Below, piece by piece: positions 1-64,000 of a DNA stretch of 64,000 nt. The stretch spans positions 1,856,001 to 1,920,000 of the forward strand of contig JASGHJ010000002.1 of assembly GCA_047602405.1 (NCBI GenBank), written 5' to 3'. A program made the position numbers and the translations under genes. The notes below the pieces were generated by a model. It made no database searches and was not told the origin of the DNA. It saw only the letters and a list, made by a program, of their open reading frames with translations. The stretch is from Anaeromyxobacteraceae bacterium. GTDB lineage: Bacteria; Myxococcota; Myxococcia; Myxococcales; Anaeromyxobacteraceae. The stretch's first letter is position 1. The number at the start of each line of letters is the position of its first letter.

Positions 1-1193
1 GTGTGGAGCTCGCGGACGGCGAGCTCCATGAACTTCGAGGCGATGACCATCGAGACCTTGATCTCGGAGGTCGAGATCATCTCGATGTTGATGCCCGCCG
101 CGGCGAGCACCTCGAACGCCTTCGCGGCGACGCCCGCGTGGTTGCGCATGCCCACGCCGACGATGGAGACCTTCGCGATGGTCTCGTCGGTCTCGACCTT
201 CTCGGCACCGACCTCCGCCATCACCCGCTTCACGATCTCGAGGGCCTTCGCGAGGTCGGTCTTCGGGACGGTGAAGGTGAGGTCGGTCTTGCCGTGCACG
301 CCCACGTTCTGGACGATGAGGTCGACGATGATGTTGGCGTCGGCGAGCGGCTTGAAGACGCGCGAGGCGACGCCCGGCTTGTCGGACACGCCGCGCACCG
401 CGATCTTGGCCTCGCTCTTGTCGTAGGCGATGCCGCTCACCACCAGGTGTTCCATTTCGTCGTCCTCCGGGCAGACCAGCGTCCCGGGGTCCTGGGTGAA
501 GCTCGACTTCACCCAGAGCGGGACGGCGTACTTCATGGCGAACTCGACCGAGCGGATGTGCAGCACCTTGGCGCCGGCGCCGGCGAGCTCGAGCATCTCC
601 TCGTAGGAGATGCGGTCGAGCTTGCGGGCCTCCGGCACGATGTTCGGGTCGGTGGTGTAGACGCCGTCGACGTCGGTGTAGATCTCGCAGGCGTCGGCGT
701 TGATGGCGGCGGCGACGGCGACCGCGGTCGTGTCGGAGCCGCCGCGGCCGAGCGTCGTGATGTTGCCGTCCGCGTCCTCGCCCTGGAACCCGGCCACCAC
801 GGCGATCTCGCCCTTGTCGAGCGCCGCCATCAGGCGCTCCTTGTCGATCGACTGGATGCGGGCCTTCGAGAAGGCGCTGTCGGTCAGGATGCGGACCTGC
901 GGGCCGGTGAACGAGCGGGCCATCCCGCCCAGCGACTGGATCGCGAGCGCCGTGAGGCCGATGGTGACCTGCTCGCCGGTGGCGGCGACGACGTCCTGCT
1001 CGCGCTCGTCCGGCCGCGGGCTCGCGGCGTTCACGAGCTTGAGGAGGCGGTTCGTCTCGCCGGACATGGCCGAGACCACGACCACGATCTTGTTGCCGGC
1101 CTGCTGGGCGGCGAGCGCCCGCGTCGCGACGTTCCGGATGCGGTCGATGTCGGCGACGGAGGTGCCGCCGTACTTCTGCACGATGAGCGCCAC
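1..1193 (-). CDS. lysC: Aspartate kinase (3' end runs off the window)
   Basis: Reverse strand from GTG at 1193 reads [23 protein letters not shown]...[13 protein letters not shown]...[13 protein letters not shown], the aspartokinase motifs. Not in the ORF track because there is no stop inside the window. Confidence 0.95.
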
Positions 1194-1347
1194 GCGGGTC
1201 CCTCGGGGAACGGCCCGGCTGACTGACCAGGGCCGGGCAGTCTAGGAACCCCTGCGGGGCCTGTCAACGCGCCGCGCCACCTCCTCGCCGCCCGGACCGC
1301 GCAGCTTTCGCTGCTTTCGCCCCGGAGGCGGGGTAGAACGCCCGGCC

Positions 1348-2885
1348 ATGCGAAGGGTCCTGCTCGACGGTGAGACGCTGAAGCTGGAGGAGGTCGTGGC
1401 CGTGGCGCGCGGTGAGGCCCGGGCGGAGCTCTCGCCCGACGCCCGCCTCCGGGTCCGGCGGTCGCGCGCGCTCGTCGAGGCGCGGCTCGAGGACGGCGAG
1501 CCGCACTACGGCATCAACACCGGCTTCGGCACCCTCGCCGAGGTCCGCATCGACCGCGCCGACCTCGAGAAGCTGCAGCGCAACCTCGTGCTCTCCCACG
1601 CCGCCGGCGTCGGCGCGCCCCTGCCCCTCCACGAGGCGCGCGCGCTCATCGTGCTGCGCGCGAACGTGCTCGCGAAGGGCGCCTCGGGGATCCGCGAGCA
1701 GACGCTCGACCTCCTCGTGCAGATGCTCGAGAAGGGCATCGTCCCGTACGTGCCCGAGCGCGGCTCGGTGGGCGCCTCGGGCGACCTCGCGCCGCTCGCG
1801 CACCTCGCGCTCGCGGTGATCGGCGAGGGCGAGGTGTTCTGGGCGCCCCCGGGCGCCGAGCCCGCCCGGATGTCCGCGGGGGAGGCGCTCGCGAGGGCGG
1901 GGCTGAAGCCGGCGGTGCTCGAGCCGAAGGAGGGCCTCGCGCTCGTGAACGGCACGCAGGCGATGGCGGCCGTGGGCACCCACGCGCTCGTCCGCGCCGA
2001 GCGGCTCGCCCGCGTGGCCGACCTCGCCGGGGCCATGACGCTCGAGGGGCTCCTCGGCTCGCACCGGCCCTTCGAGCCGGCCATCCAGGCGGTGCGCGGG
2101 CAGCCCGGGCAGATCGAGGCCGCCGCGCACCTCCGGGCGCTGCTGCAGGCTCGGAGATCAACGCCTCGCACCAGGGCCCCGACTGCCACAAGGTGCAGGA
2201 CCCCTACTCGCTCCGCTGCATGCCGCAGGTGCACGGCGCCGCGCGCGACGGGATCGGCTTCGCCCGCGGCGTGCTCGCCCGGGAGATCAACGCGGCGACC
2301 GACAACCCGCTCGTCTTCCCGGGCGACTCCGGGAACCCCGCCGACGGCGACATCGTGTCCGGCGGCAACTTCCACGGCCAGCCGGTGGCGCTCGCGCTCG
2401 ACGTGCTCGCGATCGCGATCTCGCACCTCGCCGCGATCTCCGAGCGGCGCGTCGAGCAGCTCGTGAACCCGTCGCTCTCGAACCTCCCGCCGTTCCTGGC
2501 GCCGAACCCGGGGCTCAACTCGGGCTACATGATCGCGCAGGTCACCTCGGCGGCGCTCGTCTCCGAGAACAAGGTGCTCTGCCACCCGGCCTCGGTGGAC
2601 TCGATCCCGTCGTCGGCCGGCCGCGAGGACCACGTCTCGATGGGCATGGCCGCGGCGCTGAAGGCCCGCCAGGTCGTCGAGAACGTCCGCACCTGCCTCG
2701 CGATCGAGCTCCTCGTCGCGGCGCAGGCGATCGACCTGCGCAAGCCGCTCCAGCCGGCCGCGCGGATCGCCGAGGCGCACGCGAAGATCCGCGCGGTCGC
2801 GCCCCGCCTCGAGGCGGACCGCACGCTGCACAAGGACATCGAGGCGGTCGCGCGGCTGGTGGACGACGGGGAGCTGGACCTGTAG
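1348..2885 (+). CDS. hutH: Histidine ammonia-lyase (one apparent 1-nt deletion at ~2149)
   Basis: [22 protein letters not shown] (MIO Ala-Ser-Gly) and [10 protein letters not shown] in ORF 1348; [18 protein letters not shown] and EDHVSMG in ORF 2193..2885. Adding one G at CAGG(G)CTCG joins the two frames. Confidence 0.93.
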
Positions 2886-2961
2886 CGCGAGGAGCGGCAC
2901 GGCGCCTCCGGCCGCGCTATGACCCGGGGCGAGCCGGGACCCCGACCGGGAGGATCACCCC

Positions 2962-3234
2962 GTGTGCCGCAACATCCGCGTCCTCTACCACTTCGAGCCC
3001 CCCACCACCCCCGAGGAGGTGCAGGCTGCGGCGCTGCAGTACGTCCGGAAGGTGAGCGGCCTGCCGAAGCCGTCCGCGGCGGACCACGCCGCCTTCGACC
3101 GCGCGGTCCGCGAGGTCGCCCGGGCGACCGAGAAGCTGCTCGAGGGGCTCACGGCGCAGACGGCCGTGCGTACCCGCGAGGGAGAGCGCGAGAAGGCGCG
3201 GGCCCGGTTCGAGCGCCGCAGCCGCAGCTCTTAG
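2962..3234 (+). CDS. DUF2277-family small protein
   Basis: MCRNIRVLYHFEPPTTPEEVQAAALQYVRKVSG matches the family's characteristic N-terminus; GGGAGG RBS upstream. Confidence 0.85.
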   Translation: MCRNIRVLYHFEPPTTPEEVQAAALQYVRKVSGLPKPSAADHAAFDRAVREVARATEKLLEGLTAQTAVRTREGEREKARARFERRSRSS

Positions 3235-5063
3235 GCGTGGGCGGCCGGCGCCCCCGCGACGGGCGGTGAGGCCTCGTCGTCGACCGGCTCGGCGACCGGG
3301 AGCCTGACGCGGAACTCGGCGCCTCGCCCCGCCCCGGCGCTGTGGGCCTCGACCTCGCCTCCGTGCAGGACCGCGATCCCCTTCACGAGCGCGAGGCCGA
3401 GCCCGAGCCCGCCGTGGGCGCGTCCGGGGCCCAGCGGACCCTGCGTGAACGGCTCGAAGAGCGAGTCGATCACCTCGGGGGCGATGCCTGCGCCGGTGTC
3501 CACGACCGAGACGATCGCCTGGTCCCCCTCGAGCTCGAGCCCGAGCCGGACGGCGCCCCCGCGCGGCGTGAAGCGGGCCGCGTTCTGCAGGAGGTTGCGC
3601 AGCACCTGCGAGAGGCGGACCTCGTCGCCGCTCAGCGGCACGGGTGACGCGGGCATCGCGACCGTCAGGCTCACCCCGGCGTCCTCGAACTGCGCGCGGT
3701 GGTCCTCCCCCGCGCGGCGGACGACCTCGGCGAGATCGAGCGGCCGCTTCAGGAGCTGGATCTTCCCGCGGGCGATCCGGCTCACGTCGAGGAGGTCGTC
3801 GACGAGCCGGGTGAGGTGGGCCACCTGCCGCCCGATGATCGCCTGCGACCGCCGCGACGGCTCGGAGCCCGGCGGCACGCGCTCGAGGATCGCGAGCGAG
3901 TTGCGGATGGGCGCGAGCGGGTTCCGCAGCTCGTGGGAGAGCACGGCCAGGAACTGGTCCTTGCGGCGGTCCGCCTCCCGCAAGGACGCCATCGCGGCCT
4001 CGAGCCGGCGGCGCTCGAGCGCGAGCCCGTTCGCCATCTCGACGAACGTCCCCGAGACCGCCCGCACCTCGTCCGGCCCGGCGTCGACCGGCTCGACCGC
4101 CCGGCCCTCCTTCCAGGCGGCGGCCTGCCGGGAGAGGCGCCGGAGCGGCTCCGCAATCCAGCGCCCGATCACCACCGAGGCGACGAGCCCGCCGAGCGCG
4201 AGCACCAGCACGACCGCCCCGCGCACCGCGAGGTCCCGCCACAGGGGCGCCATCACCACCGAGACCGGCGTGGCGGCCCGGACGACCCAGCCCCCAACGC
4301 CGGCGGGCACCACCGCCGCGACGCGCCGGTCGCGCTCGATGTCCGAGACGTCGATGCCGGTCGCCTCCTCGCCCGCGAGCGCCCGGGCCACGAGCGGCAT
4401 CGACACGGGCACCTGCCGGTGGCTCCAGCCCCCGTGCTGCAGGGCGGTGCGGTGGACGAGCCGGCCGTTCCCGTCGATCACGCTCACCGTCGCCTGGCGC
4501 GGACGCAGCCCCGCGAGCGCGCGCTGATCGAGCCGGTCCGGCTCGACGACGGCGACCACCAGGTGGTCGAGGGCGCCGCGTTCGTCGCGGATGGCGATGG
4601 CGAGGCCGAACACCGGCTGGCCGTCCACCCGGGACGGGGTGATCCCGCCGAGCGCGCGCTCCGCGCCGGCCTGGATGGCCCGGAAGTAGTCGCGGTCCGA
4701 GACGTCGATGCCGACGGCGCGCGGGTCGCTCGCGGCGATCACCTTCCCTGCGGCGTCCGCCCAGAGGAACCAGCGCACGGCCGGGCGCTTCCCCGCCGCC
4801 CGCGCCAGCAAGCGACGCGTGGCCTCCCGATCGACGCCCTGCTGTGAAGCCGCCGCGCCCAGGATGGCGGCCTCGTCCCCGAGCCCGTCCACGTAGGCCT
4901 GGAACGAGGAGGCGGCCGCGCGGGCGAGGTCCAGGTTGGACGCCTCCTCCGCCTCGAGCCTCGCGCGGGACGCCCAGAGCCCGGCCGCGATCGACGTCAC
5001 CGCCATGGGCACGGCCCACGCGAGCGCAAGGAGGAGGAGCCGGCTGCGGATGGTCCGCGGCAT
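3231..5063 (-). CDS. Membrane sensor histidine kinase (Cache-like periplasmic domain, HAMP, HisKA, HATPase)
   Basis: Two TM segments, SDRDYF Cache-type motif, H-box LSHELRNPL, NLLQNA, DTGAGI, GGLGLGL. Confidence 0.92.
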   Translation of the reverse strand: MPRTIRSRLLLLALAWAVPMAVTSIAAGLWASRARLEAEEASNLDLARAAASSFQAYVDGLGDEAAILGAAASQQGVDREATRRLLARAAGKRPAVRWFLWADAAGKVIAASDPRAVGIDVSDRDYFRAIQAGAERALGGITPSRVDGQPVFGLAIAIRDERGALDHLVVAVVEPDRLDQRALAGLRPRQATVSVIDGNGRLVHRTALQHGGWSHRQVPVSMPLVARALAGEEATGIDVSDIERDRRVAAVVPAGVGGWVVRAATPVSVVMAPLWRDLAVRGAVVLVLALGGLVASVVIGRWIAEPLRRLSRQAAAWKEGRAVEPVDAGPDEVRAVSGTFVEMANGLALERRRLEAAMASLREADRRKDQFLAVLSHELRNPLAPIRNSLAILERVPPGSEPSRRSQAIIGRQVAHLTRLVDDLLDVSRIARGKIQLLKRPLDLAEVVRRAGEDHRAQFEDAGVSLTVAMPASPVPLSGDEVRLSQVLRNLLQNAARFTPRGGAVRLGLELEGDQAIVSVVDTGAGIAPEVIDSLFEPFTQGPLGPGRAHGGLGLGLALVKGIAVLHGGEVEAHSAGAGRGAEFRVRLPVAEPVDDEASPPVAGAPAAHA

Positions 5064-5161
5064 TCACGCCTCGGGCAGGTGTCGTCCCTCGCACCACGCG
5101 CGGTCACCCTGTCCGCGGATGTGAACGCACCGCGCGGCGGCCGGGATTCCCGGGGCCGGCG

Positions 5162-6247
5162 TCAGCGCACGGCGAGCCGCACGGCGCGGCGCAGCCCGGG
5201 GTAGCGCAGCCGCTCGAGCGCCTCCGCCGGCGTGAGCCACGCCTGCTCGACGTGCTCGCTCGAGAGCGCGACGCGGGCGTCCGCCGGCACCCTCGCCACG
5301 AAGGCGGTCTCCTCGACGAGCCGCACCCCGGCGCCCTTCGTGTACGAGAGGAGCGGATCGATCCCGAAACCGTGGGTGTAGCCGAGCGGCGAGACGGCGG
5401 CGTCGAGCCCGGTCTCCTCGAGGAGCTCGCGCCGGGCGGCGACCTCGGTGGCCTCGCCGGGCTCGATGCGCCCGGTGACGGGCTGCCAGAACCCTCCCCG
5501 CTCCTCGTTCCGGCGCAGGACGAGCACCTTGCCGTCCGCCCGCACGACCACCACCGAGACCGTCCGGACCTCGAGCGCGCGCTCCTCGCGGGTGCGGCCC
5601 AGGGTCTCGGCGAGGTGCCCGGCGAGCTGCTGCTCGACCGCCGCCAGCTCCGGCGCGGCCCGGCCGCGGCGCTCGAGCTCCTCCGCGAGGCTCGTCACCC
5701 CGAGGCGCGGGTCGGAGATCCCGCACGGCACGATCACCTGGAAGTGCCGCATGTCCGGGCGCACGTTGAACGCGAGCCCGTGCGAGGTGATCCAGCGCGA
5801 GAGGTGCACGCCGACCGCGCCGATCTTCTTCCAGCCCACCCAGGCGCCGCGGTGCTCCTCGTGGCGGCCCGCCTCGACGCCGTGGTCGGCGCAGGTGCGG
5901 ATCATCGCCTCCTCGAGCGCGGCCACGTACTTGCGGACGTCGGGGCGGTCGGAGAGATCGACCACCGGGTAGCCGACGATCTGGCCGGGCCCGTGGTAGG
6001 TGACGTCGCCGCCGCGGTCGGTCTCGTGGAGCTCGAAGCCCTGCGACTCGAGCCACGCCGGCGCGGCGAGGATGTTCTTCCGCTCGGCGGCGCGGCCGAG
6101 GGTGAGCACCGGGGGGTGCTCGAGCAGGAACAGCCAGTCGACGTCGGGCGGCGTCCTCGCGCGCACGGCGTCGCCCGCGAGCTTCATGAGCGCGAGCCCG
6201 TCCTGGTACTCGCAGCGGCCGAGGCGGTAGGTGCGGAGGGTCCTCAA
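5162..6247 (-). CDS. lipB: Octanoyltransferase LipB fused to a C-terminal Nudix hydrolase
   Basis: LEHPPVLTLG, DRGGDVTYHGPGQ, KIGAVG, HGLAFNV, IVPCG; then WQPVTG and Nudix box GRIEPGEATEVAARRELLEETG. Confidence 0.93.
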   Translation of the reverse strand: MRTLRTYRLGRCEYQDGLALMKLAGDAVRARTPPDVDWLFLLEHPPVLTLGRAAERKNILAAPAWLESQGFELHETDRGGDVTYHGPGQIVGYPVVDLSDRPDVRKYVAALEEAMIRTCADHGVEAGRHEEHRGAWVGWKKIGAVGVHLSRWITSHGLAFNVRPDMRHFQVIVPCGISDPRLGVTSLAEELERRGRAAPELAAVEQQLAGHLAETLGRTREERALEVRTVSVVVVRADGKVLVLRRNEERGGFWQPVTGRIEPGEATEVAARRELLEETGLDAAVSPLGYTHGFGIDPLLSYTKGAGVRLVEETAFVARVPADARVALSSEHVEQAWLTPAEALERLRYPGLRRAVRLAVR

Positions 6248-6250
6248 GCG

Positions 6251-7693
6251 CTACGCCCGCGCCTCGGCGCCGTCCTTCTTCGGGCGCTCCGGGCGGTTGA
6301 GGGCGTGGATGGCCTCGCCCAGCGCGGCCTTGCAGGCCTCCATGAAGGCCTCGGAGAGCGTCGGGTGGGCGTGGATGGTGAGCGCCACGTCCTCCACGTA
6401 GGCGCCCATCTCGAGGGCGAGGGCGGCCTCGGCGATGAGGTCGGACGCCTCGGGGCCGACCATCGTCACGCCCAGGAGGAGCTTCGTGTTCCGGTCGCCG
6501 ACGACCTTCACGAACCCCTCGGTGTGGTCGATGGCGATGGCGCGGCCGAGCGCGCCGAAGGCGAACTTGCCCACGATGGGATCGTGGCCGGCCTTCCGGG
6601 CCTCCTCCTCGCTCATCCCGACGGTGCCGATCTCCGGATCGGTGAACACGGCGCCCGGGAGCGCCTGCCAGTCGCGGGCCGACTTCATGCCGGCGATGAC
6701 CTCGGCGGCGATCTCGCCCTCCTTCGACGCCTTGTGCGCGAGGAACGGCGCGCCGGTGACGTCCCCGATGGCGAAGATCGAGGGGACGTTCGTGCGGTAC
6801 TGCGCGTCCACCTCGATGAACCCGCGCTGCGAGATCTTCACGCCGACCTTGTCGAGGCCGAGCCCGTCCGCGTTCGGGCGGAAGCCGACGCCGACGAGGA
6901 TCTTGTCGGCGGCGATGACCTCCTCCTTGCCGTCGATCTCCGCCTTCACGAGGAGCTCGCCGCCCTTCTTCTCGTAGCCCTTCGCCTTCGCGTTCACGTG
7001 GACCGTGACCTCGCGCTGGCGCAGGCCCTTCTGGACGAGCCGGACGGCCTCGGGATCGATGCCGTTCAGGATCGCCGGCAGGGCCTCGAGGAAGGTCACC
7101 TTCGTGCCGAGCTTCGCGTACACCGTGCCGAGCTCCATCCCGATGATGCCGCCGCCGATGACGACGAGGCGCTTCGGCAGCTCGGGGAGGTCGACGGCCT
7201 GCTCGGCGGTCCAGACGTCCTTGCCGTCGTGCTTGAAGCCCGGGATCTCGATGGGCCGCGCGCCCGTCGCGACGATGAAGGCGCCCGCCTCGACGCGGGT
7301 GGCCTGGCCGTTCTCCACGACCTCGACGGCGTTCGGGGCGACGAAGGTCGCGGTGCCCTTGATGACCTCGACGCCGTTGCCCTTCTCGAGCTGGCCGACG
7401 CCGCCGACGAGCTTCTTCACGACCTTGTTCTTGAACTCGCGGAGCTTCGCGATGTCGACCTTCGGCGCGTCGACGAGGATGCCGCGGTCGGCGGCGCCCT
7501 TCACCTCCTCGACGAGGTTCGCGGCGGCGATGAGCGCCTTCGAGGGGATGCACCCCCAGTTCAGGCAGACGCCGCCGAGCGCGCCCTTGTCGACGAGGGC
7601 GGTCTTCTTCCCGAGCTGCGCGAGGCGGATGGCGGCGACGTAGCCGCCGGGGCCCGCACCGATCACGACGGCGTCGAAGGTCTTCTGGGTCAT
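6251..7693 (-). CDS. lpdA: Dihydrolipoyl dehydrogenase (E3)
   Basis: MTQKTFDAVVIGAGPGGYVAAIR, redox disulfide GGVCLNWGCIPSK, C-terminal HAHPTLSE. True start is ATG 7693, inside the long track ORF. Confidence 0.96.
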   Translation of the reverse strand: MTQKTFDAVVIGAGPGGYVAAIRLAQLGKKTALVDKGALGGVCLNWGCIPSKALIAAANLVEEVKGAADRGILVDAPKVDIAKLREFKNKVVKKLVGGVGQLEKGNGVEVIKGTATFVAPNAVEVVENGQATRVEAGAFIVATGARPIEIPGFKHDGKDVWTAEQAVDLPELPKRLVVIGGGIIGMELGTVYAKLGTKVTFLEALPAILNGIDPEAVRLVQKGLRQREVTVHVNAKAKGYEKKGGELLVKAEIDGKEEVIAADKILVGVGFRPNADGLGLDKVGVKISQRGFIEVDAQYRTNVPSIFAIGDVTGAPFLAHKASKEGEIAAEVIAGMKSARDWQALPGAVFTDPEIGTVGMSEEEARKAGHDPIVGKFAFGALGRAIAIDHTEGFVKVVGDRNTKLLLGVTMVGPEASDLIAEAALALEMGAYVEDVALTIHAHPTLSEAFMEACKAALGEAIHALNRPERPKKDGAEARA

Positions 7694-7754
7694 AGGGGTC
7701 TCCGGTCGTTCCGGGGGCCTTCGTATAGCGCGGAGGACCCTCCCGAAACAGGGC

Positions 7755-9552
7755 CTATTTGTGGTGGAGTTCCGAGGAGATCCAGGCGTCGATCCGCCGC
7801 TCCAGCACGTCGAGCGGCAGGGTGCCCGCGAGCAGCACCGCGTCGTGGAAGCCCCGGACGTCGAAGCGCGGGCCGAGCGCCCTCTCCGCGCGCGTGCGCA
7901 GCTCGCGGATCCTGAGCTGGCCGACCTTGTACGCGAGGGCCTGGCCGGGCGTCGCGATGTACCGGTCGATTCTCGTTCGTCGCGTCGAGCTCCTGGCGCG
8001 GCGAGTTCTCGAGGAAGTACGCGAGCGCCCGATCTCGGGTCCAGCCCTTCAGGTGCATGCCGGTGTCGACGACGAGCCGCACCGCCCGCCACATCTCGTA
8101 GGCGAGCTGGCCGAAGGCATCGTACGGGTCCTCGTAGAGCCCGAGCTCGTAGCCGAGCGTCTCGCAGTACAGCGCCCAGCCCTCGCCGAAGGCCATGTGG
8201 TAGCCGTAGCGCCGGAACTCGGGCAGCCCCGGCGCCTCGAAGGCGAGCGCGGTCTGCAGGTGGTGCCCGGGCACGGCCTCGTGCAGCGTGAGCGGCACCA
8301 TCTCCCAGATCGGGCGGGTCTCGGGGCGGTAGAGGTTGACGAGGTACGTGCCGGCCCTGGAGCCGTCCATCGCGCCCTGGAAGTAGAAGCCGGTGGTCGC
8401 GTCGGGCGCCATCGCCGCGGGCGTGGGCTCGACGCCGTACGGCATGCGCGGCAGGGTGCGGAAGAGCTTCACGAGCGTGGGGTCGATGCGCTTCGCGAGG
8501 TCGCGGTAGTGGCGCAGGAGCGCCTCGGGCGTCGGCTCGTAGAAGCGCGGGTCCTTGCGCAGGAACGCGAAGAACTCGGCGAGGCTGCCCTTGAAGCCGG
8601 TGCTCGCCTTCACGCGCTCCATCTCGCCGCGCAGGCGCGCGACCTCGGAGAGGCCGAGCTGGTGCAGCGTCTCCGGCGCGAGGTCGGTGGTCGTCGAGCG
8701 GCGGGCCCAGTACGCGTAGAGCTTCTCGCCGTCCTTCCACCGACCGATGCCGACCGCCTCTGGCGCCGCCGGGACGTAGACGTCGCCGAGGAAAGCGCGG
8801 AAGCGCGCGAGCGCGGGGCGCACCACGTCGTTCACCGCCGCCGCGGCCGCCTTCGCGAGCCGCGCCTGGTCGGCCGCCGGCACCGACGCGGGCATGTGCA
8901 CGAACGGTTCGTACCAGCCGCTCTTCTCGAGCGGCTCGGCGAGCTGCCGGTCCACCTGCCCCGGGATGCGCTCGAGCACGACCTTCGCCGGCACCATCCC
9001 GCGGGCCACGCCCTCCTTCAGGAGCGCGACGGTCTGGTCGACGTAGGTGCCGAACGACTCGAGCCGCTGCAGCCACTCCTCGTGGTCGGCGACCGTCTCG
9101 AAGCGCAGCTGGCCGGCGAGCTCGTAGGCGGCCTGCACGCCGGGGAGCTGGCGCACGCCCTCCGGGAGCCCGGCCTGCGGGCTGACCGCGACGGCGTGCC
9201 AGCCGAGATCGTGGGCCTCGGCCCAGAGCTGGTGGTCCCGGCGGAGGAGCTCGGCGTTCAGGCGGTCCTCGGCGGAGAGCTTGCCCGCGAGGAGCGCGTC
9301 GAGCTTCTTCACGAGCTCGCCGTCGTGCTTCCGGCGCGCCGCGATGGCGTCGGCGGAGAGATTGTCCCAGCGGCCGTTCCAGCGGCGGTCGCCGATGATC
9401 GAGGCGTAGGTGGGCGACTCGTGGAGCTCGTGGTTCCAGTCGTCCGCGATGAGCTTCGCGAGCACGGGGGACTCCGTCGGTTTCCTGGAGGGTGCGCCCG
9501 GGGGCGCTGCGACGAGAAGCGCGGCGGCCACGGCGAGGGGGAGCGAACTCAT
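7755..9552 (-). CDS. DUF885-family secreted putative metallopeptidase (apparent +1 insertion at ~7970)
   Basis: Signal peptide, [30 protein letters not shown]. Removing one base restores [19 protein letters not shown]...LPLDVLE, ending at TAG 7755. Confidence 0.88.
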
Positions 9553-9609
9553 CGACAGGGTGTAACATGGCAGGCACTCCAGTTCAGGCGTCGCCGCCCG
9601 GAGGATCCT

Positions 9610-10224
9610 CTGCCCTCGCGTGTCCTCGTCCTTGCCTGCCTCACCCTCTCGGTCTGTCCGGCCTCGGCCCGGGGCGCGGGAGGCGGACCGGTCTGGATCG
9701 TGGGGACCGGCTGGGACCACGGGTTCAGCCAGATTGCCGAGGTCCGGTTCACGAACGGCGCCACCTCCACGCTCGAGGCGAACGGCGGCTACACCACCTA
9801 CGCCGGCGCCTCCTTCCTGCCGGCCCTCGACGGGCGGCTCGCGACCCGGGTGACCGCCGGGTTCAAGTACGACGCCATCCGGGCGCGCAACGGATCGGTG
9901 AGCTACCGCGCCTTCCCGCTCGAGGTGAGCGAGCGGCTCGATCTCGGCCCGCTGCGCCTCGGCCTCGGCGCGTCCCTCGTGGTGGGGCCCCGGCTCTCCG
10001 GGCGGCTCGACTCGCAGTCGGCCCACCAGGACCTCAGGACCTCGCTCGGGCTCGTCGGCCGCCTCGCCTGCGCCTTCCCCTGCCCGAGCGGTGCCTGCGA
10101 GCTCGAGCTCGGCGCGCGCGGCGTGCTGCAGCGGTTCCAGGCCTCCTCGGGCGGCCCCGCGACCGACGCGAACGCGATCGGGCTCTACGCCGAGGTCCAC
10201 CTCGGCGGCGGGAGGAAGCCGTGA
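9610..10224 (+). CDS. Secreted hypothetical protein, possibly a small outer-membrane beta-barrel (start uncertain)
   Basis: Signal-like N-terminus, then alternating hydrophobic strands (RVTAGFKYD, LRLGLGASL, AIGLYAEVHL). The stop overlaps the next GTG (GTGA). Possible CTG start after GAGGA. Confidence 0.55.
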   Translation: MPSRVLVLACLTLSVCPASARGAGGGPVWIVGTGWDHGFSQIAEVRFTNGATSTLEANGGYTTYAGASFLPALDGRLATRVTAGFKYDAIRARNGSVSYRAFPLEVSERLDLGPLRLGLGASLVVGPRLSGRLDSQSAHQDLRTSLGLVGRLACAFPCPSGACELELGARGVLQRFQASSGGPATDANAIGLYAEVHLGGGRKP

Positions 10225-12770
10225 CGCGCGGCGCGCTCGGCTCGGCCGCGCTCGCGGCGGCGCTCGCGCTCGCGGGCTGCGACGTGACGTACCCGTGGAC
10301 CTCGAAGACGACGCCGCGTCCCCGGGTCGCGGTCTCGATGCCGAGCATCGACCTCACGCTCGGCGTCGACGTGCTGCAGCCGGAGCCGCTGACGTTCCGC
10401 ATCTCCGACACTCCGGTCCACGCCTGGTTGGAGGCGGAAGCCGCCTTCCACCTCGCCTCCGAGGCCGTCTTCGCCTCCACCGATCTCGTGATCGCGCCCG
10501 CCGTGCCCGCCTCGCTCGGGCTCGGCCTGCACGAGGGGACGCTCTGGCTGCACGTCTACGTCCCGGTGGAGAGCAGCCTCGCCGAGGTGAAGGGCAGCCC
10601 GTTCCGCGTCCACTACGCGTACCTCGTGACGCCGCCGCCGCTCACCACCGCCACGACCTCGATCACGCTCACCGGGCCCGCCGGCGGGCCGGTGCTCGAG
10701 GCGACCGTCCAGCTCGACGGACCGTCCAGCGCAGGAGATTGGTCCGCGACGATCGAGCCGGCCGATCAGTCGCTCACGGTCTCACCGGAGTCCGGCGACA
10801 CGCTGCCCGCCACCCTCACGGTGCGCGCATCGGCCACCCCGGCCCGGCTCTTCACCGGAGAGCTGCGCCTGTGGCGGCGCGGCAGCACCACCCGGATCCC
10901 GCTCACCGTCGCCGTGCGCCCGCCACCGCTCGTGGCGCCCGCGGCGCCGGTCGGGCTGAGCGTCGTCCACGGGCGCGAGGGCGGGGTACCGGATCTGACC
11001 TTCGAGGTCGGCACGAGCACCGGCGCGCCCTGCGCCATCCGCGGGTACTTCACCACCGACCCACAGGGCCCGTCGGGTTGGTTCGGCGCGCTCCAGCTTC
11101 CCGCGAATGCGCCCGGCACGGTCCGGCTGCGCATGAGCGGCGCGGATGCACCCGGGACCTTCAGAGGCACGATCGTCGTCGAACCGCTCGACTGCCTCGG
11201 CGGTCCACTGGTCATCCCGGTCGACCTCGTCCTGAAGGACGGAGCGATCTCCTTCCCGACCTACCGCCTCTTCTACATGCTGAACCTGGCCTCGCCAGCC
11301 GCGGCGGCGGTGCGCAGCATCCCCGTGACGTCGAGTGTCCCCGGGACGGCCATCTCCGTGGCACTCGAGAAGGGGTTCCTGACCGAGCAGCCCTGGCTCA
11401 TCGCGACCCCCGCCTCGGCGGTCCCCGCCCCGGCGATCACGCTCGAGGTGAAGGTCGACCCTGCCGCGCTCTCCTCCGGCGTCCAGGGCAACGCGGACAT
11501 GTCCGTGGCCGTCTCCTGGCACGAGCCGGATGGGGCCGCCGTCACGCGTCGCATCCCTGTGGGCCGGTTCACGTACTTCCCCGCGCCCACGGTCGTCGAG
11601 CCTCCCGCCGTCGCAGCCGGGCCCGTCACCGTGGGCGGCGAGGACGTGCCTTGTGACATCGCGAACCCGGTGATGTTCGGTGACTCAGCCGCCGTCGCGA
11701 TGAGCTGTCTCTACCCGGGCACCGTCCGCGCGACCCCACCGGCGCTGCCTCCCGGCGACTACCCGGTCTGGCTCGGCAACGCCGTCGGGGTGCGCCGCGA
11801 AGGCGCGCGTGTGACCTTGCTCGCCCCCGCGCCGCGCGCCGCGGCCTCCTGGCCGACCCCCGGCCGCACCACCCGCGTGTTCTTCGACGAACGCCGGCGC
11901 GCGCTCTACACGATTCACCCGGATGCGGGGAAGCTGGTGCGTCGGCTCGAGGCCGGCGGCTGGGCCGCCGAGGATCTCACCCTGTCCGGCCTGAGGGACG
12001 CGGCCCTGGATTCGGGCGGGACACGCCTGATCGCGTTCACCGGCACCGGCGTACGCAGCGTGGATCCGGTGACGCTCGCAGTCGCGGACGCCGCCTACCC
12101 GGGCGATCCGGTCGACCCCTCGGCGGGCACCTGGGACTGGACGCTCGCGCCCTCGATCTTCGGGCACACGCTGGCCATCCCGGGCGAGGCGGCGGCATGC
12201 GGCACGGGAGGCTGCACGTCGTACATGGTGCTCGGCGGCAGCGCCGGCTGGGCCATCTGGCGCTACCGCCCGTTCACGGGGGCGGTCACGGCGCCCTCCG
12301 GGGACCTCACCCGGACCCTGGTGGCCAGCCGGGCCTCCTCCGGGCCCGCGCTTCTCTTCAAGTACGACGAACTCTCCGGGAGCGAGGTGCCGGGCCTCTC
12401 CCTCGACGCGAGCGCCCTCGCGCTCGACCGCCTCGGCACGCGGATCCTGGCGCTCGCAGCCGGGCCCTCCGGGACGTCCACGCGCCTCCTCACCGAGGCC
12501 TACGCGGACGTGCCGGGCGCCCTGCCCACCTCCACCGAGGCGGCGCTCCTCGTCGCCGACGGGACGCGCGCGATCACCTTCGACGGCGCGGCCCGGACGG
12601 TCCGCGTCTTCGACCTCGCGGCGCCGCTCGACGCGGGCACGTTCCACGAGGCCGCGTCCGCCTCGCTCGTGGCCGATCCGGGCGCCGGGGTGGTGCTGGC
12701 GCTCTCCGGCGACGAGCGCACGCTCTTCGTCGCGGGCGACGCTCGCCTCGTGGTGGTCCCGCTGCCGTGA
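10221..12770 (+). CDS. Large lipoprotein with tandem Ig-like/BACON/IPT-like modules and a C-terminal beta-propeller-like region
   Basis: Lipobox ALALAG-C; beta-rich repeats such as LTVSPESGDTLPATLTV; IPT-like segment (TVVEPPAV...VMFGD...PALPPGDYPV); propeller-like blades (AALDSGGTRL, LALDRLGTRI, LALSGDERTLF). Confidence 0.7.
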   Translation: MTRGALGSAALAAALALAGCDVTYPWTSKTTPRPRVAVSMPSIDLTLGVDVLQPEPLTFRISDTPVHAWLEAEAAFHLASEAVFASTDLVIAPAVPASLGLGLHEGTLWLHVYVPVESSLAEVKGSPFRVHYAYLVTPPPLTTATTSITLTGPAGGPVLEATVQLDGPSSAGDWSATIEPADQSLTVSPESGDTLPATLTVRASATPARLFTGELRLWRRGSTTRIPLTVAVRPPPLVAPAAPVGLSVVHGREGGVPDLTFEVGTSTGAPCAIRGYFTTDPQGPSGWFGALQLPANAPGTVRLRMSGADAPGTFRGTIVVEPLDCLGGPLVIPVDLVLKDGAISFPTYRLFYMLNLASPAAAAVRSIPVTSSVPGTAISVALEKGFLTEQPWLIATPASAVPAPAITLEVKVDPAALSSGVQGNADMSVAVSWHEPDGAAVTRRIPVGRFTYFPAPTVVEPPAVAAGPVTVGGEDVPCDIANPVMFGDSAAVAMSCLYPGTVRATPPALPPGDYPVWLGNAVGVRREGARVTLLAPAPRAAASWPTPGRTTRVFFDERRRALYTIHPDAGKLVRRLEAGGWAAEDLTLSGLRDAALDSGGTRLIAFTGTGVRSVDPVTLAVADAAYPGDPVDPSAGTWDWTLAPSIFGHTLAIPGEAAACGTGGCTSYMVLGGSAGWAIWRYRPFTGAVTAPSGDLTRTLVASRASSGPALLFKYDELSGSEVPGLSLDASALALDRLGTRILALAAGPSGTSTRLLTEAYADVPGALPTSTEAALLVADGTRAITFDGAARTVRVFDLAAPLDAGTFHEAASASLVADPGAGVVLALSGDERTLFVAGDARLVVVPLP

Positions 12771-13033
12771 AGGCCCGCAAGCGCGCCTGGCGCGTCTACA
12801 TCGTCCGCTGCGCGGACGGCTCGCTCTACACGGGCTGCACGAACGATCTCGCGCGCCGCGTCGCGGCGCACTCGGCGGGCAAGGGCGCGCGCTACACGCG
12901 GTCGCGTCGGCCGGTGGTGCTGGTCTGGTCGGCGCGCGCGAAGGACCGGAGCGCCGCGCTGCGGCGCGAGGCACGGCTGAAGCTGCTCACCCGGGCGGAG
13001 AAGCTCGCGCTCGTGGCGGGCGCGCGGCGCTGA
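12767..13033 (+). CDS. GIY-YIG nuclease family protein (UPF0213/YazA-like)
   Basis: VYIVRCADGSLYTGCTNDLARRVAAHSAGKGARYTRSRRPV...ALRREARLK; GTGA overlap with the upstream stop. Confidence 0.9.
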   Translation: MKARKRAWRVYIVRCADGSLYTGCTNDLARRVAAHSAGKGARYTRSRRPVVLVWSARAKDRSAALRREARLKLLTRAEKLALVAGARR

Positions 13034-13100
13034 CGGTGTCGCGGGCGGGCCGGACGAACCTCCACCAAGGGTAGGTGAAGGCTGCTAGGGTGGGAACCGC

Positions 13101-13872
13101 ATGCGCGCCCTCGGTCCCCTCGCGCTCTGCGCGATCCTCGCCTCGGCCTGCCGGGAGGACCCCGCCCCCGCCCCCGCCCCCGCGCGACCGGTCCCGGCCT
13201 ACGCCGGCGTGGAGATCCGCACGAGCAGCGAGGCCCCGATCGTCCTCCGCTCGAGCACGGTGCCGCGCGACGCATCCCGTCTCGACGACGGGTGGATCCG
13301 CCTGTACGCGAACGGTGCGGACGCCCCGGACGGCGAGCTCCTCCTGAACGGCGTCGCGGTGCCGAAGAGGCCGGACACCTCCCTTCCCATCTGGGACGCC
13401 GCCGGGCTCGAGGTGCCGGGCGCCGGCCCTGGCTCGACGCTCGTGCTGGACGCGAAGGTGGGCGAGCTCACCGGGCGGCACGTCTTCGACTGCCCGCCCG
13501 CGGTGTCGAATCTCAATCTCGCCCGACCCGATGGTGCCTGGCCAGCCGGTCACCATCCGCTGGACGGGCGAGCTCTGGTGGAACGGACCGCTCTCGATCG
13601 CCCCCGACCCCGAGGTCGCGATCTGCTACGTGGGGAAGCCCGAGTACGAGTGGGTGGTCTCGTGCAGCACGGCGTGGACGGTCCCCGCCCGCGACGTGTC
13701 GGAGGTCACGCTCGTGCCCCCGATCAGCTACCAGGGGGACGGGTACGCCATCCAGGTCGACATCCCTGGGCGGCTCACGCAGGCGCAGTACCCCGCGCCC
13801 CCGGAGCTGCACTGGCACAGCGGGGAGTGCGTCCTGCGGCAGGTCGTGCCGGTCGCGTCGGTCCCGCCGTGA
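13101..13872 (+). CDS. Hypothetical lipoprotein (apparent +1 insertion at ~13510)
   Basis: Lipobox LASA-C. Removing one A gives ...PPAVSISISPDPMVPGQPVTIRW..., joining ORF 13101 to ORF 13531..13872. Confidence 0.55.
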
Positions 13873-14025
13873 GGCCGCATCAGCAGCCCCCCGGCTCGAA
13901 CGACGTGTTCCAGGCCACGAGCCCCTCGCGGCCGTAGACCTTCTGGACCTCGATGCGCAGGCCCGGCACGAGGTGCTGCTGGCGCGCCTCGACCGGGCGT
14001 GAGAGCCCGTGGCGCGGCCGAGGGT

Positions 14026-14631
14026 TCACACCCGCCGATACTCGATGTAGCGGGCGGTCTCCTCGGCGACTTCCTTCCCGCACACGCGCTCGACGATCCG
14101 GAACGCCATGTCGATGCCGGCGGACACGCCGGCGGAGGTCACGACGCCGTCCTCGACGAACCGGGCGCCGCGCTCGACGGTGATGGTCGGGTCGAGCGAG
14201 GCGAGGAGGTCGAGCGAGGCCCAGTGCGTGGTGGCCCGCTTGCCGGCGAGCAGGCCGGCCTTCGCGTACAGGAGCGCGCCGGTGCAGACCGAGGTGACGA
14301 GGTCCGCCTTCGCGGCCGTCGCGCGGATCCAGTCGAGCATCGGCGCATCGTTCAGGAGCGTCCGGGTGCCGAAGCCGCCCGGGACGACGAGGAGGTCAAT
14401 GTGCGGCGCGTCCTTGAAGCCGTGGCGCGGCACCACCTCGAGGTCGCCGGTGGCGCGGACGGGCGCCCGCGTGGCGGCCACGGTGAACACGTCGAAGGGC
14501 GCCGAGTCGTAGGTGCGGCGGGAGTCGGTGCCCGGCACGGTCCGCGTCCGGGAGAACACCTCGAACGGGCCCGCGAAGTCGAGGACCTCGACGTTGTCGA
14601 ACACCAGGATCCCGGTCCGCAGCCGCTCCAT
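14026..14631 (-). CDS. DJ-1/PfpI (InhA/ThiJ-like) family protein
   Basis: EVLDFAGPFEVF, VPGGFG, SVCTGA, ATTHW, TSAGVSAGID. Confidence 0.92.
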   Translation of the reverse strand: MERLRTGILVFDNVEVLDFAGPFEVFSRTRTVPGTDSRRTYDSAPFDVFTVAATRAPVRATGDLEVVPRHGFKDAPHIDLLVVPGGFGTRTLLNDAPMLDWIRATAAKADLVTSVCTGALLYAKAGLLAGKRATTHWASLDLLASLDPTITVERGARFVEDGVVTSAGVSAGIDMAFRIVERVCGKEVAEETARYIEYRRV

Positions 14632-14640
14632 CGCGTACCC

Positions 14641-15958
14641 CTAGGCCATCTGCAGGAAGAAGCAGGCTCGGGTCCTCGAGGTGCTTGATGACCTCGTAGC
14701 AGAACGCCGCCGCCTCGTGGCCGTCGATGACCCGGTGGTCGCAGGTGATGGATACGTTCATCATCTGGCGGACGACGATCTGCCCGCCCCGCACGACCGG
14801 GGTCTCGCGCATCCGGTAGAGCCCGAGGATCGAGACCTCCGGGTAGTTGATCACCGGGGTCGCGAACATGCCGCCGAGCGCGCCCAGGCTGGTGATCGTG
14901 AAGGTCGAGCGGCCCATGTCCTCCGGGCGCATCCGGCCGGCCTTCGAGTCGGCGGCGAGCCGCTCGATCTCCCGGGCGAGCTCGACGATGGTGCGGCGGT
15001 CCACGCCGCGCACGACCGGCACGACGAGGCCGGCGTCGGTCGCCGAGGCGAGCCCGAGGTCCCAGCGCCGGTGCAGGACGAGCTCGTGCTTCTCGTCGTC
15101 CATGGTGGCGTTGAGCTTCGGGAAGCGGCGCAGCGCGGCCACCACCGCCTTCATCACGAAGGGCAGGAACGTGACCTTCACGCCCTCCCCCTTCGCGGCG
15201 GCGGCGAGCTTCTCGCGGACCTTCACGAGCTCGGTGACGTCGCACTGCTCGACGAAGGTGAAGTGGGCGGCGGTGTGCGTCGAGCGCGCCATGTTCTCGG
15301 CGATGCGCTTGCGCAGGCCCTTCAGCGGCATGCGCTCGTCCGGCCCGGCCTGCACCGGCGGGAGCGGCGCGCGCACGGGCGCCGGCTGCTCGGCGGGGGC
15401 GGCCCACGCCGAGTGCTGCACCTCGTTCTTGCCGTGGCCGTTCGTGCCGCCGCGGGCGGCGAGGAGGTCGTCCTTCGTGACCCGCCCGCCCTGCCCCGTG
15501 CCCGGGACCACCTGGAGGTCCACGCCGAGCTCGCGCGCCATGGCGCGGACCGCGGGCGTGGCGAGGGCCTTCTGGCCGGGCGGCCTGCCCCCGGCGCCCT
15601 GAGGTGCGCCGGCACCGGCGCCGGGAGGCCGCATCGGGACCACCGGCGCGGGCGCCGCCCCGGCACCGGCGGGCGCGGCGGCGGCCTTCGCGGCCGGCGC
15701 GGACGCGGCGGCGGCCGAGCCCTCCACCTCGAGCTCCACGAGCGGCGCGTGCACCTTCGCGATGTCGCCGACCTTCCAGAACAGCTGGACCACCTTGCCG
15801 CGCTTCGGCGACGGGATGGTCACGGTCGCCTTGTCGGTCATGACCTCGACGAGCGGCTGGTCCTCGACCACCGCGTCGCCGGGCTTCACGAACCACTGCT
15901 GGACCTCGGCCTCGACGACGCCCTCGCCGATGTCCGGGAGCTCGAGCTTGTAACTCAT
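14641..15958 (-). CDS. Dihydrolipoamide acyltransferase E2 of a 2-oxoacid dehydrogenase (apparent +1 insertion near the C-terminus, ~14660)
   Basis: Lipoyl domain EVMTDKA, E3-binding ATPAVRAMARE...GTGQGGRV, catalytic DHRVIDG. Corrected end reads EDPSLLFLQMA*. Confidence 0.93.
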
Positions 15959-15968
15959 GGTGTGGCTC

Positions 15969-16943
<975 letters not shown>

Positions 16944-16970
16944 GGCACTCTCCCCGGTCGGCGGTGGCTG

Positions 16971-18185
16971 CTACTCGTTGTGGCGCGGGTTCGCGACGCG
17001 CGGGTCGTCGGCCATGGCGGCCTCGAGCTCGGCGAGCTGCTCGCGCAGCTGCGGGGTCGGCTCGGCGTACACGTCCTCGAAGAGCGACTCGACCGGCGGC
17101 TTCGCCGGGTGGGCCTCGGACTCCTTCAGCGCCCGCTGGATCTCGTCGCGGATCGTGGCGCGCATCGCCTCGTCGGCGGCGTCGTCGAGGACGCCCCTCG
17201 CGCGCAGGTACTTCTTCATCCGCTGGATGGGGTCCTTGCGGCGCCACGGCTCCACGAGGTCCGCGGGGCGGTAGGCGCGCGGGTCGTCGGAGGTCGAGTG
17301 GCCCTCGACGCGGTACGTGACGCACTCGAGGAGCGTCGGGCCCTCGCCGCGGGCGCCGCGGGCGCGGGCGCGCACCGTCGCGGCGTGCACGGCGAGGAGG
17401 TCGTTGCCGTCGACGCGCTCGCCGTGGATGCCGTAGGCGATCGCCTTCTGCGCGAAGGTCTCCGAGCCGGTCTGCTTCTCGCGGGGGAGCGAGATGGCCC
17501 ACCCGTTGTTGCGGCAGACGAAGACGACGCCGGACTTCCGGACCGAGGCGAAGTTGACGCCGGTGTGGAAGTCGTTCGCGGAGGTGGCGCCCTCGCCGAA
17601 GTAGACGACCGGCACCATCGCCTCGCCCCGGAGCCGCGCGGCCCAGGCGGTGCCCACCGCCTGGGGCACCTGGGTCGCGATCGGCGAGCTGATCGAGACG
17701 TAGCGCCCCGCCGCGTACGCCTCGTGGCAGGGCATCTGGCGGCCCTTGCCGAGGTCGGCGGCGTTGCGGAAGAGGTCGTTCATGAAGGTGACGAGCGGCA
17801 TGCCGCGGAGCAGCGCCGCGCCGTGCTCGCGGTAGCACGGGAAGATCCAGTCGCCGTCGGCCATGGCCGCGGCGGTGCCCCACACCGTGGCCTCCTCGCC
17901 GATGGAGCCGATGTAGAAGCCGATGCGGCCCTGGCGCTGGAGCGTGATCATCCGCTCGTCGAGCGTGCGGTTGAGCACCATGCCCCGGTACAGCTCGAGC
18001 GCCCTCGCGTCCGGGAGCGTCACCTCGGAGGGATCGACGAGCACCCCACCCTCGTCGTCGAGGACGCGGTAGAGCGGGAACTCGTCCGTCCAGCGCCCGG
18101 CCTCGGCGGACGGGCCGGGCGCGGGTGCGCCCTTGTCCTTGCGGTGCCGCGTCGATACGGGACCCACGTCGTGCTCTCGGCGCAT
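16971..18185 (-). CDS. 2-oxoacid (probably branched-chain) dehydrogenase E1 alpha
   Basis: LQRQGRIGFY, KGRQMPCH, TPP motif GEGATS...NN, YRVEGHSTSDDP. Confidence 0.94.
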   Translation of the reverse strand: MRREHDVGPVSTRHRKDKGAPAPGPSAEAGRWTDEFPLYRVLDDEGGVLVDPSEVTLPDARALELYRGMVLNRTLDERMITLQRQGRIGFYIGSIGEEATVWGTAAAMADGDWIFPCYREHGAALLRGMPLVTFMNDLFRNAADLGKGRQMPCHEAYAAGRYVSISSPIATQVPQAVGTAWAARLRGEAMVPVVYFGEGATSANDFHTGVNFASVRKSGVVFVCRNNGWAISLPREKQTGSETFAQKAIAYGIHGERVDGNDLLAVHAATVRARARGARGEGPTLLECVTYRVEGHSTSDDPRAYRPADLVEPWRRKDPIQRMKKYLRARGVLDDAADEAMRATIRDEIQRALKESEAHPAKPPVESLFEDVYAEPTPQLREQLAELEAAMADDPRVANPRHNE

Positions 18186-18195
18186 GGAGGACTCC

Positions 18196-19212
18196 CTACG
18201 GGACCGGCGAGGGCGCTGCGGCGCTGCGCTCTCGGCGTGAGGCGATCTCGCCGCGGAGGAACAGCTCCGCGGCGCGGTAGCTCGAGCGGACGAGCGGCCC
18301 GCTCGCGACGTAGCGGAAGCCGAGCGCCTTGCCGGCCTGCTCGAAGGCCCGGAAGCGCTCGGGCCGGACGTACTCGACGACGGGCAGGTGCCAGGCGCTC
18401 GGGCGGAGGTACTGGCCGAGCGTGAGGATCTCGACGCCGTGGGCGCGGAGGTCGCGCATCGCCTCGGCGATCTCCTCGTCGGTCTCGCCGAGCCCGACCA
18501 TGATCGACGACTTCGTCACGATGGACGGGAACTCCGCCTTCATGCGGGCGAGCACCCCGAGCGTCTGATCGTAGCTCGCCCGCGCGTCCCGGACGGCGGG
18601 GGTGAGGCGCCGCACGGTCTCGAGGTTGTTCGCGAAGACGTGCGGCGCGGCGCGGCCCACGGTGCGCACCGCGTCCGCGTCGCCGCGGAAGTCCGGGGTC
18701 AGCACCTCGACGAGGAGGTCCGGGATCCCGCGCAGCCGTCGGATGGCGTCGGCGAAGTGCGCGGCGCCGCCGTCGGGGAGGTCGTCCCGGTCGACGCTGG
18801 TCACGACGATGTAGTCGAGGCCGAGCGTCGCGATGGCCTCGGCGAGGTGGCGCGGCTCGTCGGGGTCGAGGGCGGGCGGGCGCGCGGCGGTCTTCACGTT
18901 GCAGAAGCGGCAGCCGCGGGTGCAGACGTCGCCCATCAGCATCACCGTCGCGGTCCCGCCGCCCCAGCACTCCGCCACGTTGGGACAGTGCGCCTCGGCG
19001 CAGACGGTGTGCAGCTTGAGGCCCCGCAGGGTCTCCTTCACCTTCTGGTACCGCTCCCCGCCTGGCACGTCGACGCGCAGCCAGGAGGGCTTGCGCGCGT
19101 CGCGCGGCAGCCCACGTTCGCGGAGGTCCTGGGCGATCTCCCGCCGGCTCGTGGGCAGGCTGGTGGAGTCGCCCGCGAGGACCGGCAGGCTGGAGCGAAT
19201 GGAATCGTCCAT
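18196..19212 (-). CDS. lipA: Lipoyl synthase
   Basis: [12 protein letters not shown] (CX4CX5C), radical-[12 protein letters not shown]-terminal RSSY. Confidence 0.96.
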
Positions 19213-19401
19213 GGGATCGCGCCCGATTTAGCGATGGAATCCTTCGGGGTCAAGCAGCGGACGCCCCCGCCCCCTCAGGTGCGGGGAAGCGTGGGACAGG
19301 ACGGCTACGAGGGGAGCCGCGGCTCGCATGCTATACTGCCGCCTCCCCCTTTAGGGTTGCCCTTCTCGCCGTCCTCTCGCGGGGTTCCAGCACCTCAGGA
19401 C

Positions 19402-20481
19402 ATGTCCGAGCAGACCACCACCACCGAACCCACGCGCATCCTCATCGTCGACGACGACACCGCGGTGCGGGACGTCATCAGCGTGCTCCTCCGGGAGGAG
19501 GGCTACGCCTGCACCTCCGTGAACTCGGCCGAGGCCGCCCTCGACGCAGCGCGACAGACCGAGTACCCGCTCGTCATCAGCGACGTGCGCATGCCGGGCA
19601 AGGACGGCTTCTGGCTGCTCGACCGCGTGCGCGAGTCCTACCCGGACACCGCGGTCATCATGCTGACCGCCTACGGCGACACCGAGGCGGCCGTCGAGTG
19701 CCTGCGGAACGGCGCCGCCGACTACCTCCTCAAGCCGCCGAAGGTCACCGACCTCATCCGCGCCATCGAGCGGGCCCTGGGGCGCCGCCGGCTCGAGCTC
19801 GCCCGGCACCGCTACCGGCGCAGCCTCGAGAACCGCGTCCGCGAGAAGACGGCCGAGCTCTCGAAGACCCTCCACGACCTCGAGAACACCTACTCCCAGA
19901 CCCTCTGGTCGCTCGTGCTCGCGCTCGACGCCCGGGAGCACGAGACCGGCGACCACTCGCAGCGGGTCGTCCGCTACACGCTCGCGATCGCCCGCCGGCT
20001 CGGGATCACCGAGAAGGACCTGCCTGACATCGGCCGCGGCGCCCTGCTCCACGACATCGGCAAGATCGGCGTGCCGGACGCCATCCTCCTGAAGCCCGGC
20101 AAGCTGACGCCGGAGGAGTGGACCGAGATGCGCCGGCACCCGCACATCGGCCACTCCATCCTGCGGAGCATCGACTTCCTCGACGTGCCCGCCGAGATCG
20201 TGCTCTGCCATCAGGAGCGGTTCGACGGCCGGGGCTACCCCCGGGGCCTCTCCGGGGAGGCCATCCCGGTGGGCGCCCGGATCTTCGCCATCGCCGACAC
20301 CTTCGACGCGATGACGAACGACCGCCCCTACCGCAAGGGCCAGGGCATCGAGGCCGCCCGGGCGGAGATCGCCCGCTATGCCGGCACCCAGTTCGACCCC
20401 CGTGCGGCCGAGGCCTTCCTGTCGATGACCGACCGGGACATCGCAGAGATCTCCAAGCCCTCGCAGAAGCCGCCGATCTAG
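19402..20481 (+). CDS. Response regulator with HD-GYP cyclic-dinucleotide phosphodiesterase domain
   Basis: REC domain (ILIVDDD, SDVRMP, K); HSQRV, LHDIGKIG, HQERFDGRGYP, DRPYRK. Confidence 0.93.
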   Translation: MSEQTTTTEPTRILIVDDDTAVRDVISVLLREEGYACTSVNSAEAALDAARQTEYPLVISDVRMPGKDGFWLLDRVRESYPDTAVIMLTAYGDTEAAVECLRNGAADYLLKPPKVTDLIRAIERALGRRRLELARHRYRRSLENRVREKTAELSKTLHDLENTYSQTLWSLVLALDAREHETGDHSQRVVRYTLAIARRLGITEKDLPDIGRGALLHDIGKIGVPDAILLKPGKLTPEEWTEMRRHPHIGHSILRSIDFLDVPAEIVLCHQERFDGRGYPRGLSGEAIPVGARIFAIADTFDAMTNDRPYRKGQGIEAARAEIARYAGTQFDPRAAEAFLSMTDRDIAEISKPSQKPPI

Positions 20482-20576
20482 GGGTCCCGGCGGCCCGGCC
20501 GGGCCGACCCGAACACAAGGTGAACCCGCACTCTTTTCGCCGCGCCGCCCCGTGCGCGCGGGGGTCCTATTCTGTT

Positions 20577-21599
20577 ATGGGACCCTCCGTGGCTACCCCG
20601 GACAACAGCCCGCCGAGCGGCACCGGTCGCGAGCGCCTCGTCGACGCCCAGGGCCGTCAGATCCGCTACCTGCGCCTCTCGCTGACGGACCGCTGCAACT
20701 TCCGCTGCAGCTACTGCTCCCCGCTCGGCGTGGACGACCCGCGCGACGACCCGCTCACTCGCCCCGAGGCGGCGCGGCTGGTCGGGATCTTCGCGAAGCT
20801 CGGCGTCGAGCGCGTCCGCCTCACCGGCGGCGAGCCCACCCTCCGGCGCGACCTCGTCGACGTCGTGCGCGACATCTCGAGCACGCCGGGCATCGCCGAG
20901 GTGGCGATGACGACGAACGGCCAGTTCCTGTCGGAGCTGGCGGCGCCGCTCAAGGCGGCCGGCCTGACGCGCCTCAACGTCTCGCTCGACACGCTCGTGC
21001 CCGAGAAGCTGAAGAAGCTCTCCGGCAAGGCCGCGACCCTCGACCGGATCATGCGCGGCCTCGCCGCCGCGCAGCGCGAGGGCTTCGCGTCGATGAAAGT
21101 GAACGTGGTGGTCGTGAAGGGCGTGAACGACGACGAGCTCGCCGCCCTCGCCCGGTTCGCCTGGCAGCACGGCGCGACGCCGCGCTTCATCGAGCTCATG
21201 CCGTTCGGCGACGGCGAGCCCATCCCGACCGCCGAGGTGAAGAAGCTCCTCGAGGCGGGCGGCATCGCGCTCGACAAGGACGACACGCGCGGCTGGGGCC
21301 CGGCCTACCACATGCGCGGCCGCACCGCCGACGGCGCCACCGGGCTCGTGGGCTTCATCGGCGCGATGACCGAGAACTTCTGCGAGGGCTGCAACCGGGT
21401 CCGCGTGGGCGCCGACGGCTCGCTCCGCGCGTGCCTGGGCGGCCGCGACCGCGTGCCGCTCAAGGACTACCTGCGCAACGGGACGCCGGACGCGGAGATC
21501 GAGGAGAAGATCCGCACCGCGCTCATGCTGAAGCACCCGCACCACGAGATGGCGCCGGGCAAGAAGACGCTGCTGCCGATGATCGGGTACGGCGGGTAG
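20577..21599 (+). CDS. moaA: GTP 3',8-cyclase
   Basis: YLRLSLTDRCNFRCSYC, RLTGGEP, C-terminal FCEGCNRVR...C and terminal IGYGG. Confidence 0.94.
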   Translation: MGPSVATPDNSPPSGTGRERLVDAQGRQIRYLRLSLTDRCNFRCSYCSPLGVDDPRDDPLTRPEAARLVGIFAKLGVERVRLTGGEPTLRRDLVDVVRDISSTPGIAEVAMTTNGQFLSELAAPLKAAGLTRLNVSLDTLVPEKLKKLSGKAATLDRIMRGLAAAQREGFASMKVNVVVVKGVNDDELAALARFAWQHGATPRFIELMPFGDGEPIPTAEVKKLLEAGGIALDKDDTRGWGPAYHMRGRTADGATGLVGFIGAMTENFCEGCNRVRVGADGSLRACLGGRDRVPLKDYLRNGTPDAEIEEKIRTALMLKHPHHEMAPGKKTLLPMIGYGG

Positions 21600-21610
21600 A
21601 CCGTCTTCCA

Positions 21611-21644
21611 CGCCGGCGCTTCGCGCCTGCGCTCGGGACGAGCG
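21611..21644. repeat. Short intergenic REP-like element, copy 1
   Basis: Hairpin GGCGC-TTC-GCGCC followed by CGCTCGGGACGA; a related copy lies at 27930-27963. Confidence 0.5.
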
Positions 21645-21647
21645 AGG

Positions 21648-22064
21648 CTACGCGGCGGCGCGGGGCTTCACGTTCGCGCGGATCCACTCGACGATCGCCT
21701 GGGTGGGCGAGCCGGGGAGGAACACCTCGGCGACGCCCTTCTCCTTCAGCTTCGGCACGTCGTCCTGCGGGATGATCCCGCCGCCGAACACCACCACGTC
21801 GCTCGCCTTCTGCTCCCGGAGGAGGTCGATGACGGCGGGGAAGAGCGTCATGTGGGCGCCGGACATGATCGAGAGGCCGATCGCGTCGACGTCCTCCTGG
21901 ATGGCCGCGGCGACGATCATCTCCGGGGTCTGGTGCAGCCCGGTGTAGATGACCTCGAAGCCGGCGTCGCGCAGCGCGCGGGCGATGATCTTCGCGCCGC
22001 GGTCGTGGCCGTCGAGCCCGGGCTTCGCGACGACGATGCGGAGGGGGCGCTGGGTCGAGGTCAT
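21648..22064 (-). CDS. Cobalamin-binding small subunit of an acyl-CoA mutase (IcmB/McmB-like)
   Basis: [10 protein letters not shown] (DxHxxG B12 motif), [17 protein letters not shown]. Confidence 0.93.
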
Positions 22065-22805
22065 GTCGGCTTCTCCAGGACGGCGACGAGGTCCGGCGCG
22101 CCTGCGCCGGTGCTTCCGGCCGTGCTCGTGAGCTCCACCACGCGGAGGCCGCACGCGACGGCGAGGGCGCTCCACTCGGCCGGTCTGTAGTACCGCAACT
22201 CGGCGGTCCCTTCCACAACCGTTCCATCGGAGCGGATCATCCGGCGAGCACACCGATCGACCCCGCGTGCTGCGTCGAACGCGCTCTCCTCCTCCACCCG
22301 CCCGCCGCCCGGCAGATCGCGCGCCGCCGACTCCCGCGGGTGCGCGGCGAGGCGCAGCGGGTTCCCGTGCTGGACGACGATCCGCCCACCCCGCCGCACC
22401 GCGCGTGCGAGCCCCGCGAGCGCCGCCGCGTTCGCCGCGTCGTCGAACATGAAGAAGCGAGGCGTACCAGGAATAGGCGCCGGCGAAGACCTCCGCACGC
22501 ACCGGGAGCGCGCGCACGTCCGCGCGCACGACCGCCGTGCCGCCCGGCAGGCCCAGCGCGCGGGCGCGGGCGAGGTACGGGCCGGAGGCGTCGACGCCCA
22601 GGGCCCGGAGGCCGCGGCCCGCGAGGCCCCGCAGGTGCCGCCCGTGCCCGCACCCGGCGTCGAGCACGCGGTCGCCCGGCCTCACCCCGAGCAGCCGCGC
22701 GACGAGGCCCGCCTCGAGCGCCGACAGCGCCGGCGTGAGGAGATCCTCGACCGAGGCGAGGTAGAGGTCGCCGTAGTAGCCGGCGCTCCAGTGCGGCGCG
22801 GTCAC
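22061..22805 (-). CDS. Class I SAM-dependent methyltransferase (apparent +1 insertion at ~22455)
   Basis: [18 protein letters not shown]. Removing one T gives [13 protein letters not shown]..., continuing into ORF 22061..22498. Confidence 0.82.
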
Positions 22806-24572
<1,767 letters not shown>

Positions 24573-24793
24573 CGGCAGTGCCTCCGGGTGAAAGCTTCGG
24601 GGTGTTCGAGCCGGAGGCATCCTAGCCGCGCGCGGGCCCGAAAGCAGGTTCGCCTGCGGCCCGAGGCGGGGCCTCGAACCCCGGCAGGGGGCCCCACCTG
24701 CCGGGGCTCGGAAAGGCCCTCACCTCACGGGAGGTTGCGAGCGGAGCCTCCCCCTCCTACTCGCTGACTTCCCCGTCGATCCAGGAGCCCTCC

Positions 24794-26078
24794 ATGGCCT
24801 TCCCCCGTGGCGCACCCCGCTTCGCCTCCTCGCTCCTCCTCGCCGCCGCCCTCGCGGGCTGCGGGAGCTCGAACGACAACAAGGGCAGCTCCGGACCCGA
24901 TCTCTGCGCGGGCGTCTCCGGCGCTTGCCTCGGGTTCGCCGCCGGCACGAGCGCCGCGTCGATCCGCGACAGGATGGCGACCGCCTCGGCGGGCACGACC
25001 TTCGTGTTCGACACCGGCACCTTCAAGTTCGACCTGCCGCTCGAGGTCACCGTCGCGAACGCGACGATCCGCGGCGCCGGCCGCGACGCGACGCTCCTCG
25101 ACTTCAAGGGCGCCTCCGGCTCCGAGGGCGTGTTCGCCACCGGCGACGGCTTCACCCTGAAGGACCTCGCGATCCGGGACACCGCGGGGAACGGCGTGAA
25201 GATCGTCGGCGCCGACAAGGTGACCCTCCGGAACGTGAAGGTGACCTGGACCGACCCGGACGGCACGAAGCACGGCGGCTACGGCATCTACCCCGTGCAG
25301 TCGTCGCACGTCCTCGTGGAGAACTGCTTCACCTCGGGCGCCACCGACACCGGCATCTACGTCGGCCAGTCGCAGGACATCATCGTCCGAAACAACGAGA
25401 CCACCGGCAACGTCGCCGGCATCGAGATCGAGAACAGCTACCGCGCCGACGTGCACGGCAACGACTCGCACGGCAACACCGGCGGGATCCTGGTGTTCGA
25501 CCTGCCCGGGCTCCAGCAGCAGGGCGGCAACCACGTGCGCGTGTACGAGAACACCGTCTCGTCGAACAACACCGGCAACTTCGGGCCCGCGGGGAGCACC
25601 GTCGCCCTCGTGCCGGCCGGCGCCGGCATCGTCGTGATGGCGAACCACGACGTCGAGATCTTCTCGAACACCGTGAGCGGCAACCAGACCGCGGCCATCT
25701 CGGTCATCAGCTACGCCATCACCGGGCTCACCATCCCCGACGGCTACGACCCGTTCCCGAAGAACGTGTACATCCACGACAACACGCTCTCGAACAACGG
25801 GACCAGCCCCGACTCGAGCGTCGATCCTCGGCGGGCTGCTCGCCCTCCTCCAGGCGACCGCGCTCGATCACAACCCCATCCCCGACGTCGTGTGGGACGG
25901 CATCCTGAGCCCCGCCGACACCGGCACGAACCCGCGCGGCCTCTGCGTGAAGGCCCCGGCGACCTTCTTCTCGCTCGGCGCCACCTTCACCGCGGGCGGC
26001 CCCGAGTTCCACCCGTCGGTCGACGCCACCGACCACCGCTGCACCCAGACGGCCCTGCCGGCCGTCACGGCGTGGTGA
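24794..26078 (+). CDS. Parallel beta-helix lipoprotein (apparent +1 insertion at ~25826)
   Basis: Lipobox ALAG-C; beta-helix repeats YGIYPV, TGIYVGQS, AGIEIENS, GGILVFDLP. Continues into ORF 25890..26078. Confidence 0.85.
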
Positions 26079-27184
26079 CCCGCGCCCTCACGGCGGCGAC
26101 GCTCCTCTCGCTCCTCTCGCTCCTCGCGGCCTGCGGCGGCGGCAAGTCCGGCGCCGCCTGCACGCCGCCCGGGGCCGGGTTCGATCCGGAGCACCCGCCG
26201 GAGCTGCTCTCGTCGCTGTGCCTGCTCGAGCCCTCGCCCGGCGCGGTGAGGCCGCGCCCGGGGGTCGTGCCCTACGATCTCAACACGCCGCTCTTCTCGG
26301 ACTACGCCCAGAAGACGCGGGCGATTCGGTTCCCTCCCGGCGCCGGCGCGGCCTACACGGCGTCGGGGCCGCTCGACCTGCCGGTGGGCACCATCGTCGC
26401 GAAGACCTTCGCGCTCGCGCCGGACCAGCGGACGCCCGCCGCGGGCCGCAGGCTCGTCGAGACCCGGCTCCTCGTGCGCACCGCGACCGGCTGGCGCGGC
26501 TACCCGTACGTCTGGAACGACGCCGGCGACGACGCCGTCTTCACGCCCGGGGGGCGCGTCCTGACGTACCCGATGACGACGCCGTCGGGCGCGAAGGTGA
26601 CCTCGAGCTACCTCATCCCGAGCCTCACCCAGTGCGCGCGGTGCCACGCCGACGACACGAGCGGGCCGCTGCACCTCATCGGCCCCACCGCGGCCAACCT
26701 GAACCGGGACCTCACCTACCCCGACGGCACGAGCGCGAACCAGCTCGCGCGCTGGGCCGCGGACGGCCACCTCACCGGCGCCCCGGCGCCGGCCGCCGCC
26801 CCGCGGCTCGCCGCCGCCCACGACCCCGCGAGCGGGACGATCGACGCGCGCGCCCGGGCCTGGCTGCACGTCAACTGCGCCTTCTGCCACAACGACACCG
26901 GCCTCGCGCGCACCTCGGGCCTGCACCTCGGCGTCGACGTGACGGACCCCTACGTCCTCGGGGTGTGCAAGCCTCCCGTGGCCGCCGGCCCCGGCTCCGG
27001 CGGGCGCCACTTCGACCTCGTGCCCGGCCAGCCGGACGCGTCGATCCTGGTGTACCGGCTCGAGGCGACCGACCCCGCCGCGGTGATGCCGCAGGTCGGC
27101 CGGAGCGTCGTGGACGAGGAGGACGTGCAGCTGCTCCGGGACTGGGTCACCGGGCTCGCCGGAGGCCCCTGCCCCTCACCCTGA
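26075..27184 (+). CDS. SO2930-family diheme c-type cytochrome lipoprotein
   Basis: Lipobox LAAC; PYDLNTPLFSDYAQK, PVGTIVAKTF, VETRLL; heme motifs CARCH and CAFCH; MP distal ligand; GTGA overlap with the upstream gene. Confidence 0.88.
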   Translation: MTRALTAATLLSLLSLLAACGGGKSGAACTPPGAGFDPEHPPELLSSLCLLEPSPGAVRPRPGVVPYDLNTPLFSDYAQKTRAIRFPPGAGAAYTASGPLDLPVGTIVAKTFALAPDQRTPAAGRRLVETRLLVRTATGWRGYPYVWNDAGDDAVFTPGGRVLTYPMTTPSGAKVTSSYLIPSLTQCARCHADDTSGPLHLIGPTAANLNRDLTYPDGTSANQLARWAADGHLTGAPAPAAAPRLAAAHDPASGTIDARARAWLHVNCAFCHNDTGLARTSGLHLGVDVTDPYVLGVCKPPVAAGPGSGGRHFDLVPGQPDASILVYRLEATDPAAVMPQVGRSVVDEEDVQLLRDWVTGLAGGPCPSP

Positions 27185-27192
27185 GCCCGTCC

Positions 27193-27222
27193 TTGACGAC
27201 CCTCGCCCCGAGGCCCTATAAA
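27193..27222 (+). promoter_or_regulatory. Sigma70-type promoter of tRNA-Met
   Basis: TTGACG-18 nt-TATAAA, about 20 nt upstream of the tRNA. Confidence 0.7.
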
Positions 27223-27241
27223 CCCGCGTTCTTCGGGTCTC

Positions 27242-27318
27242 GGTGAGGTAGCTCAGTCGGCTAGAGCGGGGGTCTCATAATCCCCAGGTCGAGAGTTCGA
27301 TTCTCTCCCTCACCACCA
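27242..27318 (+). tRNA. tRNA with CAT anticodon, probably elongator tRNA-Met
   Basis: GGTGAGG/CCTCACC acceptor stem, TAGCTCAG D-arm, CT-CAT-AA loop, GTTCGATTC T-loop, encoded CCA. The G1-C72 pair argues against initiator tRNA; Ile2 is not fully excluded. Confidence 0.95.
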
Positions 27319-27325
27319 TCTGCAC

Positions 27326-27357
27326 CGACGGCCGCCGCGAGGCGGCCGTCGTGTTTT
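27326..27357 (+). terminator. Intrinsic terminator after tRNA-Met
   Basis: CGACGGCCGCC-GCGA-GGCGGCCGTCG followed by TGTTTT. Confidence 0.8.
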
Positions 27358-27390
27358 CGGACCCGGCGGCGCGATAGACTCTCCGTCACG

Positions 27391-27921
27391 GTGGCGAGGA
27401 CGTACGCGAAGGCCTGGAGTGACCTGCTCCGGCGGCGAGTGATCACAACCGTCGCCCCGTTCGCTGGGTTCATCGCCGTGGCCTCCCTCTTCGGACCCGG
27501 CGCGGGGTTCGTGGCGTTCGTGGTGGCCATGCTCCTCGGCAACGCCTGGGCGAGCCGGTTCCGCTGCCCGCGCTGCGAGGGTGAGCCCTGGTGGATGAGG
27601 GACGGCTTCGGCTCGCGCTGCAAGGCCTGCGGGCTCGAGGACGATGAGGTCCCCGACCCCTGCGCCATCTGCGACGGCCTCCTCGAGGCCTTCGCGCTCG
27701 ACTCCCCGGAGCGCGTCGCGGAGATCGCGGCGAGCGTCCTCCCGCTCGTGGAGCGCGGCAGGCTCGAGCAGGTCAACGGGGCGCCGGCCCTGAGCGAGGT
27801 CGCGCGTGGCGGTCACCACGGGCCGGTCGACCTCCGGCTCCGATGCGCGGGGTGCCACTTCGAGTACCGGCTCCAGGCGGACGAGGCCGGGCGGGGCCGG
27901 TGGCGCTTGCAGGGGCGCTGA
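27391..27921 (+). CDS. Hypothetical membrane protein with four CxxC motifs
   Basis: Two hydrophobic helices, then CPRC, CKAC, CAIC and CAGC. Confidence 0.55.
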   Translation: MARTYAKAWSDLLRRRVITTVAPFAGFIAVASLFGPGAGFVAFVVAMLLGNAWASRFRCPRCEGEPWWMRDGFGSRCKACGLEDDEVPDPCAICDGLLEAFALDSPERVAEIAASVLPLVERGRLEQVNGAPALSEVARGGHHGPVDLRLRCAGCHFEYRLQADEAGRGRWRLQGR

Positions 27922-27929
27922 CCCAGCGC

Positions 27930-27963
27930 GCCGCCTCGCGGCGGCTACGCTCGGGACGAACGG
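27930..27963. repeat. Short intergenic REP-like element, copy 2
   Basis: Hairpin GCCGC-CTC-GCGGC followed by CGCTCGGGACGA. Confidence 0.5.
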
Positions 27964-28003
27964 ATTGCAGGTCAGGCGATTGTGCCGCTGCTAGAGTTCC
28001 CGG

Positions 28004-29107
28004 GTGCCCCGCCCCTCTCCCGACGTCGTCCGCCTCTTCGCCGCGCGGGCGCTCCGGATGTTCGCGTACGGGCTCTTCTCCATCGTGCTCGTGCTGCACC
28101 TCTCGGCGGCCGGGCTCGACGGGCCGGCGGTCGGGCTCCTCCTCACGCTCACGCTCCTCGGCGACACGGCGGTCTCCTTCGTGCTCACGACCCGCGCCGA
28201 CCGGTGGGGGCGCCGGCGCACGCTGCTCCTCGGCGCGGCGCTCTCGCAGGAGCTGCCCGCCGGGGCGCGCACCGGCGTGTTCGCCTGGTACCAGCTCGCG
28301 GGGTCGCTCGCGACCGCCGCGGGGGCGCTCGCGGGGGGCGCGCTCGCCGAGGGGCTGCAGCGGCGCGGCCTCGCCCCGCTCACGAGCTACCAGGCCGTCA
28401 TGGCGGCGTACGGCCTGGCGGGGCTCCTCCTCGCGGCGATCTTCGCGGGGCTCTCCGCGCGCGTCGAGGCCCCGGGCCGCGCGGCGCCGGCCGGCGCCCG
28501 GGCCCCGTGGCTCGGGCTCCACCGCTCGCGCGGCGTGGTGGCGCGGCTCTCCGGCCTGTTCGCGGTCGACGCGTTCGCGGGCGGCTTCGTCGTCCAGAGC
28601 TTCGTCGCGTGGTGGTTCCACGTCCGCTTCGGCCTCGGGCCCGCGGCCCTGGGCGGGATCTTCCTCGGCGCGAACGTGCTCGCCGGGCTCTCGGCGCTCT
28701 CCGCGGCCTGGCTCGCGCGCCGCTTCGGCCTCGTGAACACGATGGTCTTCACGCACCTGCCGTCGAACGTGCTGCTCGCCGCCGTGCCGTTCATGCCGAC
28801 GCTGCCCCTCGCGATCGGCGTCCTCCTCGTGCGGTTCTCCATCTCCCAGATGGACGTCCCCACGCGGCAGGCGTTCACGATGGCGGTGGTCGCGCCGGAC
28901 GAGCGGTCCTCGGCCGCGGGCGTCACCGGGATCGCGCGCACCGTCGGCGCGGCCCTCTCTCCCCTCGCGGCCGGACCGCTGTACGCGGTGCCCGCCCTCG
29001 CGTTCCTCCCCTTCGTCCTCTCTGGCGCGCTGAAGGTCGGGTACGACGTCGCGCTGTGGCGGAGCTTCCGCGCGCACGGGGCGGAGGAAGACGCGGAAGC
29101 GCCCTGA
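28004..29107 (+). CDS. MFS transporter, probably with an in-frame internal deletion
   Basis: MFS motif A (ADRWGRRR), MVFTHLPSN, SQMDVPTRQ. Only 367 aa, with no hydrophobic helices between RRTLLLGAAL and SQELPAG. Confidence 0.82.
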   Translation: MPRPSPDVVRLFAARALRMFAYGLFSIVLVLHLSAAGLDGPAVGLLLTLTLLGDTAVSFVLTTRADRWGRRRTLLLGAALSQELPAGARTGVFAWYQLAGSLATAAGALAGGALAEGLQRRGLAPLTSYQAVMAAYGLAGLLLAAIFAGLSARVEAPGRAAPAGARAPWLGLHRSRGVVARLSGLFAVDAFAGGFVVQSFVAWWFHVRFGLGPAALGGIFLGANVLAGLSALSAAWLARRFGLVNTMVFTHLPSNVLLAAVPFMPTLPLAIGVLLVRFSISQMDVPTRQAFTMAVVAPDERSSAAGVTGIARTVGAALSPLAAGPLYAVPALAFLPFVLSGALKVGYDVALWRSFRAHGAEEDAEAP

Positions 29108-29422
29108 ATCAGGGCCCCTCGCCCCCTCGGGCGACGCCCGGGGTCGCCCGGGGTCCGCACGCAGGGTTTGCGGCGTGTCGCCACGGATGACCCAGGGTGA
29201 GTCACCGCCCATGGCACCCGGTTCTGGCAGGCCGCCCGCGGGCCGGGTGGGTGATCGCCGCACACGCACGGAGGCCCCCGGACTCACGGGGTTTCACGGA
29301 ATGTGGCGATCCGCCTCTGGTCGTCGACTGGACTGATGGTCATACGGCACGCATCGTGGAAAGACCCGCGACGGGTGCCGGAGGTCGTCGACCGCTCCGA
29401 GCCACCGCCGAGGGACTCGCCG

Positions 29423-31987
29423 ATGACGCTCAAGGTCCGACTGCTCCTCCTCTGCGCCATCTTCGCCGCTGGCCTCGCCATCGTCTCCGCGATCGCGCTC
29501 CGCACGGTCGCGGTCGTGCGGGTGAACGGCCCCTTCTACGAGCGGATCGTCACCGGGAAGGCGCTGCTCTCCGACGTCCGGGTCCCGGCGCTCACCGGCG
29601 CCGAGGCGCTGCTCGTCGCGCAGCAGCTCGCCGACGAGACCGACGAGGACGCGATCGAGAAGCTCGCGGCCCGCGCGACCGAGGCGCACAAGCGTTTCGA
29701 CGAGACCGCGGCGAGCTGGGCGAACCGGCTCGACGCCGACGAGAAGGCCAGGGTCGAGGAGCTCGAGAAGAAGGCCATGCCCTTCTTCCACACCCTCCAG
29801 AACGAGCTCCTCCCCGCCACCCGCAGCGGCAAGATCCAGGCGACGCAGGCGGCGCTCGACCGGACCCGCAAGGCCTACGCCGACTTCTCGGCGTACGGCG
29901 CCGAGGTCGTCCAGTTCCTCGATCAGCGGCAGCGCGAGCACGAGGCGGCCGCAGCCGCGGCCGTGGTGCAGGGCAACTGGGTGCTCGGCCTCGCGATCCT
30001 CGCCGTCCTGCTGTCGGGTAGCGCCTTCGCCTACGGCGTCATCCAGCGCATCGGGCGGTCGGTGGGCGGGCTCGTCGACCAGACGCACCGGCTCACCGAG
30101 GCGGTGGCCGAGGGCGATCTCACGCTGCGCGCGGACCCCGCCGCGGTCGATCCCGAGTTCCGGCCCATGGTCGCCGGCGTCAACGAGACCGTGGACGCGC
30201 TCGTCCGCCCCCTCGAGGTGACCGCCGGGTACGTCGAGCGCATCAGCCAGGGCGACGTGCCGCCCCCGGTGACGGAGGACTGGCACGGCGACTTCGACCA
30301 GGTGAAGCAGAACCTCAACCGCTGCATCGCCGCGGTGAACGCCCTCGTCGACGACGCGGGCCACCTCGCCGAGGCCGGGGCGGCCGGACAGCTCCAGGCA
30401 CGCGCCGACGCCTCGCGGCACCAGGGCTCGTTCCGCCGCGTGGTCGAGGGCGTGAACGCCACGCTCGACGCCGTGGTCCGCCCGGTGCGCGACGCCGCCG
30501 AGCGGGTCGAGCGCCTCTCCCGCGGCGAGATCCCCGAGGACATCCGCGATGCGTGGGCCGGCGACCTCTCCCGGCTCAAGGACGCCCTCAACCGCTGCTT
30601 CGCGTCGGTCCGCGCCCTCTCCGAGGACGCCCGCCGGCTCGCGACCGCCGGCGCCGAGGGCCGGCTCGACGTCCGCGCCGACGGCACCCGCCACGCGGGC
30701 GACTTCCGGGCCATCGTCGAGGGCGTCAACGCCACGCTCGACGCCGTCGTCGGCCCGCTCCGCGAGGCCGCCGCCGCCATCGAGGCGCTCTCGAAGGGCG
30801 AGGCGAGGAAGGGCGTCGGCGTCGCCTGGAAGGGCGAGTTCGTCACGCTGCGCGCGGCGCTCGAGCGCTCGACGGCGGCGGTGGGCGGCCTCGTGCAGGA
30901 CGCCTCCGCGGTCGCCCGCGGCGCCGCGGCCGGCCAGCTCTCCCTGCGCGCCGACGCGGCCCGGCACCTGGGCGAGTTCCGCGCCATCGTCGAGCAGCTC
31001 AACAAGACGCTCGACGCCGTGGGGGCCCCCGCCGCCGCCACCGCGCACGCGCTCGAGCGGCTCGCCCGCCGCGACATGACCGCGCGGGTGGACGGCGCCT
31101 ACGAGGGCGATCACGCCCGCACGCAGGTCGCGCTGGACGAGGCGGCGAGCGCGCTGCAGGAGGCCCTCCTGCAGGTGCGGACCGCGGTGAGCCAGGTCGC
31201 GAACGCGGCCGTCCAGATCGCCTCGACGGCCCAGTCCGTCTCGCAGGGCGCGACCACCCAGGCGGCCTCGCTCGAGCGGACCACCTCCGACCTCGGGGCG
31301 CTCGCCGGCGGCACGCGCGAGGCGGCCGACCAGGCGAAGGCGGCGGACGGGCTCGTGCGCGAGGCGGCCGGCGCCGCCCGCACCGGCGCGGTCGCGGTGG
31401 AGCGCATGGGCGAGTCGATGCAGCGGATCCGCCAGAGCGCCGAGAGCACCTCGGCGATCATCAAGGACATCAACGAGATCGCCTTCCAGACGAACCTGCT
31501 CGCCCTCAACGCCGCGGTCGAGGCCGCGCGCGCGGGCGACGCGGGCCGCGGCTTCGCGGTGGTCGCCGAGGAGGTCCGGGCGCTCGCGATGCGGTCGAAG
31601 GAGGCCGCGCAGAAGACCGAGGCGCTCATCCACCAGTCGGTCGAGCAGTCGATGAAGGGCGAGCAGGCCGCGAAGGACGTCTCCGCGCGGCTCGCCGACA
31701 TCGTCCGCGCGGTCGACGGCTCCACCGAGCGCGTCGGGCGCATCACGACCCTCATGGGCGACCAGGTCCGGCGCGCCGACGGCCTCTCCGCCACCATGGG
31801 CGAGGTCGACAAGGTCACGCAGCAGAACGCCGCGAGCGCCGAGGAGGCGTCCGCCGCGGCCGAGGAGCTCTCCGCCCAGGCCCAGGAGCTCGAGGGGCTG
31901 GTCGGGAGGTTCGAGCTCGGCGACGGGGCCGCCCCCGCGGGCGCCGCGCCGCGGCGTCGCCTCGCCTCACGCCGGGAGCTCTCATGA
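29423..31987 (+). CDS. Methyl-accepting chemotaxis protein with periplasmic helical sensor and eight HAMP-like units
   Basis: Two TM helices, alternating RAD...VEGVNATLD and G..P....GDF...K.NLN repeats, [20 protein letters not shown]...[10 protein letters not shown]. Confidence 0.95.
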
Positions 31988-32409
31988 GCCGCCTCGCCTT
32001 CCTGCCCGCGCTCCTCGTCCTCGCCGCCTGCGGGAAGCCGGACGTCGGCCCGCACACCGGCGGGGGCGGCGGCGCGACCGCCGCGACCTACGCGAGCATC
32101 ACCACCGGCCTCATGGTCCCGCGCTGCGCCACCGGCGCCTGCCACGGCGGCTCGAGCCCGGTCGCCTTCCCGCCCTGCGACGCCAATCGCTGGTACGCCG
32201 CGATGGTCGACGTGGAGTCGCAGCAGGCCCCCGGCGTGAAGCTCATCGCCCCGGGCGACCCCGACTCGAGCTACCTCGTCCACAAGCTCCGCGGAACGCA
32301 CGCCCTGGTGGGCGGCGGCGGAGCACGCATGCCCATCGCGGACGCCGCGCTCGACGACGCCGAGCAGGCCGCGGTGGAAGCCTGGATCGCCAACGGAGCC
32401 ACCCGATGA
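31984..32409 (+). CDS. Small lipoprotein c-type cytochrome with atypical CX4CH motif
   Basis: Lipobox LAA-C; CATGACH at 32125-32145; PGDPDSSYL and RMP...AWI..GA resemble planctomycete-type cytochrome c domains; ATGA overlaps at both ends. Confidence 0.75.
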
Positions 32410-33545
32410 GCCACCTGCGCACGCACCCCTGGGCCCGTACCCTCCCCCTCGCCGCCGCGCTCGCGGCGCTCCTCGCCGCCGGCGCCGCCCGCGCCGGGTC
32501 CTCCACCACCGTCTCCGGCTCGGTCTACGTGGACGAGTGGTGGATGAACCGCCCGGACGTCCAGAAGCGCTCGCCGGGCGGCGTGACCATCGACGGCGCG
32601 GTGAAGATCGGCGTCGACATCTCCGACGACGTCGCGTTCTCCACGAAGGCGTGCATGAGCTGCCACGGCATCGAGCTCGAGCACTTCCAGATGGAGTACA
32701 TGCCGAAGACCTGGTTCAACGTGCAGGCGGGCCGCCTCGCCATCCCGTTCGGCGAGTTCGCGAACCGGGTGGACCAGTCCGGGCACAAGACGGTCTCGGC
32801 CCCGCTCATCTACGACATGGGCCGGATGGCGTACGGCGAGAAGGGCGCGATGAACCTCGGCGTCCTCCCCCTGCCGTACACCGACACCGGCGTGATGGTG
32901 TACGGGCAGCGCTTCCTCGGGCCGATCCAGGCCTGGTACGGCGTCTACGGCGTGGCGGGCCTCCGCGGCGGCAACGACGCGGACTGGACCGCGATGCGCG
33001 CGCTCTACTACACCGATCCGAACCGCGTCCCCTCGGTGGGCGGCCGCCTCGCGCTCACGCTGGCCGCGCAGCCGGGCCGGTTCCTCGGCGACACCTCGGT
33101 CGGCGGGTCCTGGACGCGGGGCCGCTACGACCGCGACGCGGTCCTCGGCTACGAGATCTGGGGCATCGACGCCTCCATGCAGCTCGGCAAGCTCGTCGTG
33201 CGCGGCGAGTACGCGCACCGCCGCACCGACCTCTCCACCAAGGCGAGCTACCCCTACACGCTCGTGGATCCCTGGTTCACGAAGGAAGGGTTCTACGTGG
33301 AGGCCGAGGCGCCGCTGGGCGGCAGCCTCGGCGTCGTCTACCGCTACGACGAGCTGGGCCGCCACGGCGTCCCGCTGCCCGGCTCGACCGGGCTGTCGAC
33401 CAACTCTCACATCCTCCGGCACACCGCCGGAATTCTGTACACCCCGGCGCCGTCCACCTTCCTGAAGCTCGGGTGGGAGTACTGGATGGCGTCCGATTAC
33501 ACCGACTTCCACTCGGTCCACCTCGGAGTCGGAGGAGCGTTCTGA
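32406..33545 (+). CDS. Outer-membrane beta-barrel (porin-like) containing a CxxCH motif
   Basis: Signal peptide ending ARA, amphipathic Tyr/Trp-rich strands, porin-like AGRLAIPFG, C-terminal Phe (HLGVGGAF); CMSCH at 32652-32666. Confidence 0.8.
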   Translation: MSHLRTHPWARTLPLAAALAALLAAGAARAGSSTTVSGSVYVDEWWMNRPDVQKRSPGGVTIDGAVKIGVDISDDVAFSTKACMSCHGIELEHFQMEYMPKTWFNVQAGRLAIPFGEFANRVDQSGHKTVSAPLIYDMGRMAYGEKGAMNLGVLPLPYTDTGVMVYGQRFLGPIQAWYGVYGVAGLRGGNDADWTAMRALYYTDPNRVPSVGGRLALTLAAQPGRFLGDTSVGGSWTRGRYDRDAVLGYEIWGIDASMQLGKLVVRGEYAHRRTDLSTKASYPYTLVDPWFTKEGFYVEAEAPLGGSLGVVYRYDELGRHGVPLPGSTGLSTNSHILRHTAGILYTPAPSTFLKLGWEYWMASDYTDFHSVHLGVGGAF

Positions 33546-33872
33546 TGTCCACCCTCACGTTCGTCGCCGTCGCAGCCCTGAAGCTCACCCTCGCCCAGAT
33601 CCGCCGCCGGCACCGACGCCCGCGACAACGGGCCCGGCACCATCGACGTCGCGAGCTGGCCCGCGGAGCAGAAGGCCCGCTACCCGCTCTTCCAGCAGAA
33701 GTGCGCGAAGTGCCACGCCCTCGCACGCTCCGTGAACTCGAAGTTCTCGGCCGCCGAGTGGAAGCGCTACATGAAGCGGATGGTCCGCCGCCCGAACGCG
33801 GGCGTCACCGACGAGCAGGCCGAGGACATCTTCGAGTTCCTCAAGTACTACGCCTCGAAGCAGGGGCTCTAG
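33545..33872 (+). CDS. Secreted monoheme cytochrome c, copy 1 (frameshift after the signal peptide, ~33598)
   Basis: MSTLTFVAVAALKLTLA, then in a shifted frame DARDNGPGTIDVASWPAEQKARYPLFQQKCAKCH...WKRYMKRMVRRP...IFEFLKYY. Absent from the ORF track. Confidence 0.8.
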
Positions 33873-33894
33873 CCGCAGGACCGGGAGCTTCACC

Positions 33895-34219
33895 ATGACC
33901 ACCCTCGCCCTCGTGGCCGCCGCCGCGCTGCAGCTTCTCCTCCGGCCAGGACGCCGGCTCGGATGCCCGCGACGCCGGCCCCGACAAGATCGACGTCTCG
34001 GGCTACCCCGCCGAGCAGAAGGCCAACTACGAGCTCTTCCGCCAGAAGTGCTCGAAGTGCCACAGCGCGGCGCGGGCGGTGAACTCCAGGTTCTCCGCGG
34101 TCGAGTGGAAGCGCTACATCAAGCGGATGGTGCGGCGCCCCAACGCGGGCGTCACCGAGGAGCAGTCGGACGCCATCTTCGAGTTCCTGAAGTTCTACAG
34201 CACGAAGCTCGGCCTGTAG
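33895..34219 (+). CDS. Secreted monoheme cytochrome c, copy 2 (frameshift after the signal peptide, ~33937)
   Basis: MTTLALVAAAALQL, then in a shifted frame DARDAGPDKIDVSGYPAEQKANYELFRQKCSKCH...WKRYIKRMVRRP...IFEFLKFY. Clear paralog of copy 1. Confidence 0.8.
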
Positions 34220-34244
34220 CTCGAGGCCGGGCCGAGGGACCACC

Positions 34245-36691
34245 ATGCCCCGCCCGACGACGCTCGCCACCACCCTCGCCGCCCTCGCCGCCGCCGCGCT
34301 CGCCTGCTCGAAGCCGGGGGTCGGCGCGAAGGTGGAGAAGGTCGTGCCCGACACGACCGTGAAGACCCACGCGGTCGCGCTCACCGGCGCGACCGTGGAC
34401 GCCGCGAGCCGGAAGGTCGTGGTGGACTTCACGCTGACGTACGGCGGCACGCCGGTGGCCCTCGCGGACCTCGCGACGCTGAAGCCGACGTTCACGCTCG
34501 CCGAGCTCACGGTGGATCCGGAGAGCGGGCTCCCCTCCTGGAAGAGCGCGCTCCTCACCGGCTCCCAGACCGCCACGTCGAACCCGATCGGCGGTCCCGG
34601 GACCCGCGACGAGAACGTCCTCAAGGGCCTGAAGCAGCCCGGCTCGGAGGCGACCGGCACCGCCGAGGCGCTCGCCGCGGGGGGCTTCCGCTACACCTTC
34701 GCGAACGCCCTCGCCGACGGCTACGACGCGACCCACACCTGGCGCGTCGGCGTCTGGCTGAACGGCGTCTCCGCGGGCACCCACGCGACCTGCACCACGC
34801 TCGACTTCGTCCCGGCCGGCGGCGCGGCCGCGCCCCGTGACCTCGTCGCCGACGCCGACTGCCAGCGGTGCCACACCCAGGTGCTCGCCCACGGGCGGCG
34901 CGTCGGCGTGCAGCTCTGCACGACCTGCCACACGTGGCAGGCGGTCGACCCCGACACCGTCGATCCGGCGGCGCCGCTCGCCGCGACCCCCGCCACGAAC
35001 CCCAACCCCCTCGACTTCGGCCGCCTGGTCCACCGCATCCACCGCGGGAAGAACCTGCCGACCCTCTACACCGCCTCGAGCGCCGCCCCCGCCCCGGCCC
35101 TCGGCTCGGCCGCCATCGCCGCCCCCTTCGCGCCGGGCCGGAACGCCGCGGTCCCCGGCCGGAAGTTCTCGATCGTCGGCTACAACAGCACGGTCATGAC
35201 GTTCGGGCAAATCCTCGAGTGGACCTCGCCCGACGGGACGACGGTGTCGAAGCGGGCCGTCGCCGGGGGCGTGGGGTTCCCGCGCGACTACCGCGACTGC
35301 GACGCCTGCCACGCGAAGGCCGCGCAGGGCGCCCGGATCCACACCGAGGTCTCGCGCCGCACCTGCGCGGGCTGCCACCCGGACGTGTGGTTCGCGACGG
35401 CGACCCCGCCCGACACCGCGCACCTCGCCCACCCGGGCGGCGTGCAGGCCGACGACACCGCCTGCGCCGGCTGCCACGTGGCCCCCGGCTCGCCGAAGCT
35501 CTACGTCGACTCGAGGGACGTGCACACGCCGGTGGCGGACCACGAGCGGTTCAGCGCGATCACGGCCTCGATCGTGTCGGTCTCCGGGCTCCTCCCCGGC
35601 GGCTTCCCGACGGTCGTGTTCACGCTCTCCGACCGCACCGGGCCCATCTCCCCATCAACGACGCGACGACCGCGCCGCCCGTCGACTCGGCCGCGAAGCC
35701 GAGCCCGGTCGCCCGCAAGGTCACCCGCCTCGCGTTCGTCCTCTCCGGCCCGACCTCGCCCGACCGCCTCACCTCGAACGTGCCCCTCTCCGAGCCGGTC
35801 ACCGACAAGCTCGTCGCCGACGAGCAGGGCCGCTTCACCTACACCTTCAAGACCGCGAAGCTCCCCGCCGCCGCCACCGGCGCCTGGACCGTGATGCTCG
35901 AGGCCCGCCGCCAGCTCGCGGCGCCCTCGAAGTTCTACGATCTCGCGACCGACACGCTCGTCTGGCCCTACACCGGCGAGGGCATCACCGAGTACGCGAA
36001 CAACGCGATGGTGGACGTCGCCGTGGACCTCGGCGACACCTCGAAGCCGGCGCTCGCGCGCCGCGCGGTGGTGGACGTCCAGAAGTGCAACGCCTGCCAC
36101 AAGACGCTGCTCCTCCACGGCGGCAACCGCTCGGGCGTCGAGAGCTGCCCGATGTGCCACACGCCGGACCAGACCGACTGGGCCCAGCGGCCCAAGCTCG
36201 CGAGCGGGAACGTGCTCCTCGCCGGGACCCTCGACGGCATCGAGGAGCGCTCGGTCCACTTCAAGACCATGGTCCACCGCATCCACACCGGCGGCCGCAA
36301 GGGCATCGCCCAGCTCGACGCGGAGCCGTTCGTCATCTACGGCTTCGGCAAGAACCCGCTCTTCTTCGACGAGGCCGTGTTCCCGAACGACCTCGCGAAC
36401 TGCCGCGTCTGCCACCTCGGCGAGTCCTTCCGCCTCGAGGCAATCCCGGTGGACGCCGCGCCGACGGTGGCGAACGAGACCGCCTCGCTCGTCCACAAGA
36501 ACACCGCGGCGCACGGGTCGGACGCGAAGGTCCGCCCGATGCAGGCCGCCTGCACCTCCTGCCACGACACCGGCACGGCGCACGACCACGCCAACCGGAA
36601 CACCGTGAACGGGGTGGAGGCCTGCGTCTCCTGCCACGGCGAGTCGGCGCAGTACTCGCTCTACGGGCTGCACGGGGTCGAGAGGCCGTAG
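34245..36691 (+). CDS. OmcA/MtrC-family decaheme c-type cytochrome lipoprotein (apparent 1-nt deletion at ~35651)
   Basis: Lipobox ALA-C. Hemes CQRCH, CTTCH, CDACH, CAGCH, CAGCH, then a beta-rich spacer, then CNACH, CPMCH, CRVCH, CTSCH, CVSCH (5+5). LVHRIH and MVHRIH motifs are typical of the family. Confidence 0.9.
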
Positions 36692-36790
36692 TTCACCCTG
36701 GGCGGCGGTCGGTTTCTTGACCACGATCCCCGACATGCGAAGCTCGGCGCGTCACGATATCGGCGGACATCGCCGCCCGGAGCGACGCCC

Positions 36791-36982
36791 ATGCTGCTCG
36801 AGCCCTCGCCGTTCTACGATCCCGAGTCCGACGCCCGCGACCTCGACGCGTTCCTGGCGGAGGTCGACCGGGCCCTCGACGAGCTCGTGCTCGCCCACCG
36901 CGAGGACGGCGCGCGCGCTGCGGCGCCGCGCGCCACCCGCAAGCGCCGCTCAGGCGGGCGGGCCAGCGTCGCGCTCCGCTGA
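36791..36982 (+). CDS. Small hypothetical protein
   Basis: 63 aa ORF with GGAG RBS and GC3-rich codons; overlaps the 3' end of the convergent gene. Confidence 0.4.
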   Translation: MLLEPSPFYDPESDARDLDAFLAEVDRALDELVLAHREDGARAAAPRATRKRRSGGRASVALR

Positions 36983-38020
36983 CACGTACTCCGCCTCCTC
37001 CGCCTCGAGCCCCTCGCCGACGGCCTCGCCGGCGGTCCAGAGCTTCGCGAGCTGGATGTGGCTCGAGAAGAGGAAGCCGAAGCCCAGCGCGGCCTGCACC
37101 GCGAGCTGCACCGCCCACAGGACGTTCGCGTAGGCCGTGCCGCGCGTCGCCACCGCCTCCGGCGTCGCGAACAGCCCGAGCCCGAGCACGATGGCGCCCT
37201 GGAACGTGCCGATCATGCCGGGGCCGGCGGGGATCATCACCCCGACCACCAGCACGCCGAGCAGCGTGACCGCCTCGGTCGGGCCGAGGTCGAAGCCGAA
37301 CCCGCGCGCGAGCAGGCTCATGCCCCAGGCGTTGAGGCCCCAGTAGAAGGCGGTCAGCGCGAAGAAGAGCCCGAGCTTCCGCTTCGAGGGCACGAGCCTC
37401 AGGCCGTGGATGAAGGCGTCCAGCATGCCCGCCGCGCGCTCGGCGAGCCCCGGCGAGAACGGGCGCAGCATCCCGGTGACGATCCGGATGGCCTGCTCGC
37501 GGTTCACGTACGCGCCCGTCAGGAACACGAGCAGCCCCGCGAAGGCGAGCGACACCACGACGCCGCCCGTGCGGAGCACGCGCAGCCCGGGCGTCCCGTC
37601 CGGCACCGCGAACAGCGACACGACGAGGAGGAGCCCGGTGAAGAGGCCGTCCACCACCCGCTCGACGACCACCGACGAGAGCGCGGCCGACACCCGCAGC
37701 CTCGGGCGCTCGGCGATGAGGTACGGGCGGGCGAACTCGCCGAGCCGGAACGGCAGGAGGACGAGCGCCATGATCCCGACCGCCGACACGGCGTTCAGGC
37801 GCGCGAACGGGACCTTCGCGACCGGCTCGAGCAGGATCCCCCACCGCAGGGTGCGGGTGAGGTGGATGACGAGGAGCGTGGCGACGTAGGGGGCGAGGTA
37901 GCCGTAGTCGGCCGCCCGGATCTCGCGGGCGATCTCGCCGACGTCCTTGCCCCTGAGGGTCAGCCACAGCGCGAGCGCCGAGACGGCGAGCCCCGCCAGG
38001 ACCTGCAGCGCGCGCTTCAC
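36950..38020 (-). CDS. Lysylphosphatidylglycerol synthase TM-like / flippase-like membrane protein (UPF0104)
   Basis: RTLRWGILL, LPFRLGEFARP, SVVVERVVD, IPAGPGMIG; multiple TM helices. Confidence 0.88.
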   Translation of the reverse strand: MKRALQVLAGLAVSALALWLTLRGKDVGEIAREIRAADYGYLAPYVATLLVIHLTRTLRWGILLEPVAKVPFARLNAVSAVGIMALVLLPFRLGEFARPYLIAERPRLRVSAALSSVVVERVVDGLFTGLLLVVSLFAVPDGTPGLRVLRTGGVVVSLAFAGLLVFLTGAYVNREQAIRIVTGMLRPFSPGLAERAAGMLDAFIHGLRLVPSKRKLGLFFALTAFYWGLNAWGMSLLARGFGFDLGPTEAVTLLGVLVVGVMIPAGPGMIGTFQGAIVLGLGLFATPEAVATRGTAYANVLWAVQLAVQAALGFGFLFSSHIQLAKLWTAGEAVGEGLEAEEAEYVSAERDAGPPA

Positions 38021-38742
38021 GGCAGCTCCTCCCCGGCCAAGATGCGGCGCGGGTTCTCGGAGAGCAGCCGGGTACGCCCCTCCTTGCCGGCGCGCCGGGC
38101 GAGCAGCTCGAGCGCGTCGTCGAGCCACTCGTCCGCCCGGAACGGCACGTGGAGGTCGGTCGCCGCCACGGCGTAGAGCCCCTCGGAGAGGAACCGCTCC
38201 GCGAGCTTGCGCGGGCCGCGGCCGTAGAGCCCGGACAGGGCGCCGACGTTGAGCTGGAGGGCCGCTCCGAGGCGCACCACCTCCTCCGCGCTCCCGGGCC
38301 GCTCGAACTCGACGCAGCGCTCGGGGTGCGCGAAGAGCGGCATGACGCCCTTGCGCCGGAGCCGGAACACGAGGTCGGGCAGCGCCGGCACCGACGAGCC
38401 GAACGGCAGCTCCACGAGGGCCCAGCGCTGGGTCGGCCCGATGCCGCGGCGCTCCGGGCCGTCCACCCGCGCGAAGAAGTGCTCGTCGAGCTTGTTCTCG
38501 GAGTTCGGGTGCAGCTTGAGGCGGATGCCCTCGGCGTCGAAGGCGGCCTGGACCTCCGCCCGGCGCCGCTCGCAGAGCGCCCAGTCCAGGCTCGGGAAGT
38601 TCCCGGCCGCGTGCGGCGAGGTCGCGACCTCGTCGAAGCCCATCGCCACCAGCAGCCGGCCCGCCTCGAGCGAGGCGTCCGGCGTGGGGCACCCGTCGTC
38701 GATGCCCCAGAGCAGGTGGTTGTGCAGGTCGAGGTACCCCAT
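38017..38742 (-). CDS. CpsB/CapC-family PHP protein-tyrosine phosphatase
   Basis: DLHNHLLWGIDDG, ATSPH, LVELP, AHPER, ATDLH. Confidence 0.9.
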   Translation of the reverse strand: MGYLDLHNHLLWGIDDGCPTPDASLEAGRLLVAMGFDEVATSPHAAGNFPSLDWALCERRRAEVQAAFDAEGIRLKLHPNSENKLDEHFFARVDGPERRGIGPTQRWALVELPFGSSVPALPDLVFRLRRKGVMPLFAHPERCVEFERPGSAEEVVRLGAALQLNVGALSGLYGRGPRKLAERFLSEGLYAVAATDLHVPFRADEWLDDALELLARRAGKEGRTRLLSENPRRILAGEELP

Positions 38743-38828
38743 CGCGCGGACGCGGCATACCACGGCGGGAGGTCCGGACTCCACCAGTGCGGGGGCGGGT
38801 GCGCCGGGGCAGAGACCCCGTCCCGGCC

Positions 38829-39776
38829 TCAGACCACCCGGTGGCGCGGCGGCGCGCCCCGGGCGAACCGCTGGAGCTCGTCGAGGACGAGGCGGGCCAT
38901 CGCGGCGCGCGTCTCCCGCGTCCCCGAGCCCACGTGCGGCGTGAGGACCACGTTCTCGAGGGCGCGGAGCGACGCTGGGACGCCCGGCTCGGCGCGGAAG
39001 ACGTCGAGGCCGGCCCCGCCGAGGCGGCCGGCTGCGAGCGCCTCCGCGAGGGCGTCCTCGTCGACGACGGCGCCCCGGGCGGTGTTGACGAGGATGGCGC
39101 CGGGCTTCATGCGGGCGAGGCGCTCCCGCGAGAGGAGCCCCGCGGTCTCGGGCGTGAGCGGGACGTGGAGCGAGACGAAGTCCGAGGTCTCGAGGAGCGC
39201 GTCGAGGGTCACCCGCTCGGCGCCGTCCATCGGCCCCGCCGGCCGCTGCGGCCGCTCGTCGGCGTAGACCACCTCGAGGCCGAAGGCGCCCGCCCGGCGC
39301 GCCATCGCGCGCCCGATGCGCCCGAGGCCGATGAGGCCGAGGCGCTTGCCGCGGACGTCGGTGCCCAGGAACCAGCCCGGGTCGACCGCCGTCCACCCTC
39401 CCCGCCGCACGAGGCGGTCGCCCTCGGCGACCCGCCGGGCGACGGCGAGGAGGAGCGCGAACGCGTGGTCGGCGGTGGTGTCGGTGAGGACGTCGGGCGT
39501 GTTCGTCACCGTCACCCCGCGTGCCCTGCAGGCCTCGAGGTCGAGGTGGTCGGTGCCGACGCCGTAGGAGGCGACGAGCCGGACGGTCGGGAGGGCGTCG
39601 AGCAGCCCGGCGTCCACCCGGTCGACGAAGGTCGGGACGAGCACCGCGGCACCCCGCGCGGCGGCGGCCACCTCGGCGCGGGGCACCTCGGCGCCGACCC
39701 GGACCTCGAAGTCCGCGGCCAGCACGGTGAGATCCGCGCCGGGGAGCGCGCGGAACGCGTACAGGACCGGCCTCAG
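38829..39776 (-). CDS. D-2-hydroxyacid dehydrogenase (glyoxylate/hydroxypyruvate reductase-like); start approximate
   Basis: VTNTPDVLT, GLIGLGRIG, LHVPLT, NTARG, GLDVF..EP, TPHVGS. Confidence 0.9.
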   Translation of the reverse strand: MRPVLYAFRALPGADLTVLAADFEVRVGAEVPRAEVAAAARGAAVLVPTFVDRVDAGLLDALPTVRLVASYGVGTDHLDLEACRARGVTVTNTPDVLTDTTADHAFALLLAVARRVAEGDRLVRRGGWTAVDPGWFLGTDVRGKRLGLIGLGRIGRAMARRAGAFGLEVVYADERPQRPAGPMDGAERVTLDALLETSDFVSLHVPLTPETAGLLSRERLARMKPGAILVNTARGAVVDEDALAEALAAGRLGGAGLDVFRAEPGVPASLRALENVVLTPHVGSGTRETRAAMARLVLDELQRFARGAPPRHRVV

Positions 39777-39976
39777 GGTTCCCTCTCGTCGTCGCCCGGC
39801 CGCGCGTCGCCGGCCGCGCCATCGCCCGCCCGGGCGCCGGGGATGCGGTACTCGCCCCCGAGCCACTTGCCGAGATCGAGGAGGCGGCAGCGGTCGCCGC
39901 AGAACGGGAAGGCGCGGTTCTGGGCGCGCGGGAGGGCGGGCTTTCCGCAGATGGGGCAGGTGCGCGGCGTGGTCAC
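39773..39976 (-). CDS. yacG: DNA gyrase inhibitor YacG
   Basis: CPICGK...FPFCGDRCRLLDLGKWL.GEYRIP. Confidence 0.92.
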   Translation of the reverse strand: MTTPRTCPICGKPALPRAQNRAFPFCGDRCRLLDLGKWLGGEYRIPGARAGDGAAGDARPGDDEREP

Positions 39977-39986
39977 GCGCGTGGTT

Positions 39987-40494
39987 CTAACCCGCCGGGC
40001 AGGTCGTGGGCAGGATCGGCTTCACCGCGTCCGCGAGAATCCTCGCGGGAGATGGCGCCGCCGAACACCTTCTGGACCCGCCCCTCGGGATCGATCACGA
40101 AGGTCTTCGGGTAGGCCTGCACGCCCCAGGCGTCGAGGGCGCTCGCCCGCTCGTCGACGAGGATCGGGTACGGGATGCGGGAGGCCATGGCCACGAGGTC
40201 CTCGTGGCCGGACTCCTCCGCCACGCCGAGCACCTCGAAGCAGCTGCCGCGGTGCTCCTGCCAGAACCGGGTGATCTCCGGGAGCTCCTGCCGGCACGGC
40301 GGGCACCAGGTGGCCCAGAAGTTCACCGCCACGACCTTGCCGCGGTACTGGGCGAGGTCGACCTGCTTGCCCGAGAGGTCCGGCAGCGCGAGCGGCGGCG
40401 CCGAGACCGCCTGCCGCTCGCTCTTCTGCGTGAAGAGCTGGAAGGTCACGACGGCGACGAGGGCGATGGCGGACAGGCCGATGACGCTCTTCAT
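39987..40494 (-). CDS. TlpA-family thiol-disulfide oxidoreductase (apparent +1 insertion at ~40039)
   Basis: N-terminal anchor, NFWATWCPPC..ELP, YPKTFVID. Corrected end reads REDLADAVKPILPTTCPAG*. Confidence 0.9.
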
Positions 40495-40536
40495 TTCGAA
40501 TCCCTTGGAGCCCCGGTAACCGGCCGAGGGTTCCCT

Positions 40537-42162
40537 CTATTTCGAGGAGGAGGGGATGGCGCTGCCAGCCCCCGAACCCATCAGGGTCTTCAGGTCGTCG
40601 TCGGTGAAGAAGAACCCACCGCCGAAGAAGACGTCGGTGCCGACGTTGAAGTGGCGCCCGCCGGGGTAGGAGCCGGACTCCCAGCGGTTCAGGAAGTCGT
40701 CCACGCCGGTGGTCACGTAGAAGTTCTGGAGGAAGTAGTAGTTCATCCAGGCCTTCGCGCGCGGGAAGACGTTCTGGAACGGGCGCGAGAACTGGTACGC
40801 GGAGACCGAGATCTGCAGGGCGTCGTTGAGGAGGTGCAGGTCGGAGCCCACACCGCCCGACCCCTCGATGACGCCGACCCGGAAGGTGAGCGGTCCGTAC
40901 CGCTTCGCGAGCTGGAGCGAGAGCGTGAGGGACTCGGTGTTCTTCGAGCGGGTGACGACCGAGGTCTGGCCGGCGGTCGAGATGGTCTCGGTGGTGACCG
41001 TCGTGACGCCGCGCGGGTCGGAGACGAGCTCCAGCAGGTAGTACTTGTCGGGCCGGGGGAGCAGCCGGGCGCCGAAGTAGATCTTCGCACCGGGGCGCCC
41101 CTCCTCGCGGCTCTGGTTGAGGAGGAACTCGCTGCGGAAGCTGAGCTGCAGCTGCAGCTTCTGGAGCTTCGAGTAGTACTCGGAGACCCCGTTCACCGCC
41201 TCGCCGAGCTGCCGGCCCATCCGCTCGTCCACGAGCAGCTTGCCCGCGACGCTCTTGCCCTCGTTGACCTTGGTCATGAGGTCGTCGAGCTTCGTCGCGC
41301 TCGCGGCGAGGCGGTCGATGGCCTCGCGCACGCCGCGCGCGGCGGCCTGCTGGTCCTTCGCCGCGGGACCGCCCCCGGGCGCCGCCCCCGGCTGTCCGGG
41401 CGCGCCGCGCGGCGAGCCGACGATGTCCTGCACGCTCATCGAGATGTCGCGCAGGCGGTTCGTGAGGTCCTCGAGGTTCCGGGCGATGGCGTGGTAGCGC
41501 GCCTTGTCCTCGCTCGAGATCTCGGAGAGGTCGCCGGTGAAGTCGCGGGTGTTGCGGAGGATCTGGGAGAGCGTCTCGCCGTTCGTGCGGATGACCTCGT
41601 CGATCTGGCGGGTGACCCCGGCGAGGTTCCGGACAATCTCCGCCATCGAGCCGGACGGGCCCGACACGGTCCGCGCGAGGTCGCCGGTGACGGTCTGGAT
41701 GTCGACCGCCACCTGGCGCATGACGTCCATGACCTCCTGGACCGTCGCGGCGGAGCGCACGCACTTGATCTCCCGCTGCTCGGCCGGGAGGTCCGCGAGC
41801 TTCGGCGCCGTCGGCGACCCGAGGGCCACCTCGAGCACCGCGTCGGGGAGCATCGGCGACGGGAAGGTGCGGTTGAGGCAGCCGTCCTGGTGCAGCTCGA
41901 TGTCCTTGCGGATCCGGACGTCGAGGCGCGCGCGGCCACCCTCGAGCTCGATGTTCACCACCTCGCCGATCTGGATGCCGGCGATCTGCACCCGGCTCTT
42001 CCAGGAGAGGCCGGTCGCGTCGGTGAAGTAGGCGTAGGCGGTGTAGCTGTCGCCCTTCCCGAAGCCACCCTGGCGCACGAAGGTGAGCGCGAAGATCGAC
42101 GCCGCGCCGACCACGGCGACGAACGTCCCGACGACGAGGGCTCGGCTGACGCGCGGGGTCAC
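40537..42162 (-). CDS. mlaD: MlaD/MCE-family protein with long helical region and beta-rich C-terminus
   Basis: TM anchor, FTDATGL...VQIAGIQIGEV MCE motif; downstream of mlaE/mlaF. Confidence 0.88.
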   Translation of the reverse strand: MTPRVSRALVVGTFVAVVGAASIFALTFVRQGGFGKGDSYTAYAYFTDATGLSWKSRVQIAGIQIGEVVNIELEGGRARLDVRIRKDIELHQDGCLNRTFPSPMLPDAVLEVALGSPTAPKLADLPAEQREIKCVRSAATVQEVMDVMRQVAVDIQTVTGDLARTVSGPSGSMAEIVRNLAGVTRQIDEVIRTNGETLSQILRNTRDFTGDLSEISSEDKARYHAIARNLEDLTNRLRDISMSVQDIVGSPRGAPGQPGAAPGGGPAAKDQQAAARGVREAIDRLAASATKLDDLMTKVNEGKSVAGKLLVDERMGRQLGEAVNGVSEYYSKLQKLQLQLSFRSEFLLNQSREEGRPGAKIYFGARLLPRPDKYYLLELVSDPRGVTTVTTETISTAGQTSVVTRSKNTESLTLSLQLAKRYGPLTFRVGVIEGSGGVGSDLHLLNDALQISVSAYQFSRPFQNVFPRAKAWMNYYFLQNFYVTTGVDDFLNRWESGSYPGGRHFNVGTDVFFGGGFFFTDDDLKTLMGSGAGSAIPSSSK

Positions 42163-42920
42163 TGCTTCTCGAACCAGGTGGAGAGGAAGCGCTGCACGAA
42201 GGGCTCCTTGCTCGCCCGCACCTCCGCGGGGGTTCCCTCGGCGGCGAGGTGACCATCGTAGAGCACGGCCAGCCTGTCGGCCACCTTGAACGCGCTCGCG
42301 ATGTCGTGGCTGATGACCATGCTCGTGATCCCGAGCTTCTGCTTCGCGTTCAGGATCATCTCGTCCACGTAGTCGGTGGTGATCGGGTCGAGGCCGGTGG
42401 TGGGCTCGTCGTAGAGCACCACCGGCGGGTCGGACACGAGCGCCCGCGCGAGCGCCACGCGCTTGCGCATGCCGCCGGAGAGCTGCGCCGGCCAGCGCTC
42501 GAGGACCTCCTCGCCGAGGTCCACGACCGCGAGCTTCTCGACCACCCGGTGGCGGACCTCGTCGGGCTTCAGCCCGCGGCCGGCGCGCGACTCGACGAGC
42601 GGGAACGCGACGTTCTCGAAGACGGTCATCGAGTCGAAGAGCGCGGCCCCCTGGAACACCATGCCGAAGCGCTGGCGGGCCTCGGTGAGCGCCTTGCCCT
42701 CGAGGCGCGAGATGGGCACCCCGTCCACCACCACCTCCCCGCGGTCGGGCTTGAGGAGCCCGATCACGTGCTTCATGAGCACGGTCTTCCCGGAGCCGGA
42801 CCCGCCGAGCACCACGAAGGTGGTGCCCTTCGGGATCGAGAGGGAGATCCCCCTCAGGACGGCGTTGTCGCCGAAGGTCTTGTGGAGGTCGCGGACCTCA
42901 ATCATGGGGCCCTCGCTCAT
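42159..42920 (-). CDS. mlaF: MlaF-type ABC ATPase
   Basis: GGSGSGKT, FQGAALFDS, LSGGMRKRVALARA, YDEPTTGLDP, SHD. Confidence 0.92.
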   Translation of the reverse strand: MSEGPMIEVRDLHKTFGDNAVLRGISLSIPKGTTFVVLGGSGSGKTVLMKHVIGLLKPDRGEVVVDGVPISRLEGKALTEARQRFGMVFQGAALFDSMTVFENVAFPLVESRAGRGLKPDEVRHRVVEKLAVVDLGEEVLERWPAQLSGGMRKRVALARALVSDPPVVLYDEPTTGLDPITTDYVDEMILNAKQKLGITSMVISHDIASAFKVADRLAVLYDGHLAAEGTPAEVRASKEPFVQRFLSTWFEKQ

Positions 42921-43672
42921 CGCGTGCCCACCGAGAGGAAGGTCACCACGTAGTCGGCGACGAGGATGGCGATCGAGCTCGCGACGACGCCGCGGGTGGT
43001 GCCCTCGCCGACGCCGCGGGAGCCGCCGGTGGCCGCGTAGCCGCGCCAGGTGGTGATGAGGGACACGATGAGGCCGAAGATGATGGCCTTGAAGAGGCCG
43101 TGGCCGACGTCGGTGTCCCGCACGACCTCCTGGGTGTGCGCGATGAACGGGGCAACCGGGATCCGGGCGACCACCACGCCCATGAAGAGCGCACCGAGCC
43201 AGCCCAGGATGTTGAAGAGCATGGTGAGGACCGGGAACATCAGCATCGCCGACACCAGGCGCGGGACGACGAGGTACTGGATCGGCGAGACCGCCATCGA
43301 CTCCATGGCGTCGATCTGCTCGGTGACCCGCATCGTGCCGAGCTCGGAGGCGATGGCGCTGCCCGAGCGGCCGGTGATCATGAGCGCCGCGAAGACCGGC
43401 GCGAGCTCGCGGGCGAGCGCGAAGCCGACCGTGCCGCCCACGTAGTTCTCCATGCCGAACTGGCCGAGGGCCATGTTGAGCTGGAGGGCGAGCACCATCC
43501 CGGTGAAGGTGCCGGTGACGCCGACGATGAAGGCCGAGCCGACGCCGATGAAGGCCATCTGGGCGACCACGAGCTCGAGGCGGAAGGGCGGCCGGAACGC
43601 CCAGGCGAACGCCTCCCCGGCGAAGAACAGCATCTGCCCGAAGTCCTCGAGGGCGGCCAGCAGGCGTCGCAT
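42917..43672 (-). CDS. mlaE: MlaE-type permease
   Basis: RELAPV, GRSGSAIASELGTMRVTEQIDA, GVGEGTTRGVV. Confidence 0.93.
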   Translation of the reverse strand: MRRLLAALEDFGQMLFFAGEAFAWAFRPPFRLELVVAQMAFIGVGSAFIVGVTGTFTGMVLALQLNMALGQFGMENYVGGTVGFALARELAPVFAALMITGRSGSAIASELGTMRVTEQIDAMESMAVSPIQYLVVPRLVSAMLMFPVLTMLFNILGWLGALFMGVVVARIPVAPFIAHTQEVVRDTDVGHGLFKAIIFGLIVSLITTWRGYAATGGSRGVGEGTTRGVVASSIAILVADYVVTFLSVGTR

Positions 43673-43771
43673 CGGTCGGGCCATTGTCGCACGAGGCCCG
43701 CCCGCGCGCCGAAAAACGGAGCGCCGCCACCGCGGGCATCCGGGCCGCTTCGCGGCTATACTGCGCCGCCC

Positions 43772-44188
43772 ATGGTCAAGGTCGGCGGCGAGGTGGATGC
43801 GGTCTGCGGCAAGTGCGAGATGATCCTCGCGCACACGGTGCACGCGGTGGTGAGCGGGCAGCCGGTGAAGGTCGAGTGCAACACCTGCCACGCGGTGCAC
43901 AAGTACAGGGCCCCCCCCGGCGCCGCCGCGCGCGCCCGGCCCGGCGGCGGGGTCGCGAAGCCCCGCGCCGTGAAGGAGAAGATCCCCAGCGTCCCCTTCG
44001 AGACGATCCTCGCCGGCAAGGACCAGGGGTCCGCGCGCCGGTACTCGCCGAAGGACACCTTCACCGTGGACCAGGTGGTCGACCACCCGACGTTCGGCCG
44101 CGGGTTCGTGTCGGCGGTCCGTGACGGCGGGAAGATCGAGGTCACCTTCCGGTCGGACGTGAAGATCCTCGTCCATGGCCGGGCCTGA
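43772..44188 (+). CDS. Conserved hypothetical zinc-ribbon protein
   Basis: MVKVGGEVDAVCGKC...VECNTC...H; C-terminal YSPKDTF...HPTFGRGFV. Confidence 0.78.
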   Translation: MVKVGGEVDAVCGKCEMILAHTVHAVVSGQPVKVECNTCHAVHKYRAPPGAAARARPGGGVAKPRAVKEKIPSVPFETILAGKDQGSARRYSPKDTFTVDQVVDHPTFGRGFVSAVRDGGKIEVTFRSDVKILVHGRA

Positions 44189-44207
44189 GTTCGGATACCG
44201 TCCCGCC

Positions 44208-45020
44208 ATGCGCGCCGCCCTCCCCGTCCTCGCGGTCCTCGCGGCCGCCCTCGCCTGCTCGAAGCCGTCCCCGCCCGCGCCCACCCCGGGTGCGAGCGGC
44301 GCGGCCGCCCCCGGCGGCGCCCCCGTCGCGAGCGGCGGCGCCGCCGCCCCGTCGCCGGGCGGCCCGGCCACGTACGTCTCGACCGTCACCCTGCTCCGCC
44401 GCGAGCCCTCGGACGCCCGCAAGGTCCCGGGGCCGAACGGGAAGGAGGTCGCGAACTACCTCGCGACGCTCCAGCGCGGCGAGCAGGTCACGATCGCCGG
44501 CGAGCCGAGGCGCGCGGGGGACGACGCGTGGGTGAAGGTCCGGACCTCCGACGACTCGGAGGGCTGGCTCAAGCGCTCGGCGCTCCTCGAGGGCGACGGG
44601 ATCGTCGAGGCGACCGTGATCGCGCAGGCCGACGTGTTCGACCGGCCCGACCTCCTCGCGGCGAACGCCGCGCGCAAGCTCGAGCCCGCCACCCTGCTGC
44701 TCGTCGTGCGCCAGCGCACGCCGTTCAGCGAGGTCAACGTGGGCTCCGGCGCGAACGCATGGGTGCTCACCGACCGCCTCGCGACCGGCCCGACCGAGGT
44801 CGGCATCGCGAAGCTCGCCGAGAAGGGCCGCTGGCTCCGCAGGAGCGGCAAGCAGGAGGAGGCCGCCCAGATCCTCGCGCTCGCGCGCACGCAGTTCCCC
44901 GGCGCGCCGCTCCTCGACCAGGTCGCGCTCCAGCTCGGCGAGGCGCCGGCCGCGGCGCCGGTCCCGGCGGGCGGCGAGGTGCCTGGCGCGCCGCAGGGGA
45001 CGACGGGGACGCCGCAGTAG
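44208..45020 (+). CDS. SH3b-like domain lipoprotein
   Basis: Lipobox ALA-C, Pro/Ala linker, LQRGEQV...WVKVRT...EGWL. Confidence 0.75.
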   Translation: MRAALPVLAVLAAALACSKPSPPAPTPGASGAAAPGGAPVASGGAAAPSPGGPATYVSTVTLLRREPSDARKVPGPNGKEVANYLATLQRGEQVTIAGEPRRAGDDAWVKVRTSDDSEGWLKRSALLEGDGIVEATVIAQADVFDRPDLLAANAARKLEPATLLLVVRQRTPFSEVNVGSGANAWVLTDRLATGPTEVGIAKLAEKGRWLRRSGKQEEAAQILALARTQFPGAPLLDQVALQLGEAPAAAPVPAGGEVPGAPQGTTGTPQ

Positions 45021-45072
45021 GTCCACCCCTCTCCCCACGTGGGGTCGGGAGGCTTCACACCCTCCGCCGCGG

Positions 45073-45760
45073 CTACGCGCGGAGCGCGGCGAGGACCGCC
45101 GTGAGATTGTCCGGCAGCGGCGCCTCGAGCACGAGCGGCTCGCCGGTCGCGGGGTGCGCGAGCTCGAGCCGCGCGGCGTGCAGCGGCGTGCGCGCGAGCG
45201 TCGCGGCTCCGAACCCGAGCGGCCCGGGCTCCGCGTAGTCCGGGTCGACCGCGAGCGGGAAGCCGGCGCTCCTCAGGTGCACGCGGATTCTGGTGGGTCC
45301 GGCCGGTCTCCGGGCGCGCCTCCACGAGGGCGAGGTCGACGGCGGGGAACCGCTCGAGCACCGCGAGGCCGGTCGCGGACGCCTTCGCGCCCTCCTCGCC
45401 CGGCCGGCCCGGGCGCATCCTGCCCTTGCGGCCCTTCGCGATGGGCACGTCGACCCGCAGGGTGTCCCAGGGCGGCACGCCGCGGACGAGCGCGAGGTAG
45501 CGCTTGCGCGGCTGGCCCGCGTCGAACGCGAGGTTGAGCGTCCGGTGCGCCTCCGCCGTCCGCGCCAGCACGAGCACGCCGCTCGTGCCGCGGTCGAGCC
45601 GGTGCACCACCCAGAGCCGCCCGAAGCGGCCCTCGAGCTCCTCCCGCAGGCTCGCCTCCCCGGGCGTGCGCCCCGGGATGACGAGGCGCCCCGCCGGCTT
45701 CGAGATCGCGACGAGGTGCGCGTCCTCGAGCAGGACCGCGGGCGGGGCCTCCCCGCTCAC
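45073..45760 (-). CDS. RluA-family pseudouridine synthase (apparent +1 insertion at ~45288)
   Basis: KPAG, VHRLDRGTSG, TGRTHQ(I)RVHL, LHAARL. Confidence 0.9.
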
Positions 45761-47076
45761 ATGATCTTCCGGGAGGGCACGACGGTGACCGGCCCGAACG
45801 GCTCGAGCAGCTTCGCGATGCGCGCGGCGGGGCCGACCGCCACCACGAGCCGGCGCTCCAGGGGAAAGTAGCGGCGCGCCGCGGCGACCATCGCGGCGGG
45901 GTCGATCGCGCGGATCTTCTCGGGGAAGCGGGTGACCTCCTCGTCCGGCAGCGAGAAGAGCGCGAGGTCGGCGAGGCGCTCGGCGAGCTGGTCGTGGGTC
46001 TCGAGCGACAGCGGGAACAGGCCGCACAGGTAGGCCTGGGTCCGCTCGAGCTCCTCGGCGGTCGGGCCGCCGTCGGCGAGGCGCGCGGTCTCGTCGAGCG
46101 CGACCTTCACGATCTCGGCCGTGCTCTCGAGCTTCGTGAACGTCGAGATGGCGAAGAGCCCGCCCGAGCCGCTCGTCAAAAAGCGGCTCCGCACGCCGTA
46201 GGAGAGCCCGCGCTGGACCCGGATCGCGTCCATGAGCCGCGAGGCGAAGCCGCCGCCGAGCACCGCGCTCGCCACGACGCCGGCGTGGTAGTCGGGGCTC
46301 GAGCGCGGGAAGCCGGCCGAGGCGATGCGGACCTGCGTCTGCGAGACGTCCGGCTTGTCGACCACGAGCACGCGCGTCTGCGGCGGGGCCGGCGGCGGCG
46401 GCGCCGCCGGGACCTCGCCGCTCGCCTTCCAGGCGCCGAAGCGCCGCCGGACGAGCTCGAGCACCTCGTCGCGCTTCACCCGGCCCACCACCACCACGAG
46501 GCCGGCCGAGGGCAGGTACGCCGCGGCGTGGTACCGGGCGACGTCCGCGCGGGTCGCGCGGGAGAGATCGCGGGCGCGGCCCTCGGCGGCGTGGCCGTAG
46601 GGGTGCCCCGCGTAGGCGGCCTCCAGCATGGCCCGGTCCGCGACGAGCGCGGGCTCGTCGGCGTCGTGCGCGAGGGAGGCCACCTCCCGCCGGCGCAGGC
46701 GCGCGACCTCGCCGGCCGGGAAGGTGGGGCGGGCGGCGACGTTCGCGAGGATGTCGACGCAGGTGGCGAGCCCCTCCACCGGCGCCGAGATCCCGAAGTA
46801 GCTCGCGTCCTCGTCGACGCCCGAGCCGAGCTCGGCGCCGAGCGACTCGACGACGAGGTCGATCTGCTCGCCGGTGCGGCGCCGCGTGCCGCGGCGGGCG
46901 GAGATCGCCGCGAGGTGCGCGAGGCCCTGGCGGCCGGCGGGGTCGAGCGACGAGCCGCCGCGCAGCACCAGCCGGACCGCCGCGAGCGGCACGCCAGGGC
47001 GCTCGGCCACCACGACCTGCAGCCCGTTCTCGAGCCGCTCGCGGTGGAGCGGAGGCAGCGGGATGGGCGCGCTCAC
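45757..47076 (-). CDS. M16 peptidase, non-catalytic partner subunit
   Basis: M16 fold motifs (GLAHL, HPYG, SRLMDAIRVQRGLSY) but no HxxEH. Confidence 0.88.
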   Translation of the reverse strand: MSAPIPLPPLHRERLENGLQVVVAERPGVPLAAVRLVLRGGSSLDPAGRQGLAHLAAISARRGTRRRTGEQIDLVVESLGAELGSGVDEDASYFGISAPVEGLATCVDILANVAARPTFPAGEVARLRRREVASLAHDADEPALVADRAMLEAAYAGHPYGHAAEGRARDLSRATRADVARYHAAAYLPSAGLVVVVGRVKRDEVLELVRRRFGAWKASGEVPAAPPPPAPPQTRVLVVDKPDVSQTQVRIASAGFPRSSPDYHAGVVASAVLGGGFASRLMDAIRVQRGLSYGVRSRFLTSGSGGLFAISTFTKLESTAEIVKVALDETARLADGGPTAEELERTQAYLCGLFPLSLETHDQLAERLADLALFSLPDEEVTRFPEKIRAIDPAAMVAAARRYFPLERRLVVAVGPAARIAKLLEPFGPVTVVPSRKIM

Positions 47077-48392
47077 CGGGCGCTCCGGCGCGCCCTGCGC
47101 GCGGTCCGCGCGGGGTCGAGCGGGTCGAGCGTCACGATCGAGCGGCGCTCCGGGGCGAGGTACTCCCGGGCGACCCGCCGCACGTCGGCCGGGGTGATGG
47201 TCGCGTACAGCTCGAGCGCCCTGCCCGCCTCGCGCCAGTCGCCGAGGAGCGCCTCGGCCTGGCCGAGCGCGTGGGCGATCCCGTGATGCGTGGCGAGCTC
47301 GTGCAGCACCGAGCTGCGCAGGAGCGCGCGCGCCCGGGCCATCTCGGCCGCCGTGACGCCCCTGTCGGCCACCTTCGCGAGCTCGTCGAACAGCATCCGC
47401 TCGGCGCGCGCCGGCGACGCCCCCGGGGCGAGCTCGACGAACGCGATGAAGATGCCGGGGTCGATGCGCCAGCCCCAGCTCACGGACACCGACACCGCGA
47501 CCTCGGTGTCGAGCACCATCCGGCGGCGGAGCCGCGACGACTCCCCCACGGCGAGGCAGACCTGGAGCAGGTCGAGCGCGGCGGCGTCGGGGTGCCTGGC
47601 CGGCGGCCCCCGCCAGCCGGCGAGCAGGGCCGGCGCCTGGGCCGGGAACTGGATCACGCCTCGCCGCTCGCCCCGCTGGGGAGGCTCACCCTCGGGGACG
47701 GCCACCGGAGGGGGCCCGGAAGGGATGTCGGCGTAGTACCGCTGCAGGAGCTGGAGGGCGCGGTCGGGGTCGAGGTCGCCCACCACGTAGATGGAGGCGT
47801 TTGACGGTGCGTAGTAGGTCTTGAAGTAGGACTCGCAGTCCACCCGCGAGATCCGCTGGATGTCGTCCATCCACCCGATCACCGGCCAGCGGTACGGGTG
47901 GGCCTGGAAGACCAGCGACTCGAGCTGCTCCTCCATGAGCCCGAAGACCGAGTTCTCGGTCCGGAGCAGGCGCTCCTCCTTCACCACCTCGCGCTCCTGC
48001 TCGAGCGCCTCGTCGTCGATCCGGAGCGAGCCCATCCGGTCGGACTCGAGATCGATGACGGTCTCGAGGGCCTCGGCCGCGAAGTCCTCGTAGTAGGCCG
48101 TGAGGTCGTTCGACGTGTAGGCGTTCGAGTGCCCGCCGCGCGACTCGAGGACGCGGTCGAACTCCTTCGGACCGTACCTCGACGCGCCGTTGAACATCAT
48201 GTGCTCGAAGAGGTGGCTGATCCCGGTGAGCCCTATCCGCTCGTTCCGCGAGCCGACCCGGAAGAACGTGTAGTAGCTGACGGTGGGGGTGCTCGAGTCG
48301 GCGAGCAGGCGCACCCGGAGCCCGTTGGGGAGCACGTGCTCGCGCACGCGATCGATCTCGAGCACCGGTTCGGCCTTCTGGAGCGCGTTCAT
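47073..48392 (-). CDS. M16 zinc peptidase, catalytic subunit
   Basis: VGSRNE, HLFEHMMF (HxxEH), NAYTS, EREVVKEER, HPYRWPVIGW. Confidence 0.92.
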   Translation of the reverse strand: MNALQKAEPVLEIDRVREHVLPNGLRVRLLADSSTPTVSYYTFFRVGSRNERIGLTGISHLFEHMMFNGASRYGPKEFDRVLESRGGHSNAYTSNDLTAYYEDFAAEALETVIDLESDRMGSLRIDDEALEQEREVVKEERLLRTENSVFGLMEEQLESLVFQAHPYRWPVIGWMDDIQRISRVDCESYFKTYYAPSNASIYVVGDLDPDRALQLLQRYYADIPSGPPPVAVPEGEPPQRGERRGVIQFPAQAPALLAGWRGPPARHPDAAALDLLQVCLAVGESSRLRRRMVLDTEVAVSVSVSWGWRIDPGIFIAFVELAPGASPARAERMLFDELAKVADRGVTAAEMARARALLRSSVLHELATHHGIAHALGQAEALLGDWREAGRALELYATITPADVRRVAREYLAPERRSIVTLDPLDPARTARRARRSAR

Positions 48393-48522
48393 CCGGGCGC
48401 GAACATAGCGTCCGACCTCGGGGGCGTCCACGAACCTGCCCCGTGGGTGTGAGGCCGGCCGCGCCCCGGGTGTGGGCGCGGCCGCGCAACCCCTCCCGAG
48501 ACCGATCCGCGCTCGGTGTGAC

Positions 48523-48539
48523 GTTGACGTATCGTCAAC
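48523..48539. promoter_or_regulatory. Perfect inverted repeat, candidate operator
   Basis: GTTGACG-TAT-CGTCAAC between the divergent M16 operon and the XRE regulator. Confidence 0.5.
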
Positions 48540-48672
48540 TTGGGCCCCCAATGAGGGAGTTCCCGTCCGGTCCGGTCAGACCCAGCGTCGGTGGACCCAT
48601 CTCGGTTTCGGACCTAAAGGTTTCGGCCCGACAACTCGGGTTTTTCTCTCACTTCGAACGAGCCGATTGCCC

Positions 48673-48918
48673 ATGCCCACGAAGCCCAAGCCGCAGAAGG
48701 ATCCCCGCCGGGAAGAGCTCCGCCGTCTCGGCGAGCGCGTCCGCGAGCAGCGGCGCACCCGCGGCCTCACCCAGGAGGCCCTCGCCGAGGCGCTCGACCT
48801 GTCGGTCGCGTACGTGAGCCTCATCGAGCGCGGCGGCCGGAACCCGCCGTACACCACGGTCGTCGCGATCGCGCGCGCCCTCGGCGTGCCCACCGCGCGG
48901 ATCGTCGCGGACGAGTAG
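48673..48918 (+). CDS. XRE-family helix-turn-helix regulator
   Basis: LGERVREQRRTRGLTQEALAEAL..S..YVSLIERGGRNP....IARALGV. Confidence 0.9.
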   Translation: MPTKPKPQKDPRREELRRLGERVREQRRTRGLTQEALAEALDLSVAYVSLIERGGRNPPYTTVVAIARALGVPTARIVADE

Positions 48919-48928
48919 CCGCCAGCAC

Positions 48929-49153
48929 CTAGAGCGAATCGACGGGCCGGCCGCAAGCAGCACAGCGGCCGGCCTTCTTCTTGAGCGGCAGCCCGCAGCC
49001 GGGGCACCGCTCGCCCGGCGGGCGCCGTGCCGGACGCGCCGCGCGACCATCGCCGGGCGCTGCCCTCCCCCCTTCCAGCCTCGCGACCCGCTCCTCGAGC
49101 GCCTCGATGCGCGCGAGGAGCTCGGACGTCGTCGGGCGGCGGGGGGTGGCCAT
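48929..49153 (-). CDS. Small hypothetical protein with coiled coil and CxxC...CxxC
   Basis: ELLARIEALEERVARLE; CPGC...CAAC. Confidence 0.6.
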   Translation of the reverse strand: MATPRRPTTSELLARIEALEERVARLEGGRAAPGDGRAARPARRPPGERCPGCGLPLKKKAGRCAACGRPVDSL

Positions 49154-49266
49154 GCGCCGCGAGCGTGCCACGGGGGGGCACGGGGTCAACTTCCCGGGCG
49201 GACACGCCCCGCTCCTCCTCGGCCCCTCACGTTGAGTCCGCGCCCGCGCTGGGCTATCTCGTTCTC

Positions 49267-50892
49267 ATGGAACGCGAAGGCGACCACGCCGCCGAGCCTG
49301 CGTCCGGCGGCCCGCCCGCCTACGAGGCGCCGGAGATCCAGGCCCTGCTCGCCGGGCCCCACGCGGGCCGCGAGGTCGCCCGCGCGCGCCAGATCTTCGT
49401 CAACCGCAACCTGCGGATGGACAAGATCGAGGCCGTCGGCTTCGACATGGACTACACGGTCGCGATGTACCACCTGCGCCGGCTCGAGGAGCTCGCCTTC
49501 GAGATGACGCTGGCGCGGATGGTGGTGGCGATGGGCTACCCCGCCCACATCCGCGCCCTCCGCTACGATCCCGAGTTCGTCATCCGCGGCCTCGTGATGG
49601 ACCGGCAGCGCGGCAACATCTTCAAGATGGACCGGCACAACCACGTGGGCCGGGCCTACCACGGGCGGCGGCCGCTCTCGTACGACGAGCTGAAGCGGGT
49701 CTACCGCGACGAGAAGATCCACCTCTCCTCGCCGCGCTTCGCCTGGATCGACACCCTGTTCGCGCTGCCGGAGGCCTGCATCTACGCCGAGGTGATCGGG
49801 CTTCTCGAGGGCGAGGGCAAGGACGTCCCCTACGACAAGCTCTGGGCCGACATCCGCGAGGCCATCGACACCGTCCACCGCGACGGGTCGCTCAAGAGCG
49901 TCGTGAAGCAGGACCTCGCGCGCTACGTCCTGAAGGACCCCGAGCTCGCGCCGGCGCTCCACAAGCTCCGCTCCGGCGGGAAGAAGCTCTTCCTCCTCAC
50001 GAACTCCCTCGCCGACTACACCGACGCCGTGATGCGCTTCGTGCTCGACGGCGTGCTCCCCGAGTACCCGAGCTGGCGGAACTACTTCGACGTGGTGGTC
50101 ACCGGGGCCTCGAAGCCGGCGTTCTTCTCCGACCACCGCCCGCTGTACCTGCTCTCGCCGGCGGGCGAGCGGGTCGGCGAGGCCGGCCACCTCGAGCGCG
50201 GGCGCTGGTACGAGGGCGGCGACCTCGCCACGCTCGAGCGGCTCATGGGCGTGAGCGGCGACCGGATCCTCTACGTCGGCGATCACATCTACGGCGACAT
50301 CCTCCGGTCCAAGAAGAGCTCGCTCTGGCGCACCTGCATGGTGGTCGAGGAGATCGAGCGCGAGCTCGCGTGGCTCGAGCAGCACCACCCGGAGCTGGAG
50401 GAGCTCGGGCGGCTCGAGGAGCTGCGGGTCCGCATCGAGGACGAGATCTCGGTGGAGCGCGCGGCGCTCAACGTGCTCGAGCGGCGGATGGACCGGGAGG
50501 AGCCCGGCGCCGACCGGGAGCGGCTCGCCCAGGAGCGCAAGCGCGACAAGGCCCGGCTGGAGGCGATGCGCAAGGCGAAGCGCGACGCCGACCAGCGCCT
50601 CGCCGAGCTCGGGCGGCGCATCGAGGACGGCTTCAACGCCTACTGGGGGCTCACGTTCAAGGAGGGGAACGAGAACTCCCGCTTCGGCGAGCAGATCGAG
50701 GACTACGCCTGCCTGTACACGAGCCGGGTGTCGAACTTCGTCTTCTACTCGCCGATGCAGTACTTCCGCTCCCCGCGCGCCGCGATGCCGCACGAGCGCG
50801 CCGCCCCCGCGCGCATCTCGCCCTGGGGCGACGAGCACGGCGCGCCGCTCGCCGGCGATCGCCCGTCCCGCGTGTCGAAGGCGTCGCGGTAG
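49267..50892 (+). CDS. HAD-IG family 5'-nucleotidase
   Basis: IFVNR, GFDMDYT, LLTNS, KP.FF, YVGDHIYGDI, YACLYTSRVSN. Confidence 0.93.
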   Translation: MEREGDHAAEPASGGPPAYEAPEIQALLAGPHAGREVARARQIFVNRNLRMDKIEAVGFDMDYTVAMYHLRRLEELAFEMTLARMVVAMGYPAHIRALRYDPEFVIRGLVMDRQRGNIFKMDRHNHVGRAYHGRRPLSYDELKRVYRDEKIHLSSPRFAWIDTLFALPEACIYAEVIGLLEGEGKDVPYDKLWADIREAIDTVHRDGSLKSVVKQDLARYVLKDPELAPALHKLRSGGKKLFLLTNSLADYTDAVMRFVLDGVLPEYPSWRNYFDVVVTGASKPAFFSDHRPLYLLSPAGERVGEAGHLERGRWYEGGDLATLERLMGVSGDRILYVGDHIYGDILRSKKSSLWRTCMVVEEIERELAWLEQHHPELEELGRLEELRVRIEDEISVERAALNVLERRMDREEPGADRERLAQERKRDKARLEAMRKAKRDADQRLAELGRRIEDGFNAYWGLTFKEGNENSRFGEQIEDYACLYTSRVSNFVFYSPMQYFRSPRAAMPHERAAPARISPWGDEHGAPLAGDRPSRVSKASR

Positions 50893-50903
50893 CGCCCCGG
50901 TCC

Positions 50904-50932
50904 TTGACGCTTCCCCGGCCGTTGCGTACACC
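50904..50932 (+). promoter_or_regulatory. Sigma70-type promoter of selC
   Basis: TTGACG-17 nt-TACACC just upstream of the tRNA 5' end. Confidence 0.6.
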
Positions 50933-50939
50933 CGACGGC

Positions 50940-51035
50940 GGCAGGGCGTCCTAGGCTGGTGCCGGGCTCGGTCTTCAAAACCGATGGATGGTGCTGAGAG
51001 GCGCTGTCGGAGGGTTCGATTCCCTTGCCCTGCCG
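50940..51035 (+). tRNA. selC: tRNA-Sec (anticodon TCA)
   Basis: 8-bp acceptor GGCAGGGC/GCCCTGCC with G discriminator, TCGGT-CT-TCA-AA-ACCGA anticodon arm, long variable arm with GAGA loop, 5-bp T-stem GAGGG/CCCTT. CCA not encoded. Confidence 0.93.
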
Positions 51036-51210
51036 TCTGATCCCGATCCGACCGCACCGATCGCTTTGCGAGCGGATCCGCCGCTCGCCCGAGGCGAACC
51101 CGCTCGGCCATCCGACCAGCGCGCGACGCCTCGACCGGATACCTATACACGCGCGGCGGGGCGGGTAGACTCTCTCCCCGGACGTGCGCTCCCCTCTTCG
51201 GTTACTGCGG

Positions 51211-51585
51211 GTGAATCGGCTCGAGAGCCTGCTCAGGGCCTCGCGGGATCGTGACCGTCGCGCGGCCGCGGAGGCCTTCGAGCGACGCGGGCGGTGCCCG
51301 GGCGTCGTGCCGCCCTGCCCGGAGGTGGACGGAGACTCCGGCGGGCCCTCCGGCGCGGGCGACGCGACGCTGCGCTTCTACGAGCTCGTGCATGCCTTCC
51401 GGGCCAACGAGCGTCGGGCCCTCAGGGACGCCCTCGCGCGGCACGTCCCCCGCCCGAGGCTCCTCGCCGTGTCGCCCTCCCTGGCGAGGAGGCTGTTCGA
51501 GCACGTGGGGCGCAACCTCGCCTTCGAAGGCGTCCCGGTCCTCGTCGACCCTTCCCTGCCGGAGTTCGACTACCGGATCCGCTGA
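51211..51585 (+). CDS. Hypothetical protein (start uncertain)
   Basis: ORF with plausible codon usage directly downstream of selC; no recognised motif. Confidence 0.45.
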
Positions 51586-51745
51586 AGCGCAGCGGAAGGC
51601 CGCTCTCGCGACCTCGTCGCACCCTGGGTTTCGACGCACCCCCTGGCCGGGGCCCCGCACGAAGCGTGCGTCACCAGACCAGAACCTTCAGAGCGATTCG
51701 TGCTTTTGCCTATGTGCTCGATACGGGACGCTGCATCCCGATCGG

Positions 51746-51761
51746 CGGCGCAGGTGTTGCA
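51746..51761 (+). promoter_or_regulatory. Sigma54 -24/-12 promoter of the chemoreceptor gene
   Basis: CGGCGCAGGTGTTGCA = GG-N10-GC with TTGCA, about 50 nt upstream of the ATG, in a locally AT-richer tract. Confidence 0.6.
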
Positions 51762-51811
51762 AATATCTGCGGTCGACTGCCGCACCCCTGCGGCGCGAGG
51801 AGCCGACCTGC

Positions 51812-54511
51812 ATGATGTCCAGCCTCACGACCAGCGCCCGCATCCGCGCAGGCTTCGCCGTCGGGTTCGCACTGCTCGTCCTGGTGGGCGCGATCGGCTG
51901 GCGCGTCTCCTCCCGGATCGAGGCCTCGCTTCAGGACGTCGCCATCGCGAAGTTCCCGGCGGCCCAGCGGCTGGCCCGGATCGAGGACGCGCAGACCGAG
52001 ATCGCGCGCGACATGTACGGCGCCATCGGCTCGCAGGCGGACGCCGGGATGCGTTCGGGCGCCCTCGCCGCCATCCAGTCCTCCTTCGTCAAGCTTGACC
52101 AGGCGGTCTCGGAGTTCGAGAAGCTCCCCCTCGACGCGGCGCAGGCATCGCTCTGGGAGGCTTCGAAGACGAGCCGGCGGGCGTGGCGCGCGGACGTCGA
52201 GGCCGCGGTCGCCCTCGGCGCGGAACGCGACGCCCTGCTCCGCGGCGGCACGAGCCCCACCGCGCCCGAGGCCGTCGCGCTCGGAGAGAAGGCATGGGCC
52301 GCGCTCCGGAGCTGCCGGACCGCTCGGCTCGCGTGCGAGGCCGACCTCGACAAGGTGAAGGACGCCGTGGCCGCCGCCGCTTCCGCCGCGGCAGCGGAGG
52401 GGAGCGCGGACGCGCGCGCGGGCCTGGTGTGGGTGACCGTGGCCATCGGGGCGGGCGGCCTCCTCATCGCCGTGCTCGGCCTGCTGCTCGGGCGCAGCAT
52501 CGGCAGCACCCTCGACCGCCTCACCGCAGAGGCCGGGCGCCTCCGCGACGCCGTCGCCGCCGGCAGGCTCGACGTGAGGGGTGACGAGCTCTCGGTCGCC
52601 GGCGAGTTCCGGCCGATCGTCGCGGGCCTCAACGCCACCATGGACGCCTTCATCCGTCCGATCCGGATGACCGCGGAGTGCGTCGATCGGATCTCCAGGG
52701 GAGACGTGCCGCCCCCCATCACCGAGCGGTACGAGGGCGACTTCAACGCCATCAAGGACAACCTGAACCGGGCCATCGCGGCCATCGGCGCTCTCGTGAC
52801 CGACGCGAAGACGCTCGCGAGCGCCGGCGCCGAGGGCCACCTCTCGGTGCGGGCCGACGCCGCGCGGCACCAGGGCGACTTCCGGGTGGTCATCGAGGGC
52901 GTGAACGCGACGCTCGACGCGGTGACCGGCCCGCTCCGGACCGCCGCCGAATGCGTGAACGAGATCGCGCAGGGCAAGGTCCCGGCGCCGATCACCGCCG
53001 ACTTCCGGGGTGACTTCGAGCTCCTGAAGCGCAACCTGAACGCGTGCCTCGCCGCGGTGACCGCGCTCGTCGAGGACTCGCGCATGCTCGCCACCGCCGC
53101 CGTGGAAGGACGCTTCGACGTCCGCGCGGACGCGAGCCGCCACCGCGGAGAGTTCCGCGCCATCGTGCAGGGGGTGAACGACGCCGTCGAGGCCATCGTC
53201 GCACCGCTCCGCGTCCTCGCCGACTACTGCGAGCGCCTCTCGCACGGTGACCTCCCCCCGCGCCGCACCCACCAGGTCCGCGGCGACGTGGTGGCGATGC
53301 AGGCCAGCCTCAACCGCTGCGTGGACGCGGTCACCGCGCTCGTGACCGACATGAACGGCCTGGTCTCGAAGGCCGTCGGCGGCCAGCTCGCCGAGCGCGT
53401 CGACGTCCGGCGCCACGAGGGCGCCTTCAAGGAGGCCATGGAGGGTGTGAACGCGACCCTCGACGCGGTGCTCGCCCCGACGATCGAGGCCAGCAGCGTC
53501 CTCGAGCGCCTCGCCGCGCGCGACCTGCGGGCGCGCATGGCGGGCGAGTACCGGGGCGACAACGCGAAGATGAAGCAGTCCCTGAACGCCACCGCCGAGG
53601 CGCTGCACGACGCGGTCAGTCAGGTCGCCTCGGCGGTCGAACAGGTCTCGTCGGCGGCGACCCAGATCGCGGCGTCCTCGCAGGCCGTCGCGAGCGGCGC
53701 CTCGGAGCAGGCCGCGTCGCTCGAGGAGACGGGCGCGTCGCTCGAGTCGGTGATGTCGCTCACGACCCAGGCGGCCGCGAACGCCCAGCAGGCTCACCAC
53801 CTCGCGTCCACCGCGCGCGCCGCGGCCACCGAGGGCGCGGGCGCCGTCGAGCAGATGCAGGGCGTCATGAGCCGCATCAAGGCCTCCGCGGAGGGCACCT
53901 CCCAGATCATCAAGGACGTGTCGGACATCGCCTTCCAGACGAACCTCCTCGCGCTCAACGCCGCCGTCGAGGCTGCCCGGGCGGGCGAGGCCGGCCGCGG
54001 GTTCGCGGTGGTCGCCGAGGAGGTCCGCTCGCTCGCGCTGCGCGCGAAGGACGCAGCCCTGAAGACGGAGGAGCTCATCAAGGAGTCCGTGAAGCAGGCG
54101 GGAGAGGGAGAGCTCACCTCACGGAAGGTCGCCGGGAAGCTCTCCGAGATCGTCGCGGGCACGGGGAAGGTCTCCGACATCGTGACGGAGATCGCGACCG
54201 CCGCGAAGGAGCAGACCAGCGGCATCACGCAGGTGAACCAGGCCGTCGGCCAGATGGACAAGGTGACCCAGCAGAATGCCGCCTCGGCCGAGGAGTCCTC
54301 GTCGGCCGCCTCCGAGCTCTCGGGGCAGTCCGAGGAGCTCGCCGCGATGGTCGGAACGTTCCAGCTCCAGCGTTCGACCTCGACGCCGCGGTCGCTCGAG
54401 CCGCGCCGGTCGTCCCGGCACGCCTCCGCGCCGCCGCCGAAGCTCGGCTCGAGCAGGGCGAACGGTCACGATCCGTTCCCCATGGACCACACGGACGTCG
54501 CGGACTTCTGA
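51812..54511 (+). CDS. Methyl-accepting chemotaxis protein with four-helix-bundle-like sensor and eight HAMP-like units
   Basis: Two TM helices, alternating HAMP repeats, [43 protein letters not shown]. Confidence 0.95.
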
Positions 54512-54534
54512 GCCGCTGCGGCCCCCTGCCGGCT

Positions 54535-55143
54535 TCAAGCCCGCCGCGCCCACCGGTACGTCGCCGCCGCGAGCGACAGCGCCGCCGCCACCCCGCCCCA
54601 GACGAACGCGCTCCCGGTCGCGACGCCGGCCACCGCGAGGAGGCCTGCGGCCTCGAAGAACCGGCCACGGCTCACGAGGAACACCGTCCCGCGGTCGTAG
54701 GTGGCGCGGACCCCCGCGGCCGCCGGCACGGTCAGCATCCGCCGGAGCAGCGCGAGGTTCTGCAGGTGCCCGGCGACGAGCGCGAGCCGGCCGAGCACGA
54801 CCGCCCCGAGGAGGACCCTCCCGAGGTCGAGCAGCGTCCCCTTCCACCACCAGGGCGCGCCCGGCAACCGCCCGGCGAGCGCGAGCGCCGAGCAGAACGC
54901 CATGAGCACCAGCGCGCCGGCGACGAGGGTCAGCACGAAGGGCCGCGAGAGGAGCCTGCCGGCCTCCACCGCGGCCCTGAAGCGGGGGTTCAGCTCCAGG
55001 CTGCCGCCGAAGTCCAGGCGCGCCGGGAGATCGCCCTCGCGCCTCCGGCGCGCCGCCGCGAGCGTGAGCGCGTGGTCGGCGGTGTGCAGGACGCCCCACG
55101 CGAGGCCCATCCAGACCGGCAAGGTTTCGAGGCTCGGCTCCAT
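54535..55143 (-). CDS. Hypothetical membrane protein
   Basis: Several hydrophobic helices; ELNP motif. Confidence 0.6.
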   Translation of the reverse strand: MEPSLETLPVWMGLAWGVLHTADHALTLAAARRRREGDLPARLDFGGSLELNPRFRAAVEAGRLLSRPFVLTLVAGALVLMAFCSALALAGRLPGAPWWWKGTLLDLGRVLLGAVVLGRLALVAGHLQNLALLRRMLTVPAAAGVRATYDRGTVFLVSRGRFFEAAGLLAVAGVATGSAFVWGGVAAALSLAAATYRWARRA

Positions 55144-55361
55144 CCCCGCACGTTAGCGCACCCGAGGTGAATGGCGCGGGCCGACGGCGGCCGGGCGGTA
55201 TCGCGGCCGGCCACGAGCCCGCAGGACCAGCGCACCCCGCCGAGGGCGCTCCGCACCTCCCCGTGCTCCTTCACTCGGGGGATGAGACACCCGCGCACGT
55301 TCACCCATTGCCGTGATCACGTTATGCCGCGCGGTCGACCGCCCTGTCAGCATGCCGTCAT

Positions 55362-55979
55362 ATGGACTTCCGTGGTGATGGCTTCCCGGCGGGCGACGCG
55401 CCCCGCTCCGAGGGGGCGCACGAGCAGGCCGAGCCGAGGGACTGGACCTGCGCCGTCACGCCACGGCTGCCCGGGCGCACCACCTTGACGCTCGTCGGAG
55501 CGCTGCAGGCCGGCTGGGCCGCGCGGCTCGCGAGCGGCCTCGCCGCGCGCGGCGTGAGCGTGCTGCGGGCGCGGGCCCACAAGAACCTGGCGCGCGTCTG
55601 GCTCGCCGAGCTCGACGTGCAGGCGCCCGACGCGAGCGCGCCGGTCGACGGCGGCACCGTCGATCGCATCCTGCGCGACCGCGGCCCGCTCGAGGGCAGG
55701 AGCCACGCGCCCGCGGTGACGCGCTACGTGCTGACCCCGCGCGAGGACGCGCTCGAGGTCCAGATCCGCGCGCCGGACTCGGTGGGCCTGCTCGACCGCA
55801 TCCTGCGGATGTTCGCCTTCTACGGCCTCTTCCCGTGCGACCTCGCGATCGACACAGTCCGCGGCGAGGCGCGCGACACCTTCCGGCTCCGGACGATGAC
55901 CGGCGAGGTGCCGTCCTCCCGCACGCGCGACGCCCTCGAGCGGCGGCTCGCGGCGCTGTCGGGGGTCCTGCGGGTCTGA
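55362..55979 (+). CDS. Stand-alone ACT-like domain protein
   Basis: VQIRAPDSVGLLDRILRMF...IDT....RDTF resembles the GlnD C-terminal ACT domain. Confidence 0.6.
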   Translation: MDFRGDGFPAGDAPRSEGAHEQAEPRDWTCAVTPRLPGRTTLTLVGALQAGWAARLASGLAARGVSVLRARAHKNLARVWLAELDVQAPDASAPVDGGTVDRILRDRGPLEGRSHAPAVTRYVLTPREDALEVQIRAPDSVGLLDRILRMFAFYGLFPCDLAIDTVRGEARDTFRLRTMTGEVPSSRTRDALERRLAALSGVLRV

Positions 55980-55998
55980 GGCGGCGGCGCTGGCCGCG

Positions 55999-56202
55999 TC
56001 AGTCCTCGATGCGGAACCCGATCCGGATCGTCACCTGGAACTCGAGCACCTTGCCGTCCTTCACGGCCCCGCGCTGCTCGGCGACCTCGAACCAGCTCAT
56101 GTTCCGCACGGTCTTCGAGGCCTCCTCGACGGCGTTGCGGGTGGCCTCGGCGAAGCTCACCGGCGAGGTCCCCACGATGTCGATCTTCTTGTAGACGGCC
56201 AT
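55999..56202 (-). CDS. Dodecin (flavin-binding)
   Basis: VYKKIDIVGTS..SF.EA..NAV..ASKT......WFEV...RG......FQV....GF. Confidence 0.93.
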   Translation of the reverse strand: MAVYKKIDIVGTSPVSFAEATRNAVEEASKTVRNMSWFEVAEQRGAVKDGKVLEFQVTIRIGFRIED

Positions 56203-56299
56203 GGCGGTGCTCCCCTTCTGGTTCGAGGCGGCCTCGGCGCGAGGCGCGGCAAGGTGACGTGCCCCGAGGCTAGCACGCCGGCCGCGGGTCTCCGGTGAT

Positions 56300-57382
56300 T
56301 CAGTACGGCGCGAACCCGCCCGCCGATCGCCGTGACCGCCAGAGCGAGACGCCGATCCCGAGGAGCGTGAGCGGGAGCGCGAACTCGACCACCACGGCGG
56401 AGAACGCCGGCAGGGCGTCGTGCGCCTGCGCCTGGAGCACGAGGTAGGCCACGTAGGCCGCGTAGTAGCCCAGGAACACGAGCGCCGTGAGCCGGCCGAT
56501 GGAGTGGCCGGAGAGGAAGATCGGCAGGCACGCCACCGTGACCGCCACCATGACCGGCAGGTCGAAGTCGACCACCGCCGGGGGCACCGGCAGCCCGCCG
56601 GGCGTCACGACGGACGCGATCCCGAGGATGCCGAGCATGTTGAAGACGTTCGAGCCCACCACGTTGCCGATGGCGAGGTCGCGCTCGCCCCTCGACGCGG
56701 CGACGACGGAGGTCGCGAGCTCCGGCATGCCGGTGCCCGCCGCCACCACGGTGAGCCCGATGACGGCGTCGGAGACGCCGAGCGCGCGCGCGAGCGCGAC
56801 GGCCCCGTCCACGAACCAGCCGGCGCCCGCGACGAGCCCCGCGAGCCCCGCGGCGACCAGGCCGAGCGCGACCGCGAGCTGCCCCGCCGAGGCGGGCTCC
56901 ACGCGGCCGGCCTGCTCCCGGCGGGCCCTCACCTCGCGGCGGCTGCGCCAGACGGTCCACGCGGTGTAGGCGACCATCAGCGCCGAGAGCAGCGCGCCGT
57001 CGGCCGGGGCGATCCGCCGGTCGAGCGCGACCCCCCAGGCGAGGAGCGCCGCCCCGATCATGATCGGCACCTCGAGCCGCACGATCTGCCGGGCGACGAC
57101 GAGCGGCGCCACGAGCGCGGACGCGCCCAGGATGAAGAGCACGTTGAAGACGTTCGACCCGACCGCGTTGCCGACGGCGAGGTCCGGCGCGCCGGCGAGC
57201 CCCGCCCGGACGCTCACCACGAGCTCCGGGGCGCTCGTGCCCATGGCGACGACGGTGAGCCCGACCACGAGCGGCGTGACGCCGGCGAGGAGCGCGAGCC
57301 GGGAGGCGCCGCGGACCAGGGCCTCGGCGCCGGCCACGAGGACGGCGAGGCCGCCGGCGAGCGTGAGGGCGATGAGGATCAT
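56300..57382 (-). CDS. Calcium/sodium antiporter (CaCA, YrbG-like)
   Basis: Alpha repeats GTSAPEL...GNAVGSNVFN and GTGMPEL...GNVVGSNVFN. Confidence 0.92.
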   Translation of the reverse strand: MILIALTLAGGLAVLVAGAEALVRGASRLALLAGVTPLVVGLTVVAMGTSAPELVVSVRAGLAGAPDLAVGNAVGSNVFNVLFILGASALVAPLVVARQIVRLEVPIMIGAALLAWGVALDRRIAPADGALLSALMVAYTAWTVWRSRREVRARREQAGRVEPASAGQLAVALGLVAAGLAGLVAGAGWFVDGAVALARALGVSDAVIGLTVVAAGTGMPELATSVVAASRGERDLAIGNVVGSNVFNMLGILGIASVVTPGGLPVPPAVVDFDLPVMVAVTVACLPIFLSGHSIGRLTALVFLGYYAAYVAYLVLQAQAHDALPAFSAVVVEFALPLTLLGIGVSLWRSRRSAGGFAPY

Positions 57383-59049
57383 GGCGCGGCGGGCGCGGCG
57401 AGAGACGACGCCCGCACCGCCTCGAACTCGTCGCCCGGGCGCCAGCGGGGCGGCCCCGGCGCGTTCGCGACCCGCACCGCGAGGTGGAAGGCGAGCCGGG
57501 CGTCCTGGACGAGGCCGGAGAGGTCCCAGGCCGGGTTCCACGCGTCGGACGGCTGGTGGTAGTGCCGCGCGGTCCAGGCCTCGGCGTTCTCCTTGCCCCA
57601 GCCCGGCGGCCGCCCGACGAACTCGACGCCGCCGCCGAGCGAGACGGACGGGACGCCCACCTTCGCGAACGAGAAGTGGTCGGAGCGGTAGTACACGCCC
57701 TTCTCCGGGAAGGGATCGCCCGCGACCGTCCGCCCCTGCCAGCCCGCCACCGCGCGCGCGTCCTCGTCGAGCGAGCTTTTCCCGAGCCCGATCAGGGTGA
57801 GGTCCCGCGTGCGCCCGAAGACGTTGAGGCCGTCGAGGTTGAGGTCGGCGACGACGCGCGCGATCGGCACCGGCGGGTGGAGGGCGAGCCACTCCGAGCC
57901 CAGGGTGCCCTGCTCCTCGGCGCCGACGAAGGCGAACACCACGGTGCGGGCCGGCGCCCTCGGCAGCGCTTCCAGGGCCCGGGCGATCGCGAGCACGGCC
58001 GCGCACCCGGTCGCGTTGTCGACGGCGCCGTTGTAGATCGCGTCCTCGCCCGGGGCGGCGTTCGCCTTCTTGCCCAGGTGGTCGTGGTGCGCGGTGAGGA
58101 GCACGACCTCCCCGGCGCGCGCCGGGTCGGAGCCCGGCAGCTTCGCGAGCACGTTCGCCGTCTCGGTCCGGCTCACGCGCGCGGTGAGGCCGACCGAGAG
58201 CGTGAGGCCGAGCGGCACCGCCGCGAAGCCGCGCCGGTTCGCCGCGGCGCGCAGCGCGTCGAGGTCGTGCCCGCCGAGCGCGACGAGCCGGCGGCTGGCG
58301 TCCTCGGTGGTCCACATCTTCACGCGCAGGCGCGGCGCCGCCACGCCCTCGCCGAGCTCGAACTCCTCTCCCGACCAGGAGGTCTGCACGACCTGCCACG
58401 GGTAGGACGCGGAGGGCGTCGTGTGGATGATGATCGCCCCCGCGGCGCCGTGGCGGGCGGCCTCCTCGTACTTGTAGGTCCAGCGGCCGTAGTAGAGGCG
58501 GGCCTTCCCGCCGAAGCGCGCGGGGTCGTCGGAGGGGTCGTCGTTCATCACGAGCACGACCTTCCCCTTCACGTCGGCCTTCGCGTAGTCGTCCCACCCG
58601 TACTCCGGCGCGACGATCCCGTAGCCCACGAAGACGACCTCGGCGCGGTCGAGCGCGACCGCGGGCTCGGGCACCCCGGCGGTCGCCATGTACTCCCCCG
58701 GCGCGAGCGCGAGCGCGCCCGCCTTGCCCTCGAAGCGCGGCGCCGCCGCCACCGAGGTCGTGACGCCGACGAGGGGCACCCGCTGCAGGTAGCCGCCCTC
58801 CGGCGCCGCGGGGGCGAGGCCGAGCCCGCGCAGCGTCGCCTCGAGGTAGGCCTGCGCGAGCGCGTCGCCGCGGGTGCCGGGCCCGCGGCCCTCGAGGAGG
58901 TCCGAGGCCAGGAACTGCACGTGGGCCGAGACGAGCGCCGGGGTCACCTGCTCCGCCGCGCGGCGCTCGTCCGGTGGCGGCCGTGGCGGCGCGGAGGCCG
59001 CCGGGCGGGGCGCCGCGAGCGCGGCGGCGAGGAGGACGGCGGCGGTCAT
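57379..59049 (-). CDS. Secreted M28 metallopeptidase with PA domain
   Basis: LASDLLEGR, YYGRWTYK, AHHDHLG, GAVDNATG, AEEQG, RSDHF, YHQPSD. Confidence 0.92.
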   Translation of the reverse strand: MTAAVLLAAALAAPRPAASAPPRPPPDERRAAEQVTPALVSAHVQFLASDLLEGRGPGTRGDALAQAYLEATLRGLGLAPAAPEGGYLQRVPLVGVTTSVAAAPRFEGKAGALALAPGEYMATAGVPEPAVALDRAEVVFVGYGIVAPEYGWDDYAKADVKGKVVLVMNDDPSDDPARFGGKARLYYGRWTYKYEEAARHGAAGAIIIHTTPSASYPWQVVQTSWSGEEFELGEGVAAPRLRVKMWTTEDASRRLVALGGHDLDALRAAANRRGFAAVPLGLTLSVGLTARVSRTETANVLAKLPGSDPARAGEVVLLTAHHDHLGKKANAAPGEDAIYNGAVDNATGCAAVLAIARALEALPRAPARTVVFAFVGAEEQGTLGSEWLALHPPVPIARVVADLNLDGLNVFGRTRDLTLIGLGKSSLDEDARAVAGWQGRTVAGDPFPEKGVYYRSDHFSFAKVGVPSVSLGGGVEFVGRPPGWGKENAEAWTARHYHQPSDAWNPAWDLSGLVQDARLAFHLAVRVANAPGPPRWRPGDEFEAVRASSLAAPAAP

Positions 59050-59053
59050 GCGG

Positions 59054-59455
59054 TCAGGCTCCCCGTGAGCGGGCCGTGCGCCAGCGCGCGACGAAGCGCT
59101 CCACGTCGAACGGGGCGAGGCTCGTGGGCGGCCCCGCGACGGCGGTGGCGTTGAGGCGGCGGATGCGGCGGTTCATCTCCTCGAGCTTCTGCCGGACGAC
59201 CTGCTCGTCGCCCTCGCGCGCGAGCGCCGCGGCGAGCGCCTCGGCGTCGTGGCGGATGGAGAGCGCCTCGGGGAGGTCGTTCACCCGCTCGCGCCTGAGC
59301 TTCTCCTTGATCCACCAGGCCTCGGGGAGGTCGCCGGTGAGCGGCAGGGGCCTCCCCTCGCCCGGGAGGTGGTCGAAGGCCCCTTCCTCGCGCGCCTCCC
59401 GGATGAGCCGGTCCACGAAGCCCTCGTGGCTCTCTGAAGCCCGCTTTCCCTTCAC
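59054..59455 (-). CDS. DUF1992-family protein
   Basis: VDRLIREAREEGAFDHLPGEGRPL. Confidence 0.82.
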   Translation of the reverse strand: MKGKRASESHEGFVDRLIREAREEGAFDHLPGEGRPLPLTGDLPEAWWIKEKLRRERVNDLPEALSIRHDAEALAAALAREGDEQVVRQKLEEMNRRIRRLNATAVAGPPTSLAPFDVERFVARWRTARSRGA

Positions 59456-59504
59456 CCTGCGACGTTGATAACCCAGGTCGCGCCGGGATGCAGGCGCGGA
59501 CCCG

Positions 59505-61469
59505 CTAGACCCCGCCGAGGTACGTGTACCCCTTCATCACCGCCTCGTAGAAGTCGGCGAGCGACACGCCCTCCTTCGGACGGATCGCGCCCTCCTTCAC
59601 CTTGGCGTCGAGGCTCGACTTCACCCGGCGGAAGAGCTCGGCGGGCTCGTACTGCACCCGCGACAGCACCTTCTCGATGGTGTCCCCGGGGATGACCTCC
59701 TCGATGTAGAAGTCCTCGGGGTCCTCGTCGTCCACGAAGACGTGGATCTCGTTCACCCGGCCGAACAGGTTGTGCATGTCGCCCATGATGTCCTGGTAGG
59801 CGCCGGTCATGAACATGCCGAGGTAGTACGGCTCGCCGGGCGAGAGCGCGTGGAGCGCGAGCGTCTCGTCGACCCCGTCGTTCTCGATGAAGCGGTCGAT
59901 CTTGCCGTCCGAGTCGCAGGTGATGTCGACGATGGTCGCGTCCTGCGTGGGCGGCTCGGCGAGGCGGTGCAGGGGCACGATCGGGAAGAGCTGGTCGAAG
60001 GCCCAGTGGTCGGGCGCGCTCTGGAAGAGCGAGAAGTTCGCCATGTACTGGTCGGCGATCTTGTCGCCGAGGTCCTTCGTCTCCCGCGGGAGGCGCTTCT
60101 TGCCGCGGTTCAGCTCGGCGATGCCACGGGCGAGCTTCCAGAAGAGCGACTCCACCACCGCGCGCTCCTCGAGCCCGAGGATGCCCAGCTTGAACATCTG
60201 CAGGGCCTCCTCCTTCTTCGCGAGGCCGTCGTGGTAGGTCTCGGCGCGGTTGCGGGGCGTCATCGAGGCCACGATCTCGCGCATCTCGCGCACGACCTTG
60301 GGCTCGTCGGCCTTGGGCACCGAGGCCGCGGCGATCTCCTCCGCCGAGCCGATCTCGATGTGCCCGAACACGTTCATGATGATGCAGGAGTGGTGCGCGG
60401 TGACCGCGCGGCCGGACTCCGAGACGATGTGCGGCTCGGGCACGCCCTCGTTCAGGCAGACCCGCTGCACGTTGTAGACGACGTCGCCGACGTACTCCTC
60501 GGTGGAGTAGTTCACCGACGAGGCGTAGCCGTTCGAGTGGGTGCCGACGTAGTCGACCCCGAGGCCGCCGCCGACGTCGAAGTACTCGATGCCGAGCCCC
60601 ATCTTGCGGAGCTTCGCGTAGACCCGGGCGCCCTCGTTCACCGCGTCCTTCACGACGCGGATCTCGGTGAGCTGGGAGCCGACGTGGAAGTGGAGCAGCT
60701 TCGCGCAGTGCTCCTTCCCCGCGTCCTTCAGGATCTTCACCGCCTCGATCATCTCGGGGACGGTGAGGCCGAACTTCGCGAAGTCGCCGGAGGAGCCCTC
60801 CCACTTGCCGGTGCCCCGGGTGGTGAGCTTCGAGCGCAGCCCGATCCAGGGCTCGACGCCCATCTCCTCGCCGAGGCGCAGGAGCTGCGGCAGCTCGGAG
60901 AGCTTCTCGATGACGACGATCACCTTCCGGCCGAGCTTGCGCCCCATGAGCGCGAGCCGGAGGTACTCCTCGTCCTTGTAGCCGTTGCAGACGGTGAGGG
61001 CCTCCGGGTCGGCGTTCATGCCGAGCACGACGAGGAGCTCGCCCTTCGAGCCCGCCTCGAGGCCGTAGTGGTACGGCGCGCCGGCGTCGACGATCTCCTC
61101 GACGACCTCGCGCATCTGGTTGACCTTGATCGGGTAGACGCCGAAGTACCGGGCGCCGTACCCCATCTCCATCACGGCCTTCCCGAAGGCCTCGTTGATC
61201 TGCTTCACGCGGGCGCGCAGCACGTCCTGGAAGCGCACCACGCACGGGAAGCCGATCTTCCGCTCCCGGATGTCCTCGACCACGTCCATGAGGTCGATGA
61301 CCGGGCCCGGCTGGCCCATCGGGTGGACGATGATGTGCCCGCGGTCGTTGACCGAGAAGAACCCGGCGCCCCACCCGCTCACGTTGTAGTACTGGCTGGC
61401 GCGCTCCGCCGACCACTCCGCCTGCCCCTGCGCCTGGGTGGCGTCGCTGCGCCGATCCGGAAAGTTCAT
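59505..61469 (-). CDS. speA: Biosynthetic arginine decarboxylase
   Basis: YPIKVNQ (PLP Lys), EAGSKGE, HFHVGSQ, DVGGGLGVDY, ESGRA, DITCDSDG, GAYQ...HNLFG. Confidence 0.95.
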   Translation of the reverse strand: MNFPDRRSDATQAQGQAEWSAERASQYYNVSGWGAGFFSVNDRGHIIVHPMGQPGPVIDLMDVVEDIRERKIGFPCVVRFQDVLRARVKQINEAFGKAVMEMGYGARYFGVYPIKVNQMREVVEEIVDAGAPYHYGLEAGSKGELLVVLGMNADPEALTVCNGYKDEEYLRLALMGRKLGRKVIVVIEKLSELPQLLRLGEEMGVEPWIGLRSKLTTRGTGKWEGSSGDFAKFGLTVPEMIEAVKILKDAGKEHCAKLLHFHVGSQLTEIRVVKDAVNEGARVYAKLRKMGLGIEYFDVGGGLGVDYVGTHSNGYASSVNYSTEEYVGDVVYNVQRVCLNEGVPEPHIVSESGRAVTAHHSCIIMNVFGHIEIGSAEEIAAASVPKADEPKVVREMREIVASMTPRNRAETYHDGLAKKEEALQMFKLGILGLEERAVVESLFWKLARGIAELNRGKKRLPRETKDLGDKIADQYMANFSLFQSAPDHWAFDQLFPIVPLHRLAEPPTQDATIVDITCDSDGKIDRFIENDGVDETLALHALSPGEPYYLGMFMTGAYQDIMGDMHNLFGRVNEIHVFVDDEDPEDFYIEEVIPGDTIEKVLSRVQYEPAELFRRVKSSLDAKVKEGAIRPKEGVSLADFYEAVMKGYTYLGGV

Positions 61470-61501
61470 CGCCCGCTGATTTAACTCACCCGGGACGGGA
61501 A

Positions 61502-63382
61502 ATGAAGGGAGCGACGACGAAGATCATGAGAGCGCACCGCCCGCCCGCCGACGCGCCCCGCCTCGCGGACCGCCTCCGCTCCGCCCGCGTCCTGTCGCGT
61601 CACGTCCCCGGCACGCTCCGGCTCGTCTGGGAGGCCGACCGCGCGGGCGCCGTCGCGATCCTGGCGCTCACGGCCGCGCTCGCGCTCCTGCCGGCGGGCG
61701 TGGCCTGGCTCGGCAAGCTCATCGTCGACGGCGTCGTCGCCGCCGCGCGCTCCGGCGCGGAGGCCGACCGGGCCCGCGTCGTCTGGCTGGTCGGCGCCGA
61801 GCTCGGCTTGATGGCGGCGCAGACCGCGGCCGCCCGGCTGCTCGCCCTGCGCAGGGAGCTCCTCCGGGGCTCGCTCGGCAACCGGATCAACGAGCGGATC
61901 CTCGAGAAGGCCCTCACGCTCGAGCTCAGGCACTTCGAGGACTCGGAGGTCTACGACAAGATGCAGAACGCGCGGCGGGAGGCCTCCACCCGGCCCCTCT
62001 CGCTCGCGATGCAGCTCCTCGCCATCGCCCAGAACGCCGTCACCCTCGCCGCGCTCTCGGGGCTCCTGTGGCGCCTCTCGCCCACCTCGGTGCTGGTGGT
62101 CGTGGCGGCCTCGCTGCCGGCCTTCCTCGCCGAGGCCCGGCTCTCGGGCGAGTCGTTCCGCCTGTGGACCTGGCGCGCCCCGGAGGGGCGGCGGCTCAAC
62201 TACCTCGAGTGGATCCTCACCCGCGACAGCCACGTGAAGGAGGTGAAGGTCTTCGGGCTGGGACCGCTGGTCCTGGGGCGGTACCGGGCCCTGTTCGCGA
62301 AGTTCTTCCAGGAGGACCGCCGGCTGGCCGTGCGGCGGTTCCGGAGCGGGCTCCTCTTCGGGCTCCTCTCGCTGGGCGCGTTCTACGCCATGTACGCGCT
62401 GCTCGCCGCCCGGGCGGCGCGGGCGGACATCTCGCTCGGCGACCTCACGCTGTACATCACCGTGTTCCGGCAGGGCCAGGGCGCGGTCCAGGCCATCCTC
62501 TCGGGGCTGTCGGGGCTCTACGAGGACGCCCTCTTCATGCAGAACCTGTTCGACTACCTCGAGCTGCCGACCTCGAACGAGCGCCCGCGCGTCACGCCGC
62601 CGCGCACGGTCCCGCGCGGCCGGCCGGCGCTGCTCGAGCTCGACCGGGTGTCCTTCCGCTACCCCGGGCGCGAGGCCTGGGCGCTCCGCGACGTCTCGCT
62701 CGAGGTCCGCCCCGGTGAGAAGCTCGGCCTGGTCGGCGAGAACGGGGCCGGCAAGAGCACGCTCGTGAAGCTGCTGCTCCGGCTCCACGACCCGACCGAG
62801 GGCGCGATCCGCTACGGGGGCGTCGACCTGCGCGACCTCGACCCCGCCGATCTCCGGGGCCGGATCGGCGCGGTCTTCCAGGACTTCGTCCGCTACCAGT
62901 TCTCGGCGGCCGAGAACGTCGGCCTGGGCGAGCCCGCCCACGTCGAGGACCGGGCGCGCGTCGAGCGCGCGGCGCGCCTCGGCGGCGCGGAGCCGGTCAT
63001 CGCCGGGCTCCCGCAGGGGATGGAGACGGTGCTCGGCGGGTGGTTCGAGGCGGGGCAGGAGCTCTCCGCTGGCCAGTGGCAGAAGCTCGCCGTCGCCCGG
63101 GCCTTCATGCGCGAGGACGCCGAGATCCTGGTCCTCGACGAGCCCACGGCCTCCATCGACGCCGAGGCGGAGCACGAGCTCTTCGAGCGCTTCCAGGCGC
63201 TCGCGGCCGACCGCACCGCGATCGTCGTCTCGCACCGGTTCTCGACCGTGCGGCTCGCAGACCGGGTCGCCGTCTTCCACGGGGGCCGCCTCGAGGAGCT
63301 CGGCACCCACCGCGACCTGCTCGCGGCCGACGGCCGGTACGCGCACCTGTTCCGGCTGCAGGCCCGCGGTTACCTCGATTAG
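61502..63382 (+). CDS. ABC exporter, fused TMD and NBD
   Basis: TM domain, GENGAGKST, LSAGQWQK, LDEPT, SHRFSTVR. Start may be 61525. Confidence 0.92.
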   Translation: MKGATTKIMRAHRPPADAPRLADRLRSARVLSRHVPGTLRLVWEADRAGAVAILALTAALALLPAGVAWLGKLIVDGVVAAARSGAEADRARVVWLVGAELGLMAAQTAAARLLALRRELLRGSLGNRINERILEKALTLELRHFEDSEVYDKMQNARREASTRPLSLAMQLLAIAQNAVTLAALSGLLWRLSPTSVLVVVAASLPAFLAEARLSGESFRLWTWRAPEGRRLNYLEWILTRDSHVKEVKVFGLGPLVLGRYRALFAKFFQEDRRLAVRRFRSGLLFGLLSLGAFYAMYALLAARAARADISLGDLTLYITVFRQGQGAVQAILSGLSGLYEDALFMQNLFDYLELPTSNERPRVTPPRTVPRGRPALLELDRVSFRYPGREAWALRDVSLEVRPGEKLGLVGENGAGKSTLVKLLLRLHDPTEGAIRYGGVDLRDLDPADLRGRIGAVFQDFVRYQFSAAENVGLGEPAHVEDRARVERAARLGGAEPVIAGLPQGMETVLGGWFEAGQELSAGQWQKLAVARAFMREDAEILVLDEPTASIDAEAEHELFERFQALAADRTAIVVSHRFSTVRLADRVAVFHGGRLEELGTHRDLLAADGRYAHLFRLQARGYLD

Positions 63383-63394
63383 GGACGGAGTCCC

Positions 63395-63976
63395 GTGCGC
63401 GGCATCGAGCAGATCCCGTGGGTGTACGACGCCATGCTCTGGGTCTCGGAGCACACCGGCTTCGGGTCCTGGCGGCGCTGGCTGCCCGCCGGCGCGCGGG
63501 GCCGCACGCTCGACCTCGGCACCGGCACCGGCCGCAACCTGCCGCTCCTCTCGGGCGAGGCGCGCGCCGTGGGCGTCGACCCGTACGTCTGGAACCTCCG
63601 CCGCGCCCGGCGGCGCGCCCCGGGCGTGCCGCTCGTGCGGGCCCGGGCGGAGGCCCTCCCGTTCCGCGACGGCGCCTTCGACACGGTGCTCTCGGGGCTC
63701 GTGATGTGCAGCGTCGACGAGCCCCCGCGGGCGTTCGCCGAGGTCCGGCGCGTGCTCCGCTCGGGCGGCGCGCTCCGGCTGCTCGAGCACGTCCGCGCCG
63801 AGGGGCGGCGGGGGCGCTTCCAGGACTGGGTGCAGCCCGCGTGGACGGCGGTGGCCGGCGGATGTAGGCCCAACCGCGACACCGAGGTCGAGGTGGGACG
63901 GGCCGGCTTCGAGGTGGAGGCGGGCTCGCGGCGGGCCCGGGGTGTGATGCGGCGGCTCGTCGCGTGGCGCCGGTGA
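63395..63976 (+). CDS. Class I SAM-dependent methyltransferase
   Basis: LDLGTGTG, AEALPF.DGAFDTV, RRVLRSGG.L.LLEHV. Confidence 0.9.
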   Translation: MRGIEQIPWVYDAMLWVSEHTGFGSWRRWLPAGARGRTLDLGTGTGRNLPLLSGEARAVGVDPYVWNLRRARRRAPGVPLVRARAEALPFRDGAFDTVLSGLVMCSVDEPPRAFAEVRRVLRSGGALRLLEHVRAEGRRGRFQDWVQPAWTAVAGGCRPNRDTEVEVGRAGFEVEAGSRRARGVMRRLVAWRR

Positions 63977-64000
63977 TACGACCCTGACGCGTCAGCCTGC

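Follow-up and report, generated by a model that had tools for sequence, protein, structure and literature searches.

Electrons are known to cross the outer membrane either along a multiheme wire inside a large barrel (MtrAB, Pcc) or through Cyc2, with its N-terminal heme domain. OmcA/MtrC proteins sit on the cell surface where studied, as established for Shewanella, and MtrA meets MtrC near heme 5. Pcc systems, represented by OmbB-OmaB-OmcB and by the two-gene Anaeromyxobacter pcc, pair a heme-free porin with an 8-14-heme periplasmic wire, and are proposed trans-outer-membrane porin-cytochrome conduits in the same genus as the locus described here (as outlined in sections of PMC4245776). Cyc2/Cyc572, in the parts of Keffer et al. 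(10.1101/228056) used here, is a predicted 16-strand OprO/P-like barrel of about 380-480 aa with one c-type heme, and in Cyc2 this heme belongs to a cytochrome domain of its own, N-terminal to the barrel, whose CxxCH is preceded by AxPxFAR[QK][TY].

The locus shares with MtrCAB of Shewanella and with MtoAB/PioAB a decaheme that passes the OmcA/MtrC cut-off and a clustering of porin and cytochromes, but it has neither a 26-strand MtrB nor a decaheme MtrA over cut-off. In contrast to Pcc, it has no 8-14-heme partner, and instead combines monohemes with a porin that has its own heme motif.

Gene layout and sequence integrity

The window, that is, the whole stretch of DNA analysed, is 64,000 nucleotides long. 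The locus and its upstream neighbour contain the following features:

29303..31987, + strand: upstream gene, methyl-accepting chemotaxis protein (MCP; Pfam MCPsignal and HAMP_2)
31984..32409, + strand: gene A, CX4CH lipoprotein monoheme cytochrome c with a PSCyt1-like fold (family alignment, profile matches)
32406..33545, + strand: gene B, predicted 16-strand OprO/P-like porin with CxxCH (AlphaFold2, Foldseek, Met covariation, lumen-facing parity)
33545..33872, + strand: gene C, small monoheme cytochrome c (family alignment, profile matches to structures)
33895..34219, + strand: gene D, paralogue of C (sequence comparison, related loci)
34245..36691, + strand: gene E, OmcA/MtrC-family decaheme lipoprotein (PF22113, TIGR03507)

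As the first-pass annotation had described, the five genes from 31984 to 36691 are co-oriented and tightly packed, with ATGA at 32406, TGATG at 33543 and intergenic gaps of 22 and 25 nt; its motif set (CX4CH in A, CxxCH in B, one heme each in C and D, 5+5 CxxCH in E) also holds. The stop codon of the MCP overlaps the start of A (ATGA at 31984), and the MCP is a possible signal output of the module.

Absent from that annotation are the frameshifts that C, D and E each carry in this assembly relative to a 96%-identical relative, G010: -2 near 33600 in C, +1 at 33935 in D and -1 near 35650 in E. In G010 all five genes are intact, and its E has 815 aa and 10 CxxCH. Contigs from four runs, belonging to four studies, agree with G010 at 33597, 33935 and 35650 in 4 of 4. 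Genome-wide, 15 of 68 ORFs that are intact in G010 have a non-triplet indel in this assembly, and in six stretches unrelated to the locus the count is 11 of 55 (0.19 per kb). The expectation for 4.7 kb is thus about 0.9 frameshifts, against the 3 observed (Poisson P ~0.06); assembly error is the likely explanation, and real decay of the three genes in this strain a less likely one.

The barrel and its predicted heme site

The product of B has 379 aa, ends in a C-terminal Phe and contains CMSCH at 32652 (CxxCH at 32652-32666). Its AlphaFold2 model, which contains no heme, is a 16-strand barrel (pLDDT 95.9, pTM 0.92). The matches listed by Foldseek are porins, of which OprP (TMq 0.65) and OprO (0.64) have the highest TM; the likeness to these phosphate-selective, PF07396-like porins is one of fold only, with B about 10% identical. 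Against Pfam, B gives no PF07396 match and no porin family over cut-off (Porin_4 reaches 17.5 bits, cut-off 27), while among its Atlas neighbours Porin_O_P is found in 11-100% of members.

In the model the heme motif closes strand 3 and continues into the strand 3-4 turn, and homologues keep CxxCH at this one fixed position. Cys46 shares parity with the polar lumen-facing residues 40, 42 and 44, residue 47 being Tyr, Phe or Val. The prediction is thus that strand 3 carries Cys46, Cys49 and His50 (mature numbering) at its outer end and that Cys46 points into the lumen. CxxCH is co-conserved with Met101 of loop 3: 94 of 95 cluster representatives that have CxxCH also have this Met, against 1 of 13 that lack the motif; of these 13, 11 have His102, and most have a single-Cys motif. 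Met101 (predicted distal Met at 32817-32819) is therefore the predicted sixth ligand, a feature that separates B from Cyc2. Since a lumen-facing hairpin CxxCH coincides with a loop-3 Met that tracks it, the predicted heme of B probably has His/Met ligation and lies within the pore. If barrel wall and loop 3 do ligate a heme, B would stand for a structurally new class of outer-membrane cytochromes. The literature searched contained no description of the heme-porin family.

Two identities for B were discarded. It is not Cyc2, as it has no N-terminal cytochrome domain, its CxxCH lies in strand 3 and the hairpin, and the AxPxFAR[QK][TY] motif precedes CxxCH in 0 of 132 CxxCH-bearing sequences; nor is it MtrB, being a 16-strand barrel with its own heme motif and no match to TIGR03509 or PF11854. 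Proteins of this type are annotated as hypothetical protein or porin, and would be missed by screens that use MtrB, OmbB or Cyc2 profiles or require at least three hemes.

Partner cytochromes and the conserved unit

The three small cytochromes of the window match every family below its cut-off, and their assignments come from family alignments and profiles. A has a lipobox (LAAC), CATGACH at 32125 (CX4CH at 32125-32145) and a predicted distal Met at 32329. C19, C24, H25 and M87 are invariant across 53 aligned sequences of its family, whose profile has FoxE as best solved-structure match (E 4e-7). Relatives of A use CxCH or CxxCH in place of CX4CH, and distant ones match PF07635. C begins with a signal peptide resembling type I, has its heme motif (CAKCH) at 33702 and is predicted to be His/Met-ligated; C30, C33, H34, W49 and M56 are invariant in 64 sequences, and the family profile matches the structures of PscC (cytochrome c551), the QHNDH heme domain and SorB (E 1e-6 to 5e-4). 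D, with CSKCH at 34049, is about 72% identical to C; two successive C copies occur in only 1 of 40 related loci, and D is, judged from sequence, a lineage-specific duplication of C.

The assignment of E to the OmcA/MtrC family is borne out by PF22113 in both halves and a TIGR03507 score over cut-off (317 bits for the intact orthologue, cut-off 209), and its only PDB matches are MtrF and OmcA. A lipobox is visible, and the ten hemes are predicted to be bis-His: outside the motifs, 13 His but no Met are conserved. A domain of the A type is fused to E, 35-37 residues after heme 10, in 15 ORFs from 13 loci; the fusion is confined to one clade and therefore represents one event. A partner domain at the heme-10 end is unlike the site used by MtrA.

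The barrel with its monoheme partners is a conserved module, which agrees with the pairing suggested in the first-pass annotation; the five-gene set is not the conserved unit. The conserved unit consists of the barrel and a monoheme C, often with a CX4CH domain, and the MtrC-like decaheme is optional. Across Myxococcota C adjoins B, in 38 of 40 Anaeromyxobacteraceae-type loci and in 32 of 33 CxxCH-barrel loci from other families; of 6 loci with distant heme-less porin homologues, none has the cytochrome neighbours. Among 150 representatives of distant homologues, including Planctomycetota, 36 have a C-like domain on the same chain, ahead of the barrel, and one such fusion, modelled with pTM 0.86 over 470 aa, is read as giving the C domain a defined predicted placement on the barrel. 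Of 28 fully flanked Anaeromyxobacteraceae loci, 7 lack MtrC, and no MtrC was seen at the 33 CxxCH-barrel loci covered from other families. Depending on the clade, the decaheme either shares a chain with the CX4CH domain or is absent, and it is sometimes standalone. Two further arrangements are barrel, A, MtrC (248 bits) and C at L177, from a distant family (G063), and barrel, 6-heme cytochrome, A and C at L212; in both cases an operon for 5-heme, molybdopterin-oxidoreductase-like, 4Fe-4S and NrfD proteins lies just upstream of the module.

The absence of MtrA and MtrB claimed for the locus was confirmed, and for MtrB it extends to the genome (98% complete), where TIGR03509 and PF11854 are both negative; as a control, PF11854 recovered a real MtrB in one (G022) of five relatives. 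None of 13 partial MtrA matches genome-wide exceeds the TIGR03508 cut-off, and none lies at the locus. The decaheme may have another conduit: a Pcc-like porin and 12-heme cytochrome (346 aa, 12 CxxCH) are encoded elsewhere (G000:C2:236.3-238.8 kb) and could serve E.

Proposed direction of electron flow and competing readings

The reading that we favour, tentatively and at slightly less than even confidence, is that B, a monoheme and the CX4CH lipoprotein form a minimal conduit of three hemes across the outer membrane, on which surface modules can be swapped and which likely works inward. B would bind one c-type heme within its own pore, C or D would dock at its periplasmic mouth and A at its outer mouth, and E, an optional surface module, would join A via its heme-10 end. 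Electrons from an external donor (Fe(II), reduced humics or an electrode) would then pass through E, A, the porin heme and C/D to periplasmic high-potential acceptors. His/Met hemes are usually of high potential and bis-His hemes of low. Because A, B and C are predicted His/Met and E bis-His, the downhill direction is likely inward, with potentials inferred from ligand type only. A. dehalogenans is listed in a table of a review (PMC5743827) as taking cathode electrons, and the conduit would offer a testable electron-uptake route for Anaeromyxobacter, a common soil genus. In favour of the conduit are the porin fold, the fixed heme site with its covarying Met, the ties of B to C and of A to E, the recurrence at L177 and L212, the lack of MtrB in this genome, and the adjacency of B and an E orthologue in 21 of the 22 genomes that have both. 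Several observations count against it: a single heme would have to bridge the membrane; the A-E fusion goes back to one event; three of the genes are frameshifted here; and many carriers belong to myxobacterial families that are not known as metal respirers.

Redox sensing is unlikely in our estimate and nevertheless a serious rival, because signal transducers are co-oriented neighbours of the module at least as often as MtrC, which also weighs against the conduit. The heme-porin, A and C would form a trans-envelope sensor reporting the redox state of surface or medium to a co-encoded inner-membrane transducer, namely a SiaABC-like phosphatase switch, an MCP or a Ser/Thr kinase controlling attachment, motility or development. 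The same wire could be used, its output being a signal and not respiration. In raw counts, uncorrected for background and with kin loci non-independent, 30 of the 36 loci whose downstream DNA extends for 3 kb have a SiaA-like dCache-HAMP-SpoIIE gene directly after C; SiaB-like genes are found at 25 of 28 fully flanked loci, against 21 of 28 for MtrC; L074, L075 and L112, which lack SiaABC-like genes, have an MCP directly upstream, as in the window; and 17 of 33 other-family loci have a co-oriented Ser/Thr kinase gene no more than 5.5 kb away, in 5 of them between barrel and C. Myxobacterial genomes, however, are rich in signalling genes, the three transducer types have no known cytochrome-binding domain, and L177 and L212 have respiratory neighbours in place of transducers.

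A Cyc2-like function for B is improbable. A small redox-active solute would enter the pore and be oxidised or reduced at the lumen heme, with A, C, D and the decaheme as periplasmic carriers or capacitor. The barrel class, shared with Cyc2 as far as 10.1101/228056 describes it, agrees with this, as do the FoxE match of A, the lack of A in 12 of 33 loci outside Anaeromyxobacter, and P0195, an A-like, C-like and barrel fusion. In P0195 the weak A-like domain (E 5e-5) is N-terminal to the barrel, which would put it in the periplasm, contrary to the conduit reading. But OmcA/MtrC proteins are surface proteins where studied, the Cyc2 motif is in none of the sequences tested, and the predicted His/Met heme, being six-coordinate, would have no open site, unlike the heme of the Cyc2 models, which in the part of PMC13741234 that bears on this has a single axial His.

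Similarly low in probability is that E is served by the distant Pcc-like porin and 12-heme cytochrome in outward Fe(III)/Mn(IV) reduction, its adjacency to the heme-porin reflecting co-regulation and the heme-porin having a separate job. The pair is present in 36 of 36 congeners and adjoins the decaheme in G013, and E orthologues occur in 5 genomes without a barrel match (both flanks seen in G009 and G032), findings that also count against the conduit. The pair resembles the two-gene Anaeromyxobacter pcc clusters that, in the sections of PMC4245776 concerned, lack an outer-membrane cytochrome, and this genome carries additional MtrC-like genes far from any barrel match. Against this reading, a large clade has E and A as one chain, E remains next to B in three or more different gene orders, and the set of E, barrel, A and C turns up again in a distant family.

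Beyond the three-heme conduit, a broader picture, rather doubtful as a whole, is that of a third outer-membrane-crossing architecture: a heme held by wall and constriction loop, a three-heme His/Met wire and plug-in surface modules (MtrC-like, ethylbenzene-dehydrogenase-gamma-like, pentaheme), widespread in Myxococcota and occurring as single chains in Planctomycetota, importing electrons and feeding a co-encoded chemoreceptor, phosphatase switch or kinase for electrical sensing of surface redox. The heme-porin itself hints that other myxobacteria and planctomycetes have a so far unsuspected electrical contact with surfaces, and it would make a very small conduit for engineering. The module is also carried by cultured Anaeromyxobacter strains (L078, L082, L084, L085 and L090).

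The cluster and its conserved core

Five co-oriented genes make up the cluster, and a re-reading of the sequence found their positions, motifs, overlaps and gaps just as the first-pass annotation had described them:

31984..32409 (+), A, CX4CH lipoprotein
32406..33545 (+), B, porin barrel with a CxxCH motif
33545..33872 (+), C, monoheme cytochrome
33895..34219 (+), D, monoheme cytochrome
34245..36691 (+), E, OmcA/MtrC-like decaheme lipoprotein

The start of A is overlapped by a gene for a methyl-accepting chemotaxis protein (MCP). C, D and E each carry a frameshift in this assembly (G000); all five genes are intact in a 96%-identical relative (G010), and the intact state is found at all three sites in contigs from four independent runs. 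Comparable indels affect 15 of 68 G000 genes, about a fifth, so the frameshifts probably reflect sequencing error, although three within 4.7 kb is rather many. The named relatives are Anaeromyxobacter and Anaeromyxobacteraceae. Elsewhere in the window (24794-27184), a frameshift near 25825 merges into a single ORF two genes that are separate in G010, one for a parallel beta-helix protein (TIGR03805) and the other for a diheme cytochrome of the SO2930 family (TIGR03806).

From adjacency and fusion counts, the conserved core consists of B and C, usually with A. Among 40 loci, mostly from Anaeromyxobacteraceae, the CxxCH of B was scored in 39; B is immediately preceded by A in 37 and immediately followed by C in 38. 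The exceptions are due to contig ends (two loci), one split barrel, one distant C and one locus that lacks C. CxxCH-barrel loci of other families have a C-family cytochrome in 32 of 33 cases and an A-like gene in 21; C was found at none of six heme-less porin loci. In 36 of 150 representatives, some of them from Planctomycetota, a C-like domain precedes the barrel in the same chain, and the model of one such fusion (pTM 0.86, more than the barrel portion alone would account for) suggests a defined placement of this domain relative to the barrel. In four proteins (P0234, P0263, P0252 and P0195), a single chain carries two or three such domains, each monoheme, N-terminal to the heme barrel. B is present in 26 of 36 congeners (single-protein search); its profile matches 92 of 301 Myxococcota genomes, weak heme-less porins included, and retrieved 523 clusters at 50% identity.

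The barrel and the proposed relay

No Pfam or NCBIfam match to B exceeded the cut-off, and the literature searched contained no description of its family. AlphaFold2 predicts with confidence a 16-strand barrel (pLDDT 95.9, pTM 0.92), and the Foldseek matches listed are porins, with the top TM-scores for OprP and OprO. In this heme-free model, strand 3 terminates at Cys46 (mature numbering) and the turn into strand 4 is made by Cys49-His50, a hairpin that would lie on the outer side if strands are counted from a periplasmic N-terminus. Residues 40, 42 and 44, which are polar and face the lumen, are in alternation phase with Cys46, while position 47 is usually occupied by Tyr, Phe or Val. The hairpin is followed by a long loop 3 (residues 76-121), which in porins of this class folds into the pore. 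Met101, within this loop, occurs in 94 of 95 cluster representatives with CxxCH versus 1 of 13 without; 11 of these 13 have His at 102, and most have a single-Cys motif at the hairpin. We infer from model and alignment a heme inside the lumen, between hairpin and loop 3; its predicted ligation is His/Met for the main family, bis-His for the variant. The heme attachment would lie roughly 18 Å above the periplasmic rim, estimated from seven residues of tilted strand. B is predicted to have a new heme architecture.

The reading to which we tentatively lean is a relay in which electrons would cross the outer membrane through the predicted hemes of A, B and C, with E or another module at the outside end. 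A and C each have one invariant Met beyond the heme motif, while E has 13 conserved spare His and, in the alignment of E-family sequences, no conserved Met. Because the potential of a His/Met heme usually lies above that of a bis-His heme, the downhill direction of the relay would be inward. A. dehalogenans is tabulated in PMC5743827 as taking up electrons from a cathode.

Signalling neighbours and possible pore chemistry

Raw counts over related, non-independent loci give a strong lead that the module may be tied to signalling. In 30 of 36 loci the gene after C encodes a SiaA-like phosphatase; in the clade of the window an MCP gene stands upstream instead, and co-oriented Ser/Thr kinases occur in 17 of 33 other-family loci, between B and C in five. 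SiaABC-like partner-switch genes lie directly after C at L093:2411-5187 and 29 similar loci, comprising most Anaeromyxobacteraceae loci; they had no match in G000 at E 1e-6. Redox sensing by the module, which could coexist with the relay, is a serious but less likely reading. Cyc2-like chemistry in the pore of B, with the partners of B periplasmic, is improbable. In its working B would resemble Cyc2 or a porin-cytochrome complex. Cyc2 (a fused cytochrome-porin), however, has an N-terminal heme domain that B lacks, and its motif is found in 0 of 132 CxxCH-bearing sequences. On both grounds B is not a Cyc2. B likewise falls outside MtrAB and the porin-cytochrome conduits (Pcc).

The decaheme and other conduits in the genome

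By sequence, E is an OmcA/MtrC family member, its intact orthologue scoring above the family cut-off; it shares only about 26% identity with other MtrC-like genes of G000 and 42-54% with MtrC at barrel loci elsewhere. B adjoins an E orthologue in 21 of 22 genomes having both (E lacks a B match in five genomes and B lacks E in four, several of them incomplete). In 12 of the 40 loci, or 13 by another count, MtrC and A form an in-frame fusion; A is joined 35-37 residues past heme 10, and the fusion has a single origin. Elsewhere MtrC is divergent (5), downstream (4) or otherwise upstream (3, including the extra fusion), and it was not seen in 16. Of the five-gene neighbourhood first proposed, the barrel and C, usually with A, are conserved, but MtrC is present in 21 and missing from 7 of 28 fully flanked loci.

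Loci without MtrC often have a different predicted redox protein in its slot, whether PF09459-like, pentaheme or unknown. At L090:5120-6472 and L156:5161-6411, a PF09459 (ethylbenzene-dehydrogenase-gamma-like) protein stands there, upstream of A. In a distant family (G063), barrel, A, MtrC and C are arranged differently and lie downstream of an operon resembling a quinone oxidoreductase; that operon recurs on a metagenome contig with a 6-heme cytochrome. At L177:352-12158 and L212:1558-11413, a single-Cys (CxxH) barrel with His in loop 3 directly follows a 5-heme/molybdopterin-oxidoreductase-like/4Fe-4S/NrfD operon and has multiheme genes after it, which makes the whole a candidate for a complete chain from quinone to surface.

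Within G000, two profiles found no MtrB and nothing exceeded the MtrA cut-off; the MtrB profile does recover a genuine MtrB/PioB gene in a relative (G022:C5:162397-164679, L230), whose genome also has the fused MtrC-A module. One other conduit-like pair was found:

G000:C2:236266-238776 (L114), Pcc-like porin (frameshift-split) and 12-heme cytochrome

Its porin is present in 36 of 36 congeners, and the pair resembles two-gene Anaeromyxobacter pcc clusters in Shi et al. (PMC4245776). That a conduit elsewhere serves the decaheme gains from this pair, but the fusion and adjacency of E point to A and B as its partners, and service by Pcc is quite unlikely.

At L200:8129-11923, an MtrC-like decaheme and a 409-aa protein with C-terminal Phe are divergently encoded; the 409-aa protein matched neither Pfam nor the barrel profile and is possibly another small barrel. 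G000 also has four OmcA/MtrC-like genes in tandem (C1:319469-332234), no barrel being seen beside them, and further ones at C1:420.9-423.3 kb and C2:640-641 kb. A 36-CxxCH ORF is followed by a 549-aa gene without Pfam match (C2:1843358-1850923, L115), and 26-30-heme ORFs lie at C1:1.815 Mb, C2:1.159 Mb and C2:2.077-2.097 Mb.
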